DNA of 64,000 bases from Gammaproteobacteria bacterium (GTDB taxonomy: Bacteria; Pseudomonadota; Gammaproteobacteria; Eutrophobiales; Eutrophobiaceae). The DNA is taken from assembly GCA_965221695.1 (NCBI GenBank), contig OZ244905.1:1440001-1504000 (forward strand), given 5' to 3'. The notes beneath the pieces are model-generated. The model did not search any database and was not told where the DNA came from. It worked only from the letters and a program-made list of their open reading frames with translations. Positions 1-64,000 of the stretch are shown in pieces. The first letter of the stretch is position 1; every line of letters starts with the position of its first letter. The translations under genes and the position numbers were made by a program.

Positions 1-108
1 TACGGATTGATCCGCGTCTTTGTCATAATAAATATTCATTATTCATCTCTCTTAACTCGTCTTTTTTCACGCAAGTATGTTTTATACCTGATATTGCCGG
101 ACAACCAC

Positions 109-189
109 CATTCCCGTGCAAACGGGAATCCTGTGAACAACTCCTCCTAATATACTGTGCTCACTGGATTCCCGCTGTTGCGGGAACGG
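109..189. repeat. Pair of ATTCCC-N8-GGGAAT-type REP-like palindromes
   Basis: cattcccgtgcaaacgggaatcc (109-131) and ctggattcccgctgttgcgggaacgg (164-189), facing each other; related copies near 14.0-14.2 kb and 26.76-26.85 kb. Confidence 0.65.
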
Positions 190-278
190 TAAACGCTGAC
201 GGACAATATCAAATTGAAGAGCCGCCAGCAGCGCTAGTACTCTTAAGAAAAACCCGCGCTTAAAGCTTCAGGTTCCGG

Positions 279-770
279 TCATACTCTGATTGCTTTTTCA
301 CCGCGCGCGATACCGGAAACGCCAGTGCGAACAGTTTCCAGTATCAATTCAGGTTTTACGGTTTTCAGGAAGGCATCCAGCTTATCACCGTCGCCGGTGA
401 CTTCTATTGTATAGGAGTTTTCGTTCACATCGACGATGCGTCCCCTGAAAATCTCGCTCAATCGCATCAGCTCTTCCCTGCAGGAATCGTTTGCCCTGAC
501 TTTTACCAGCATCAATTCCCGTTCTATATGTTCGCTCTCGTTCAGATCCACGACTTTTATCACATCCACCAATTTGTTCAGGTGTTTGGTGATCTGTTCA
601 ATGATCGCTTCTGAACCGGATGTCACTATCGTCATGCGGGAGACAGTAGAATCCTCCGTGGGCGCCACGGTAAGTGATTCGATATTGAAGCCGCGCGCAG
701 AAAACAGGCCGGAAATTCTTGACAGCGCCCCGGCCTCATTCTCGACCAGCAGAGACAGAATATGGCGCAT
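279..770 (-). CDS. ilvH: Acetolactate synthase small (regulatory) subunit
   Basis: MRHILSLLVENEAGALSRISGLFSARGFNIESL ACT domain; directly follows ilvI. Confidence 0.97.
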   Translation of the reverse strand: MRHILSLLVENEAGALSRISGLFSARGFNIESLTVAPTEDSTVSRMTIVTSGSEAIIEQITKHLNKLVDVIKVVDLNESEHIERELMLVKVRANDSCREELMRLSEIFRGRIVDVNENSYTIEVTGDGDKLDAFLKTVKPELILETVRTGVSGIARGEKAIRV

Positions 771-2497
771 CAGGCCAATTCCCGCTCTTCGGAGCCGGGC
801 GCCAAGTGCATCTCATGCTGCCCTTTGCCGGCGGCGATCATCGGATATACGTTCTCGGTCTGGTCAGTAATAAAGTCCATCAAAACCAGCTTGTCTTCCA
901 TTGCCAGGGCCTCCTTGAGCGCCGGTTCCACATCGGCGGCCTGCTCGATGCGCATCCCAACGTGGCCAAAGCTCTCAGCCAGCTTGACGAAGTCCGGCAA
1001 GGCATCCATGTAGGAATGGGAATAACGTTTCTCATAAAAGAACTCCTGCCACTGCCTGACCATCCCCATATAGCGGTTATTGAGGTTGATGATCTTTATC
1101 GGAGTCTTGTATTGCAGGCAGGTTGAAAGCTCCTGAATACACATCACCAGGCTGGCCTCACCGGTAATGCAGGCCACCGTTTCGTCCGGATAGGCGATCT
1201 TGGCTCCCATCGCCGCCGGCAAGCCAAAGCCCATCGTGCCGAGACCACCTGAATTCAACCAGCGGCGCGGCTTGTCAAACTTGTAAAACTGCGCCGCCCA
1301 CATCTGGTGCTGGCCTACGTCAGAGGAGATAAAAGCATCGCCACCGGTCAACTCGTACAAGCTCTCAATAACCCGCTGGGGCTTGATCAGGCGCGAGTTT
1401 CTGTCGAAGCGCAAACAGTCCATGTCCTGCCATGCCTTAATCTGCCGCCACCAGCCGTCTATGTCCGGCCGCTCCCGATTCTGTTGCAAACTGGCATTAA
1501 GGTCGCACAGCACATGTTTGACGTCACCGACAATGGGCACATCTACGGGCACGTTCTTGGCAATGGAGGACGGGTCAACATCGATATGGATGATTCTTGC
1601 ATGGGGACAGAACTGTTCCAGGTCGCCCGTCACGCGGTCATCGAAGCGCGCGCCAATAGCGATCAACACATCACATTGGTGCATGGCCATATTGGCCTCA
1701 TAGGTGCCGTGCATTCCAAGCATACCGATAAACTGCTTGTCCGTAGCAGGATATGCGCCCAAACCCATCAGGGTATTGGTGATCGGGAAACCCAGCAACC
1801 GGGTAAATTCGATTAATTCAGCGCTGGCTTCCGAGAGAATAACACCGCCGCCGGTATAGATCATGGGCTTGCGCGCCTGCAACATGAGCTTGACAGCCCG
1901 CCTGATCTGGCCCGGGTGTCCTTTGACAGTAGGCCGGTAAGAGCGCATGTCGACCGTTTCCGGGTATTCATAAGCACAGGAATTTGCGGTAACGTCCTTG
2001 GGAATATCCACCACGACCGGTCCGGGACGGCCGGTACAGGCGACGAAGAACGCTTTTCTGATGACACTGGCCAGGTCTTGCACATCGCTGACCAGGAAAT
2101 TGTGCTTTACACAGGGTCGGGAAATGCCGATTGCATCGACTTCCTGGAACGCGTCGTTGCCGATAACGGATGTGGGGACCTGGCCGCTGAAAACTACCAG
2201 GGGAATGGAATCCATATACGCCGTGGCAATCCCGGTAATCGCGTTGGTGATGCCTGGCCCTGACGTGACCAGCGCCACCCCGGGTCGGCCTGTTGCTCGG
2301 GCATAGCCATCGGCCGCGTGCGCGGCGCCCTGCTCGTGGCGAACGAGGATGTGTTCCACTTCAGTCTGCTTGTACAACTCGTCGTAGATATGTAATACGG
2401 CGCCGCCGGGATAACCAAAAACATGTTTTACCCCTTCATCTTTCAGGGCCCGAACGAAGATTTCGGCCCCGCGCAGTATCGGTTTTGAACTGTTCAC
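770..2497 (-). CDS. ilvI: Acetolactate synthase large subunit
   Basis: FGYPGGAVL, RHEQGA, TSGPG, MLGMHG, SGGLGTMGFGLP motifs. Confidence 0.97.
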   Translation of the reverse strand: MNSSKPILRGAEIFVRALKDEGVKHVFGYPGGAVLHIYDELYKQTEVEHILVRHEQGAAHAADGYARATGRPGVALVTSGPGITNAITGIATAYMDSIPLVVFSGQVPTSVIGNDAFQEVDAIGISRPCVKHNFLVSDVQDLASVIRKAFFVACTGRPGPVVVDIPKDVTANSCAYEYPETVDMRSYRPTVKGHPGQIRRAVKLMLQARKPMIYTGGGVILSEASAELIEFTRLLGFPITNTLMGLGAYPATDKQFIGMLGMHGTYEANMAMHQCDVLIAIGARFDDRVTGDLEQFCPHARIIHIDVDPSSIAKNVPVDVPIVGDVKHVLCDLNASLQQNRERPDIDGWWRQIKAWQDMDCLRFDRNSRLIKPQRVIESLYELTGGDAFISSDVGQHQMWAAQFYKFDKPRRWLNSGGLGTMGFGLPAAMGAKIAYPDETVACITGEASLVMCIQELSTCLQYKTPIKIINLNNRYMGMVRQWQEFFYEKRYSHSYMDALPDFVKLAESFGHVGMRIEQAADVEPALKEALAMEDKLVLMDFITDQTENVYPMIAAGKGQHEMHLAPGSEERELA

Positions 2498-2620
2498 CTG
2501 GAAATTCCACAGTCTGGTAAATTACAGAAGGGGTAACTTACTGATATTCTTTACAAGCGTCAAGTTGAGTTGTGCTTTTCGCACATTCGGCTCAGGGTAA
2601 ACGAGCGCTTTGTATTTTCC

Positions 2621-2728
2621 GTTTCCCCCGGGGGCGCAGGCGTCTCGAGTCCCAATATCACGGTTAATGGCTGGCAGACCCGTTTCCCCTGGGAGCGCGG
2701 GCGTCTCGCCCGCGTGCGCGCCGCCGCC
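2621..2728. repeat. Two degenerate REP-like units (ctgggagcgcgggcgtctcgcccgc type)
   Basis: gtttcccccgggggcgcaggcgtctcg and gtttcccctgggagcgcgggcgtctcgcccgc are repeated in the intergenic region. Confidence 0.55.
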
Positions 2729-2813
2729 AACTTTTTTCACACTTTTGTGAGTTTTCTCACATTTTTGCTGATTTATTTCTTTTCAACTCAGATCAACACT
2801 CTAAAATTTCCTT

Positions 2814-3031
2814 AGCCTCGAAGAAATGAGGCCGCGGCAAGCCTTACTCCAATCGGGCAAGCCGCCAGCACAGGGAAGTCGAGGACTTCACCTGGTCCTC
2901 ACGCTGGAATCCTCCGTGCCTGCAGGCGGCCCGTTTGTTAGCCGCGGGCCAGGGATCAGGGAAACCTGAAGGCGCCAGGGGGCGCGGCAACCGGTAGCGC
3001 GAAACCCGCCGCTCCCCTCTGGCAGGGGGAT
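2814..3031 (+). ncRNA. Candidate structured non-coding RNA, family unassigned
   Basis: GC-rich island between AT-rich flanks with many hairpins (GCCTC/GAGGC, GAGGAC/GTCCTC, GGCCCG/CGGGCC, TCAGG-GAAA-CCTGA, TCCCC/GGGGA); TAAAAT -10-like box at 2802. Confidence 0.5.
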
Positions 3032-3133
3032 CAAGAAGAATTATATCTGGAAAAAAACCCGCATCAGTTATAAAATGGATTCAGATATAAATTACGAACT
3101 GCTTACAGTCATCATAACCATTATTGCCACCCA

Positions 3134-4843
3134 ATGCGGACCACGGAAACTCTACTGGCTACCTTGCGCGAGGCGCCGGCGGATGCCGAGGTTATCAGCC
3201 ACCAGTTGATGCTGCGGGCCGGCCTGGTCAGGCAGACCGCGGCGGGGATTTACAACTGGTTGCCCCTGGGCTTGAAGGTTTTGCGCAAGGTGGAAGCCAT
3301 CGTGCGCGAGGAAATGGACGCATCAGGCGCGCAGGAAGCGCTGCTGGCCGGCGTGCAACCCGCGGAGTTATGGCATGAATCCGGGCGCTGGGAGGAATAT
3401 GGCCCTGAACTGTTGCGTTTCACGGACCGGCATAACCGGGACTTCTGCCTTGGTCCTACCCATGAAGAAATCATCACGGATTTAATCCGGCACGAAATCC
3501 GCAGTTATAAGCAGTTACCAATCAATTTATACCAGGTGCAGACCAAGTTCAGGGACGAGATCCGTCCTCGCTTCGGGATCATGCGGGCGCGCGAATTCAT
3601 CATGAAAGACGCATACTCATTTCATCTCAGCCAGGAGTCCCTGGAACAAACTTACCAGGTTATGTACCAGACCTACTCTCGGATTTTTACCCGGCTTGGG
3701 TTGGAATTTCGTCCCGTTCTCGCCGACAGCGGCAATATCGGCGGCAAGGTATCCCATGAATTTCATGTGCTGGCGACCTCTGGTGAAGACCGTATCGCGT
3801 TTACCCGGGACTCCGAGTTCGCCACCAATGTGGAGCTCATCGCCGCGTCCGCGCCGGCGCAACCAAGACCGGCGCCGGACCAACCCATGGAGAAGGTGGC
3901 AACGCCGGATCAGCATACCATAGACGATCTCAGTCGTTTTCTTGGCATCAGCCCGGCGCGCTGTCTGAAGACATTGATCGTCAAAGGTAGCGACTCCGGA
4001 CTGGTCGCGCTGGCGTTGCGTGGGGACCACGAATTGAATCGTCTGAAAGCGGAAAAACTGCCGGAAACAGCAACGCCGCTCAGCTTCGCATCCCCGGAGG
4101 AGATCAGCAAAGAGTTGGGCTGCGATATCGGTTCACTGGGCCCGGTAGGATTGAATATCCCGGTTATCGCCGACAACGCTGCTCTGGCTCTGGCAGATTT
4201 TGCCTGCGGCGCCAACGAGAACGGCTATCACCTTACGGGAGTAAACTGGCAAAGAGACCTGGAAGAGCCCGCGCCCGCAGACCTGCGCAATGTCGTCGAA
4301 GGCGATCCTGCGCCCGATAACTCGGGACCATTGCAGATAGCTCGCGGTATCGAAGTAGGACATATCTTCCAACTGGGCACAAAATACAGCGACGCGATGA
4401 AGACCACCTGCCTTGATGAAACCGGCGCGGCAGTCACTCTGTTCATGGGCTGTTACGGCATCGGCGTCTCACGCATTGTCGCCGCCGCCATCGAACAAAA
4501 CCACGACACGCGCGGCATCATCTGGCCGGCCGCAATGGCTCCATACCAACTGGCCCTGATACCCATCCATGCGCACAAGTCCCAACGCCTGCGGGCAGCC
4601 GTTGAGGAGCTGTATCAACAACTGCTGGACAACGGTATCGAAGTATTACTGGACGACAGGAAGGAGCGGCCGGGAGTCATGTTTGCCGATGTGGAACTGA
4701 TCGGGATACCACATCGCTTCGTATTCAGCGAACGCGGGCTGGACAACGGCGCCCTGGAGTACAAAGGCAGGCGCGATGAACAAAGCACGGACATCCCGCT
4801 GGCGCGCGCGGTCGAGTATATCAAGGACAAACTGGAATACTGA
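3134..4843 (+). CDS. proS: Prolyl-tRNA synthetase with editing insertion domain
   Basis: [43 protein letters not shown]. Confidence 0.98.
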
Positions 4844-4906
4844 TCGCTGCCTTGTGGATGATGGAAACGCTGACTGTTATCGTTTTTACGAACCGGAGAC
4901 AGAGCA

Positions 4907-5254
4907 ATGACCGTAACAATCTACCATAACCCCAGGTGCAGCAAATCCAGGCAGACCCTGGAATTATTGCGCGGTAGAGGGCTGGAACCGAAAATCATCG
5001 AGTACCTGAAAAATCCGCCGGATAAAAGCGAAATGTCTACGATACTGGCGCTGTTGGGAATGGCGCCCCGAGAGCTGATGCGGAAAAAAGAAACGGAGTA
5101 CAAGGCCAACGGCCTGGACGCTCAGAGCCTGTCCGACAAACAGTTGCTTGACGCGCTGGTTGCGCATCCTGTGTTGATTGAACGTCCCATTGTGCTCGCC
5201 AACGGCAAAGCCGTCATAGGGCGGCCGCCGGAAAACGCGCTGAAAATAGTCTAA
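4907..5254 (+). CDS. arsC: Arsenate reductase (glutaredoxin-type ArsC family)
   Basis: IYHNPRCSKSR ... LIERPIV ... IGRPPE. Confidence 0.9.
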   Translation: MTVTIYHNPRCSKSRQTLELLRGRGLEPKIIEYLKNPPDKSEMSTILALLGMAPRELMRKKETEYKANGLDAQSLSDKQLLDALVAHPVLIERPIVLANGKAVIGRPPENALKIV

Positions 5255-6856
<1,602 letters not shown>

Positions 6857-6951
6857 AGCTTCGCTGTTGCGCGGCTGAAATTTATGTTCCTGGTCGAACA
6901 CCAGGGAACCTTGGCTCTTGTGCGTTGATTTTGTCATACCGGCGTTCGCAG

Positions 6952-8016
6952 TCATGGGTTCAGGAGGTAATAGTGGCCGTGAGAGCTTTCAACCGGTTCC
7001 AGGGTCCTTCCCAGGTTAATAGTCCGAAGCACAGCTTGCTCCCCGCCATACGCTACCAACGCCAGGATGACTTCTCCTACACGAGCCTCTTTCACATGGA
7101 CACGGATGATTGAACTCAGTGATTCCAGGTAGTTGAGCAAACGCGCATAACCCTCAACCGTATTCACGGCGCCTACCGTGATCTCGATATCCAGCGCCAT
7201 AGCGTAACTGTCGCTGCGGACGAATTCGTATGCCAGGTCGTCGACAAGATCCTCGATTCCCTCTTCCAACGCGAGCTCCAACAGGTCTGTCTCAGTTCTC
7301 CATGCGCGCTTGAGGCCGTCGCTCCCGTAACTTTTCCACCTGCCTTCCCAGATTCCCGAGGCGGGGGAACTCATGCTTGCCGTCAAGATAATGTCGGCCT
7401 GGTACCTGGCAGAAGCCGCCATAATCTGTTCTTCGAACCCAAACCATACATCGCCGGGACGAATCCGCATTTGATCATCTAAGTCGTGTAGGGGAAACAA
7501 GATGGCGACACCGCGCCGTTGCGCTACCTGCCGCACAATCGTCAACAATGCCGAGGCGTTTCCGGGTTCGGCAAATAGTCTGCGGTTTGACCGTTCCAGC
7601 GCCAACCACACCAGGATCGACGGACGTTCCTCGTCCCAGACCGGTATCTGCAAGGCCCGCAGGGAGTTATTCAGGTTCTCCCGGTCAAATTTAACCAGCA
7701 GACGCCATTGCCGCGCGGGAACCGGATCGGTCGGGAGGAGTATTTCCGGCTCAAGCTCCCGGTATCGGTATTGTTGCACAAACTTTTCCGCCTGTTCCAG
7801 GATCGTCGCTAACGCATTATCCTCTGACGCATTTCGAACGCCGGTCAGCTTCACCAACGTCCTGCCCAAGCAGTCCCGGATTGCTGCCAACCTGTCCTCG
7901 CTTGATTGGCTGCTTACGATTGTCTCGGCCTCATACAGACCCGGCACCTTGATGGCATGAACGAACAACGGGGCTGAACAAAACAGACAACAGGCTATCC
8001 AAACTATTTTTTTCAT
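6952..8016 (-). CDS. DUF2066-like exported protein
   Basis: Signal peptide, LYEAE...LVKLTG, W..ERPSILVWL; located between purM and hda as is usual. Confidence 0.8.
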   Translation of the reverse strand: MKKIVWIACCLFCSAPLFVHAIKVPGLYEAETIVSSQSSEDRLAAIRDCLGRTLVKLTGVRNASEDNALATILEQAEKFVQQYRYRELEPEILLPTDPVPARQWRLLVKFDRENLNNSLRALQIPVWDEERPSILVWLALERSNRRLFAEPGNASALLTIVRQVAQRRGVAILFPLHDLDDQMRIRPGDVWFGFEEQIMAASARYQADIILTASMSSPASGIWEGRWKSYGSDGLKRAWRTETDLLELALEEGIEDLVDDLAYEFVRSDSYAMALDIEITVGAVNTVEGYARLLNYLESLSSIIRVHVKEARVGEVILALVAYGGEQAVLRTINLGRTLEPVESSHGHYYLLNP

Positions 8017-8240
8017 AGATTCAAACCGGATAAAATCCGAAACTGCGCGCTGCTCCCGGACAGTGAAAAACCATGCCATTATAGTACAGCGCTTTATGGG
8101 AATATCATCGTATCAAAACCACAATCACGTCCGCTCCGTTAACAAACGCGAGGCAAAATCAGGCCAGCGGCCTAGGGGCTTGTCACAACACGCGCATCAC
8201 TGTACCGTAGGAACCCCTGAATTAACCCGGATATCCCACA

Positions 8241-9293
8241 ATGAAGCGAACCGATTATGAAGCCGCGGGGGTCAGTATCGACCGCGGCAACGCACTGGTC
8301 GCCAATATCAAACCCCTGGCGCAGGCCACGCAACGGCACGGGGCGCTGGGCGGACTGGGTGGGTTCGGGGCATTATTCGACCTGTCCGCAACCGGCTATC
8401 GCCAACCAATTCTGGTCTCGGGCGCCGACGGCGCAGGAACGAAAATAAAACTCGCCATCGAATTGGACCGTCACAAGACCATCGGCATAGACCTGGTTGC
8501 GATGTGCGTCAACGATATCCTGGCCCATGGCGCTGAACCCCTGTTTTTTCTGGATTATTTCGCCTGCTCCAGCCTGGATGTCGCGACCGCGACAGAGGTC
8601 ATAACAGGCATTGCCCAGGGCTGCGAGCTGGCCGGCTGCGCCCTGGCCGGCGGCGAGACCGCGGAAATGCCCGGAATGTATCGACCCGGCGACTATGACC
8701 TGGCCGGCTTCTGCGTGGGAGTCGTGGAAAAACAGAAAATTATCACCGGAGAACATGTGAGGGAGGGAGACGCGCTGATCGCCCTCTCCTCCAGCGGTCC
8801 CCATGCGAACGGATTTTCCCTGATCCGTAAAATTCTCGCCGACTCCGGCGTTTCATTGACCGACAGGTTGGACGGAATCCCGTTTTCCGATTTATTGCTG
8901 GAACCGACGCGCATCTACCGCAACGCCATCTTAACATTGATGCCGGAGATCACCCTCAAGGCGGTCGCTCATATCACCGGAGGAGGATTGACCGAAAACC
9001 TTCCCCGGGTCATCCCCGCAGATGCCTGTGCGGAAATTGAAGTCAGTAGTTGGCGTTGGCCCGGGATATTTCAGTGGTTGCAGGAAACAGGCAATGTTGC
9101 TACCGATGAGATGCGCCGCACTTTTAACTGCGGCATCGGTATGGTTCTGGTGGTGAGCGCGCAGGAGGAGAAGAAAACCCTGGAATTACTGGGCGCGGCA
9201 GGGGAACAAGCCTGGCGTCTCGGCACAATCCGTGGGCGTGACGGCGGCGGGCAGGCCCGCTACCTGTCTTCCAGCGGAACGAACTCCAGTTGA
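8241..9293 (+). CDS. purM: Phosphoribosylformylglycinamidine cyclo-ligase
   Basis: [42 protein letters not shown]. Confidence 0.97.
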
Positions 9294-10399
9294 TCCGGAC
9301 CGGTGTAATTAGCGCCGGGGCGGATTATCTTTCCGTCAATACGCTGCTCAATGATGTGCGCGGCCCAGCCGGTTACCCGGGACATAACGAAAATTGGAGT
9401 AAACATGGGAGTGGGAATGCCCATCATGTTGTAGGAGACTGCTGAGAACCAATCCAGGTTGGGAAACATCTTTTTGGCTTCCCACATGACTGTCTCCAGC
9501 CGCTCGGCAATGCTAAAAAGTTTCAGGTCGCCGTTATTTTCGGAGAGCTGTTTTGCCACGCGTTTTATGACCTCGTTGCGGGGGTCGGAAAGAGTATAAA
9601 CGGGATGGCCAAAGCCTATGACAATCTCTTTCCGGGCGAGCCGTTCTCTGATGTCCGCTTCGGCTTCATCCGGGTCCGCATAACGCTGCTGGATTTCCAT
9701 GGCAACTTCATTGGCGCCGCCGTGTTTGGGGCCGCGCAAGGCGCCGATAGCGCCGGTAACAGCCGAATACATATCCGACCCGGTCCCGGCGATGACCCGG
9801 CCGGTGAAGGTTGAAGCGTTGAACTCGTGTTCCGCGTACAGGATCAGGGAGGTGTGCATGGCCCGAACCCATAAATCGGAGGGAGGCGCCTGGTGGAGCA
9901 TGCGCAGGAAGTGGCCGCCGATGGAATCATCGCTGGTCTCCAGCTCAATGCGCTTGCCGCGCCGGCTGAAGTGGAACCAATATGCCAGCATCGAAGGAAA
10001 GGAAGCCAGCAACCGGTCGGCGATATCACGGGCTTGCGCAATCGTATGTTGATCGGATTCCGGCGCCACGGCCCCCAGTAAGGAGCAACCGGTGCGCAAG
10101 ACATCCATCGGAGCGACCTGGGCAGGCAACAGTTCCAGCCCGGCTTTTACCGGATCCGGCAAGTCGCGCAAGGCGGCCAGCTTCGCCTTGTAACTGCGCA
10201 GTTCCGCCCGATCGGGCAACCGTTCATGCAGCAACAGGTGCGCAATCTCCTCAAACTCGCAGGTCTCTGCAATATCCAGGATATCGTAGCCGCGATAAGA
10301 CAAGTCGTTGCCGCTGCGCCCTACCGTACACAAGGCGGTATTCCCGGCTGGCACACCGGACAGTGAGACCGATTTCTTGGGTTTAATCCGAGCGCTCAT
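9260..10399 (-). CDS. prpC: 2-methylcitrate synthase
   Basis: [47 protein letters not shown]. Confidence 0.96.
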
Positions 10400-11280
10400 T
10401 CCGATTTGCCCTCGACAAACAAAGCATCCAGTTTCTGTTCGTATTCATGGTAACCCAGTATGTCATACATAGCCTCACGCGTCTGCATGGACTGAATCAT
10501 ATTACGCTGGTGGCCGTCCTTGAGAACAGCCTGGTAAAAAGCCATAGCTGCCTTGTTCATAGCCCGATAAGCGCCGCAGCAGTACAGTACGATGTCAACG
10601 CCCAGCGCGCCCAACTCCTGTGTTGAGAACAGTGGTGTTTTGCCAAATTCGGTGATATTTGCCAGGATCGGCGCAGGGACTTGCGCGCGCAGGACCTGGT
10701 ACTGCTCCAGGGTAGACACTGCCTCCGGGAAAATCATATCGGCGCCGGCTTCGATACAGGCATTTGCCCGTTCAATAACGGCTTGCATACCCTCGACCGC
10801 CAGGGCATCGGTGCGCGCCATCACGACAAAGCTGTCATCAGCGCGGGCATCCACCGCGGCCTTGATGCGATCCACCATCTCTGACTGGGTGACGATAGCT
10901 TTGTTCGGCCTGTGCCCGCAGCGTTTCTGTGTCACTTGGTCCTCAATATGCATGGCCGCGGCGCCGGCTTTTGCCAGACTTCTTGTCGTTCTGGCGATAT
11001 TGAACGCGCCGCCGAAACCCGTATCCCCATCTACCAGCAACGGCAGCGCGCTCGCGTCAGTAATTCGCCGCACGTCAATCAGCAAATCTTCCAGGGAGCT
11101 GATGCCAAGGTCGGGCACGCCCAGGGAATTAGCGGCCAAACCACCACCGGACAGGTAAATCGCCTTATGTCCCGCCTGCTCCGCCATACGCGCCGCCAGC
11201 GCCGTGATTGTGCCGACAACCTGTAACGGCTTGTTATCGGCCACAGCCTGCCGAAATGTATTGTTTGCTGATGAATTCAT
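10396..11280 (-). CDS. prpB: Methylisocitrate lyase
   Basis: [24 protein letters not shown]; next to prpC. Confidence 0.96.
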
Positions 11281-11322
11281 GTCTGAATTAAGGAATCTAT
11301 GATTAAGGAATTATCGTTTGTC

Positions 11323-11802
11323 TTAACCAGCGTCAGATAACTGACTTGTTCCGGTTGGCCGACGTATTACCGGGCTGGCAACGCGATTTTGATTGACCAG
11401 GGCTGATAATCGACGAAATTTAGCGCGATTGATCTGCCGGCGTTTGAGATCGTGCTCCCAGAACCGTAAAACCTTCCATTCTCTGGAGCGCAGTTCTTTG
11501 TTGATTTTTCTGTCTCGTTGAACATTTCTATTAATCTTAGCCTGCCAATAATCCATATTTGACGAAGGCATACGACAATGCTTCGCGCATCCGTGCCAGA
11601 AACAACCATCAATAAATACGGCAACCCGGTTTTTGGGGAACACAAAATCCGGTTTGCCGGACAGAGGATAATTCCTCCGCCAGCCTGTGATGCCCTGGCT
11701 TTTCAGTATTTCTATAAATTTCAGTTCCGTTGACTTGTTACGCTGGGAGCGAACCTGGCTCATAATCCAAGAGCGCTTTTTCACATCAACAGTATCTGTC
11801 AT
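11323..11802 (-). CDS. vsr: Very-short-patch repair endonuclease
   Basis: RSWIMSQVRS, GKPDFVF, FIDGCFWHGC, LRFWEH. Confidence 0.95.
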   Translation of the reverse strand: MTDTVDVKKRSWIMSQVRSQRNKSTELKFIEILKSQGITGWRRNYPLSGKPDFVFPKNRVAVFIDGCFWHGCAKHCRMPSSNMDYWQAKINRNVQRDRKINKELRSREWKVLRFWEHDLKRRQINRAKFRRLSALVNQNRVASPVIRRPTGTSQLSDAG

Positions 11803-11848
11803 TTACCTATAAGCAATATCCACTTGTGAAGCGCCGGACTTCAACTGG

Positions 11849-11879
11849 TTAAGGAAATTCTAATCGAGTCAGAGCTTCC
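11849..11879. repeat. Degenerate short MITE remnant
   Basis: ttaaggaaattctaatcgagtcagagcttcc. Confidence 0.55.
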
Positions 11880-11885
11880 GTTTGC

Positions 11886-12905
11886 TTAGGCAATCCGGGC
11901 TGAGTTGAAGTGACCGGAAGCCCGCTCTTGCTGCAAACGTTTCTGAACAAAAACGGCATTTTTTCTGGCTGGGTTAAAATCAATCACACGTAAAAGATTG
12001 CTGATCACTTGGCTCGCCACAGGCGCCGGCAGGCTATTGCCGGCTTGTTTTCTGGTTTGACTGTCGTTGCAAACAATCTTGAAGTCATCAGGAAAGCCTT
12101 GCAGCCGCAACATTTCTCTGGGAGTCAGGCGGCGTTTGCCGTCCACGAGCAAGTAATTGTAAGAGGCGCCGGCGCGCAAAGCGCATGAAAAAGGGTGCAC
12201 AGCCACATTTCCACCTTTGTTTTCGTGCCATATATTTGGCGCGGCGGGCAATTTATCGCCCCTCACTTTTTCCTTTCTTCTCGCAACTATATGCGCAGAG
12301 GCATAGTGTTTTGCGGGAATATTACTCTCAAGAATATGTTTCAGCGGGCGCATCGGCACACCGCCCACAGGCCATTGAAAAACCGCTTCTGGCTCAAGCG
12401 CGCCGACGATAAAGATCCGTTCTCTTTTTTGCGGCAAACCAAAATCAAGCGCGTTAAGGACTTTATAATCACACTCGTAGCCCAGATTTTTTATCGTTTC
12501 AATGATACGCGCCAGGGTTTGCCCTCGATTGTGTCCAACTAATAGCTTTACGTTTTCCAGCACAAAAGCCCTGGGTTGTTTTGCCTCCAGGATTCTTGCA
12601 ATATCGAAGAACAGCGTTCCCCTGGTATCCTCGAAGCCTTTCATGTGTCCGATGATGCTGAACGGCTGACAAGGAAATCCCGCAAGAAGAATATCGTGGT
12701 CGGGTATCTCCGATGCGTTAATCGAAGTAATATCTCCCCATGGCATTTCCGAAAAATTGGAACAATACGCTCTCCTGCATTCCTCATCTATGTCGCTTGA
12801 GAAAACGCAATCTGTCTCCAATTTTATCCGTGAAGCAGCGTCTTCCATGGCCAGGCGGAAACCGCCGATCCCGCAAAAAAGATCAATGTAATTAAGCGTT
12901 TTCAT
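11886..12905 (-). CDS. dcm: DNA (cytosine-5)-methyltransferase
   Basis: IDLFCGIGG, GFPCQPFS, ENV, PQKRERIF, RLQGFP, GNS motifs. Confidence 0.95.
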   Translation of the reverse strand: MKTLNYIDLFCGIGGFRLAMEDAASRIKLETDCVFSSDIDEECRRAYCSNFSEMPWGDITSINASEIPDHDILLAGFPCQPFSIIGHMKGFEDTRGTLFFDIARILEAKQPRAFVLENVKLLVGHNRGQTLARIIETIKNLGYECDYKVLNALDFGLPQKRERIFIVGALEPEAVFQWPVGGVPMRPLKHILESNIPAKHYASAHIVARRKEKVRGDKLPAAPNIWHENKGGNVAVHPFSCALRAGASYNYLLVDGKRRLTPREMLRLQGFPDDFKIVCNDSQTRKQAGNSLPAPVASQVISNLLRVIDFNPARKNAVFVQKRLQQERASGHFNSARIA

Positions 12906-12984
12906 ATCAGCTTTGCTGTGCGACAACGATACAGAAATTGATACGGACTTTCAACGGTCGATTTAAACTACACAAGATTGCCGC

Positions 12985-13926
12985 CTATGCATTGCCAGAC
13001 AGGTAATCCGGCGCCACTGCTTCAAGCGGCGTCGGAGTAATCCCCAAAACAGGCAGGTCATTACAGCGGCAGACGGCATCTGTTTGAGTGGACCGGTAAT
13101 TATCTGTAGAGAACGGCTGTTCGATATTCAGCGCCTGAAACAGCGGGGCCGCCAGGTCAAATGCCAGACCCTGCATCCTGGAGGCGAAATCCGGCAACGG
13201 GATAATGATTCGTTTGCGGCCCGAACACTTGGCGGTAAATTCAACCAAATCCTGCAAGGTGTAAACAGTCGGGCCGCATAACTCGTAACGTTTGCCATCA
13301 TGTTCAGGCTGATCCAGTGTGGCGACCATTGCTTGCGCAACATCCTCAACAAAAACCGGGGCAAAACGCGCGCCGGCGCATGCCAGCGGAAAGAAAACAG
13401 GCGCCAACCTGAGCAACGTCGCGAAGCGATTAATAAAGCTGTCCTCTGCCCCAAAAATGACTGAAGGGCGATAACTGGTGACACGGATACCCGGAGCCGC
13501 ATGCGCATTATCTTCAGCTTTTCCCTTACTGCGTAGATAATAACTGGCGCCACCCACCGCATCAGCATTGATGGCGCTGACATGCAACAGGCGTTGGATG
13601 CCGAGTTCCCGGCAGGCGCGGATAACTTTGTCAGTCAGTTCCACATGCACAAGGTAAAAAGCCGACCCTTTGCCTCCCCGCCCGTTCAGGATACCCACCA
13701 GGTTGATGACCGCATCACAACCTGACAAGGCTGCGGATAATTGCGTAGGGTCGTGAACATCAACCTGAATCGTTTCCAGCAACGGCAACCGGTTAAGCGC
13801 AGGATGGACGGCCGCTTTTTTGCGCGTTAATATCTTCAACTCATAGCCGGCCTCATTCAGATGTCTGGCCAGCGCGCGCCCGACGAAGCCGCTACCGCCA
13901 AGAATGCCGATTTTCTTTATACTCAT
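12985..13926 (-). CDS. NDUFA9-like NAD(P)-binding epimerase/dehydratase family protein
   Basis: GGSGFVG, INLVGIL, YLRSKG, RPSVIFG. Confidence 0.9.
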   Translation of the reverse strand: MSIKKIGILGGSGFVGRALARHLNEAGYELKILTRKKAAVHPALNRLPLLETIQVDVHDPTQLSAALSGCDAVINLVGILNGRGGKGSAFYLVHVELTDKVIRACRELGIQRLLHVSAINADAVGGASYYLRSKGKAEDNAHAAPGIRVTSYRPSVIFGAEDSFINRFATLLRLAPVFFPLACAGARFAPVFVEDVAQAMVATLDQPEHDGKRYELCGPTVYTLQDLVEFTAKCSGRKRIIIPLPDFASRMQGLAFDLAAPLFQALNIEQPFSTDNYRSTQTDAVCRCNDLPVLGITPTPLEAVAPDYLSGNA

Positions 13927-14000
13927 AAACCCTCATAATCAGGTCTGTGCACATCCCGATTATATGTAGCTGTTGGGACAGGCAAAGGCATTTTTTCAGT

Positions 14001-14200
14001 ACCACTCCCGCCCCCGCTCAACGCCATACGGGGGCAGGCTGGGAAGCGGGAGTCCAGTCGAATGCTGTGTCGCCCATCCACCATACCACTCCCGCGAAAG
14101 CGGCAGTCCAGTGGATTGCTGTGTCGCCCGTAGGGCGACCCTTTGTTTCACTGGATTCCGTAGCCCGCACCCGTGAAAACGGGAGATTGCACGGGAATGG
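14001..14200. repeat. Cluster of ACTCCCG/CGGGAGTCC REP-like palindromes
   Basis: ccactcccgc...gcgggagtccag, ccactcccgcgaaagcggcagtccag, gtcgcccgtagggcgac, ctggattcc...cgggaatgg. Confidence 0.65.
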
Positions 14201-14292
14201 TACAGGGCGCAGGTCAGTTAGTAAAATTTACACAGCAAATTCTAAATCGTATTTTTTTCCAAATTATCTGCCTGTTTTTTTTGATAAACTGA

Positions 14293-15321
<1,029 letters not shown>

Positions 15322-15408
15322 TTTCTGATTATCAGACCTTAACCCGAATATCTCATTGACAGCAAACATCTATCCGATGCTAACAAGCGAATTGGTGAGA
15401 TTTTCGGG

Positions 15409-16122
15409 TTAAAATAATTCGTCAAGGAAATTGACTAACGCCTGCCAGGAGCGTTGCGCCGCATTCTTGTTATAGACCGTGCCGAAATCCGGATCATTTG
15501 CCGCCGGATTGGTAAAAGAATGCATAGCGTTGCCATAGACATGTATCTGCCAGTCTGCGCCGGCTTCCGTCAACTCCTCCTCCAACGCGGCCACCGCGTC
15601 GACAGGAACCATGGGATCTTCATGGCCGTGCAACGCAAGAACTTTCGCATTGATCCGGGCGCCTGCGGTATTGTCCGGCGCACCGAACAAGCCGTGAAAA
15701 CTGGCTGCGCCCTTGATATCAGCGCCAATACGGGCCAAGTCCAGAACACACAGGCCGCCAAAGCAGTAGCCGATCGCGGCGACCCGGCTTTCATCCACTT
15801 CCGAGAGGGACTTCAACATGTCCAAGGCTGCGGTCAAGCGGGATTGCAGGAATGTCCGGTCGTCCAGGAAAGGCTGCATCAAGCCGGCATTCTCTTCCTT
15901 GCTGCTCCCCAGGACGCCCTTGCCGTACAGGTCTGCCGCAAAACCAGCATAGCCCAGTTCAGCCAAAGCGCGGGCCTTGTCACATTCAAATTGGCCGCGT
16001 CCGCCCCAGGCATGGACGACCATAACCGCTGGTCGCTCGCCCTCTTCTATATCGTCACAGGCAAGAAAACCTTCCAAGGTGGTTCCCTCGTGTTCATATT
16101 CAATCAATCGTTCTTGGATCAT
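15409..16122 (-). CDS. Dienelactone hydrolase family protein
   Basis: GYCFGG nucleophile motif, SFHG, HSFTNP. Confidence 0.93.
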   Translation of the reverse strand: MIQERLIEYEHEGTTLEGFLACDDIEEGERPAVMVVHAWGGRGQFECDKARALAELGYAGFAADLYGKGVLGSSKEENAGLMQPFLDDRTFLQSRLTAALDMLKSLSEVDESRVAAIGYCFGGLCVLDLARIGADIKGAASFHGLFGAPDNTAGARINAKVLALHGHEDPMVPVDAVAALEEELTEAGADWQIHVYGNAMHSFTNPAANDPDFGTVYNKNAAQRSWQALVNFLDELF

Positions 16123-16285
16123 GTTTCGGTCTCCGTTTGTATTTTGCTGTTTAAGTATTACTTACCCTGAACGCTGTGACATTCCCGTCAAGGCTGCCCC
16201 CGCATGCTGTAAGCGAGAGAGGAAAAACCAGCAGGCAAAGGGCCGCTTTTCAGGCGGCATAGTATTTTCTGGACTTCCGCTATGA

Positions 16286-17686
16286 TTATACTTCCAAAGC
16301 CAGGGATTTGATCTTTCTTGTCAATGTGTTCCGTCCCCAGCCCAGCAGTCTAGCCGCTTCGTTGCGACGTCCTCCGGTCTGTTGCAACGCTTCTTCAATC
16401 AGTATCCGTTCGAACTCAGGGAGGATGTTGCCCAACAATCCGGTTTTGCCTTTACCCAGGTTCGTTTTGACCCAGTGGCGTAGCGTGTCCTCCCAATCTT
16501 CAACGGTCTCACCTGCCGGCTCCGTATTCTTCAGTTCGGGCGGCAGGTCTTCAATATGAATCTCTTTGCCCGGCGCCATGACAGTAACCCAGCGGCAGAA
16601 GTTCTCAAGTTGTCTGACGTTTCCCGGCCAATCCATGCTGTTCAGATATTCCTGTGTCTGCGGCAACGCCAGCTTGGCCTCGACATTGAGTTCAGTGGCT
16701 GAACGTCTCAAAAAATGTTCGGTTAACAGCGGGATGTCCGCGCGCCGGTCCCGCAGCGATGGCACGTGCACCCGGATCACATTCAAGCGATGAAACAGGT
16801 CTTCGCGAAACGCGCCGCGTTTTACCCGCTCTTCCAGTTCCTGGTTGGTTGCCGCAATCACTCTGGCGTCTGCGTTAATGGGCAAGTGACCACCGACCCG
16901 GTAGAAGTTTCCCGTTGACAGCACTCGCAGCAGGCGCGTTTGCAAGTCGGCGGGCATATCGCCAATTTCATCGAGGAACAAGGTGCCACCCTTAGCCTGC
17001 TCGAAACGACCGATACGTTGCGATGTGGCGCCCGTGAATGCGCCTTTTTCGTGACCGAACAGCTCGGATTCCAGCAAATCCCTGGGGATAGCCGCCATGT
17101 TGATGGCGATAAACCGTTGCTTCGAGCGGGGACTATGGCGATGCAGCGCTTGCGCCACCAGTTCTTTTCCGGAGCCGGACTCGCCGGTAACCAGCGCAGT
17201 AAGATGAGAACTTGACAACCTGCCGATGGCGCGAAACACTTCCTGCATAGCGGCGGCGGAACCGATGATGCCGGTATCCGTCAGGTCCGCTGCCGGCGCG
17301 TCAGCCGAACCCGAGGGACTGCGCGGCATTGCGCGCTTCACCAGGCTGACCAACTCATCTATGTCAAACGGCTTGGACAGGTATTCATACGCCCCACCCT
17401 GGAATGAGGATACCACCCGGTCCAGGTCCGGGAAGGCGGTCATGATGATAACGGGCACATCGGGAGTTTTAAGCTTGATCTCCTCCAGTAGCGCCAGGCC
17501 ATCCAGGCCCGGCATCCTAATGTCGGAGATGATTACATCCGGTTTTTCCCTGTCCAGACATTGCAGTAATCCCTGCGCATTATCAAAGCATGTGGTTTCC
17601 AGTCGCTCCTTGACCAGGGCGCGTTCCAGCACCCAGCGGATGGATTTGTCATCATCAACGATCCAAACCCTGTTGTTGACCGTCAT
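16286..17686 (-). CDS. glnG: Nitrogen regulator NtrC
   Basis: Receiver domain, [15 protein letters not shown]-terminal [14 protein letters not shown]. Confidence 0.96.
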
Positions 17687-18724
17687 TTATTCCACCGGAA
17701 GAAGAATCTTGAAACAGGTTCTATCGTTGATTCTCTCGTATTCGATCATGCCATTATGGGACTGGATCAATGACTGAGAAATAGACAACCCCAGGCCATA
17801 ACCATCTGCCCGGCCCGTCACCATGGGATAAAAAATATGCTCCTCAATGTCTGCGGGAACGCCAGGACCGTTATCGATCACGTCAATCCGTACAACCAGC
17901 CGATAATGCCGGTTACGAATCGTGCTACGATGCTCTATCCGGGTGCGGATCAGGACTTCCCCGGTTTCATCAACCGCTTGCAGGGCATTCCTGCAAATGT
18001 TTAATATAGCCTGGATTAATTGCTCCCGGTCCGCGCGTAAAGCCGGTAGACTCGGGTCATAATCGCGCCGGATTCTGATATCAGCCACAGCCTCCGCTTC
18101 CACAACGCGGCAGGTATGCTCAAGCACACTGTGAATGTTTACCGAACGAAGCTGGTTTCTTTTTACGGGCGCCAGCATCCGGTCGATAAGGTTGTGCAAG
18201 CGGTCAGCCTCATCAATGATGATGCGCGTGTACTCCACCAGGCTCGAACCGTTCAATTCACGTTGCAGGAGTTGCGCCGCGCCGCGCAGCCCACCAAGAG
18301 GATTTTTTATTTCATGGGCGATGCCGCTTAACGATTTACGCGCGGCATCGTGCATGTAAGTCAAGTTGCTCTCTCGCAACGCCCGCACGCGGGTGTCGGC
18401 GTTGATCAATTCAAGCGCTACCCCCTTGCAGGTCTCGTCTTCGGTCACCGGGGTCACGATACAGTCCACACAAACGGTCTTTGCATCGGGCAATTCCAGA
18501 TCAATGCCCCATTCCATGCAGGGCTCTTTTGTTGACAGGGCGCGTTCAATGTTTTCCAGCAGTTTGCGCGAAGTCAGAATTTTACGCGCATCGTATCCGC
18601 GCGCCTTCTCGCGGCTGATAAAAAACAGATTTTCTCCCGCATTATTTATATCCGAAAGCCGTAGCTGACTATCGAATATCAGCACGGCTGTGTAAAGATT
18701 ATCCAGCAAGCCGTCCGCGCTCAT
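17687..18724 (-). CDS. glnL: Sensor kinase NtrB
   Basis: AHEIKNPLGG H-box, DYDPSLP, DNGPG; between glnA and ntrC. Confidence 0.95.
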   Translation of the reverse strand: MSADGLLDNLYTAVLIFDSQLRLSDINNAGENLFFISREKARGYDARKILTSRKLLENIERALSTKEPCMEWGIDLELPDAKTVCVDCIVTPVTEDETCKGVALELINADTRVRALRESNLTYMHDAARKSLSGIAHEIKNPLGGLRGAAQLLQRELNGSSLVEYTRIIIDEADRLHNLIDRMLAPVKRNQLRSVNIHSVLEHTCRVVEAEAVADIRIRRDYDPSLPALRADREQLIQAILNICRNALQAVDETGEVLIRTRIEHRSTIRNRHYRLVVRIDVIDNGPGVPADIEEHIFYPMVTGRADGYGLGLSISQSLIQSHNGMIEYERINDRTCFKILLPVE

Positions 18725-18779
18725 AATCGGGAATGGCCCCGGCCGGCCAAAACAGGTTGCGACCGGGGCTGATCACCTG

Positions 18780-20189
18780 TTACAGACTGTAGTACATATC
18801 CAGTTCGACCGGATGTGTCGTCATACGGAAACGGGTGACCTCGTTCATCTTCAACTCGATATAACCATCAATCATATCATCGGAAAAGACCCCGCCGGCT
18901 GTCAGGAACTCCCGATCCTGGTCCAGGGCTTCCAGCGCCTGGTCCAGCGATGAGCATACGGTGGGAATCTCTCTTTCTTCCTCAATGGTCAGGTCATACA
19001 AGTCTTTTTCCAGGGGTTCACCCGGGTCCAGCCTGTTCTGTATCCCATCCAGTCCCGCCATCATCATTGCGGCAAACATGAAGTACGGGTTGCCGCAGGA
19101 ATCCGGGAACCTGATCTCAATCCGTCTGGCCTGAGGGCTGGCAACCCAGGGGATTCTGCATGACGCAGAACGGTTGCGCGCGGAATAGGCGAGCAGTACC
19201 GGCGCCTCGAAACCAGGGACTAGACGTTTGTAACTGTTGGTGCTGGCATTGGTGAACGCATTGAGCGCCCGCGCATGCTTGAAAATACCGGCAATGTAAT
19301 GCAACGCCAGATCCGACAAGCCGCCATACTTGTCGCCGGTAAACAAGTTCTGGTCGTCTTTGCCGAGGGATTGGTGGACATGCATGCCATTGCCGTTATC
19401 ACCGACCAGGGGTTTCGGCATGAAGGTTACCGTCTTGCCGTAGCCTTGGGCAACATTCATCGCGCAATATTTCAGGGTGAGCATTTCATCTGCCTTGGTG
19501 ACCAGTGTCCTGAACTTGGTGCCGATTTCCGCCTGGCCTGCTGTGGCGACCTCGTGGTGGTGCACCTCAACCGCCAGCCCCATATCCTGCAGCGCCATGC
19601 AGATGGCAGTGCGCACATTCTGCAAAGAGTCCACAGGCGGAACCGGGAAATAACCCCCTTTCACGCCCGGGCGGTGGCCATGGTTGGGCCCATCCATGAT
19701 CTTGTCGCTGTTCCAGTGGCCTTCTTCAGAATCTATTTCGTAGAATGCGCTGTTCAGGCTATCGCCCCAGCGGGCCTCGTCAAAGATGAAAAACTCGGGT
19801 TCAGGGCCGAAATAGGCAGCATCGGCGATACCGGTCGATTGCAGGTAGGCCTCGGCGCGCTTTGCCAGGGAACGCGGGCAGCGCTCGTAGCCTTGCATAG
19901 TAGTCGGCTCCAAGACGTCACAACGCAGGTTCAAGGTCGATTCATCATAAAACGGATCGATCACTGCGGTTTCAGTATCGGGCATCAACAACATATCGGA
20001 CTCGTCGATCCCCTTCCAGCCAGCAATGGATGAACCGTCAAACATCTTGCCGTTTTCGAAAAAATCGTCGGTGATGGCATCAACCGGAACCGTGACATGC
20101 TGTTCTTTTCCCCGCGTATCACAGAACCGCAGGTCGACAAAACGCACCTCATTCTCTTCGATTAATCCATGTACCTTCTCTTTGGACAT
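18780..20189 (-). CDS. glnA: Glutamine synthetase type I
   Basis: [30 protein letters not shown]. Confidence 0.98.
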
Positions 20190-20286
20190 TGCATCTCTCC
20201 TCGCACGTGTTTACATTTGACTTAAAGTTGTCACCGGCATACGTATTGTTGCTGTGCGCGTCAACCGGCATCAAATAGTTTTATAA

Positions 20287-20302
20287 TGCATAATCTATGC
20301 CA
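20287..20302 (-). promoter_or_regulatory. Sigma-54 (-24/-12) promoter of glnA
   Basis: Minus strand TGGCATAGATTATGCA matches GG-N10-GC. Confidence 0.8.
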
Positions 20303-20447
20303 TTTCGTCGGGGAACCTCTGAATAAGCTGGAGGTTGCCGCGCTAACAGCATGTGCCGCCACTAATCCACCGGAACTGGATTTGGATCTCCAAAAGACGA
20401 TCGCGCAGCGACATTATCACTCGCTATATCTGAGTCCTCCGGAATTA

Positions 20448-20495
20448 CGCGCCATAATAGCCCATATGCCTCATATTATGCACTATATTTGTGCG
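20448..20495. promoter_or_regulatory. Tandem NtrC binding sites (enhancer)
   Basis: TGCACTATATTTGTGCG (20479-20495) and a weaker CGCGCCATAATAGCCCA 31 bp away; consensus TGCACCA-N3-TGGTGCA. Confidence 0.65.
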
Positions 20496-20551
20496 TTTAT
20501 CCGCCCGGCGTCCCCATGTTATGACCGTATCTCTATGACTCCCACGGGGCA

Positions 20552-20641
20552 AAGGAAACTCTGATTTAGCTTGAATTTCCTGCGGCACAAGGAGGTGTCG
20601 CTCTGACAAGTCCGGGCTGGACTTGTTCAGAGCTTCCCTGA
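20552..20641. mobile_element. Degenerate, internally deleted MITE copy in reverse orientation
   Basis: aaggaaactctgattta...ggcacaaggaggtgtcg ctctgacaagtccgggctggacttgttcagagcttcc. Confidence 0.7.
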
Positions 20642-20650
20642 ATATATCGC

Positions 20651-21955
20651 TCAACCCGGAAGAATCCTCTCTCCTAGCATCAATTGTTCCATTGTCTCGC
20701 GCTCCCGGATAACGTGTTCATGCTCCCCGTCCACCAGCAGCTCCACCGCTCTGGGCCTGCTGTTGTAGTTGGAACTCATGGAAAAAGCGTAGGCGCCGGC
20801 GGACAGGACGGCCAGCAGGTCCTGCGCGCGCAGGGATAAATGGCGTTGCTTGCCCAGGAAATCACCGGTTTCGCATATTGGTCCGACCACATCATATTCC
20901 ATTTCCGTCGTATCCCTCGCTTCGCTGACAGGAATGATGTCATGCCAGGCCTGGTACAGGGACGGGCGCAATAAATCGTTCATGGACGCATCCACGATGG
21001 CAAAGCGCCGGGCGTTATCTGTTTTCAGGTACTCAACCCGGGTAAGCAGTATACCGGCATTGCCCATTATGGAGCGGCCCGGTTCCAGAATAAGGCTATA
21101 GCGTTCCGGAACAAGATCTTTGACAACCCCGGCAAAGGCGGCAATATCGGGGATGTCTGTCTCCCCGGCGTCTCGCTCGGTTTGAGTTTCCGGACCACCT
21201 GCCCGGAGCGCGCTGGCGCAACGATAATCAATGCCCAGCCCTCCGCCGATGTCCAGGAGCCTTAATGGTATGCCGTCCCGTTGCAGGCTCTCAACCAGCG
21301 CCAAAATTTTTTCCAGCGCGTCGATATACGGCGCCAGAGAGGTTATCTGCGACCCGATATGGCAATCAATGCCCACCGGCAAGATATTATCCAGGCGTTT
21401 AGCCAGCGCATACGCTTCCGGGGCGCGCTCATGGTTTATCCCGAACTTGTCCTGGCGTCTGCCTGTGGCGATGGACGGATGGGTCTCCGCATCGGTATCG
21501 GGGTTGACGCGTATGGAGACGGGAGCGGCCACAGACAACCCCCCGGCAATTTCATTCAGGCGCTCCAGTTCAGGTTCCGACTCTATATTAAAACACTTTA
21601 TCCCGACTTCCAGGGCGCGCCTGATTTCATCGGCGCGCTTGCCTACCCCGGAAAATACAATCCTGGCCGGGTCGCCCCCGGCAGTCAGGACGCGCTCCAG
21701 TTCTCCGACGGATACTATGTCAAACCCCGAGCCTAGCCTGGCGAGCAGATTCAGGATGGCCAGGTTGCTGTTTGCCTTGACGGAATAACAGATCAGCGCA
21801 TCCCTATCGGAAAAAGTTTCCGCATAGGCGCGCCACCGATCCTCAATCGCGGCGCGGGAATACACGAATGCCGGTGTGCCATGGCGCGCGGCCAGCGCGT
21901 CTAAGGACACTCCCTCCGCATGCAACAATCCGTTTTTATACGAAAAACCCTGCAT
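20651..21955 (-). CDS. lysA: Diaminopimelate decarboxylase with a ~20-aa insertion
   Basis: YSVKAN, HIGSQ, DIGGG, LEPGR, GPICETGD, SNYNSRP. Confidence 0.96.
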   Translation of the reverse strand: MQGFSYKNGLLHAEGVSLDALAARHGTPAFVYSRAAIEDRWRAYAETFSDRDALICYSVKANSNLAILNLLARLGSGFDIVSVGELERVLTAGGDPARIVFSGVGKRADEIRRALEVGIKCFNIESEPELERLNEIAGGLSVAAPVSIRVNPDTDAETHPSIATGRRQDKFGINHERAPEAYALAKRLDNILPVGIDCHIGSQITSLAPYIDALEKILALVESLQRDGIPLRLLDIGGGLGIDYRCASALRAGGPETQTERDAGETDIPDIAAFAGVVKDLVPERYSLILEPGRSIMGNAGILLTRVEYLKTDNARRFAIVDASMNDLLRPSLYQAWHDIIPVSEARDTTEMEYDVVGPICETGDFLGKQRHLSLRAQDLLAVLSAGAYAFSMSSNYNSRPRAVELLVDGEHEHVIRERETMEQLMLGERILPG

Positions 21956-22091
21956 GTCCGTAGCGCGTGGCGGCGGCTGGCTCATCCTCTGGCAAGTACA
22001 GAGCGCCTTTCTGACCGCACCCGAACAGCAAGAGGGTCGGCAACAGGAATAATAATATACGGGTTTTTGCGAATGTAGCGCGTGAACACAT
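21936..22091 (-). CDS. lptM: Small lipoprotein LptM/YifL (LppL); 51 aa, not in the ORF track
   Basis: [34 protein letters not shown]; lipobox plus CGQKGxLYLP motif, directly upstream of lysA. Confidence 0.85.
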
Positions 22092-22277
22092 CAGGCTTCT
22101 CCGTTCGGTTGGCGGCTTAAATCAGGTTTGCGATCTTCCAGAATGCGGCTGTATATGTCAATCGGAAAACTCCCCCTACGCAGATTTTGCGAACAATGCT
22201 TGAATTTGATCGCTGTTTCGGATGACAATGTTACCCCCCGTCGTTCAATGACAGAAAAACCAAAGGTAATACCCGAA

Positions 22278-22604
22278 ATGAGCAACAGCATAATTCACGT
22301 GACTGATTCCAGTTTTGAGGAGGATGTATTGAAATCGTCAGCCCCGGTAATGGTGGATTACTGGGCAGAATGGTGCGGCCCATGCAAGATGATTGCGCCG
22401 ATACTGGATGAAATTGCCGCGGAGTATACGGACAGCCTTACAGTTGCCAAAATCAATATTGATGAGAATCCCAGGACTCCGCAGAAATATGCCGTACGCG
22501 GCATACCCACCCTGATGATATTCAAGGATGGAGAAATCATTGGCACAAAAGTAGGAGCAGTATCAAAACTTCAGTTGTCCGCTTTCATAGACAGCACAAT
22601 TTAA
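22278..22604 (+). CDS. trxA: Thioredoxin
   Basis: [14 protein letters not shown]; upstream of rho. Confidence 0.97.
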
Positions 22605-22784
22605 CTCAACACGCGTTTCTATAGATAAACATCAAGATATAAAATACTGGACGTTTCTATTTCAATATGCTAGTCTGATAATAACCTATCGTATTGTCCC
22701 TCAAACTTAACTCGGGCTTCAACGCATTTCGGCCATTTGGCGTATGCCATTATGCCTGTCACAATCCATGTTTAATTTGGTCCA

Positions 22785-24044
22785 ATGAATCTCACAGAAT
22801 TAAAACAACAACCCCCATCAGAACTAGTCCTCATATCAGAATCCCTTGGTCTCGACGGCCTGGCCCGATCAAGGAAACAGGATGTCATCTTCGAAATCCT
22901 CAAGGCACATGCCAGAAAAGGCGAGGACATCTACGGCAGCGGCGTCCTTGAAATACTCCAGGACGGATTTGGGTTTCTGCGTTCCGCGGATAGCTCCTAC
23001 CTGGCCGGTCCCGATGACATCTACGTCTCTCCAAGCCAGATCAGACGCTTTAACCTGCGCACCGGGGATAATATCTCCGGTAAGATCAGACCTCCGAAAG
23101 AAGGCGAGCGCTACTTTGCGCTGCTCAAAGTCAACGAGATCAACTTTGAAGTCCCGGAAAAGGCCAGACATAAGATCATCTTTGAGAACCTGACGCCGCT
23201 GTTCGCGCAGCAACGTTTGAAACTGGAAGTGGGCAACGGTAGCACCGAGGACCTGACGCCCAGAATCATCGACTTGGTGGCGCCCATCGGCAAGGGCCAA
23301 CGCGGTCTTATCGTGTCCCCGCCCAAGGCCGGCAAAACCATGATCCTGCAATCCATTGCCCAGTCCATCAAACACAACCACCCGGAATGCCACCTGATCG
23401 TGCTACTCATCGACGAGCGGCCGGAAGAGGTCACGGAGATGGAGCGTTCGGTACGTGGCGAGGTAATTTCAAGCACGTTTGATGAACCCGCGACCCGTCA
23501 TGTGCAGGTGGCCGAAATGGTGATAGAACGGGCAAAGCGGCTGACTGAACACAAACAGGATGTGGTGATACTGCTGGATTCCATCACTCGCCTGGCCCGC
23601 GCTTACAATACCGTGGTCCCGGCATCCGGCAAGGTGCTGACGGGCGGCGTTGACGCCAATGCCTTGCAGCGGCCGAAACGCTTCTTCGGCGCCGCGCGAA
23701 ACATTGAAGAGGGCGGCAGTCTTACTATCCTGGCCACTGCGCTGATCGACACCGGCTCGCGCATGGATGAGGTCATCTATGAAGAATTCAAGGGCACCGG
23801 CAATATGGAACTGCACCTGGATCGCGAGATTTCGGAAAAACGTATTTACCCAGCCATCTATATCAACCGTTCCGGCACTCGGCGCGAGGAGTTGTTAACG
23901 GAGAAGGATGAACTGCAGAAGATGTGGATTCTACGCAAGCTGCTGCATCCTATGGAATCGATAGCAGCCATGGAGTTCCTACTGGAACGACTCAAGGCCA
24001 CGAAGAACAACGCCCAGTTCTTCGATGCCATGAAGAAACGTTAA
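22785..24044 (+). CDS. rho: Transcription termination factor Rho
   Basis: [31 protein letters not shown]. Confidence 0.99.
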
Positions 24045-24094
24045 CCCGTAGTTCTTGTCAGGGCCGCAGGCTACCCCGCCTGAGCAAGCCAGGC

Positions 24095-24126
24095 AAAAAA
24101 AACCCGCCGGATGGCGGGTTTTTTTT
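24095..24126. terminator. Bidirectional intrinsic terminator between rho and groEL
   Basis: A8-cccgcc-ggat-ggcggg-T8. Confidence 0.92.
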
Positions 24127-24144
24127 GGGTTAAACCGGCAAGGC

Positions 24145-25800
<1,656 letters not shown>

Positions 25801-25817
25801 CTAGACCTCCCGAAAAC

Positions 25818-26105
25818 TTATTCGATAACGCCCATGATGTCGTCTTCACGCATCACCAGCAGTTCTTCACCATCAATTTTTACTTCCGTGCCCGAGTACT
25901 TGCCAAACAGGATCTTATCGCCCTTCTTGACATCCAGGCCGCGGACTTCACCGCTATCCAGGATCTTGCCGTTGCCGACGGCAACAATTTCACCCTGAAT
26001 TGGCTTTTCAGTGGCGCTGTCTGGAATCACGATGCCGCCAGGGGACATCTTTTCCTCTTCCAGACGCCGAACGACCACACGGTCGTGTAATGGTCTGATA
26101 TTCAT
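25818..26105 (-). CDS. groS: Co-chaperonin GroES
   Basis: [16 protein letters not shown]. Confidence 0.99.
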
Positions 26106-26159
26106 ATATTGATTACCTCCTATTAACTAATCTGTCGTGGTATGAATACATGATTATTA

Positions 26160-26186
26160 TTAGCACTCTAATTAAGCGAGTGCTGA
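26160..26186. promoter_or_regulatory. CIRCE element (HrcA operator)
   Basis: TTAGCACTC-N9-GAGTGCTGA upstream of groES. Confidence 0.92.
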
Positions 26187-26215
26187 TAATATAGGGGTAT
26201 AATCTGAAAAGTCAA
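26187..26215 (-). promoter_or_regulatory. groESL promoter (sigma-32/sigma-70-like)
   Basis: Minus strand TTGACttttcagattataCCCCTATATta directly abutting CIRCE. Confidence 0.6.
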
Positions 26216-26289
26216 TAAAAAAATCCCGTCCACTCCTGAATTCGGCGCGTTTCGCTTCTGTGTCCGCTGGCTTCCCGGCAGCGCCGGTG

Positions 26290-26652
26290 TCACAAGATAA
26301 GGCTCAGGATCATCGCGGCAACGCCGAAGAGATTGATCACAATGGCTGACGCCCAAGCGCTGCGTGAAAAATAGTGTTTTTCATCGTAACCGACCAGGTG
26401 CCGATAAATGCCAAACCTGCTGATCAGCAACAGGAACAGTAGCAGTAGCGCAGTCCGGACGCCGGCGCCGAGCAGAGTTTCTCCAACATAAACCAGGTAC
26501 AACAGGGTCAGAAACATGATCCCTGACACTGGATCAGTCGGTGACAGAGAACGTCCTGTTACGTCATTCACACCCACGCTCAAGACGTTATAACCAATCG
26601 CCAAAATGAAATACGCGTTGACCGCCACATCTATTATGTTTGTTTCCTGCAT
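26290..26652 (-). CDS. Hypothetical multi-pass membrane protein
   Basis: About four hydrophobic segments; family not recognised; start uncertain. Confidence 0.6.
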   Translation of the reverse strand: MQETNIIDVAVNAYFILAIGYNVLSVGVNDVTGRSLSPTDPVSGIMFLTLLYLVYVGETLLGAGVRTALLLLFLLLISRFGIYRHLVGYDEKHYFSRSAWASAIVINLFGVAAMILSLIL

Positions 26653-26756
26653 GGAATTTCTCCCGTAGATTATTCTCGGCTTGGCCGATATCTTACTAAA
26701 ATCAGGTTTCTGCACTTACTTGTAACTGCCGGCAAAGGTCAGGACATTCCCCCGCG

Positions 26757-26848
26757 CCACTCCCGCCCCTGCTCAACGCTATCCATGAGCAAGCTGAGAA
26801 GCGGGAGTCCAGTGAAATATACTGTCGCCCGCAGGGCAACCCTTTTTG
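26757..26848. repeat. REP-like palindrome related to the 14.0-14.2 kb cluster
   Basis: ccactcccgcccctgctcaacgc...agcgggagtccagtg...gtcgcccgcagggcaacccttt. Confidence 0.65.
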
Positions 26849-26905
26849 TATAATAGGATATGCGATGAATGACTATCGCAGGACGCTACAGACAAGACTT
26901 ATACA

Positions 26906-27922
26906 ATGAAATTTGCGAGTATAAGATACGAAAATAAGGACAGAGTCGTTGTCCGCTTTGATGACCTGTACGCGCTCGAACTGGAAACACTACTGACTTT
27001 GACAACGTCAAAGTACGCGGGATTGGCGTGGGAAAACATGATGAGTGTTATCCGGGCCGGGCCGATATTACTGGATGATATCAATACAGCCCTGGAGAAA
27101 TTCAAGCAGGTCCGCAACCACACACAATTCATACCGCTGGCGGATGCCGACTGGCATCCACCCATACGCAATCCGGGAAAGATTTGTGGTATCGCGATGA
27201 ATAACTCCGCCAGTAATGAGCGCAAAATCAGCGCCCCTGATCATCCCGCGTTCTTTTTGAAGCCGGCTTCCTGCCTGGTCGGACACAAGCAAGCAATAAA
27301 AATCAGATCCTATTACGGCAGTGTGCATCCTGAGCCGGAATTAGCGGTCATTATCGGTAAGGAGAGCCGGGATGTTGCTGCGAAGAATGCGCTGGATTAC
27401 GTATTTGGTTACAGCATCTTCAACGATATTACCAGCAACGGGATGCGCGCCGAAGACCTGTTCCATTATTGGGCGAACTATGCGAAAAAAGACCAGCCGA
27501 ACGAGACGGAACGCATTGAGCAACATCTCTCCTATGCGGGTCGTTACAAGGGCAGCGATACCTTTGGCAGTCTGGGTCCTTGGTTGGTAACAAAAGATGC
27601 TGTTAAACAACCCGATGATCTGACTGTCCGTTGCAGCATGGGCAATGATGTCGTCGCAGAGGACAACACCTGTTATTATAATTTCAAAGTGGCCGAAATC
27701 ATCAGTTTCATCAGCCAGTTCCAAACCCTGCAGGTGGGCGATATCATAGCCTGTGGCACAGCATTCAAACCATCCGCAAACCGAAAATCCATCCATAGCG
27801 CAAATTTTCAAATCATGGCTGGTCCGGTAGTGGTCAGTATTGAAGGATTGGGCACACTGACAAACCCGATTATCAAGGAACGTAAAGAGATAGGTCAATG
27901 GCGGCTGAGTCAGAGCGGTTGA
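26906..27922 (+). CDS. Fumarylacetoacetate hydrolase family protein
   Basis: PGKICGIAMN, FFLKP, EPELAVIIGK, FNDIT, KGSDTF..LGPW, GDIIACGT. Confidence 0.9.
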   Translation: MKFASIRYENKDRVVVRFDDLYALELETLLTLTTSKYAGLAWENMMSVIRAGPILLDDINTALEKFKQVRNHTQFIPLADADWHPPIRNPGKICGIAMNNSASNERKISAPDHPAFFLKPASCLVGHKQAIKIRSYYGSVHPEPELAVIIGKESRDVAAKNALDYVFGYSIFNDITSNGMRAEDLFHYWANYAKKDQPNETERIEQHLSYAGRYKGSDTFGSLGPWLVTKDAVKQPDDLTVRCSMGNDVVAEDNTCYYNFKVAEIISFISQFQTLQVGDIIACGTAFKPSANRKSIHSANFQIMAGPVVVSIEGLGTLTNPIIKERKEIGQWRLSQSG

Positions 27923-27967
27923 TATTTATCGATTCTCCGCTACTCAGCATATCTCTCAGGCGACTTG

Positions 27968-28570
27968 CTATGGGCGCTTCCGCAACCGCATCCCGGCGAA
28001 CAGTTGCTCGCTGCTCAGTAACTGCGCAGTCCAGTTGTCGAGGATTTCAAAATAGATATCCAGGTGTTTTTCCCATGGCGCGGCGCCAGTGCAGTCCTTG
28101 ATAATGACCGTTGGGATGTCCCGGGCAAACGCATCTCTTGCAGCGCTGCTGATGGCGTTGTTCACACTCAACCCGCATAACAGTAAAACATCGGCATTGA
28201 AAGATTCCAGCAAGTCGGAGAGCGCGCCACCCCAAAATGGGCTGGGACGGTTACGACTGATAAACATATCCGCGCTTGCAGTGTGCAGACGCTTATCCCA
28301 TTTCACCCAATCGGAAGAAGCGCAAAAAAAACCTTGTTGCACGATTGGATTATCCTTTAGCAACCCTGCGTCTGAAAGGTCATCGGCCAGAACATAGCTT
28401 GAAAAAACAACAGGGATCTGTTTAGCACGCATTCGCGCCAGCAGGGCATTCACGTTTGCAATCAATTTATCCGACGCAGCATTCTCAAAAGGTCCATTAG
28501 CGCTGGTAAACAACTCTTGCAGGTCCAAAACCAATGCCAGGGGACGCGAATTTTCCAGGTTGAATTTCAT
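27968..28570 (-). CDS. Isochorismatase/cysteine hydrolase family protein (catalytic Cys apparently replaced)
   Basis: ALVLDLQ, RNRPSPF, LCGLSVNNAISSAARDA, IKDCT. Confidence 0.8.
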   Translation of the reverse strand: MKFNLENSRPLALVLDLQELFTSANGPFENAASDKLIANVNALLARMRAKQIPVVFSSYVLADDLSDAGLLKDNPIVQQGFFCASSDWVKWDKRLHTASADMFISRNRPSPFWGGALSDLLESFNADVLLLCGLSVNNAISSAARDAFARDIPTVIIKDCTGAAPWEKHLDIYFEILDNWTAQLLSSEQLFAGMRLRKRP

Positions 28571-28600
28571 ATTTCCTGTTTGTGTAGAATACTGATTAAT

Positions 28601-28870
28601 TTAATGAATTCTGAAACTATCAAAAAACTGCAACTCGGTTTCTTCGCATTCCAGTTTCAGTACTTTCGCTGTATCCGGGCCGTGTCTCAACCATGCCTGA
28701 AACATGCTGAGCATGGCCACATCGCCTGTTGCCTGACCAACGACGCTGCCATCGGGCAAGTTCTTTATCCATCCCGTAAGGCCTGATAGCCGCGCCTGTT
28801 CCCGGGCCGATTGGCGAAAGAATACTCCTTGAACACGGCCGCTTACTCTGAAGGAGCAGGTTTTTTTCAT
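28601..28870 (-). CDS. acyP: Acylphosphatase
   Basis: VSGRVQGVFFR, GWIKNLPDGSV. Confidence 0.95.
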   Translation of the reverse strand: MKKTCSFRVSGRVQGVFFRQSAREQARLSGLTGWIKNLPDGSVVGQATGDVAMLSMFQAWLRHGPDTAKVLKLECEETELQFFDSFRIH

Positions 28871-28966
28871 GTATATTTCGTAACAGGAGCCGCGCCGTAT
28901 GGCGCTTATGGATACGCCTGTATACGCGCTTCAGGAATCAGTTTGGAATTAGAATAGAATCACCGC

Positions 28967-30154
28967 TCAACCTGTCTGTTGATAATGCTTCATCAAGATA
29001 CGCGCTACTTCGGGGCGGGCGAATTCTTCCGGTAGCGGTTCGCCTGCGGCGAGCATTTCTCGCACTTTGGTGCCAGACAGCAAGACGAAATCCTCCGCGC
29101 TGTGGTCCGGGACATCGCGCATCATCACCACCCGATTCAGTTTTTTGGAGTACGCGGTGTGGTCGGCTTCGAATATCTCGATCGCCAACGCGCCCTCCAA
29201 GGCCGGCTCATGGAAAATAGCCTGGGCGTCGAACGGGCCGTAATAATTGCCAACTCCGGCATGGTCACGACCCACGATTAAATGGCTGCAACCGGCATTC
29301 TGGCGAAACACGGCATGCAGCGCTGCCTCGCGTGGGCCGGCGTAAAGCATATCGAAACCGTAGCCGCTCACCTTTACGGTGTTCTCCGGGAAGTACAGTT
29401 CAACCATTTTCCGTATTGCCGCATCGCGCACATCAGCGGGGATGTCTCCCGGTTTCAATTTCCCCAACAGCATGTGAATTAAGATACCATCCGCATTGAC
29501 CGCCTGTTTGGCCATCTTGCATAGCTCTTCGTGCGCCCGGTGCATAGGATTTCGGGTTTGAAAGGCGACGACCCGTTTCCAGCCATTGGCTGCAATGGCA
29601 GCGCGGATCTGCGTCGCCGTCATGAAGGTGTCCGGAAAATCCCGCTCGAAATAACTGTAATTCAAGACCTCCACGGGGCCGGCGATGAGCTGGTTTCCAG
29701 ACGAGATAAATGTTGCCACGCCGGGGTGTTCCGGGTCCGTGGTCCCGAAAACTTTTTCTGTGATGAAGGCCAACTGGTTTTCCGAGAGAGTTGCTATCTC
29801 GATCACAGTCTGTACCGCAAGTATCGGATGACCTTCTACGTTCGGGTCCCGAAGCGCGATCCGAGCGTTGCCGCGCGCCACACTCGCGTCCTTGCTGAGA
29901 TTGAGACACGGAGTTGGCCAGAACAGTCCGTCAGTGGCGCGCATATTCTCCGCGACGCTAAGCGCGTCGGCGACGCCCATATAACCCGGCAACGGCGAGA
30001 AATACCCAGCGCCCAACATCACTGCATTGGCTGCAGCCGCCGAGTTCAACAATAATTGCGGGAGCGTTTCCGCTTCCTCAAGCAGCGCCTGACGCGCAGC
30101 CTCATCCTCGACGAACAACGGTTGCAGTTCGTTGGTTCCGTGTGGTTTTATCAT
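28967..30154 (-). CDS. sat: Sulfate adenylyltransferase (Sat type)
   Basis: FQTRNPMHRAH, YAGPREA, VGRDHAGVG, LSGTKVR. Confidence 0.97.
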   Translation of the reverse strand: MIKPHGTNELQPLFVEDEAARQALLEEAETLPQLLLNSAAAANAVMLGAGYFSPLPGYMGVADALSVAENMRATDGLFWPTPCLNLSKDASVARGNARIALRDPNVEGHPILAVQTVIEIATLSENQLAFITEKVFGTTDPEHPGVATFISSGNQLIAGPVEVLNYSYFERDFPDTFMTATQIRAAIAANGWKRVVAFQTRNPMHRAHEELCKMAKQAVNADGILIHMLLGKLKPGDIPADVRDAAIRKMVELYFPENTVKVSGYGFDMLYAGPREAALHAVFRQNAGCSHLIVGRDHAGVGNYYGPFDAQAIFHEPALEGALAIEIFEADHTAYSKKLNRVVMMRDVPDHSAEDFVLLSGTKVREMLAAGEPLPEEFARPEVARILMKHYQQTG

Positions 30155-30160
30155 GGGGAA

Positions 30161-30580
30161 CTACGACTCGGCGCTGCCGTGATACCTGTCCATCTTCTGA
30201 TTCAAGGTATCAATATCCATTTTCATAACATCAATGTCCTCTTTCATTACATCAATATCTATCTTCATCACATCAATATCCTTTTTCATCACATCGATAT
30301 CCTGTTTCATGACATCGATATCCATTTTCATCACAACAATGTCCTTTTTCATTATCTCAATGTCTTTTTTCATTATATCGATGTCCATCTGCATTAGCGC
30401 GATACGCGTGCCTACCTCCGATAAAGCCTGCTTCAGGTCCTGGATGGAGCTGATAAGATAAAGGCTCAAGGATACGCCGACGACAACAACAAACCCCAGA
30501 AACCAATCATGATATTTGATACTGGTTTGCAGTCTTTCCACATCAAGCGCCAAGGTGTCACGATGAAATTCAGTAGCCAT
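30161..30580 (-). CDS. Membrane-anchored coiled-coil protein with heptad repeats
   Basis: AGGAGG RBS; one TM segment followed by nine MKxDIDV-like heptads. Confidence 0.75.
   Translation of the reverse strand: MATEFHRDTLALDVERLQTSIKYHDWFLGFVVVVGVSLSLYLISSIQDLKQALSEVGTRIALMQMDIDIMKKDIEIMKKDIVVMKMDIDVMKQDIDVMKKDIDVMKIDIDVMKEDIDVMKMDIDTLNQKMDRYHGSAES
30206..30394. repeat. Nine tandem 21-bp repeats (coding)
   Basis: Units of the form cacatcaatatcctttttcat. Confidence 0.9.
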
Positions 30581-30690
30581 TATCAGATCCTCCTGTTCTC
30601 CGTTATACTGCTGATGATTCTTCGTTAAGGGAAGCCCATTATAGACGCTCCGTCATTTCATGTACAGAATATTTTCCATCATGATAATTC

Positions 30691-30722
30691 AGAAAGCTCT
30701 GAGACTTTATCAGAGATTCCTT
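30691..30722. repeat. Short MITE remnant
   Basis: agaaagctctgagactttatcagagattcctt. Confidence 0.65.
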
Positions 30723-30762
30723 GCTTGAAGACGGAGTGTTTTGCAGGAGGACGGCCGCGCAT

Positions 30763-31338
30763 TCAATACCGCGTCTTTGGCCCCTGTACGAATTCATGGC
30801 CTGCGCTGTTGCGGATAATATCCCCGGTATGCAGCCGGTAGTGACTGTTCTCCCGATCCTCAAAGTAGAATTTCAGTGAATATCGGATCGTGGTGAATGC
30901 CAACTGCTCCCATGGAATTTCGTCCTGGGTAAACAGCGCCACTTCCTGGCTCTCTGCCCCGGCAGAGAAATTCAGGTCCATGAGGTTCGAATTGAACATC
31001 AGGTAAACCTGGTTGACTTGCGGCAAATTGAATACCGCAAACAGGTTGACTATTTCCACTCTTGCGTTGGCCTCCTCCAGGGTCTCACGCAACGCTGCGG
31101 CCTGAGAGGTTTCGTCCAACTCCATGAAACCGGCCGGCAGCGTCCAATAGCCGTAACGAGGCTCAATTGCGCGTTTACACAGCAGCACCTTGTCTTCCCA
31201 AACCGGGATACAACCGGCGACTATCTTCGGGTTTTGGTAGTGGACCACATCGCAGGAGGAACAAACATAGCGCAGGCGATCATCGTCCGGTGGAACCTTA
31301 AGCGCCACCTGGGCGCCGCAGGCGCTGCAATAATTCAT
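30763..31338 (-). CDS. Nudix hydrolase with N-terminal zinc ribbon
   Basis: CSACG...CSSC, YQNPKIV, PAGFME...RETLEEA. Confidence 0.92.
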   Translation of the reverse strand: MNYCSACGAQVALKVPPDDDRLRYVCSSCDVVHYQNPKIVAGCIPVWEDKVLLCKRAIEPRYGYWTLPAGFMELDETSQAAALRETLEEANARVEIVNLFAVFNLPQVNQVYLMFNSNLMDLNFSAGAESQEVALFTQDEIPWEQLAFTTIRYSLKFYFEDRENSHYRLHTGDIIRNSAGHEFVQGPKTRY

Positions 31339-31958
31339 TAACCGGCGCCCTTTTCCAGTAACGGATAAAGATCCGGCCAGATGATGTCCAGCATCATTTC
31401 CTGAGCCTCGGTTGTGGGATGAATGCCATCGTCTTGCATCAAATCGGGATTGTCGGCGATATTATCCAGGATAAATCGTGTCAGTCTCACATTATCCCGC
31501 AAGCCCAGGCGTTTGTATATGCTCACAAATCTTTCGATATACGCATTCCCGTAATTGGGTGGCAACAGCATTTCAACCAACACAATCCGGCTGCCCACGG
31601 CAGAGATTTTATCGATGATGGCGGACAGGTTGGCCCTGATTTCTTCCAAAGGGATACCTCTGAGACCGTCATTGCCGCCCAGCTCAACGATGGTGATATC
31701 TGGCGTCATCTGCTTTAGAATAGCATCGAGACGCGTATTTGCCCCATGGGTAGTGTCGCCGCTGATGCTGGCATTGATAACCTGATAGCGATAACCGGCG
31801 CGCGCCAGCCGCTCGCGCAACAGGGACACCCAGCCCGCTTGCGCATCAATCCCGTAGGCCGCGCTGAGGCTGTCGCCCAGGATCAGGAGAGTCTTTTCCG
31901 TACCGGGGGCGGACAATGGCGCTGATAAAATCACTGTAAAAATAATCAACCGCAACAT
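31338..31958 (-). CDS. tesA: Arylesterase/acyl-CoA thioesterase I (SGNH family)
   Basis: GDSLS, NASISGDTT, ELGGNDGLRG, DGIHP; likely start MLRLIIF. Confidence 0.93.
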   Translation of the reverse strand: MLRLIIFTVILSAPLSAPGTEKTLLILGDSLSAAYGIDAQAGWVSLLRERLARAGYRYQVINASISGDTTHGANTRLDAILKQMTPDITIVELGGNDGLRGIPLEEIRANLSAIIDKISAVGSRIVLVEMLLPPNYGNAYIERFVSIYKRLGLRDNVRLTRFILDNIADNPDLMQDDGIHPTTEAQEMMLDIIWPDLYPLLEKGAG

Positions 31959-32634
31959 GGAACAATCCTCAAATTTCATTATCCGGGCAGAAAACCTGAG
32001 CAAACAGGTTGCCGGCCCTACCGGAAACCTGACTATCCTGGATAATATCAGCCTGGCGATCAAATATGGAGAGAGCGTGGCAATAACCGGTGTATCCGGC
32101 TCCGGCAAATCCACGCTAATCGGGCTCCTCGCGGGACTTGACCTGCCGAGCGCGGGCAAGGTATTCCTGGATAACACGGAACTGACCGCTCTGGATGAAG
32201 CCGGCAGGGCGGCATTGCGCAACCGGCGGGTTGGTTTTGTATTTCAATCATTCCAATTGCTGCCGGCCCTGACCGCCCTGGAAAACGTCATGCTGCCGCT
32301 GGAGTTGTCGGGCAACGGCGCGGCGCGGGAGCTGGCGCAAAAGCAGTTGAAGGAGGTCGGACTGGCGGGTCGGATGCAACATTATCCTAACCAGTTGTCC
32401 GGCGGCGAACAGCAACGGGTCGCTATTGCCAGGGCTTTTGTCGGTAGCCCGCTGGCGCTGTTTGCCGATGAGCTGACCGGCAACCTGGACCGGCAAACCG
32501 CGGCGCAGGTTGTTGAACTTCTGTTTCGTCTGAACTCGGAGCGCGGCGCCACATTGATCCTGGTGACCCATGATGACGCCGTATCCAGCCGTTGCAACCG
32601 CGTCCTGACACTGGACGGCGGCAGATTGGTCTGA
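31957..32634 (+). CDS. ybbA: ABC transporter ATP-binding protein (YbbA-like)
   Basis: GVSGSGKST, LSGGEQQR; divergent from tesA. Confidence 0.9.
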   Translation: MEQSSNFIIRAENLSKQVAGPTGNLTILDNISLAIKYGESVAITGVSGSGKSTLIGLLAGLDLPSAGKVFLDNTELTALDEAGRAALRNRRVGFVFQSFQLLPALTALENVMLPLELSGNGAARELAQKQLKEVGLAGRMQHYPNQLSGGEQQRVAIARAFVGSPLALFADELTGNLDRQTAAQVVELLFRLNSERGATLILVTHDDAVSSRCNRVLTLDGGRLV

Positions 32635-35111
32635 TGCAGTTGGTCCGCCTTGCTCTTGCGCAATTCAGGCGGGACTGGCGCGCCGGGGAATTGCGCCTGC
32701 TCGGCCTTGCCCTGATCATCGCGGTGGCAAGCCTGACATCCGTTGATTTTTTCACCGACAGGGTTAGACGGGTCACCGAAATCCAGGCCACCGAACTACT
32801 GGCCGCCGACCTGGTTGTCAGTTCTGCCGAACCGATCAAACAGGATTTTATCAGCCAGGCTGAAGACCTGGGATTGCAGACAACGCAAACAATCGGTTTT
32901 CGCAGCGTGGTCGTGTATGGCGAAAAACTCGAGCTGTCGGAAGTCAAGGCCGCGCAGCCGGGTTACCCGTTGCGGGGCCGGTTGCAGGTTGCGGATGGGT
33001 TGTTCGCCGAAGAATATCAGGCCGATACCATTCCCCGGCAAGGCGCGGTATGGCTGGACCCGAGACTGCTTCAGTTGTTGAGTGTGAATATCGGCGATCG
33101 GATCAACCTGGGCGCATCCACATTCGTAGTCACTAAGGTCCTGACCCATGAGCCCGATCGTAGTGGCGATATGTTCAATATTGCGCCGCGGCTGCTCATG
33201 AATCTTGCAGATGTTGAAGCCACCGGTCTGATATTACCCGGCAGCCAGGTCACGCGCCGGCTTCTGCTGATCGGGGCAGACGATAGGTTAGACGAATTTC
33301 GCTCTCTGGTTGACGACCATGCGGGATACGAGGCGTTGGGAATACGTGAGGTCAGGCCGGAGTTGCGCGCTGCCCTGGAACGTTCAGAGCTGTTCCTCGA
33401 CCTCGCCGTGCTGGTCAGCATCGCGTTGGCCGGGTTGGCGGTCGCCTTGTCGGCGCAACGTTTTGCTGTGAGGCATTTCGACGCCTGCGCTATCATGCGC
33501 TGCCTGGGCGCCGGTCCCGATACGGTCGTCAAGCTCTACGCCATACAGTTGCTGGCAACTGCCCTGATCTGCAGCGCTATCGGCTGCGCGCTGGGCTACC
33601 TGGGACAAACTGTCCTGTCTGCGCTGATGCAGGGGCTGGTAGCCAGACCCCTGCCGTCAGCATCGCCGGCGCCGCTGGTCGGCGGTCTGGCGGTCGGTGT
33701 GGCGACCACGCTGGGCTTTGCTCTGCCACAGATTTTGCGACTGAAAAACGTATCACCCATGCGCACACTAAGGCGCGAGCTGGCGCCGATGCCGCTCAAT
33801 AACCTCGGCATTTGCCTGGCCGCCAGCGGCTGCCTGCTGCTTTTGGCGTTCTGGCAATCCGGCAACCAACGGTTATTTTACTACGGCTGTTGCGCGCTTG
33901 CCGCGACAGGGTTATCGGCCTGGTTGACCGCTGTGCTGGCTATTCGTTGTCTGAACAAGCTGCGCGCCGGGGTTGGCGTAGCCGCTCGCTTCGGCCTGTC
34001 CAATATCGTGCGCCGGGGCGGGTTGAGCACAGCGCAGATCCTGGCAATCAGTCTTGGCGTGATGCTGCTGACTCTGCTGGTCCTGACGCGCGCCGATCTG
34101 CTGGCGAACTGGCGCGATCGGTTGCCCGCCGATACCCCGAATTATTTCCTTATCAACATTCAACCGCACGAGGTGGAATCAATCAGGCAATTCATCAGTG
34201 AGCGCGCGGGTCTTTCCACGCAGACACATCCACTGGTGCGCGCCCGTCTGGTCGCGATAAACGGCAGGACCGTCAGTCCCGATGACTACACAGACGACAG
34301 GGCGCAACGCTTCATGCGGCGCACTTTCAATTTATCTTTTGCGGAGACCTTACAGAACGACAATCGCCTGTTGGAGGGTGAATGGTGGGATGCGGGAGAT
34401 GACAACCGGTTTTCCTTTGAAGAAGACTTTGCCGAGACTTTGGCGATCAACCTCGGCGACACGTTGGAATTTAACATTGCCGGCGCGCGGGTTGCCGGTC
34501 AGGTCGCCAATATCCGCTGGGTTGACTGGGATACATTTAATGTAAATTTTTTTGTCATCACCAGCCCTGCCACACTGGATGGATTCCCCGCCACGCACAT
34601 CACCAGCTTTTATCTGCCCCAGAAGGACCGACCGCTGCTTAACGAGCTGATCAGGCGCTGGCCCAGCGTTACCGTGTTTGATGTGGACTCCATCCTCCAA
34701 CAAGTGCGCCGGGTCATGGAACAAGTAGCGCGGGCAGTGGAATTCATCTCAGTCTTCACCCTGCTGGCAGGGATTATCGTATTGCTCGCGGCGCTGCAAA
34801 CCACTCACAATGAGCGCAGGTATGAAGCCGCTCTGCTGACCACGTTAGGCGCCCGACGGAGCCATATCCTGGCCGGGCTGTTAGCGGAATTTGCCGTTCT
34901 CGGACTGGTATCCGGCCTGATTGCAGCGCTGAACGCCACCGTAGCGGGACTGCTGCTCGCTGAATTCGTTTTCAAAATGGATTTCTCTTTCAATCCCTGG
35001 GTATGGCTGGCTACGCCGTTGCTGTGCATGTCGGTGATTATCGTGGCAGGTTTGGCCGGGACGAGCAAGGTCTTGTCGGCGCCGCCGATGCTGACGTTAA
35101 GACAGGCTTGA
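32634..35111 (+). CDS. ybbP: ABC transporter permease (YbbP/FtsX-like)
   Basis: RDWRAGELRLL, PNYFLINIQP; many TM helices. Confidence 0.9.
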   Translation: MQLVRLALAQFRRDWRAGELRLLGLALIIAVASLTSVDFFTDRVRRVTEIQATELLAADLVVSSAEPIKQDFISQAEDLGLQTTQTIGFRSVVVYGEKLELSEVKAAQPGYPLRGRLQVADGLFAEEYQADTIPRQGAVWLDPRLLQLLSVNIGDRINLGASTFVVTKVLTHEPDRSGDMFNIAPRLLMNLADVEATGLILPGSQVTRRLLLIGADDRLDEFRSLVDDHAGYEALGIREVRPELRAALERSELFLDLAVLVSIALAGLAVALSAQRFAVRHFDACAIMRCLGAGPDTVVKLYAIQLLATALICSAIGCALGYLGQTVLSALMQGLVARPLPSASPAPLVGGLAVGVATTLGFALPQILRLKNVSPMRTLRRELAPMPLNNLGICLAASGCLLLLAFWQSGNQRLFYYGCCALAATGLSAWLTAVLAIRCLNKLRAGVGVAARFGLSNIVRRGGLSTAQILAISLGVMLLTLLVLTRADLLANWRDRLPADTPNYFLINIQPHEVESIRQFISERAGLSTQTHPLVRARLVAINGRTVSPDDYTDDRAQRFMRRTFNLSFAETLQNDNRLLEGEWWDAGDDNRFSFEEDFAETLAINLGDTLEFNIAGARVAGQVANIRWVDWDTFNVNFFVITSPATLDGFPATHITSFYLPQKDRPLLNELIRRWPSVTVFDVDSILQQVRRVMEQVARAVEFISVFTLLAGIIVLLAALQTTHNERRYEAALLTTLGARRSHILAGLLAEFAVLGLVSGLIAALNATVAGLLLAEFVFKMDFSFNPWVWLATPLLCMSVIIVAGLAGTSKVLSAPPMLTLRQA

Positions 35112-35139
35112 CCAGACCAGGAATTCAAGGAGGCGCCTG

Positions 35140-35175
35140 TTAAAGGAACCTCTGACTTAATCAGAGATTCCCTAA
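35140..35175. repeat. Short MITE remnant
   Basis: aaggaacctctgacttaatcagagattccctaa; abuts the dnaQ stop codon. Confidence 0.8.
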
Positions 35176-35858
35176 CTTTTAGGGGCGCCCTTAAGACGTT
35201 CCAGCATCTTGCGGTGCGCAGCCAGTTCTTCCGGGGTTGGCTCCAGTATTTTCAAGGCGGCGCTGCGCTCGACCGAACGCGGCGTCTGTGGGCCCAAACG
35301 CAACCCGGCTTCCTCATCCTCATCCAGCAACAGGCTTGACTGACCGCCGGTCATGGCCAGGTAAACGTCCAGCAATATCTCAGCGTCCAGCAAGGCGCCG
35401 TGCAGGGAGCGACTCGAATTATCTATCCCGTAGCGCTGGCATAACGCATCTAAGCTGTTCCTTTGACCCGGGTGCATTTCTCTGGCCATCACCAGCGTAT
35501 CGGTAACGCGGCAATAATCCTCAAACTTTCCCCATTCGACTCCCAGACGCGTCAACTCGGCATCGATAAACGCCACATCGAACGGCGCGTTATGGATGAT
35601 GACCTCGCTGTCCCGAATAAAGTCAATCAGCGGATCTGCGATATCCTCGAAAACTGGCTCCCCTTCCAGTTGCTGGGCCGTGATGCCGTGTATTTCAACG
35701 GCTTCTTGTTCTATCTCCCGTTCAGGATTGATGAAATAATGCAAGACCCGGTCGGTCTTGCGACGATCCTTCATTTCGACACAGCCGATCTCAATTATCC
35801 GGTGCCCATTGGCGGGTTCCAGTCCCGTAGTCTCAGTATCCAGGATAATCTGACGCAT
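35172..35858 (-). CDS. dnaQ: DNA polymerase III epsilon subunit
   Basis: LDTETTG, HNAPFD, HGALLDA, MTGGQ. Confidence 0.97.
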   Translation of the reverse strand: MRQIILDTETTGLEPANGHRIIEIGCVEMKDRRKTDRVLHYFINPEREIEQEAVEIHGITAQQLEGEPVFEDIADPLIDFIRDSEVIIHNAPFDVAFIDAELTRLGVEWGKFEDYCRVTDTLVMAREMHPGQRNSLDALCQRYGIDNSSRSLHGALLDAEILLDVYLAMTGGQSSLLLDEDEEAGLRLGPQTPRSVERSAALKILEPTPEELAAHRKMLERLKGAPKS

Positions 35859-35864
35859 TTTTTC

Positions 35865-36317
35865 TCAGCGGGGATGATTTTGCAATAGCTTGTCCATGGC
35901 CTTGTTTGCCAGTGTATCCACCCGTTCATTTTCAGCATGGCCGCTATGACCTTTAACCCAACGCCATTCAATCTCGTGCGACGCCGTCAACTCATCCAAT
36001 CGTTGCCAAAGATCCAGGTTTTTTACCGGACGCTTTTTTTCGGTACGCCAGCCGCGCCGTTTCCAGTTATCCATCCATTGCAGGATACCGTTCCTTACGT
36101 AGTTTGAATCCGTGGTCAAACGTATCCGGCAGGGTTCCTTCAATGCTTCCAGAGCCTTAATCGCCGCGGTCAGTTCCATACGGTTATTAGTGGTTTGCGA
36201 CTCCGCGCCGGACAGTTCTTTTTCCACATCGTTATAACGCAACAGCGCCCCCCAGCCGCCCGGCCCGGGATTGCCGCGGCAGCCACCGTCGGTAAAGATC
36301 TCTATGAATTTGTCCAT
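35865..36317 (-). CDS. rnhA: Ribonuclease HI
   Basis: [28 protein letters not shown]. Confidence 0.97.
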
Positions 36318-36376
36318 GGGTCGCAGTTTGTTGTGATGTCAGCAAGTTGTAACTTAATCAGGGATTCCGAGCTTCC

Positions 36377-37138
36377 TTAAACTATATCGCCGCCCGACAT
36401 GGTGGCCGCTCCCGGGTTGGCGTCAGGCAGTAATATCCGTTCGCGCCAGTTCAGTTTTATAGGGTCAACAGGGACGCGGCGTTTCTGAGCAATCATCACA
36501 TAAGCCACACCAGGCAGTGACCAGCAGGATGAGAGCAGTTTTTCCAGAAATAATACCCGGCGGAAAAAACCTCTGTGCCTGCGTGGTGAGCGAAAGAAAA
36601 ACCTTTCTACCTGCAACGTTGCAAAACCGAGCATGGATAACCAGCCCTTGAGCTTCCGCGCGCTGTAAAAACAGCCGTCCCACGGCGGCCGATTACGCGC
36701 TGTCGGATTTAGACGCCACAAGCTCCAAGGGCTGAAACCCGCAATGATCAGACGGCCATCTTCGATCAGGACTCGTTCTATTTCCCTCAGAACAGCGTCA
36801 GGGTCGGAAACATACTCCAGCACATGGAGCATGACTACAACGTCAATGCTGCGCGCGGCGAACGGCAATAACGCGGCCTCGGCTGCCAGCGCGCAACCAT
36901 TATGTCGGGGGCTGCCGGCATCCAGACGCAGCTCGATTTTATTCCGGATACGCTTGGCTGAAGCAAGCATTCCACAATCGTATTCACCTATCTGGGCGAT
37001 GTTATACCCGAACAGGTCGGGCAAAATCCTGTCTAATTTTTCCTTTTCATAACTCGCAAGAGCGCTGCCGGCCTCGCTATTGAGCCAGGCGGAAAACCCG
37101 GCTCGGGCACGGGGCGCTGTTGCGGAGGTATTTTCCAT
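36377..37138 (-). CDS. Class I SAM-dependent methyltransferase (YafS-like)
   Basis: LPFAARSIDVVVMLHVLE...LREIERVL; next to rnhA. Confidence 0.85.
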   Translation of the reverse strand: MENTSATAPRARAGFSAWLNSEAGSALASYEKEKLDRILPDLFGYNIAQIGEYDCGMLASAKRIRNKIELRLDAGSPRHNGCALAAEAALLPFAARSIDVVVMLHVLEYVSDPDAVLREIERVLIEDGRLIIAGFSPWSLWRLNPTARNRPPWDGCFYSARKLKGWLSMLGFATLQVERFFFRSPRRHRGFFRRVLFLEKLLSSCWSLPGVAYVMIAQKRRVPVDPIKLNWRERILLPDANPGAATMSGGDIV

Positions 37139-37278
37139 TGAGTTCAGCTAACTGCAAAGCATCAGATTTTACCTTACGGCCAATCATTTTTCCTTAGGAG
37201 CTTTTGAAAAAATTAGAGGCTCCCGCGCGGCATAGGAATTTGCCGCCATTTTTCATCACGTAGGTGATTGAAAATGAC

Positions 37279-37307
37279 TTGACATCAAGACCGCGCCACC
37301 CTAGCAT
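37279..37307 (+). promoter_or_regulatory. Sigma-70 promoter; probably a leaderless mltD transcript
   Basis: TTGACA-N17-TAGCAT followed by 6 nt and then ATG. Confidence 0.65.
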
Positions 37308-37313
37308 TCACCG

Positions 37314-38945
37314 ATGCGCTATCCAGGCTTGGGAACAACAACCATAATTACCGCCTGCCTGCTGAACGCTTGCAGCGTGCAACCGGTTCAGCAAGCCGCA
37401 GAGTCTCCGCCGGAAACCGCCTCAGAAGCCGAGGAACCGGTAGTATATATCGTCCCGGAACCGGAACTCTATCCCGAATCCGAAGAAGAAGTTGCAACGG
37501 TCGAAAGCAAACCCGAACCTTCGTTCGAACAGCGCGACCTCTGGGAAAAAATTGGCGCGAACCTGAACCTCCCCAGATACCTGGACCGGAAAGCGGTCAA
37601 GGGCAGACTGGCATGGTATGCCAAAAACCAGGAATACCTTGACCGAGTGGTCGAACGCAGCCGCCCCTATCTGTATCACATCGTTAATGAAGTGGAAAAG
37701 CGCGGCATGCCGCTGGAACTGGCCTTGTTGCCCATCGTGGAGAGCGCGTTTCATCCCTTTGCCTATTCACGCAGCCACGCCTCCGGCATCTGGCAGTTTA
37801 TTCCAAGCACCGGAAAAATTTTCGGCTTGAAACAGAACTGGTGGTATGACGGCAGGCGGGACATTGTCGAAGCAACCCGGGCGGCGCTGGATTATATGGA
37901 AAAACTGAATCGGGACTTTGACGGCGACTGGATGCATGCTCTGGCTGCCTACAATACCGGCGAGAGGAACGTGGCCCGGGCAATCCGGCGCAACAGCAAT
38001 GCCGGCAAACCGACGGACTTCTTTTCCTTGCGCCTGCCACGGGAAACCAGAGGCTACGTGCCCAGCTTGCTGGCCGTCGCAGAACTGGTCGCCAATCCGG
38101 AGCAACACGGTGTTTCCTGGCTTCCGACGCCGGATCAGCAGTATTTTGCTCAGGTGGATACGGGAGAGCAGATTGACCTTGCTGTGGCGGCGGAGCTGGC
38201 GGGCGTGAATATGGACGAATTATATACACTGAACCCGGGCTTCAATCGATGGGCCACCGACCCGGATGGTCCGCACCGGTTGCTCGTTCCGGTTGCGGTT
38301 AAAGATACATTCGAGGAAAAACTTGCCGGCCTGTCTTCGGAACAACGGATAAACCGGGATGAGCATAAAGTCAAAACAGGCGAAACCCTGGATGGCATCG
38401 CCAAACGTTACCGCCTCTCCGTTGCCTCGCTGAAATCCATTAACAAGCTGCGCAGCGATATCATCCATACGGGCGATACGCTCCAGGTTCCCATCCCCAA
38501 GGAAGCGGCGAAACATTATACCCTCAGCGTAGAGGGGCGGCGCATGAGAGGCCTCAGGGATACCGGTGACGGCGAAAAATTTATTTATACCGTAAAACGT
38601 GGCGATACGCTCTGGGATATTGGCCGATATTACGGCTTCAGCATCAAACAACTGACTGAATGGAATGGTATATCGCGCCGCCAATACCTGCGCCCTGGCC
38701 AAAAGCTGACCTTGTGGTTCGCCGAGTCAGGCGAGAAAAAAACCGCTGCCATGATCGCAAAGCAGACCACCGACCCGTTCCATTACACCGTAAAAAAAGG
38801 CGATTCCCTATGGTCTATAGCAAAAAAATTCGATGTCACGATAAAACAGTTGCTAGCCTGGAACAACCTTCGCAAAAACAAATTTCTGTATCCCAACCAG
38901 AAAATAACTGTTTATCCGTCCGGTTCCCGCTCAGTTGGCAGCTAA
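37314..38945 (+). CDS. mltD: Membrane-bound lytic murein transglycosylase D with three LysM domains
   Basis: Lipobox LNAC, LPIVES, GIWQFIP, AAYNTGE, LysM repeats. Confidence 0.93.
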   Translation: MRYPGLGTTTIITACLLNACSVQPVQQAAESPPETASEAEEPVVYIVPEPELYPESEEEVATVESKPEPSFEQRDLWEKIGANLNLPRYLDRKAVKGRLAWYAKNQEYLDRVVERSRPYLYHIVNEVEKRGMPLELALLPIVESAFHPFAYSRSHASGIWQFIPSTGKIFGLKQNWWYDGRRDIVEATRAALDYMEKLNRDFDGDWMHALAAYNTGERNVARAIRRNSNAGKPTDFFSLRLPRETRGYVPSLLAVAELVANPEQHGVSWLPTPDQQYFAQVDTGEQIDLAVAAELAGVNMDELYTLNPGFNRWATDPDGPHRLLVPVAVKDTFEEKLAGLSSEQRINRDEHKVKTGETLDGIAKRYRLSVASLKSINKLRSDIIHTGDTLQVPIPKEAAKHYTLSVEGRRMRGLRDTGDGEKFIYTVKRGDTLWDIGRYYGFSIKQLTEWNGISRRQYLRPGQKLTLWFAESGEKKTAAMIAKQTTDPFHYTVKKGDSLWSIAKKFDVTIKQLLAWNNLRKNKFLYPNQKITVYPSGSRSVGS

Positions 38946-38985
38946 CCAGCCAAGCATTCTCCCTGATTCTTCGTAGAGTTGGAGG

Positions 38986-41142
38986 ATGACCCGCTTCCTG
39001 AAATTGTTCCTGCGTTGTCTGCTGCGTTTGCTCTACCGGGTTGAGGTCAGCGGGATGGAATATTATCAGCAAGCCGGCGAGCGAGTATTGATCGTAGCCA
39101 ATCACATTTCTCTGCTTGACGGGATTTTGCTGTACGCCTGGTTTCGGGATGATCTCAGGTTTGCCATCAACACCCAAATCGCCAACCGCCCGCATTTCAA
39201 GCCGTTTCTCTATTTCGCTGATTTATACACCATGGACCCGACCAATCCGTTATCGGTAAAATCCATGGTGCGTTTCCTGCAAGAAGATCGCAAGGCAGTC
39301 ATTTTCCCGGAAGGTCGTATCACTACCACCGGCAGCCTGATGAAAATCTACGAAGGGCCAGGGTTAATCGCCGATCGCGCCGGCGCAACCGTGCTCCCGG
39401 TCGCCATCGACGGCGCGCAATACAGTGCGATGGGTTATCTGGGAGAACGAGTAAGGTTTCCCAAAATCAGGATGCGTACGCTGGCGCCGGAAAAACTGGA
39501 GATCGACCCGTCAATCCAGGGACACGAACGGCGCAAAGCGGCTTCCGCATGGATGCAAAACCTGATGTACAGGCTGTCGTTTGCCGGCTATGACTACGAA
39601 AAGACCGTGTTCGAGGCCATACTCCAGGCTGCGGGCCTGTTCGGACACAAGCGTATCATACTTGAAGATATCAAACGGGAACCGTTTACCTACAGGCAAT
39701 TGCTGATGCGCGCGTTTATCCTCGGAGCTGTGTTACGCAAGGACACACAGGCAGGGGAGCGCGTCGGAGTACTGATGCCGAATGTCGCGGCCGGCGTAGT
39801 GGTATACCTGTCTCTGCTAAGCCTGGAAAGAGTTCCCGCGATGCTGAACTATACAACCGGACTCCAGATCCTGCTGAAAGCCTGTGAAACTGCGTCGATC
39901 AGGACGGTTTACACGTCCAGACAGTTCATAGAGAGCGCCAATCTCAAGCCACTGGCGGAAGGATTGCAGCAACGGACGCAGTTGGTCTACCTGGAGGACT
40001 TGCGTGATCGCATCGGCACAAAGGACAAATTGATCGGACTGCTGCGCAGCCGTTTCCCGCGCGCAGGTTACCGCCCTGCCGCCAAGCCGGAGGACACTGC
40101 CACGATTCTGTTCACCTCCGGCTCGGAAGGCGTTCCCAAGGGTGTGGCGCTATCGCATCGCAACCTGTTGGCCAATTTTGCACAGGCGCGCAGTTGCATC
40201 GGTTTCAAGCCCAGCGATACTATCTTCAACTGCCTACCGTTGTTCCATTCGTTCGGACTCAACATCGGTTGTGTGCTGCCGTTGCTGGGCGGCTGCAAAA
40301 TATTTCTGTACACCACACCCTTGCATTACCGGATCATTCCGGAACTGCTGTATCAGACCGACGCCACCATCTTATTCGCCACCAATACCTTTCTCAAGGG
40401 TTACGGGCAGCATGCCCATTCCTATGATTTCAAATCGCTGAAATATGTGCTGGCTGGGGCTGAAAAGCTGCAGGATGATACCCGCAGACTGTGGATGGAA
40501 AAGTTCGGCATCCGCATCCTCGAGGGCTACGGCGCAACGGAATGCAGCCCGGTAATTTCGGTGAATACCCCCATCAACAACAAGCCCGGCAGTGTGGGGA
40601 AACTATTGCCAGGCATGCGCGCCTACCTGGCGCCGATTGCCGGCATAGAACATGGTGGAAGACTGGTAGTAAGCGGGCCGAACGTCATGTCCGGCTACCT
40701 GTTGCATGGGGCCGGCGGCAGCATTCATCCGCCGCGTACGGAACGCGGGGAAGGTTGGTACGACACCGGCGACATAGCGACTATCGATGCTGAGGGCTAT
40801 ATTGAACTGCTCGGCCGCGCCAAGCGCTTTGCCAAGATCGGCGGAGAAATGATTTCACTCAGCGCGGTGGAAGAGTTGGCCACGCTCACCTGGCCGGATT
40901 GCAATCATGCTGCTTTGTCCATGCCGGATGAGCGCAAAGGGGAGAAAATTATCCTGATATCGGAGCGTGAGGGAGCGGACCGGAAGTCATTCCAGAAAAA
41001 AGCGCGGGAACTGGGTTACGGAGAGTTGTACATTCCCAGGGAAGTCATAGCCATACGCCAGTTGCCGGTACTGGGCACAGGAAAGACAGATTACGTTGCT
41101 TTGCTGGAAAAGCTGAATACCGAAATTGCGGGGTCAGCATAA
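38986..41142 (+). CDS. aas: Bifunctional 2-acyl-GPE acyltransferase/acyl-ACP synthetase
   Basis: NHISLLD, IFPEG, TSGSEGVPKG, EGYGATE, YDTGD. Confidence 0.92.
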   Translation: MTRFLKLFLRCLLRLLYRVEVSGMEYYQQAGERVLIVANHISLLDGILLYAWFRDDLRFAINTQIANRPHFKPFLYFADLYTMDPTNPLSVKSMVRFLQEDRKAVIFPEGRITTTGSLMKIYEGPGLIADRAGATVLPVAIDGAQYSAMGYLGERVRFPKIRMRTLAPEKLEIDPSIQGHERRKAASAWMQNLMYRLSFAGYDYEKTVFEAILQAAGLFGHKRIILEDIKREPFTYRQLLMRAFILGAVLRKDTQAGERVGVLMPNVAAGVVVYLSLLSLERVPAMLNYTTGLQILLKACETASIRTVYTSRQFIESANLKPLAEGLQQRTQLVYLEDLRDRIGTKDKLIGLLRSRFPRAGYRPAAKPEDTATILFTSGSEGVPKGVALSHRNLLANFAQARSCIGFKPSDTIFNCLPLFHSFGLNIGCVLPLLGGCKIFLYTTPLHYRIIPELLYQTDATILFATNTFLKGYGQHAHSYDFKSLKYVLAGAEKLQDDTRRLWMEKFGIRILEGYGATECSPVISVNTPINNKPGSVGKLLPGMRAYLAPIAGIEHGGRLVVSGPNVMSGYLLHGAGGSIHPPRTERGEGWYDTGDIATIDAEGYIELLGRAKRFAKIGGEMISLSAVEELATLTWPDCNHAALSMPDERKGEKIILISEREGADRKSFQKKARELGYGELYIPREVIAIRQLPVLGTGKTDYVALLEKLNTEIAGSA

Positions 41143-41165
41143 GCTTGCCGGGATAAGCCGACAAG

Positions 41166-41930
41166 CTAGTACTGAGTTTCCGTGTTATGTCCGCCACTGC
41201 CCGTAAACGGCACGAAACCTACCGGCAGAATATCCGTTTTCCTAATCTCGCCGTTCTGCTGTTTTTCCAATACCTGCAGAGTCTGATAACCATGTTGTGG
41301 ACCAACCGGGATCACCATCCGCCCCCCGGGTTTGAGCTGGTCAATCAAGGGTTGCGGCGCTTCTTCTGGCGCAGCCGTTACCATGATTGCATCGAACGGC
41401 GCATGTTCCTCCCAGCCGATGTAGCCATCTCCGATTTTCACCGTGACATTATCGAAACCGAGACTGGCGAGGGTATTTTCCGCGCGTTTGCCCAGCGCTT
41501 CGATGATCTCGATGGTATAGACATGGCGCGCCAAACGCGCCAGCGCCGCGGCCTGGTAACCTGAGCCCGTGCCGACCTCCAGCACGACCGAGTCGCCATC
41601 CACATTCATCAGGTGCGTCATCAGAGCAACAATATAAGGCTGCGAAATAGTCTGACCCGCGCCAATGGGCAGAGGCCTGTTCAAATAGGCAAATTCACGC
41701 AGGGCTTCAGGCACAAATTTATGGCGCGGCACGGTTGCCAGAACATCCATCACACGCTCATCCAGCGTGTCTATACCGGTATAACTGCGGGTTTCATCCA
41801 CTGTTTCCTTGATCGCGGTGATCATCTCCCGGCGTTCGGTTTCATATTCGTCCAACGCAACCAGTCCATTAGAGGCTGTTGCCAGCAATATAGCAACTAC
41901 AACAGAACACGGAGATTCTATTTTTATCAT
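41166..41930 (-). CDS. pcm: Protein-L-isoaspartate O-methyltransferase
   Basis: GQTISQPYIVA, LEVGTGSGYQ, APFDAI; hydrophobic N-terminus. Confidence 0.94.
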   Translation of the reverse strand: MIKIESPCSVVVAILLATASNGLVALDEYETERREMITAIKETVDETRSYTGIDTLDERVMDVLATVPRHKFVPEALREFAYLNRPLPIGAGQTISQPYIVALMTHLMNVDGDSVVLEVGTGSGYQAAALARLARHVYTIEIIEALGKRAENTLASLGFDNVTVKIGDGYIGWEEHAPFDAIMVTAAPEEAPQPLIDQLKPGGRMVIPVGPQHGYQTLQVLEKQQNGEIRKTDILPVGFVPFTGSGGHNTETQY

Positions 41931-41943
41931 TTGGAAAACAGTC

Positions 41944-41980
41944 TTAAAAAAACTCTGAGATTAAGTCAGAGGCTCCCTAA
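41944..41980. repeat. Short MITE remnant
   Basis: aactctgagattaagtcagaggctccctaa; abuts the SDR stop codon. Confidence 0.7.
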
Positions 41981-42732
41981 ACAACTCCGCCTCCCACATT
42001 GAGCGCTGCGCCCGTAATATAGGCGGAATCATCTGAGCACAGGAATACTGCCGCGCTGGCCACATCATCCGGCGTTCCGAACCGCCGCAATGGAATTTCA
42101 GCAAGACGCTCCGTATAGTAGTCCTGATCCATGACATCTGTGGCAAACGCAGTAGAGATCCAGCCGGGCGCAAGCACGTTAACCCTGACCGTTGGGGCGA
42201 TGGTTTTCGCCAATGATTTGCTGAAAGCCTGTATGCCGGCTTTCACTGCGGAAAACATCTGTGGATTGACCCCGGGGTAACCATGAACGGCCTGGTCCCA
42301 GGACATGTTGATTATCACACCGCCTCCCTGGCGTTGCATGACTTCGGCCACTGCCCAGCAACACTGGATAGTCCCTTTCAGGTCGACATCTACCAGCATG
42401 GAGAGCTTTTTCCGGTCGTCAAGCCGGGCGCCGTCACCCGTCAGGATGTCCGCGCCGGCATTATTCACCCATACATCGATGCGGCCAAATCGCTCGCTGA
42501 CCATTTCAATCAGGCCTGCAACCGCTTCCGGATCGGCTATATCCGCTTGCGCCGCAAACGCCTGTCCGGACATGCCCTGTATTTCTCTGACTACCTGTTC
42601 TGCCTGTTCTCCGGACCTGTTGTAATTGACGGCCACGTAAGCGCCCTCTCCGGCAAAGGCCAGCGCCAGCGCGCGCCCGATCCCGGAACTCGCCCCCGTG
42701 ATCACTGCCACCTTATCATGAAGTCGCGCCAT
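41977..42732 (-). CDS. SDR family oxidoreductase with atypical FxxxK motif
   Basis: TGASSGIG, NNAG, MFSAVK, LAPG. Confidence 0.9.
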   Translation of the reverse strand: MARLHDKVAVITGASSGIGRALALAFAGEGAYVAVNYNRSGEQAEQVVREIQGMSGQAFAAQADIADPEAVAGLIEMVSERFGRIDVWVNNAGADILTGDGARLDDRKKLSMLVDVDLKGTIQCCWAVAEVMQRQGGGVIINMSWDQAVHGYPGVNPQMFSAVKAGIQAFSKSLAKTIAPTVRVNVLAPGWISTAFATDVMDQDYYTERLAEIPLRRFGTPDDVASAAVFLCSDDSAYITGAALNVGGGVV

Positions 42733-42746
42733 GGACATAGTATAAT

Positions 42747-42776
42747 GGAAACTCTGATTAAGTCAGAGGTTCCTAA
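42747..42776. repeat. Short MITE remnant
   Basis: ggaaactctgattaagtcagaggttcctaa. Confidence 0.8.
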
Positions 42777-42826
42777 AGCAAATCTGGTGGTTCACATATC
42801 TTCCGCAGCTTAAATGTGCCAGACTT

Positions 42827-43651
42827 ATGGTGTCAATCAGCGTCATCATTCCTACTTATAACCGCGCGCGCCTGTTGCCGAGGTGTCTGGATTCGACGAT
42901 CTCACAGACGCTGAAACCGCTCGAGATCATCGTCGTGGATGACGGTTCCACCGACTCGACCCGTGCCCAGGCACAGCGTGACTATCCCGGCATCACACTG
43001 ATCTCGCAAGCTAACAGCGGCGTGAGCTCCGCCAGAAACGCCGGCATACGCGCGGCTCGGGGTGATTGGCTGGCTTTCCTCGATTCGGATGATTCCTGGA
43101 TCCCCGACAAGCTGGAGCGGCAGGCTCAGGTTATCCTGAAATCCCCTGATATCAGTATCGTCCACACAGACGAAATATGGATCCGCAACGGCAAACGGGT
43201 CAACCCGCGGCATAAACACAGGAAATATGGCGGTTTAATCTTCAAACGCTGCTTGCCCCTGTGCGCAATCTCCCCTTCCTCCGTCATGATCCATCGACGC
43301 GTATTCGAGCAGGTGGGCTTATTTGATGAAACACTGCCGGTATGCGAGGATTATGATTTGTGGCTGCGCATCTGCGCGCGCATGCCGGTCGCATTAGTTC
43401 CGGAGCGCCTGATCACCAAGTATGGCGGACATTCCGATCAGCTCTCAACCCGCTACTGGGGCATGGATCGCTTTCGCATCAGGTCGCTTGACAGGATTCT
43501 CACTGAAGCGGCGCTCAAGCCCTCTGATCGGAATGCCGCAATTGAGACCCTGCTCAGCAAAATCAGAATTTATCTTGACGGCGCCGCAAAACACAACAAC
43601 CGGATATTCGTTCCGGAGTGTGAAAGATTGCTGACGCGCTACGCTCATTGA
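42827..43651 (+). CDS. Glycosyltransferase family 2
   Basis: SVIIPTYNR, VDDGSTD, FLDSDD, EDYDLWLR. Confidence 0.93.
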   Translation: MVSISVIIPTYNRARLLPRCLDSTISQTLKPLEIIVVDDGSTDSTRAQAQRDYPGITLISQANSGVSSARNAGIRAARGDWLAFLDSDDSWIPDKLERQAQVILKSPDISIVHTDEIWIRNGKRVNPRHKHRKYGGLIFKRCLPLCAISPSSVMIHRRVFEQVGLFDETLPVCEDYDLWLRICARMPVALVPERLITKYGGHSDQLSTRYWGMDRFRIRSLDRILTEAALKPSDRNAAIETLLSKIRIYLDGAAKHNNRIFVPECERLLTRYAH

Positions 43652-44463
43652 TGTTGCATATTATCTGCGCGCTGAAACCTGAGGCCCGGCCTTTGCTGGA
43701 TCATTTCGGCTTGCGCCCCCGGTCCGACGCGCCACAGGTGTATCATAACCCCGATACCCGTATCTCTCTCACATTGTCCGGTATCGGCAAATCTGCCGCG
43801 GCCGCAGCAGTCGAGCAGACTCACGCGCTGTTCAACGCCGATAAATCCCACGCCTGGCTCAACCTGGGCATTGCGGGACACGCCAAACTGCCGCTTGGCC
43901 AGGCGGTTATCATAAAAAAGATAACTGACGCGGCCACTGGGCAAACCTGGTTCCCCTCCCTGGTCTTTGCCGTAACCATTCCTTCACGAGACCTGCTCAC
44001 CCTGGACGAACCTGAAAGCAACTACCGGAACGAACTGTTCGATATGGAATGCGCCGGTTTTTATCGCGCCGCGAGCGGTATCGCGACGCTGGAATTAGCG
44101 CAGGCAGTGAAGATTGTCTCGGATAATGCCGAGCAACCGATGGACAGAGTCGACCCGACCCTGATCAGCCGGTTGACGCAGCAAAACCTGCCTGTAATCG
44201 AGGAGATTATGCGGCAAATGCAGGCGCTATCAGCGCTGCAACTGCGTCTTAACGACACAGGCCCGGATTACCATGCAATCACAAAGCGCCGGCATTTCAG
44301 CGTGAGCCAGCAACGCCAGTTGCAGGTTTGTCTCAGAAAATGGCGGGCGTTGCATCCTGGAGATGGCGGCCTGGTCCAGCGCGTGGCTGGAAAAAAGACC
44401 GCCGCTGAGATACTCCGGTTCCTGCAAGGGGAACTGGATCGCGCTCCGATCAGACTCCATTGA
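43651..44463 (+). CDS. Nucleoside phosphorylase/MTAN-fold protein with C-terminal extension
   Basis: ICALKPEA, SGIGK, NLGIAG, FDMECAG, KIVSDN. Confidence 0.75.
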   Translation: MLHIICALKPEARPLLDHFGLRPRSDAPQVYHNPDTRISLTLSGIGKSAAAAAVEQTHALFNADKSHAWLNLGIAGHAKLPLGQAVIIKKITDAATGQTWFPSLVFAVTIPSRDLLTLDEPESNYRNELFDMECAGFYRAASGIATLELAQAVKIVSDNAEQPMDRVDPTLISRLTQQNLPVIEEIMRQMQALSALQLRLNDTGPDYHAITKRRHFSVSQQRQLQVCLRKWRALHPGDGGLVQRVAGKKTAAEILRFLQGELDRAPIRLH

Positions 44464-44469
44464 ACAGAG

Positions 44470-45504
44470 ATGATCGACCAGATCTATATCGAGGAAACCC
44501 TGCTTGAACATCCCCGGGCGCGCGCCATCTTGCGGCGTTTCCCGGATGCGGCGGTGACCACCTGCGACCGCTACGGCGAAATATTCAACCGCAGAGCGCA
44601 GAACTTCCGCTTGCAGAAGATGAATCCGGCTTTGATCCTGGCTGAGAAGTTTTCCAATCATGTGTTGCCTTCTCCGCCGGAATACGCCATCGGCGGCGAT
44701 TTCAATTATTACTTCTCGCACATGTTAAATTGCGTCTACGACTGCCGCTACTGTTTTCTGCAAGGCATGTACCAGTCTGCGCACTATGTGGTTTTTGTCA
44801 ACTACGAAGACTTTTTCGAGGCCATTGTTGGCAAGATCATGGCAGCGGGGGATGCCTCGGCGCATTTCTTTTCAGGTTATGATTGCGACAGCCTGGCGCT
44901 GGAACCGGTAACGGATTTCGTGAAGGAATTCCTGCCCTTGTTCAGGAAGCATCCCCAGGCTCTGTTGGAATTGCGCACCAAAAGCACACAAATCCGGTCA
45001 TTGCTGAACCGTGAACCCATCCCCAACTGTATTGTCGCCTACAGTTTCACACCGTCTGAAATCGCTGCAGCCATCGAACACAAAACGCCTCCGGTGAGCA
45101 AGCGATTGCAGGCGTTACAACGCCTACAGGCGCGCGGCTGGCGAGTCGGGTTGCGTTTTGACCCGTTGATTTACCAGGACGGCGTGAAGCAGCAATATGA
45201 GCGGCTGTTCTCCCAAGTCTTTGCTGTTATCGATATGGCGCTACTGCATTCGGTCAGCCTGGGGAGTTTCCGTCTGCCCAAATCGTTCTACCAGTCTTTG
45301 GCGCGGCTTTATCCGGATGAAGTCCTGTTCGCTTCACCGCTGGAAGAGTCTGCGGATGGGATGATCACATACCGGGAACAAATTCGCGCGGAGTTGGTGT
45401 CGTTTTGCAGGAAAGCCTTGCTGAAACATGTCCCGGCGGATAAACTTTTTCTCTGCGAACCTGTTTATCAGGCAAATATTGCAGCCAACTATCCAACCTC
45501 TTGA
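44470..45504 (+). CDS. Spore photoproduct lyase-like radical SAM protein
   Basis: NCVYDCRYCFLQ (CxxxCxxC), DSLALEP, ELRTKS, GLRFDP. Confidence 0.88.
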   Translation: MIDQIYIEETLLEHPRARAILRRFPDAAVTTCDRYGEIFNRRAQNFRLQKMNPALILAEKFSNHVLPSPPEYAIGGDFNYYFSHMLNCVYDCRYCFLQGMYQSAHYVVFVNYEDFFEAIVGKIMAAGDASAHFFSGYDCDSLALEPVTDFVKEFLPLFRKHPQALLELRTKSTQIRSLLNREPIPNCIVAYSFTPSEIAAAIEHKTPPVSKRLQALQRLQARGWRVGLRFDPLIYQDGVKQQYERLFSQVFAVIDMALLHSVSLGSFRLPKSFYQSLARLYPDEVLFASPLEESADGMITYREQIRAELVSFCRKALLKHVPADKLFLCEPVYQANIAANYPTS

Positions 45505-45612
45505 TAGCAGGATAGTATCCCTGCGGGCCTCGACTGACTAACGACTGGTGAAATACGGGCTTGGCAGTCATAATTGACGAATTGGGAAGCATCGCTTTCT
45601 TTAACAAATACA

Positions 45613-45640
45613 TAAGGAACCTCTGATTAAGTCAGAGGTT
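45613..45640. repeat. Short MITE remnant
   Basis: taaggaacctctgattaagtcagaggtt. Confidence 0.75.
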
Positions 45641-45659
45641 AGTCATAGGGGTTTGGATA

Positions 45660-47957
45660 ATGATCCGATTCTGTAAAGACCTATATCGGTGGACAAACGT
45701 TTGCATGGCGGGCGTGGCCGCGATGGCGCTGCCGCCTGCCCTGGCACAGTCAGTTCTTGAGGAGGTCGTGGTGACGGCGCGCAAACGCGAAGTGTCTCTT
45801 CAGGATGCGGCTATTGCGGTATCCGTACTGTCCGGTGAGGACTTCGACAAATCCAACGTGGTAAGACTGGACAACTTCAATGGATATGTCCCGGGACTGG
45901 TTGTTGCGAAAAACGACGGCGCCGGCCGCGTCGTGACCATTCGCGGCATCGGCTGGGAAACCGCCCAGAACCTGACCACGCAACCCAGTGTGCTGAGCTA
46001 CATCGACGGCATCTATCTTGCCAACCCGCTGGCAATGGGCATGGATCTTGGCGACCTGGAGCGAATCGAGGTCTTGCGCGGCCCGCAGGGCACCGAGTTC
46101 GGCCAAGGCGCCACCGGCGGCTCCATTAACCTCGTCACGAAAAGACCGCATTTCGACCAGATGGAAGGCTCCGCCGAACTGAGCTATGGAACTTATAACA
46201 ATCTGCGCGGACGCGTCTCGATAAACGCGCCGCTTTCCGACACCTGGGCAATCCGAGCATCGGCGCAGAAATACAGGCGAGATGGTTTCGCGGAGATTGA
46301 GGGCGGTGAACTGGATGGATACGACTTGGATGATGCCGATTCGTTCACCGCCAAATTGGCGGCGCTGTGGCAGCCGTCAGAAGACTTCAGCGCGCGCGCG
46401 CAGGTATTCATACATGACTCCGACCATGGCGCCGCAGCGCAGAAGAACGAGTATGATCCCAACCCCGACACGCGCGAACTGTCCCAGGATTATGCCGGTA
46501 TCTTCGCGCTGGAAAACTACAACGCATCGCTGATCATTGAATGGGCAAGCCCCTGGGGCATGACACTCAAATCACTGACTGGCTGGCAGGCGCTGAAGAA
46601 GGAACAGTCGGTAGATGGCGACCGCCTGAATGAAAACCTCACTTATATCAACAGTACCGGGTATGCCTTCAACAACTGGGACGTATTGCCTTATTGGGAT
46701 AACGATTCCGATGCCGTCAGCCAGGAAATCAACATTAGCTACCTCGGCGAGCGCCTCGAATGGACGCTCGGCGGTTATTACCTGCATCACGAGAACTTCA
46801 ATGACTTCCTGGAAGCCACAGGACCGGGGCCGTTCACGGAATCGCCAGCGTCCCTGCCCCGTTCCCAACTGAACGCGCAAACCTTGCCGCCGTTCCAGTC
46901 GCATTTGAATTTCACGGAAGTCCGCACCGTCACCCGCGAGGACTACGCATTCTACGGGCAAGCCACCTACCGGCTGAACGATAAGTTCGCCGTCACCGCG
47001 GGCCTGCGTTACCAAGATGAGGACCAGCTAGATGAAACATCCCAGTTCTTTGGTATTTTCGGGGATGGCCGCCGGGAAACGAACGACTCGAAAGTGACCT
47101 GGAAGGCAGGAGTGGATGCGCATCTTACTGAAGACAACCTGGTCTATGGACTGGTCTCCACCGGCTGGAAAAACGGTGGTTCAGGCAGCCCCGGGATATT
47201 CAAACCGGATCAATTTGAACCCGAGGAGGTGACAGCCTACGAACTGGGGACCCGCAACAATTTCCTTGACGGACGCCTGCGTCTGAATATTACGGCATTT
47301 TATTACGACCATGAACACATGCAGTTCACCTATGAGGACCCTGCGCCATTTGCCGGCGGCACATGGACCATTCCCCAATCGGAGCAGTACGGCATCGAGT
47401 CTGAGCTAAGCTGGCTGTTGGCGGATAACTGGCAGCTCGATGGCATGCTGGCGTGGCAGGACGGCAAGGTGAAATCAGATGTGTTCGCGCTCGACGTTGA
47501 AGATTTCCGCGCTGCGTTGATACCATTCCAACTGGGCCTGTTTACCCCGAACGCGGTTGAGGAACGCATCAGGATGAACAACGCCAATAACCTCAAAGGC
47601 AATGAACCGCCGAAACTGGCGGATATCATGGCGCGTGTCGCCTTGACCAATACCCATGTCTTCGCTGACGGTTCCATACTGAATTCACGAGTGGAATATG
47701 TCCACCGCGGCAAGTTCCAGGCCCGCATATTTAATCACCCCAGGGTCGACAGCGTGCCCAATTATGATATTTTCAACCTGTATTTTGACTACGACGTGGG
47801 CAATATGCCCCTCAGTTTGAGCCTCAGTGTCACCAATGTTTTCGACAAAAACGGCATCAATAACATCTTCACCAATCCATACGGATTGTGGACCACGAGC
47901 TACGAGTATATCCCGCCGCGAGAGGCCATCGGCTCGATCAAATACAGTTGGAAATAG
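45660..47957 (+). CDS. TonB-dependent receptor
   Basis: Signal peptide, LEEVVVTARKRE, IEVLRGPQGT, aromatic C-terminus. Confidence 0.93.
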   Translation: MIRFCKDLYRWTNVCMAGVAAMALPPALAQSVLEEVVVTARKREVSLQDAAIAVSVLSGEDFDKSNVVRLDNFNGYVPGLVVAKNDGAGRVVTIRGIGWETAQNLTTQPSVLSYIDGIYLANPLAMGMDLGDLERIEVLRGPQGTEFGQGATGGSINLVTKRPHFDQMEGSAELSYGTYNNLRGRVSINAPLSDTWAIRASAQKYRRDGFAEIEGGELDGYDLDDADSFTAKLAALWQPSEDFSARAQVFIHDSDHGAAAQKNEYDPNPDTRELSQDYAGIFALENYNASLIIEWASPWGMTLKSLTGWQALKKEQSVDGDRLNENLTYINSTGYAFNNWDVLPYWDNDSDAVSQEINISYLGERLEWTLGGYYLHHENFNDFLEATGPGPFTESPASLPRSQLNAQTLPPFQSHLNFTEVRTVTREDYAFYGQATYRLNDKFAVTAGLRYQDEDQLDETSQFFGIFGDGRRETNDSKVTWKAGVDAHLTEDNLVYGLVSTGWKNGGSGSPGIFKPDQFEPEEVTAYELGTRNNFLDGRLRLNITAFYYDHEHMQFTYEDPAPFAGGTWTIPQSEQYGIESELSWLLADNWQLDGMLAWQDGKVKSDVFALDVEDFRAALIPFQLGLFTPNAVEERIRMNNANNLKGNEPPKLADIMARVALTNTHVFADGSILNSRVEYVHRGKFQARIFNHPRVDSVPNYDIFNLYFDYDVGNMPLSLSLSVTNVFDKNGINNIFTNPYGLWTTSYEYIPPREAIGSIKYSWK

Positions 47958-47960
47958 CCC

Positions 47961-48995
47961 TTAAGGCTTGAGCAGAATCTTGCCGATGCAATTTCCGCTG
48001 AGTAGCTTCTCCTGCGCCCTACCGCCTTCGGCCAGGGGAAATTCGCTGTCCACGACCGCCCGATAATCGCCCGCGCAATACTGCTCCCAGGCCGGCCCGA
48101 ATTCGTCATAACGAAACGCGTCTGAACCGAGGATTTTCAGGCCGATGCTGTACAAGTAGCCCAGGCTGGGGATGCGCGCGCTATCACCGGAGGTGGCGCC
48201 ACAAGTCACCAGGCGTCCACGCGGCCGCAGCGCTAGCAGCGAGGCTTCCCACAATGATGCGCCAACGTGATCCAATACCAGGTCAACGCCGGTTCCGCCG
48301 GTCATGTCCCGGGCCCAGGTCGCCACATCATCTTTGCGGCTATTGCAAACATGGTCAGCGCCGATTTCCAGAGCTGCCTCGCATTTTTCCCGACTACCGG
48401 CGCTGGCCAGAACAGTCGCTCCAGCCTGCTTCGCCCACTGGATGGCAGCGGTAGATACCCCACTGCCGGCGGCAAGCGCCAACACCGTCTCGCCGGCTTT
48501 GAGTTGGCCTACCTCGAACAGGGCGTGGTGCGCAGTCATCCAGCAGGTGGGAAACACCACGGCGGACTGCCACGACTTATCGTCCGGGATCGGATACAGG
48601 TGAGTCTCCGGCGCCAGGCACTTCTCTGCATAGCCGCCGGGAAAGACGCTGCCTATGACACCCAATTCACCGTATACATCATCCATACCGGCAAGCTTTG
48701 ACCCTGCCGGCGCTTCGACCATGGATGGGTTTACCAGCGCTCGGTCACCGGGTTTAAACTTGGTGACCTGCTCACCGATTTCCAATACTGTTCCGGCAAC
48801 ATCCATCCCGGAGATGTGCGGCAGGGTGAAACCCGGTACGGTGAACCAACCATTGCGCTGTATTACATCCAATCGGTTCACGGTCGTCATTGCAACCTCG
48901 ATCACCACATCCCGGAGTCCAGGCTCAGGATCCGGCACATCACGGTACTGCAACACATCAGGCCCTCCGTGTTGTTTATAGATCAGCGCTTTCAT
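47961..48995 (-). CDS. MDR family (quinone oxidoreductase-like) dehydrogenase
   Basis: GGPDVL, PHISGMDVAG, GGYAE, AAGSGVS, GKILL; Zn-binding cysteine cluster not evident. Confidence 0.88.
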   Translation of the reverse strand: MKALIYKQHGGPDVLQYRDVPDPEPGLRDVVIEVAMTTVNRLDVIQRNGWFTVPGFTLPHISGMDVAGTVLEIGEQVTKFKPGDRALVNPSMVEAPAGSKLAGMDDVYGELGVIGSVFPGGYAEKCLAPETHLYPIPDDKSWQSAVVFPTCWMTAHHALFEVGQLKAGETVLALAAGSGVSTAAIQWAKQAGATVLASAGSREKCEAALEIGADHVCNSRKDDVATWARDMTGGTGVDLVLDHVGASLWEASLLALRPRGRLVTCGATSGDSARIPSLGYLYSIGLKILGSDAFRYDEFGPAWEQYCAGDYRAVVDSEFPLAEGGRAQEKLLSGNCIGKILLKP

Positions 48996-49176
48996 GCAGC
49001 ATCCCCCCATCACGTAACAAATGATTCGGCATACTGGTATCATACACAAGTCAAATCAATGGAAAAGAGGACTTTAGTTGTTCCAGCGCCGCTTATGCCC
49101 AAATGCCAGACACAATTAACGGAGCGGCGGCCGGATAAAATCTTTTCCCAAGTATCCATACACTCGGAGAAATACC

Positions 49177-50799
49177 ATGTCAGCACAACACGCTGTTACG
49201 ACAATGGATTCGGACGATCTCGATGCCATTCTGGGAGTAGTAGCGGAAGGAGAGGTAAGTCTTCGCTCCTGGCTTCGGCAGTTGCGCGAAGCAGACCAAG
49301 TCAGACAGGTTCGATGCGAGGTGGATTCCAACCTGGAGTTGGGCGCAATCACCCGCGTCAACCTGGGACTGGCAGGCCCCGCGCTGCTGTTCGAGAACAT
49401 CAAGGGTTACCAGGATACCCGCTCGACCCGTTTCGTCACCTGCGGAATGGGCAACAAACGGCAATTATGCGCGTTGCTGGATCTGCCCGGGGACACTGCG
49501 GACAAGGCAATCGTGCGCCACCTCAAGGAGACCTATAACAACCCCGTGGGGCCGGTAATCGTGCCCCACTCACCGGTGAAGCAAAACGTCCTGAAAGGCC
49601 CCTCTATTGACCTGAAACAATTCCCGGCGCCGATCTGGCAAGAAATGGACGGGGGACGTTATCTGAACACGTTCTGCGGTGTCATAACCAAAGACCGTCA
49701 CACCGGACGGGAGAATATCGGCCTATACCGCGGGCAGGTCGTTGACAGGAACCATATTGCCATGGTCATGCTGCCAACCCAAGGCGGCGGCGGACACCTC
49801 ACAGGTTACCGGCAAAACCGGGAGAAAATGCCAGTCGCCATCGCCTACGGCGCCCACGACGTGACGCCGTTCTGCGCCGGCAGTCCATTTCCGCGCCATG
49901 TGTGTGAATGGGACATGATGGGAGCCATCCTGGGCAAGCCCATCGAACTGGTCAAGTGTGAAACTGTGGACCTGGTGGCGCCCGCAGGCACTGAGGTCAT
50001 CATCGAAGGTTATCTGGACCCGAATCCTGAAAGCTACCGCATGGAAGGTCCGTTCGGCGAGTACCCCGGCTATGCCGGCGGCACGCCGTCACCCAAGCCG
50101 ACCCTGGAAGTAACCTGCATCACCCATCGGGACAACCCCATCATGCGCGGCACCTTGGAGGGCTGCCGTCCCGGTTTTCCATCTGAGGATTCAATACTAT
50201 GTTCCTATAGCTGGTCGGCCATCTTCTGGAACATGCTGGAAACCGCCGGAGTGGTGGGCGTCACCGATGTCTGGTGCCCTCATGTCTCCACCGGCACACA
50301 TATCGTGGTGCAGATACGCAAACAGTACCGCGGCCATGCTCAGCAGGTGGCTATGGCTCTGTGGGGAACCAGCGCGGCCCAGTGGTTTTTCAAGCACGTG
50401 CTGGTGGTGGAGGAAGATATCGATATCCGCGATCCTCTTGCGCTGGAATGGGCGATCGCGTTCCGGGTCAACGCCGGTATGGATCAGGTCATGCTGGTCG
50501 GCCCGACATTTGGTTCGCCGCTGGACCCTTCCGTTTCCCATGACGCGCTGGACATGCCGCGCTTTCGCACCGGCAAGTGGACCCGGGTCCTGGTCGATGC
50601 CACCCGTAATTGGGAACTGGCTGAAAACGATGATTGGAACGGTCAGAGTTTCCCGCCTGTTGGCAAACTCGAACCGGAACTGGAGGAGAAAATCCGGGCG
50701 CGCTGGGCAGAATACGGTATCGGCATCCCCTACCTGGATGAGAACCAGCGGCAACAGCTAACTCTGGCCAATCTCAGGGATGTGCTGCCGTTTGTCTGA
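49177..50799 (+). CDS. UbiD family prFMN-dependent (de)carboxylase
   Basis: PALLFENIKG, DGGRY, NIGLYR, EGPFGEY, VVEEDID. Confidence 0.92.
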   Translation: MSAQHAVTTMDSDDLDAILGVVAEGEVSLRSWLRQLREADQVRQVRCEVDSNLELGAITRVNLGLAGPALLFENIKGYQDTRSTRFVTCGMGNKRQLCALLDLPGDTADKAIVRHLKETYNNPVGPVIVPHSPVKQNVLKGPSIDLKQFPAPIWQEMDGGRYLNTFCGVITKDRHTGRENIGLYRGQVVDRNHIAMVMLPTQGGGGHLTGYRQNREKMPVAIAYGAHDVTPFCAGSPFPRHVCEWDMMGAILGKPIELVKCETVDLVAPAGTEVIIEGYLDPNPESYRMEGPFGEYPGYAGGTPSPKPTLEVTCITHRDNPIMRGTLEGCRPGFPSEDSILCSYSWSAIFWNMLETAGVVGVTDVWCPHVSTGTHIVVQIRKQYRGHAQQVAMALWGTSAAQWFFKHVLVVEEDIDIRDPLALEWAIAFRVNAGMDQVMLVGPTFGSPLDPSVSHDALDMPRFRTGKWTRVLVDATRNWELAENDDWNGQSFPPVGKLEPELEEKIRARWAEYGIGIPYLDENQRQQLTLANLRDVLPFV

Positions 50800-50842
50800 C
50801 TGGTGTTTTGCTACATGGCCTATAGAGCCACCCTGAAGTTAA

Positions 50843-50995
50843 GGAAACTCTGAACAAGTCCATCCTGGACTTGTCAGAGTACGGAAAACAAAAATGCGAT
50901 TTTTGTTTTCCTCACAATATCAATGCCTTACAGTCATTGATATTGACGATACATCCTTGTATCGTAGGAACCTCTGAGACTTAATCAGAGGTTCC
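50843..50995. mobile_element. Full-length MITE with TTAA on both sides
   Basis: TTAA-GGAAACTCTGA...TCAGAGGTTCC-TTAA; five internal hairpins. Confidence 0.9.
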
Positions 50996-51013
50996 TTAAA
51001 ATAACTTCCGGCT

Positions 51014-52771
51014 TTACATGGCGCGCCGTAGCTGTGCCGTTTCAGCCCGGGCAATCGTATAATCGAAAGGAGCCCCGTCGCCGTGGATTGCGACTCCGTA
51101 TTGTTCTCGCGCGGCTTCGATGGAGACCAGGCCGTTGCGCACATCGCGCAGCACAGCTTCCGGATCGCGTTGCCGGGGGTCGCCGAAACCACCGCCGCCA
51201 CTGGAGACGATGGCCATGGTATCCCCCTGGTTTAGGGTATACATACGGTTGCCGTCAATCTGTTCCTTGCTGCCATCGGCGTGCTCCAGCGTCATCCGGT
51301 GCGGAACCGCGCCGCGCCCGCCGCATATGCCCAGGGGCGCAGTGAAATCACGGGCGCCACTGCCGAAATTAGCGCAAGCGATGTTATCGCCCTCAATGGT
51401 AAAGGTATAACGCACTCCAAAGCCGCCGCGCCATTGGCCCGGTCCGGCGCTGTCGGGTTCAATTTCGTACTCCACCAGTTTATACGGGGTCACCAGTTCA
51501 TGCAGTTCCGGGTCCGGCGCGCGCAATCCGCCCAGGGTAACCGGGGTGCCCACGTGATCCCAACCATCGTATCCGTTTACCGCGCCGCCGCCGCCCTTAC
51601 TCATGAAGTGGATATCCGCGAAGAAGCGGCCGGCTCCGGGGTGGATGCCCATAGTAGCTGGAGCGCACCAACGTCCCCACAGAGCTGGAACCTGTTCCGG
51701 TATGACCTGCGCCAGGGCCAGCCAGGTGGCTTCGATCATGGCCTCACCGACACACAGGGTGCAGCATGAGGTGGGCGCGGGTTCCGCCGCATTCACTATT
51801 GTTCCCGACGGCGCAATTACATGCAAAGGCCGCACCGCGCCGTCGTTGAAATCGATGTCGTTGCTGATGGCGCCGGTCGCAAACAAGGCCAGGTGGCTCA
51901 TGGCATTGGTGTTCGGCAGGGTGCTGTTGATGTAACCCGTAGCCTGCGGGTCGCTACCGGTATAATCAAAGGTGATGTTGTCGCCACTGACCTTCAGGGT
52001 AAGCCGCACCACCGGACTCTGGTCAAACACGATGCCGTCATGGTCTATGGCCCGTTCCGCGTAGTACTCGCCGTCCGGTATGGCGGCGATATCGGCGCGC
52101 ACCCGGCGCTCAGTGGCATCCAGTATTTGCGCAGTAGCGGCGGAGAGCGTCGCGACGCCGTACTGGTCCAGCAGCGTTATCAAGCGTCTTTCTCCCAGGT
52201 TGACCGCGCCGATCTGGCACTGTATGTCCCCCTCCACCAACTCCCTGGCGCGCACATTGAGCAGGATGAAATCCAACACATCTTCGCGCAGCGCGCCCTT
52301 GTCAGCCAGACGCAGGCATGGAATACGTAAAGCATCCTCCCAAGCATCCCGGGCTTGGGGGTTATAGCCAACCACGCCACCACCGCCCATGTCGGCATGA
52401 TGGCCCTTGGAAAGCAACCAGTAACACAACTGCCCGTCGCGAAATACCGGTTTCATGACGTTCAGATCCGGCGGATGGTTGTTGCCGCGGTAGGGATCGT
52501 TCAGCACGAACAGGTCGCCCTCGTGAATATCACCGGCAAAGCGTTCTGCAATCGCCTTGGCTGTGAACGGGGTGGATGCGGCAATGTCAGGGATATAAAT
52601 TGTTTGCGCTACCAGTTCCGTGTTGCGGTCGAAGATGGCAGTAGTGAAATCACGCGCCTCGGAAAATATCGGCGAACGTGAGGTACGCAACATGGTCTCA
52701 CCCATTTCTTTACAGATGGATGACAACCGTGCGCTGATGATGGCGACATCTACCGGATCAATTTGGCTCAT
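51014..52771 (-). CDS. Hydantoinase B/oxoprolinase family subunit
   Basis: RTSRSPIFSEARDF, NDPY, HHADMGG, DSAGPGQWRGG, GGGGFGDP. Confidence 0.92.
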   Translation of the reverse strand: MSQIDPVDVAIISARLSSICKEMGETMLRTSRSPIFSEARDFTTAIFDRNTELVAQTIYIPDIAASTPFTAKAIAERFAGDIHEGDLFVLNDPYRGNNHPPDLNVMKPVFRDGQLCYWLLSKGHHADMGGGGVVGYNPQARDAWEDALRIPCLRLADKGALREDVLDFILLNVRARELVEGDIQCQIGAVNLGERRLITLLDQYGVATLSAATAQILDATERRVRADIAAIPDGEYYAERAIDHDGIVFDQSPVVRLTLKVSGDNITFDYTGSDPQATGYINSTLPNTNAMSHLALFATGAISNDIDFNDGAVRPLHVIAPSGTIVNAAEPAPTSCCTLCVGEAMIEATWLALAQVIPEQVPALWGRWCAPATMGIHPGAGRFFADIHFMSKGGGGAVNGYDGWDHVGTPVTLGGLRAPDPELHELVTPYKLVEYEIEPDSAGPGQWRGGFGVRYTFTIEGDNIACANFGSGARDFTAPLGICGGRGAVPHRMTLEHADGSKEQIDGNRMYTLNQGDTMAIVSSGGGGFGDPRQRDPEAVLRDVRNGLVSIEAAREQYGVAIHGDGAPFDYTIARAETAQLRRAM

Positions 52772-52784
52772 TGGTTATATGCTC

Positions 52785-52818
52785 CTAAGGAACCTCTGAT
52801 TAAATCTCAGAGGTTGCC
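52785..52818. repeat. Short MITE remnant
   Basis: ctaaggaacctctgattaaatctcagaggttgcc. Confidence 0.7.
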
Positions 52819-52841
52819 TGATTTTATACACAGCGAAGTTC

Positions 52842-54932
52842 TTACACACGCGCCTGTGCGTTCTCTGTTGTGGATATAGACAGCAGGTAGTTCCCCCACT
52901 CATCACAGCTTAGCTGGGTATCGCCAGGCAATACGATGGTTGTGGTGGGCTGTTCGACAATAGCCGGGCCCGGCAGTTGGTTGCCTGGAGACAAAGCGAG
53001 GCCGTCGTAGACGGGCACGGTCATCATCCTGTTGTCGAACCAGGCGGGTCGTTTGCCTTTGCGGGCATGTTCTGCCGAGGGACTGCCGAGCGCGTATTTT
53101 TGTGTTTTCGGTTTCTTCGTAGCCCCGGTGGCGCTCAGACGCAGGTTGATAAGTTCTACTTCAGCATGGGTCATGCTATAGCCGAAGCGTTCATCGTGGA
53201 GACAGTGAAACCGGCTCACCAGTTGTTCCCAGGCTACACCATCCGCTTTGCCTTCGGCGAAGCCTGGCGTTTCAACCTCATTGAACTGGCCGGCATAACG
53301 CAGATCAGCGGAGAAATCCAGGTTAACATCGGCGCTGTCAACTTGTTCTTCGCTGAATGTGGCGCGCGCTATCTGGCTCATCTCTTGGATGGCATCGTTA
53401 ATGACCGCGAAATCCACCAGAGAGCCGACCATTGCGCAAGTGCGAATGTACGTGTGTTTCAAGTCGGACAGCAACATGCCGGCCGCGCAGAACACCGAGG
53501 ATTCCCGTGGCACAAGTAGCGTGTTGATGCCCAGCTCACGGGCGATGGGCGCAGCATGGATAGGGCCAGCGCCGCCGGCGACGATCATGGTGAACGCGCG
53601 CGGGTCCAGGCCGCGTTGCACAGTAACCACGGTCACGGCATTGCCCATGATCGAATTGGCCACCCGGTAGATTCCGTACGCGGCGTCTGTAACGGATAAC
53701 CCCAGCGGTCCGGCGACCCTGGTTTCAATGGCCCTGACAGCCGCGTCACGGTCGAGCTTGAGCGCCCCGCCGTGGAAGTAATCAGCATCCAGATATCCCA
53801 GCGCCAGATCCGCGTCGGTTACCGTGGGTTCTACCCCGCCGCGGCCATAACAGGCCGGCCCGGGATCGGCGCCGGCGCTGGCTGGGCCAACGCGCAATAT
53901 GCCGCCATCATCGACACTGGCTATCGACCCGCCGCCCGCTCCCACGGTGTGAATATCCAGCATGGGCGTCGCCACATGAAAACCGGCCACTTCATTTTCC
54001 GAGGTAACGGCGACACGCCCGTTTCGAACCAAGGCAACATCAAAACTGGTGCCGCCCATGTCCACACAAATAAGGTTTTTGTAATCGTGGGCGCTGCCAT
54101 AGTGAATCCCGGCGCCCGGACCGCCGGCGGGTCCAGACAGCAATGTGTTAACAGCAAAACGGCTCGTGACTCTGGGTGACATGCAACCACCGTTGGACTG
54201 CATGATGTTCAACACGCCGCGGAAGCCATTTTCAGTCAGACGCGCCTCCAGGTTATCCAGGTAACGGGCCAATGGCGGCCCCGTATAGGAATTCAAAGCT
54301 GTCGTGCTATGCCGTTCGTACACGCGTATCTGCGGCAATACTTCACTGGACAGGGAAATGTACACCTCGGGCAAAGCTTCCTGAAGGATTTCCCTTGTGC
54401 GCAACTCATGCGCCGGATTGAGAAACGACCACAAGTATGAGATTGCAACCGCCTCCACTTCGGCAGCGCGTAACACTGCCGCGGCGGCATGGACATCCTG
54501 TTCAATCAGGGGAGTGATGACCCGGCCGTTGGCGTCAATGCGTTCCGTTACCGTCAGCGTCAACGCGCGTTCAATCAGGACAGGCGGCGGCGCCAATTCC
54601 AGGTCGTAGCGCTCCCCGGTCTTCATGCCTCGGCGCATAGCCAACAGGTCGCGAAACCCGCGAGTGGTGATAAAGCCAGTGCGGGCCCCGCTTTGAGTCA
54701 GCACGGCATTGGTGGTAATCGTGGTTCCATGAACGATCGCATCCACCCGGGCGAGAAAATCCTGCAGACCGGTCCGGCTATCCTGCGCGGCCTGTTCCAG
54801 CGCGGCAAATACGCCCAGACTGGGATCAGCCGGTGTAGTGGGCGACTTGCAAATACGTGTCTTCCCTTGTTCATCACACACCAACAGGTCAGTAAAGGTG
54901 CCGCCGACATCGATGCCGATTTGATAACCCAT
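52842..54932 (-). CDS. Hydantoinase A/oxoprolinase family ATP-binding subunit
   Basis: IDVGGTFTD, HGTT, LSGPAGG, DMGGTSFD, GAGGGSIA, AGADPGPACY. Confidence 0.93.
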   Translation of the reverse strand: MGYQIGIDVGGTFTDLLVCDEQGKTRICKSPTTPADPSLGVFAALEQAAQDSRTGLQDFLARVDAIVHGTTITTNAVLTQSGARTGFITTRGFRDLLAMRRGMKTGERYDLELAPPPVLIERALTLTVTERIDANGRVITPLIEQDVHAAAAVLRAAEVEAVAISYLWSFLNPAHELRTREILQEALPEVYISLSSEVLPQIRVYERHSTTALNSYTGPPLARYLDNLEARLTENGFRGVLNIMQSNGGCMSPRVTSRFAVNTLLSGPAGGPGAGIHYGSAHDYKNLICVDMGGTSFDVALVRNGRVAVTSENEVAGFHVATPMLDIHTVGAGGGSIASVDDGGILRVGPASAGADPGPACYGRGGVEPTVTDADLALGYLDADYFHGGALKLDRDAAVRAIETRVAGPLGLSVTDAAYGIYRVANSIMGNAVTVVTVQRGLDPRAFTMIVAGGAGPIHAAPIARELGINTLLVPRESSVFCAAGMLLSDLKHTYIRTCAMVGSLVDFAVINDAIQEMSQIARATFSEEQVDSADVNLDFSADLRYAGQFNEVETPGFAEGKADGVAWEQLVSRFHCLHDERFGYSMTHAEVELINLRLSATGATKKPKTQKYALGSPSAEHARKGKRPAWFDNRMMTVPVYDGLALSPGNQLPGPAIVEQPTTTIVLPGDTQLSCDEWGNYLLSISTTENAQARV

Positions 54933-54951
54933 ATTGTTCAGTAATGTTTAA

Positions 54952-55102
54952 TGAAGCTCTGAACAAGTTCATCCTGGACTTGTCAGAGCACGCAAAACAA
55001 AAATGCGATTTTTGTTTTGCTGTCAAAATCAATGACGTATCGTCACTGATTTTGGCGATACATCCCTGTATCGCAGGAAACTCTGACTTAATCAGAGTTT
55101 CC
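54952..55102. mobile_element. Full-length diverged MITE copy flanked by TTAA
   Basis: Same five-hairpin layout with compensatory base changes. Confidence 0.85.
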
Positions 55103-55222
55103 TTAAGTGAGTCAGAAGCTCCTACGGTACAGAGATGTATCGCCCTATGTCAACCGGCGCCTGCCCCGCGACAAAACCTGTGTTAAACTTTTCAACAGAT
55201 CCGCACCTGACACGCCAGCGAT

Positions 55223-55624
55223 ATGACAGAACAACTGTTACCCTCCGACTTCGCCGACCTGGAGCTATTCGCCGATTGGGCGTTGGCCAATGAAGCCGAC
55301 CGGCTGCAAAAACGCCTTGCCTCTTCGATGGAAGACATCCAGGCGTTCCATGCCGCTATGCTGGCTCGTGTAGAGGACGCGCTGGAATACCTGAACGGCT
55401 TTCCCCTGGACCAGTTGCCGCAACCTGAACAACGTCTCCTGAACCTGACCCTGTCTCTTGCCGAGGTCTGGGTTGCCGTGGAATTGTACAAACAACCGGA
55501 CCATCCTTTTGGTCTGGACATGAGGCGCTTCGTTCCGGGCGAGGCGACTCTGTTCCTCCCGTCTAACCGGGCGCCCGACCCGCAGCAGGAACTTGACAGA
55601 GCAGGCCATGGAACTGTCCCATAA
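55223..55624 (+). CDS. Conserved hypothetical protein, probable partner of the Rieske oxygenase
   Basis: LPSDFADLE.FADWAL..E..R..KRLASSME.IQAF resembles small proteins I recall beside Rieske genes; overlaps the Rieske start. Confidence 0.7.
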   Translation: MTEQLLPSDFADLELFADWALANEADRLQKRLASSMEDIQAFHAAMLARVEDALEYLNGFPLDQLPQPEQRLLNLTLSLAEVWVAVELYKQPDHPFGLDMRRFVPGEATLFLPSNRAPDPQQELDRAGHGTVP

Positions 55625-56813
55625 AACGCGCACAGCAAAGTATCCTGAACTGGGAACAGATCCGATCCCCATTCAGCCCTGCATTGACCCGGAGGTATTC
55701 AAAGCGGAGCGGGAAGCTGTATTCCGCCGCTCCTGGCTGAATTTGGGTCGGATCGAACTGATCCCCGAGGCAGGCGATTATTTCGTCAGAGATATCGAAG
55801 TGTGTTTTACCTCGGTCCTCGTAGTGCGCGGACGCGATAACGTCATCCGGGCATTTCATAATATGTGTTCGCACCGGGCCAACCAGGTGGTCTGGAAAAA
55901 TCGCGGCAAATGCCGTGGCTCTTTCGTGTGCCCGTTCCACGGCTGGGCCTTTGATACCCGGGGCAAGCTGATCAACATGACTGACAAGGAAAACTTTTTT
56001 GCCGGCCCCGATGCCGATCTGGATATGACCGAGATCCAGACCGATGTCTGGAACGGTTTCATATTCATCCGCCTCAAACCGCAGGATGATCAGACACTGG
56101 AGGAGTACCTGGAACCGGTTTCAACATCCCTGAAGGACTATCCGTTTGCCGAATTGACCCGGCGCGAATGGTACCGTGTGGACGAGAAAGTGAATTGGAA
56201 GGCGCTACTGGACGCGCAACTGGAAGGCTGGCATGTGCCGTTCCTGCACAAGAACAGCCTGGCCCGGTCAACCTCTGCGGCCGGCATGCTGCTACGTCAC
56301 AGTATTCTGGAAGCTCTCGGCCCCCACGCGCTGGTTGGCACGGAACCGCCACCGGTATTCAATCCTACGCCGGTGGGCAAGGTAAGCCTGAAATACGGCA
56401 TTGGCGCGTACGATGCGTTTGCTTTTACTGAACCGCGGCGCACGGATGCGGACAAATACAACCTCAGAGGCGCGATGAACCTGTACTTCATCTTCCCCAA
56501 CGTCATCATGGGCCTGATGCGGGACTGTTATTGGATGTATAACGTGTGGCCGCTTGCCGTGGACCGAACAATATGGGAGATCGGCGTGAACACGGCGCCG
56601 CCGCGCAACGCGGGAGAGTTGTTTTGTCAGGAATACAACAAGATCGGACTACGCGATACCTTGATGGAAGACACCGCCACCCATGAAAAGGTACAGCAAG
56701 TATTAAAATCCGGCGCCAAGGAACATTTCCATTTCCAGGATGAGGAGCTGGCATTGAGGAACTTCCACCACGCAGTGGACGCCTGCCTGGCAAAACTCCC
56801 GCCCAAGAGTTAA
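55608..56813 (+). CDS. Rieske ring-hydroxylating oxygenase alpha subunit
   Basis: CSH...CPFHGW cluster ligands; EGWHVPFLH and ED iron ligands. Confidence 0.92.
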   Translation: MELSHKTRTAKYPELGTDPIPIQPCIDPEVFKAEREAVFRRSWLNLGRIELIPEAGDYFVRDIEVCFTSVLVVRGRDNVIRAFHNMCSHRANQVVWKNRGKCRGSFVCPFHGWAFDTRGKLINMTDKENFFAGPDADLDMTEIQTDVWNGFIFIRLKPQDDQTLEEYLEPVSTSLKDYPFAELTRREWYRVDEKVNWKALLDAQLEGWHVPFLHKNSLARSTSAAGMLLRHSILEALGPHALVGTEPPPVFNPTPVGKVSLKYGIGAYDAFAFTEPRRTDADKYNLRGAMNLYFIFPNVIMGLMRDCYWMYNVWPLAVDRTIWEIGVNTAPPRNAGELFCQEYNKIGLRDTLMEDTATHEKVQQVLKSGAKEHFHFQDEELALRNFHHAVDACLAKLPPKS

Positions 56814-56834
56814 CCTGAATGGCAAAGCCGCGCT

Positions 56835-58736
56835 ATGGATAGACTTGCGCATATCACGGCAGGCGTTGCCGGCCATGTCGATCATGGCAAGACCAGCCTG
56901 GTGAAGGCGCTTACCGGCATGGAGACAGACCGTCTCCGGGAAGAAAAGGAAAGAGGCCTGTCGATCGTACCCGGTTACGCGTACCTGGAGTCGGAACGGG
57001 GCGTGATCGATTTAATCGATGTACCCGGCCACGAGGATTTCATTCGTATGATGATTGCCGGCGCCACCGGCATCGATTTCCTGTTACTCACGGTGGCGGC
57101 TAACGAGGGGATCAAGCCGCAGACGCGCGAACACCTGCATATCGCCGACCTGCTCGGCGCCGGCAAGGGCCTGGCAGTCATTACCAAGTCCGACCTGGCA
57201 GGTGACGGCGATTGCGCGCGGGTTGCAGACCAGATCAAAGACTTCAGCGCGGGCACGTTTATGGAAGGCTGCCCAATCATTGAGGCTTCCGTGCATGACG
57301 GCCGGAGTATCGACAATTTGAAGGCGCTGCTGGAACAACAGTTGCGGAGCCCGATCAACAGAAGCGACAGCGGACAGTGCTACCTGCCGCTGGACCGGGT
57401 ATTCACGATGGCCGGCTTCGGCACTATCGCCACCGGCACTCTGAGGAACGGCGCGCTGGCAACCGGCCAGGAGGTCGATATCCTGCCGCAGGGGCGCCGC
57501 GTTGTCATTCGCCAATTACAGGTGCATAACAGGGAGGAAGACATTGCTTACCCGGGCCAGCGGGTTGCGGTAAACCTGCGTAACGTCGACAAGAGCAGCA
57601 TTGCCAGGGGTGATGTGCTGGCTACTCCGGGGTACCTGAAACCCACGCGCCTGCTTGATGTCGAATTGCGCTTGCTGAACGGGTCACATGTTGCGCCGAA
57701 GTACGGTGAGCAGGTGCGCGTCCTGTTCGGGACTTGCGAAAGGTCGGCAAAGTTACGCATCCTGGGGGGTGGTGACGCGCAACCGGGTTCGATGCTCACT
57801 GCCCAGCTTGACTGCGCGCGCGCCGTGGTGGCGCCGGTCGGGGAACGATTTATCGTGCGCAGCTTATCGCCGTCCACGACCCTGGGCGGCGGCCGTATCC
57901 TGGACAACGCCCCGGCAAAGCACCGGCGCGCCGATCTGCGCGCGCTGGCCTACCTGTCCAGGCTGGCGCGCGGAGATACGGCGGAAATCATTAATGAACG
58001 GGTCCGCGCGGCCGGGACCCGGGGGACCGATATCGCTGATTTGGCCAGGTCCGTAAACCTGGCTGAAGCTGAACTGGCGCAGAGACTGGATACAACGGAT
58101 TGTGTATTCATCGAGACACGGCGGGTCATGTCCGGGGACGCATTCGGAGCCTTGTGCGAACAGGCGCTGGCCGAAATCGATGAATTTCACAGGACCAACC
58201 CGCTACGCAAGGGGCAACCCCTGGAAGACCTGCGCACGCGCCTTGCAGATCACATCGACGACACAGTTTTCCGCTTCCTGGTTAACCACCTGGCCGGGGA
58301 AGGTCTTATCCGGACCGATAAATCCCTGGTGCGCCTGCGGGACTTCGATCCTCTGGACGCTCTTGATGCCGATGAAAAAAGGATCGCCGGTGAAATAGCC
58401 GGCGCATTCAAGGCAGGGGCGCTGCAACCGCCTGAATTGAACGAGGTACTGCAGGGCAACCCACAGCGGAAACGCCTGTACCGGCACCTCACCGAGATCG
58501 GCGAACTGGTACCGCTGCATAACAGGGACACGAACCGCACCCTGGTGTTCCATCTCCACAACATCAACGATATGGCGCTCAAACTGCAGCAGGCCTACCC
58601 CGACTCAAAACCGTTTACCGTGGCGGACGTACGCAAACTCGTGGATACTACAAGAAAGTTTGCGATCCCCCTGTTGGAATACCTGGACAACCAGCGCGTG
58701 ACCGTACGTGTCGGGGACAAACGTAAAGTACTATAA
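56835..58736 (+). CDS. selB: Selenocysteine-specific elongation factor
   Basis: GHVDHGKT, DRLREEKERG, DVPGHE, DRVF, C-terminal TRKFAIPLLEYLD winged-helix motif. Confidence 0.95.
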   Translation: MDRLAHITAGVAGHVDHGKTSLVKALTGMETDRLREEKERGLSIVPGYAYLESERGVIDLIDVPGHEDFIRMMIAGATGIDFLLLTVAANEGIKPQTREHLHIADLLGAGKGLAVITKSDLAGDGDCARVADQIKDFSAGTFMEGCPIIEASVHDGRSIDNLKALLEQQLRSPINRSDSGQCYLPLDRVFTMAGFGTIATGTLRNGALATGQEVDILPQGRRVVIRQLQVHNREEDIAYPGQRVAVNLRNVDKSSIARGDVLATPGYLKPTRLLDVELRLLNGSHVAPKYGEQVRVLFGTCERSAKLRILGGGDAQPGSMLTAQLDCARAVVAPVGERFIVRSLSPSTTLGGGRILDNAPAKHRRADLRALAYLSRLARGDTAEIINERVRAAGTRGTDIADLARSVNLAEAELAQRLDTTDCVFIETRRVMSGDAFGALCEQALAEIDEFHRTNPLRKGQPLEDLRTRLADHIDDTVFRFLVNHLAGEGLIRTDKSLVRLRDFDPLDALDADEKRIAGEIAGAFKAGALQPPELNEVLQGNPQRKRLYRHLTEIGELVPLHNRDTNRTLVFHLHNINDMALKLQQAYPDSKPFTVADVRKLVDTTRKFAIPLLEYLDNQRVTVRVGDKRKVL

Positions 58737-58761
58737 AAAAGCTCTGAACAAGACCACCTAT

Positions 58762-58854
58762 GGAGGTGAAAGAAGTCTGGTGACTTCCCTGGTCTTCAAA
58801 ACCAGTGACTTGCCCAACGCGAGTGGTGGGTTCGATTCCCATCCACCTCCGCCA
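58762..58854 (+). tRNA. selC: tRNA-Sec (UCA)
   Basis: 6-bp D stem, CTGGT-CTTCAAA-ACCAG anticodon arm, long variable arm, GTTCGATTC, G73-CCA. Confidence 0.95.
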
Positions 58855-58913
58855 TTCAGTTACCAGCCCGCATCACAATGTGCCCACAAAGCACTTTGGC
58901 TGCTGCCGGAGAA

Positions 58914-58941
58914 TTGCATCAGAGTCTAAATCATGTAGAAT
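58914..58941 (+). promoter_or_regulatory. Sigma-70-like promoter; probably a leaderless leader-peptide transcript
   Basis: TTGCAT-N16-TAGAAT followed by 6 nt and then ATG at 58948. Confidence 0.55.
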
Positions 58942-58947
58942 GGCTTC

Positions 58948-59271
58948 ATGTCGCTAATCAATCAGCACAAATGGATAACATGGCTCGGGATAGTTCTGTT
59001 CCTGGCCGGACAAACGCTCTCCATTGCGCATGCGAGTGAATTCGGCCCGGGTCCCCATGAGCACAATGGCGTTGCTTGTTTCGCGATCCTGAACGATGAG
59101 CAGGACGGGATCGATGCGGCTGCGAATGCCGCTGCGCCAACGTTCATCGCCCTGGTCTCGACCACAGTTCAACCAACGAAACAGGCGCTGCCAAAGCGCT
59201 TGCTTTCGCTTCGACCCCCGCCTACAGGTCCTCCTTCAATCCTGTCCCATTTGAGTTACTTGCACCGTTAA
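58948..59271 (+). CDS. Putative DUF2946/CruR-like exported leader peptide with arrest-type motif
   Basis: Signal peptide (AHA), HEHNGVAC, C-terminal RPPPTGPP; upstream of a TonB receptor. Confidence 0.7.
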   Translation: MSLINQHKWITWLGIVLFLAGQTLSIAHASEFGPGPHEHNGVACFAILNDEQDGIDAAANAAAPTFIALVSTTVQPTKQALPKRLLSLRPPPTGPPSILSHLSYLHR

Positions 59272-59394
59272 GGGTAACTGCGCCTCTGTGCGCTATTGCC
59301 TTTGCGGCGTTTGAAACACTTACGAACTTACTTGCACCGTTAAGGGCATCCGCATATCTGTGCGCTGCTGCCTTTGCGGTATTCGAAACAGTTA
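59256..59394 (+). repeat. Two tandem ~72-bp repeats, each forming a long hairpin
   Basis: ttacttgcaccgttaaggg...tctgtgcgct...tgcctttgcgg...gaaaca at 59256 and 59328. Confidence 0.85.
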
Positions 59395-59409
59395 ATGGAT
59401 TCAGGAACA

Positions 59410-61611
59410 ATGACCAAATATACATTCAAGCCGGTGGCGATCGCTTTCGTTGCCGCACTCACTTATTCTTACGCGCTGCCCATCGCGGCGCAAAGCTCGC
59501 AGACAGAAGCCTCCGGGCAACTCGTTGAGGAGGTTTTTGTGGTCGGCAAGCGCCGCGCATATCAGGGAAACTTCGACAATCTGGAAAAACCCTCGGCGGA
59601 CCAAATGATAGCGGAAGAGCTGCTGCGCGAAGCCGGGGCGATAAACCTCAATGACGCGCTGGACCTATCGGCATCCGTTGCCCGGCAAAACAACTTTGGC
59701 GGTCTTTGGAACGCCTTTTCGGTTCGCGGCTTCGCCGGGGACATCAACTTGCCCAGCGGATTTCTGGTCAATGGATTTAATGCAGGCCGCGGGTTCGCCG
59801 GTCCGCGAGACCTGGCGGGTATTGAAGCCATGGAAGTGCTGAAAGGGCCGCGCTCAGCGCTGTTCGGGCGGGGCGAGCCTGGCGGCACGGTCAATCTGAT
59901 TACCAAACGGCCGCGGTTTGAGACGGCGGGAGACTTCCGGGCCAGCTACGGGCGTTGGGATCAAATGCGTTTCGAAGGCGATGTCCAAACCACGGTAGGC
60001 GCCAACGACGAGTTGGGGCTGCGCCTCGTCGGGTTCTACGAGGATGCGGAGAGCTTCAGGGATACGGTTGAGACCGAGCGCGTGGGATTTTATCCGTCGG
60101 TTACCTGGGAAGTCTCCGAGGCAACCAGCGTGACTTACGAGATGGAGTACACCGAGCAGGAGATCCCCTTTGATCGAGGCGTTGCCTATTCCGAATCGTA
60201 TGGCTTCACACCGCGCAAAACCTTCGTAGGCGAGCCTGGCGACGGCCCCATTGAGACCGAGGCGCTTGGTCATCAGCTCGAAGCCCAGCACAACTTCTCC
60301 GACAACTGGAGCCTGCTTGCCGGCCTAGGCTACAGAGACACCTCCTTCGAAGGCAACGCATCCGAAACCAACTTCGGGGGACGCCAGACCTATTTCCTGG
60401 ATGGCCGAACCCTGTCGCGTTTTTTCCGCTATCGGGAATTTGATTCAGACTACTTCGTCGCACGCGCTGAAGTTGCGGGCGAGTTCAATACAGGTTCGCT
60501 GCGCCACCGGCTGCTTGTGGGCGCCGACTATGACCGTTTCAAACTCAATTGGTTCATCTTGCGTTACCGGCCCGGGTGGTTTCCGGCAGGCACGGACATC
60601 AACACGCTCGATCCGTCAGCGTATCTGTTCCTGGACGTGTTCAATCCGGTCTATGGCCGGTCTCCGCAACCTGTGCCTGGCCCGAACACCAACCGAGACG
60701 AAGATCTGGAAGGATTCGGCATCTACATCCAAGACCAGATCGACATCACGGACCGGTTGCAAGTTCGTCTCGGCTTGCGCTGGGATGACTTTGAGCAGGA
60801 TTTGACCAACCTGCGCGCGGCGCCTGCGACGACGACCTCCACATCGGATACCCGACTCTCGCCGCAGTTTGGCGCGGTTTACTCGGTGAACGATGCCGTC
60901 AGCCTCTACGCCTCCTACGGCGAAGGTTTCCGCCAGCAAGCCGGTTCGGACTATCAAGGCAACCAGTTTGCCCCCAACATCACCGAATCTGTGGAGGTTG
61001 GGCTCAAGTTGGATGCGGCGCAATTCTCTGACGTGCTCTCTGGCTCACTCTCATTCGCACTATTCCAGGTGGATCAAAGCAACATTCTGGTCAACGACGA
61101 CCGGCCGGAGGCCGTAGCAGTCGGGTGGTTTTCCCGAGATGCAGGCAAAGCACGCAGCCGCGGAGTGGAAGTCGACGCGAACCTTGCCTTTGAGACTGGC
61201 TTCAATCTATGGCTTTCCTACGCATACATCGACGCCGAATTCACCAACAGCAATCTCGAAGCTGACTGGGGCGTTCTCATTGAGGACGGTGACCCACTAA
61301 TCAACTCGCCGGAGCATCAGGTGAGCTTGCAGATCAGCCAGAGTTTCAAGGTGGCAGGCATGCCGGCGCAGGTGGGCGCCGGACTTCAATACACGGACGA
61401 GCGGCTGGGGTTTACGGCCTTTGATTTCCACTTGCCGAGCTACACCACCGCACGGTTCTTTGGCCAAATCGCACCCACGGACCGGTTCGCCATTCGCTTT
61501 GACCTGGACAACGCATTTGACGAGACGTACTACACCAATTCATATGCGGATGTTTGGGTCGAGCCAGGCGCGCCGCGTAGCTACCGTTTGACGGCGTCCT
61601 ATTCGTTTTAG
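59410..61611 (+). CDS. TonB-dependent (siderophore/metal-type) receptor
   Basis: EEVFVVG, QNNFGG, EVLKGPRSALFG, C-terminal PGAPRSYRLTASYSF. Confidence 0.94.
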   Translation: MTKYTFKPVAIAFVAALTYSYALPIAAQSSQTEASGQLVEEVFVVGKRRAYQGNFDNLEKPSADQMIAEELLREAGAINLNDALDLSASVARQNNFGGLWNAFSVRGFAGDINLPSGFLVNGFNAGRGFAGPRDLAGIEAMEVLKGPRSALFGRGEPGGTVNLITKRPRFETAGDFRASYGRWDQMRFEGDVQTTVGANDELGLRLVGFYEDAESFRDTVETERVGFYPSVTWEVSEATSVTYEMEYTEQEIPFDRGVAYSESYGFTPRKTFVGEPGDGPIETEALGHQLEAQHNFSDNWSLLAGLGYRDTSFEGNASETNFGGRQTYFLDGRTLSRFFRYREFDSDYFVARAEVAGEFNTGSLRHRLLVGADYDRFKLNWFILRYRPGWFPAGTDINTLDPSAYLFLDVFNPVYGRSPQPVPGPNTNRDEDLEGFGIYIQDQIDITDRLQVRLGLRWDDFEQDLTNLRAAPATTTSTSDTRLSPQFGAVYSVNDAVSLYASYGEGFRQQAGSDYQGNQFAPNITESVEVGLKLDAAQFSDVLSGSLSFALFQVDQSNILVNDDRPEAVAVGWFSRDAGKARSRGVEVDANLAFETGFNLWLSYAYIDAEFTNSNLEADWGVLIEDGDPLINSPEHQVSLQISQSFKVAGMPAQVGAGLQYTDERLGFTAFDFHLPSYTTARFFGQIAPTDRFAIRFDLDNAFDETYYTNSYADVWVEPGAPRSYRLTASYSF

Positions 61612-61731
61612 GCAGCCAAAGTCAGAGGCGCTGGTGCACTATCCAATTGCGAGCGGGTTCGCGGCTTACAAGCATCGCGAGAAGCGCAACAAGCCTAGTA
61701 CTCTTAACGACCAGACTTGGAGTTACAAACA

Positions 61732-62454
61732 ATGACTATGCTCTCAACCCGGGCGCTCAGTGTGGAACGCTCTGGAACGCAAGCGCTCAAGGATGTCTCC
61801 TTCAGCGTCGAGCAAGGCGAAGTTCATGCCTTGCTCGGCGGCAACGGCGCCGGCAAATCAACCGCCTTGCTAACCTTCCTCGGCTTCCTCACGCCAGCGT
61901 CGGGCAGCGCGCATGTTCAAGGCCGGGACGTGCGCGACAACGTCAGCGCCGCCAGGCAAGCCATCGCCTACCTGCCCGAGGCTGCCACCTTGTACGGCCA
62001 CCTGAACGCCTACGAGAACCTCCGCTATTTCCTGTCTCTCGCCAAAAAGGACACACACAAGCAAGCGCTCGATGCCGCGTTGGACCGCGTGGCCTTGCAA
62101 GCCGAGGCCCGTGAAATGCGCATGCAAACCTACTCAAAAGGCATGCGCCAAAAGGTGGCGATAGCCATGGCAATCCTCAGAGAGGCGCCTATTATGCTTC
62201 TCGACGAGCCGACCTCCGGCCTAGACCCGGCTGCGATCGACGACTTCAACGGGCTGGTCCGGGACCTCGCCGAAGACAGCCGAACCATTTTGCTGGTGAC
62301 CCATGATGTGTACGGCGCCTGCCATGTCGCCGACCGCATCCACCTTCTGCACAAGGGCGAACTCGTCGGCGCCTTCGACCGGCCATCAGGCATGGACCGT
62401 ATCGACACCGAGTCGGTGCATGCCGCGTTCACCACGCAGGCAGCGGCACGATGA
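61732..62454 (+). CDS. ABC transporter ATP-binding protein
   Basis: GGNGAGKST, YSKGMRQK, LLDEPTSGLD. Confidence 0.93.
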   Translation: MTMLSTRALSVERSGTQALKDVSFSVEQGEVHALLGGNGAGKSTALLTFLGFLTPASGSAHVQGRDVRDNVSAARQAIAYLPEAATLYGHLNAYENLRYFLSLAKKDTHKQALDAALDRVALQAEAREMRMQTYSKGMRQKVAIAMAILREAPIMLLDEPTSGLDPAAIDDFNGLVRDLAEDSRTILLVTHDVYGACHVADRIHLLHKGELVGAFDRPSGMDRIDTESVHAAFTTQAAAR

Positions 62455-63887
62455 GCGGACTGTTCACCATCGCTCAGGCGGAATGGCAACTGTGGCTGAG
62501 GTCGCGACTTGCGTTGGGCACGTTGCTGATCTTAGCGCTGTTGCTGATCTCGACAAGCATTGTCACTGCGCTGAAGATGAGCGAGGAACGCCACGGGCGC
62601 ACGGAACAGCAGGCGGCAGCCGAAGAGTACTTTTTGTCCCAGCCGGATCGCCACCCGCATCGCATGGTGCATTATGGGCATTATGTGTTTCGCGTCCCCC
62701 CGCCCCTATCGATGATCGACCCCGGCGTGGACTCGGTCACCGGGCAGTCGATGTTTCTTGAAGGCCACCAGCAAAACACCGCGATGTTCGCCGATGCGAG
62801 GGCAAGCGCCGAACTCGGCGGATTTGAGGAGTTGACAACCGCACTAGTCTACCAGTTGTTACTGCCATTGCTGCTGATCGCCATCGGCCATGGCCTTATC
62901 ATTCGCGAGCGCGAGGAGAACACGCTGGCGCCGTTGCTTGCGCAGGGCGTGACGGGCATTCAACTCTACGCCGCCAAGGGCATTGCCCTGGCGGGCCTGT
63001 CCCTTGCGCTGTTGCTGCCGCTTGCCGTCATGTGCGCTGTCGCCATCGGACGGGGCGCTGCGCCACTCGCCGGCGCAGGCGTCCTGATGCTTTACACGCT
63101 CTATTTGCTCGTCTGGTGCAGCCTCATCCTGCTGGTATCAAGCCTGGCCCGGTCTCGCAGTCTCGCCCTCGGCATATTGACCCTGTTCTGGCTGGTAAGC
63201 GCGTTGATCATCCCGCGCGTTGCAGTCGAATCCGCGAGCGGCGCTATTCCCGCGCCGGGCAAGATAGAGACCGACCTCAACATGCAGGCCGAGTTGCGTG
63301 AAGTCGGTGATGGCCACAAGGCCGACGCACCGGAATTTCGGCAGCTTCAGGCGAACCTGCTGAAGCAATTCGGTGTGACCAGGCTGGAAGACTTGCCGGT
63401 CAACTTCCGGGGCGTCGTTGCCCAAACCGCGGAGGCGGATTTGACGGAAGTGATGAACCGGCATGCCGAACAGCGCATGGCGCTCGAAGCGGATCAGGCC
63501 CGGCGCGCCGCATTGTTTGGCTGGTTATCGCCAGTCGTGGCGGTCGCAGCAGGCTCGCGCGCACTGTCGGGTACCGACCTTGCAACCCACCATCGTTTCC
63601 TGCGCGAAGCCGAGGTCGTGCGCTTCGACTTCGTGCAGGGCCTCAATCGCGTACATGCCGAGCAACTCCCCTATAGCGATGACATCAATCGCAACATCGA
63701 TCACGAGGCCGCAAAACGCACCCGTATGCCGGCCGAAAACTGGAACGTGCTCAATGAGTTTTCCTTCCAGCCAGATACCGCCAGCGAACGCCTGGCTCGC
63801 GCCAGCACACCCGCTTCCATGCTGCTCGCCTGGCTGCTGATTCTCTCAGCCATTGGCATGCTTGCAGCGCGCAGGATGCAGGCATGA
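62451..63887 (+). CDS. ABC-2-type permease (DUF3526-like) with His-rich motif
   Basis: QPDRHPHRMVHYGHY, FLEGH, REREENTL; TM helices. Confidence 0.85.
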   Translation: MSGLFTIAQAEWQLWLRSRLALGTLLILALLLISTSIVTALKMSEERHGRTEQQAAAEEYFLSQPDRHPHRMVHYGHYVFRVPPPLSMIDPGVDSVTGQSMFLEGHQQNTAMFADARASAELGGFEELTTALVYQLLLPLLLIAIGHGLIIREREENTLAPLLAQGVTGIQLYAAKGIALAGLSLALLLPLAVMCAVAIGRGAAPLAGAGVLMLYTLYLLVWCSLILLVSSLARSRSLALGILTLFWLVSALIIPRVAVESASGAIPAPGKIETDLNMQAELREVGDGHKADAPEFRQLQANLLKQFGVTRLEDLPVNFRGVVAQTAEADLTEVMNRHAEQRMALEADQARRAALFGWLSPVVAVAAGSRALSGTDLATHHRFLREAEVVRFDFVQGLNRVHAEQLPYSDDINRNIDHEAAKRTRMPAENWNVLNEFSFQPDTASERLARASTPASMLLAWLLILSAIGMLAARRMQA

Positions 63888-64000
63888 GTGGGCCGATGCG
63901 GGAACTCCGATTTCTCGTGAACGACCGGGCGGTGTTGCTCTGGCTGGTGATCGCGGCGCTTATTGCGTGCACCTCGGTGTTTCTTGGCCTGCGCGAGGTC
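63884..64000 (+). CDS. Second ABC permease, truncated by the window end
   Basis: ATGA overlap with the previous gene; MSGPMRELRFLVNDRAVLLWLVIAALIACTSVFLGLREV. Confidence 0.7.
   Translation, partial: MSGPMRELRFLVNDRAVLLWLVIAALIACTSVFLGLREV

What the first reader, a model, noticed from the sequence alone, without database searches (positions are those of the whole stretch)
2814..3031. Unassigned ~220-nt structured RNA candidate between ilvI and proS
Seen: a sharply GC-rich block inside AT-rich flanks, starting just after a TAAAAT box. It has at least five stems, a GAAA tetraloop that fixes the + strand, GGCAAGCC twice, and competing pairings (GCCGCC 2861 with GGCGGC 2925 versus GGCCCG/CGGGCC; CCAGC/GCTGG). 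It does not match 6S, tmRNA, RNase P or SRP signatures as I know them. Inference: the run GTTAGCC...AGGG...GNRA hairpin...GAAGG...GGCAA recalls group IIC intron domain I from memory, but no domain V or reverse transcriptase is present. It may be a domesticated intron-like RNA or a novel proS leader.
Basis: partly seen in the sequence, partly recalled or inferred. Interest (0 to 1): 0.7.

Follow-up and report, generated by a model that had tools for sequence, protein, structure and literature searches.

The report
Genus-specific structured small RNA family
The GC-rich block upstream of proS is one copy of an undescribed folded small RNA gene with its own regulated promoter, present in one to nine copies per genome in a single genus of uncultured Gammaproteobacteria; its function is still unknown.

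Summary
The block at 2814-3031 is real and is non-coding RNA, but it is neither a group II intron piece nor, most likely, a proS leader. It does not fold better than shuffled sequence on its own (z -1.8). The evidence is comparative. A 127-nt core (2906-3032) recurs in 20 of 23 genomes of the genus and in none of 103 genomes from 33 sister genera. On 54 distinct copies, 92% of the cells in four helices (P1-P4) are paired, against 42-59% for slid controls, and 21 of 36 pairs show changes on both sides. An invariant purine-rich strand (GGAUCA.GGACAG) stays unpaired. Each copy has a promoter: a TGTGA-N6-TCACA palindrome lies exactly 40 nt before a TAnAAT box in 49 of 53 copies, which puts its centre near -61. 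One "anchor" copy sits upstream of proS across the genus. Up to eight further copies lie in variable polysaccharide and nuclease islands. Their downstream genes are co-oriented in 20 cases and convergent in 17, some ending 21-24 nt away. proS has its own promoter-like site (3048-3076). Rfam 15 has no match. My best reading is a stand-alone, activator-controlled family of sibling sRNAs, probably protein-binding. Its expression and its partner were not tested.

The parts
2746..2761 (.). Perfect 16-bp palindrome of the TGTGA-N6-TCACA type. Presumed activator site centred about 61 nt upstream of the predicted start.
   Evidence: Exact 16-mer found 6 times in the 3.5-Mb genome. A TGTG-N8-CACA palindrome is present in 49 of 53 RNA copies, always 40 nt before the -10 box. 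Its distance to the divergent ilvIH promoter varies from 80 to 783 nt in the 12 of 17 loci where both were found.
2780..2807 (+). Sigma-70-like promoter: weak -35 TTTTCA, 16-nt spacer, -10 TAAAAT (2802-2807). Predicted start about 2814.
   Evidence: The -10 box is TAAAAT, TAGAAT, TACAAT, TAAGAT or TAATAT in 49 of 53 copies. Transcription was not tested.
2814..2905 (+). Optional 5' domain of three hairpins: A 2815-2832, B 2834-2865 (the two GGCAAGCC strands), C 2871-2894.
   Evidence: Homologous across anchor and island copies (42 distinct sequences aligned). Absent in 4 species where the -10 box abuts the core (L010, L012, L013, L015). Loops A and C mostly carry A-N-GGA in relatives. Helices are from MFE and alignment reading only; no formal pair count was made.
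2906..3032 (+). Conserved core, a three-way junction. P1 2909-2915 with 3024-3030. P2 2918-2921/2924-2927 with 2964-2967/2970-2973, with a 2x2 internal loop. P3 2928-2932 with 2946-2950. P4 2974-2987 with 3009-3023, with a loop of variable length.
   Evidence: CM R1 hit of 94.2 bits, E 1e-18. Pair counts. In the window itself 2909/3030, 2915/3024 and 2927/2964 are mismatches.
2951..2963 (+). Nearly invariant unpaired purine-rich strand between P3 and P2 (GGAUCA.GGA...), holding two A-N-GGA motifs.
   Evidence: At least 98% identical columns across 53 type-1 copies. Invariant columns.
3048..3076 (+). Second promoter-like site (TGGAAA-17-TAAAAT) between the RNA and proS.
   Evidence: A TATAAAAT or TGATATAAT box stands at the same relative place in most of the 8 relatives shown (weaker in L011 and L016).
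3086..3133 (+). Remnant of a 53-codon small ORF that is intact in 6 relatives. Here its start codon reads ATA, and a deletion joins it to the proS ATG.
3134..4843 (+). proS (proline--tRNA ligase), the downstream neighbour.
   Evidence: NCBIfam NF006625, 823 bits against a cut-off of 558.
770..2497 (-). ilvI (acetolactate synthase large subunit), the divergent upstream neighbour. ilvH is at 279-770.
   Evidence: TIGR00118, 882 bits against 538; NF008864, 237 bits against 119.

Best explanation
The block is a gene for a stand-alone, structured small RNA of about 220 nt on the + strand (about 2814 to 3030). It belongs to a previously undescribed family of sibling sRNAs confined to one genus of uncultured Gammaproteobacteria.

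Shown: the core is a conserved three-way junction with covarying helices and an invariant unpaired purine-rich strand. Every copy carries the same promoter module, a CRP-consensus-like palindrome at a fixed distance from a -10 box. One copy is anchored next to proS, and further copies sit in variable islands.

Inferred: a CRP-family dimer bound near -61 activates transcription, in the manner of a class I promoter. This would co-regulate the RNAs with a ComEA-like DNA-uptake gene. The folded core would act in trans by binding a protein or another macromolecule through its invariant loop and its A-N-GGA hairpin loops, rather than by controlling proS in cis. I put about 0.7 on 'independent promoter-equipped sRNA gene family'. 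Within that, about 0.35 goes to protein binding or titration (CsrA being the one concrete candidate), about 0.15 to base-pairing, and the rest to unknown modes.
For: Homology and structure. The core is found in 20 of 23 genus genomes, 57 matches. It is found in none of 103 genomes of 33 other genera of the family, which is also the order here. On 33 hand-aligned distinct cores, 88.4% of cells are paired against 40-58% when slid, and the covariation score is 0.192 against 0.133 in shuffles (0 of 500 reach it). On 54 distinct model-aligned copies the figures are 92.0% paired, 21 of 36 pairs changed on both sides, and 0.283 against 0.141. Rows where the two self-complementary P2 elements differ (for example L036, L024, L022) pair between elements, not within them.

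Promoter. The palindrome-to--10 spacing is 40 nt in 49 of 53 copies, while the distance to the ilvIH promoter varies from 80 to 783 nt. The same module precedes a ComEA-like gene in this genome and in RNA-less G017. A CRP-family protein with an R-E-x-x-x-R recognition helix is encoded at G000:945684-946421 and in 22 of 23 genus genomes.

Not a leader. There is a separate promoter-like site before proS. Of 37 non-anchor copies, 20 are followed by a co-oriented ORF and 17 by a convergent ORF, and 5 convergent genes end 21-24 nt from the RNA. Similarity among 7 paralogues in G018 stops within about 10 nt of the 3' strand of P1.

Not coding. Core length ranges from 118 to 140 nt with all three residues modulo 3 (23, 15, 15).
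Against: Transcription was never observed. There is no intrinsic terminator after the RNA, although the genus uses canonical ones elsewhere. The 3' end is therefore undefined, and read-through into proS or into convergent genes is possible.

The window sequence alone is not more stable than shuffles. The A5 alignment is fitted to the model, which inflates pair counts. The sequences are close kin, so the shuffle control overstates significance.

No equivalog of E. coli-type CRP was found: 56.5 bits against a cut-off of 266. The activator is therefore a guess. ORF calls for context were crude, taking the greedy longest ORFs of at least 90 aa. Overall GGA content is barely above expectation, 6.0 against 4.9.
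Confidence: 0.7

Rival explanations
1. Cis-acting 5' leader or riboswitch of proS (or of the small ORF plus proS). The folded core would sense a ligand or a tRNA and control downstream expression by read-through.
For: The RNA is co-oriented with and upstream of proS in the window and in 13 of 16 relatives' loci. No terminator separates them. A closed junction with invariant unpaired bases looks like an aptamer.
Against: The RNA-to-proS spacer varies from about 90 to 370 nt, and in 6 species it holds an unrelated 53-codon ORF. A promoter-like box lies between the RNA and proS. In 2 relatives (L015, L027) the anchor copy is not followed by proS. The 37 paralogues precede unrelated genes or face convergent ones. 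No alternative-pairing expression platform was found.
Confidence: 0.1
2. A CsrA/RsmA-titrating sponge RNA of a new sequence class. It would work like RsmX/Y/Z but be driven by a different regulator.
For: A csrA equivalog is present: 113.7 bits against a cut-off of 73. There is no FliW. No CsrB, RsmY or RsmZ reaches its Rfam cut-off in the genome. A-N-GGA motifs number 3.7 per RNA against 1.0 expected (n=49). They sit in hairpin loops A and C and twice in the invariant strand. The RNAs are multi-copy siblings behind a palindromic upstream site whose targets in this genome are mostly RNA genes.
Against: GGA density is about 1 per 36 nt, 6.0 observed against 4.9 expected. This is far below CsrB or RsmZ as I recall them. 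The short forms keep only 2 A-N-GGA. Conservation extends well beyond the GGA motifs. There is no terminator. There is no GacA or BarA equivalog: 176 bits against 280 for a regulator paired with a UhpB-like kinase, and 78 against 890. CsrA is present in 22 of 23 genomes, including the three without the RNA.
Confidence: 0.12
3. RNA partner (regulator, antitoxin or cofactor) of small PD-(D/E)XK nuclease-type genes in a proliferating selfish or defence cassette. The proS-linked copy would be a domesticated or orphan copy.
For: 11 of 37 non-anchor copies adjoin a 272-aa Uma2-like gene. This includes tandem gene-plus-RNA arrays in G005 (spacing 1385 bp), G010 and G018. Four copies precede a DUF3782/Hjc-like nuclease gene, and 2-3 adjoin PIN genes. 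The Uma2-like protein hits the PADLOC defence candidate PDC-S17 at 3.5e-9. Remnants of the nuclease gene flank further copies.
Against: This genome has the RNA but no homologue of the Uma2-like protein (tblastn at E<=1e-3). G020 and G014 have 3 and 2 extra copies and no such gene. Several close Uma2-like genes have no RNA nearby, for example G005:3393508, G005:3458127 and G004:573774. The arrays in three genomes may be one inherited tandem duplication.
Confidence: 0.1
4. Decayed group II (IIC) intron domain I.
For: Only a remembered resemblance of short sequence runs. One island copy gave a sub-threshold hit to the reverse-transcriptase-associated RT-19 motif: 17.8 bits against a gathering score of 78.3, E 0.39.
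Against: No group II model scored at E<=10. There is no RT ORF. The unit is about 220 nt, has its own promoter, and is under purifying selection in 20 species.
Confidence: 0.01
5. A small protein gene or a decayed coding sequence.
For: A 47-codon ORF at 2826-2969 (+) and two 48-codon ORFs on the - strand overlap the block. Stop-free frames are common in this GC-rich sequence; one frame is open in 43 of 53 cores.
Against: Length variation is not in threes. The ATG of the 47-codon ORF lies in loop A, where most relatives read ACG. Paired columns change on both sides. The invariant strand shows no three-base periodicity.
Confidence: 0.02

Closest known systems
RsmX/RsmY/RsmZ and CsrB/CsrC (CsrA-sequestering sibling sRNAs of Gammaproteobacteria). 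Properties recalled, not from a call.
   Same: Multi-copy sibling sRNA genes. A palindromic upstream activating site whose direct targets are mainly the sRNA genes. A-N-GGA motifs in hairpin loops. A gamma-type csrA is present in the genome.
   Different: No Rfam match. The palindrome has CRP spacing (TGTGAG-N4-CTCACA, 16 bp), not the 18-bp GacA box as recalled. No GacS/GacA. No terminator. Low GGA density. A large invariant three-way-junction core that sponges do not need.
CRP-controlled sRNAs of enterobacteria such as CyaR and Spot 42 (recalled).
   Same: An sRNA gene behind a consensus-like TGTGA-N6-TCACA site. The position near -61 matches class I activation as described for lac (recalled).
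   Different: Those are short, Hfq-dependent base-pairing RNAs with U-rich terminators and a single copy each. Here there is no terminator, the fold is closed and GC-rich, there are up to 9 copies, and no CRP equivalog was found.
Riboswitch-type three-way-junction aptamers.
   Same: Covarying helices enclose invariant unpaired nucleotides. One helix has a terminal loop of variable length. The anchor copy lies upstream of a co-oriented gene.
   Different: There is no expression platform, and the RNA has its own dedicated regulated promoter. About half of the island copies face convergent genes. No common downstream gene class was seen.
Group II intron domain I
   Same: GC-rich and multi-helix.
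   Different: No model match, no domains V/VI, no intron-encoded protein, and the unit has a promoter.

Membership tests
Group II intron (IIC) | Catalytic domain V/VI and D1-D4 architecture recognisable by the Rfam group II models | tested here: not met
   Permissive cmscan of 2450-3200 and of an island copy listed no group II family at E<=10.
Group II intron (IIC) | Intron-encoded reverse transcriptase, or insertion after a terminator hairpin | tested here: not met
   No ORF longer than 81 aa lies wholly between ilvI and proS. Copies carry a promoter instead.
CsrB/Rsm sponge sRNAs | Match to the Rfam CsrB, RsmY or PrrB_RsmZ models | tested here: not met
   Whole genome: CsrB none at E<=1; RsmY best 20 bits (a cspA-like gene); RsmZ best 14.3 bits.
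CsrB/Rsm sponge sRNAs | High density of GGA motifs exposed in loops | tested here: inconclusive
   GGA 6.0 against 4.9 expected; A-N-GGA 3.7 against 1.0 expected, over 49 RNAs. Four conserved A-N-GGA sites in loops or the unpaired strand.
CsrB/Rsm sponge sRNAs | GacS/GacA (BarA/UvrY) control through an 18-bp TGTAAG-N6-CTTACA box (recalled) | tested here: not met
   The palindrome is 16 bp. The best UvrY-model hit is 176 bits against a cut-off of 280 and sits in an operon with a UhpB-like kinase. The best BarA hit is 78 bits against 890.
CsrB/Rsm sponge sRNAs | Binding of CsrA | not testable with these tools
   No RNA-protein predictor or assay was available. csrA is present.
Class I CRP-dependent promoter | TGTGA-N6-TCACA site on the correct helical face near -61.5 (recalled definition) | tested here: met
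   Perfect palindrome at 2746-2761. The centre is 60.5-61.5 nt from a start assumed to lie 7-8 nt after the -10 box. The spacing is fixed in 49 of 53 copies. The start site itself is inferred.
Class I CRP-dependent promoter | A CRP orthologue in the genome | tested here: inconclusive
   No equivalog: 56.5 bits against 266. A 246-283-aa cNMP-binding family member with an R-E-x-x-x-R helix is present and is conserved in 22 of 23 genus genomes.
Riboswitch or T-box leader of proS | Lies in the 5' UTR of the regulated gene, with a terminator/antiterminator or SD-sequestering platform | tested here: not met
   No terminator-like site follows the core. A promoter-like site lies between the RNA and proS. 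Paralogues occur in unrelated contexts.
Any curated Rfam 15 family | Score at or above the family gathering threshold | tested here: not met
   The only hits are tRNA-Sec and tRNA elsewhere.

The most novel reading that the evidence does not exclude
The family is a lineage-specific RNA arm of a cyclic-nucleotide/CRP-like regulon, and its folded core is a dedicated protein partner. Either it is a new class of CsrA antagonist that replaces the missing Gac-Rsm circuit, or it is the RNA component (antidote or cofactor) of proliferating PD-(D/E)XK nuclease cassettes that resemble candidate phage-defence genes. In the second case the proS-linked copy would be kept genus-wide as a chromosomal 'immunity' copy.
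Probability: 0.15. Interest if true: 0.75.

Novelty: new member of a known kind. Interest (0 to 1): 0.5.

Why it matters
This adds a well-supported, previously uncatalogued structured RNA family. It has a closed three-way junction, an invariant loop, a dedicated promoter and one to nine copies per genome. The organisms are known only from metagenome-assembled genomes, for which no RNA biology exists.

The family also shows a compact regulon in which one palindromic site mostly drives RNA genes: this family, a second sRNA-like gene and unusual tRNA-like genes, plus a DNA-uptake gene. That gives a concrete handle on regulation in an uncultured lineage. It also offers candidates for the missing CsrA antagonist, or for an RNA-nuclease partnership. 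The scope is narrow (one genus) and the function is unknown, so the value is as a lead rather than a result.

Tried and rejected
Single-sequence folding was uninformative on both strands.

Rfam gave no real match in four scans: the whole window at gathering thresholds, the region at E<=10, an island copy at E<=10, and other loci of the regulon.

Expression could not be tested. The look-up of sequencing runs listed no RNA holder (4 runs, none on record as RNA).

The viral contigs pattern scan gave 11 hits. All were one unrelated phage coding sequence, and none matched the CM. In the metagenome-contig scan, 4 of 31 hits were true copies and the rest chance. These added no new lineage, and I did not examine their contexts.

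The genome-contig scan gave 18 loci, all titled only 'MAG: Gammaproteobacteria bacterium'.

A target search for the complement of the invariant strand found 1 exact hit in the own genome (the RNA itself) and 22 hits with one mismatch, with no pattern near start codons. Base-pairing was therefore neither supported nor excluded.

The 53-aa small ORF is not similar to any flanking protein and has no PADLOC hit.

Literature: two full-text searches, one with general terms and one with three literal motif strings, returned nothing relevant. I saw listings and abstracts only. 'Not in print' therefore rests on these two searches and on Rfam. Supplements were not consulted.

I rejected a shared palindrome for ilvIH because its distance to that promoter varies. 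I rejected Fis, LacI-type, sigma-54 and P2 Ogr-type readings of the palindrome by eye against recalled consensus sequences, without any computation.

Full report
**What is at the coordinates.** The 636-nt spacer 2498-3133 lies between ilvI (770-2497, minus strand; ilvH at 279-770) and proS (3134-4843, plus strand). Within it, 2800-2999 is GC-rich (0.55-0.70) and is flanked by AT-rich DNA (0.38-0.47). TAAAAT stands at 2802-2807, and a simple scan reports it as part of a promoter-like site, TTTTCA-16-TAAAAT. The duplicated GGCAAGCC is present. Rfam 15 finds nothing here, either at gathering thresholds or at E<=10. Taken alone, the sequence folds no better than dinucleotide shuffles on either strand (z -1.78 and -1.63).

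**Comparative evidence.**
- The candidate is single-copy at the BLAST level in its own 3.54-Mb genome.
- The spacer finds partial matches in 21 of 22 other genomes of the genus and in none of 18 genomes from other genera sampled in that call.
- In 16 relatives' loci the RNA-like part is conserved at 70-83% identity. The flanking ilvI and proS 5' ends are 78-88% identical.
- proS follows the RNA in 13 of those loci and ilvI precedes it in 12. Two loci (L015, L027) have ilvI but no proS downstream.
- The alignment shows a nearly invariant 3' core (2906-3031), a more variable 5' domain (2814-2905), and a conserved promoter region.
- In four species (L010, L012, L013, L015) the 5' domain is missing altogether and the -10 box abuts the core. 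The core is therefore the essential unit.

**Structure.** RNAalifold on 17 cores, and then on 33 distinct cores, gave a closed junction. I refined it by hand into four helices:
- P1 closes the domain.
- P2 is formed by two copies of a self-complementary 10-mer pairing with each other across a 2x2 internal loop.
- P3 stacks on P2.
- P4 is a long GC hairpin with a loop of variable length.

On the MAFFT alignment of 33 distinct cores:
- 88.4% of 1160 cells are standard pairs, against 40-58% when partners are slid by 1-3 columns.
- 11 of 36 pairs change on both sides.
- The covariation score is 0.192, against 0.133 in shuffles (0 of 500 reach it).
- Examples are pair 5:146 (GC 15, UG 14, UA 2), 16:73 (CG 17, UA 14), 19:70 (AU 12, GU 11, GC 9) and 92:127 (CG 15, UA 10).

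Rows in which the two P2 elements differ pair across elements rather than within them.

With 58 model-aligned copies (54 distinct):
- 92.0% of cells are paired, and 21 of 36 pairs change on both sides.
- The score is 0.283 against 0.141 (0 of 500), and slid controls give 42-59%.

Two caveats apply. That alignment is fitted to the model, and the sequences are kin, so the shuffle control is generous.

The strand between P3 and P2 (2951-2963 here) is at least 98% invariant across 53 copies. The + strand is supported by many U-G pairs and by reverse-strand model scores of 24-27 bits against 121-131. The model was, however, built on the + strand.

**Distribution.**
- Covariance model R1 finds 57 matches in 20 of 23 genomes of the genus. 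Counts are 1 to 9 per genome: G007 has 9 and G018 has 8. G009, G012 and G017 have none.
- In the family, which is also the whole order here, 126 genomes from 34 genera give matches only in this genus.
- A broader model, R2, adds only two hits of about 27 bits at E 0.013, which I treat as noise.
- A diverged 'type 2' variant has the same promoter, P1, P3 and P4, but a shorter unpaired strand and a different 5' domain. It occurs three times in the window's genome (G000:424997, 427835, 829011) and twice in G008.
- Pattern scans of viral and metagenome collections added nothing beyond four further copies.
- The record titles name only 'Gammaproteobacteria bacterium' MAGs.

**Promoter.**
- Upstream of 49 of 53 strong copies there is a TGTG-N8-CACA palindrome. 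In the window it is the perfect 16-mer at 2746-2761.
- In all 49 the best TAnAAT-like hexamer begins exactly 40 nt after the palindrome. My script looked only in a 36-52-nt zone, so this is the best-scoring position rather than a free measurement.
- With a start 7-8 nt after the -10 box, the palindrome centre lies at about -61.
- As a control, the distance from the palindrome to the conserved divergent ilvIH promoter (TTGACG-17-TAAGTT, within 2532-2567) varies from 80 to 783 nt in the 12 of 17 loci where both could be located. The site therefore belongs to the RNA.
- The exact 16-mer occurs six times in the genome: at the four RNAs, at a ComEA-like gene followed by leuS, and at another sRNA-like unit that has a canonical terminator.
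- Near-exact copies precede odd tRNA-like genes.
- G009 and G012 lack the motif. G017 has one copy, before its ComEA-like gene.
- The site and its flanks match the E. coli CRP consensus as I recall it, and -61.5 is the classical class I position (recalled).
- The genome has no CRP equivalog (56.5 bits against 266). It does encode a cNMP-binding family member whose recognition helix has the R-E-x-x-x-R pattern that I recall as reading TGTGA. That gene sits next to a cyclase-like gene and is conserved in 22 of 23 genus genomes.
- That this protein activates the promoter is inference.

**Leader or independent gene.**
- No terminator-like site follows the core.
- A second promoter-like site (3048-3076) precedes proS, and a comparable -10 box is seen in most of the 8 relatives displayed.
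- Six relatives have a 53-codon ORF between the RNA and proS.
- For the 37 strong copies that are not proS-linked, a crude ORF call puts a co-oriented ORF downstream in 20 cases and a convergent one in 17. Five convergent genes stop 21-24 nt from the RNA.
- Among 7 paralogues in G018, similarity ends within about 10 nt of the 3' strand of P1.
- The type 2 copies in this genome are also followed by convergent genes.

Together these favour a self-contained RNA gene. The missing terminator leaves read-through open.

**Neighbours of the island copies.** They lie among glycosyltransferase and DegT-type aminotransferase genes and beside small genes of nuclease or toxin type:
- A 272-aa Uma2-like protein adjoins 11 of 37 copies. 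It forms tandem gene-plus-RNA arrays in G005, G010 and G018. It scores below the Pfam cut-off (23-25 bits against 27) and hits PADLOC PDC-S17 at 3.5e-9.
- A DUF3782/Hjc-like protein adjoins 4 copies.
- PIN genes adjoin 2-3 copies.
- An HTH protein also recurs.

The link is not obligate. This genome has no Uma2-like homologue. G020 and G014 have extra RNA copies without one. Several Uma2-like genes have no RNA nearby.

**CsrA idea.**
- csrA is present downstream of aspartate kinase.
- FliW, GacA and BarA equivalogs were not found.
- No Rfam CsrB, RsmY or RsmZ was found.
- A-N-GGA motifs are enriched (3.7 against 1.0 expected) and conserved in loops. Total GGA is not enriched (6.0 against 4.9).
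- CsrA is also present in the three genomes that lack the RNA.

I keep this as a minority mechanism.

**Verdict.** The element is a new, genus-restricted family of structured sRNAs with a dedicated promoter that looks activator-dependent. It is not intron-derived, and it is probably not a proS leader. Its molecular partner, its ends and its expression remain untested.

Noticed in passing
window 58762-58850 (+): tRNA-Sec gene (Rfam RF01852, 77.4 bits). It is the only Rfam match at gathering threshold in the 64-kb window.
   Followed up: no
window 2610-2725: Two copies of a REP-like GC-rich repeat (about 2619-2647 and 2680-2708, 90% alike). It recurs at many sites in this genome and in relatives. 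Here it is inserted between the ilvIH promoter and the RNA promoter.
   Followed up: partly
window 2532-2567 (- strand): A 36-nt block that is 91-97% conserved in most relatives' loci. It contains TTGACG-17-TAAGTT on the minus strand and is probably the ilvIH promoter. It was found by regex in 12 of 17 loci.
   Followed up: partly
window 3086-3133; intact form at L010:1386-1547 (-): A 53-codon ORF with a hydrophobic N-terminus lies between the RNA and proS in 6 relatives. In this genome its ATG reads ATA, and a deletion at an ATGCG microhomology joins the remnant directly to the proS start codon. This removes the GGAGGA box that precedes proS in relatives such as L010.
   Followed up: partly
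outside the window: L070 1234-1331 and 1424-1521 (+); L069 3571-3668 (-) (G000 about 2.201 Mb and 0.286 Mb): 98-nt tRNA-like genes in tandem behind the same palindrome-type promoter. Rfam tRNA scores 52-53 bits, but ARAGORN does not call them. The fold shows an 8-bp acceptor stem, a long variable arm, a 5-bp T stem and an anticodon loop reading GCC. Each is preceded by a terminator-like hairpin. The shape recalls tRNA-Sec-like or 'allo'-tRNAs (recalled).
   Followed up: partly
outside the window: L068, minus strand from about 3766 down to about 3520 (G000 about 925.0-925.3 kb): Another exact copy of the 16-bp palindrome is followed by an unrelated stretch of about 200 nt that ends in a canonical hairpin-plus-T-run terminator. 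It is a candidate second sRNA, upstream of a further gene that I did not identify.
   Followed up: no
outside the window: L057 4574-4858 (+), then 4964-7591 (+): The palindrome-type promoter at G000:2174469 precedes a 94-aa ComEA-like helix-hairpin-helix protein followed by leuS. The motif-ComEA link is also seen in G017 (L130), which has no RNA copy. I assigned both gene names by reading the translations, not from a family search.
   Followed up: partly
L047 13118-16706 (G005): Three tandem 272-aa Uma2-like genes with starts 1385 bp apart. Each is separated from the next by one copy of the RNA on the opposite strand. Similar arrays occur in G010 and G018.
   Followed up: partly
L049 12646 (G018): One island copy keeps the -10 box and the RNA but has lost the palindrome. 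Homology to its paralogues begins just upstream of the -10 box.
   Followed up: no
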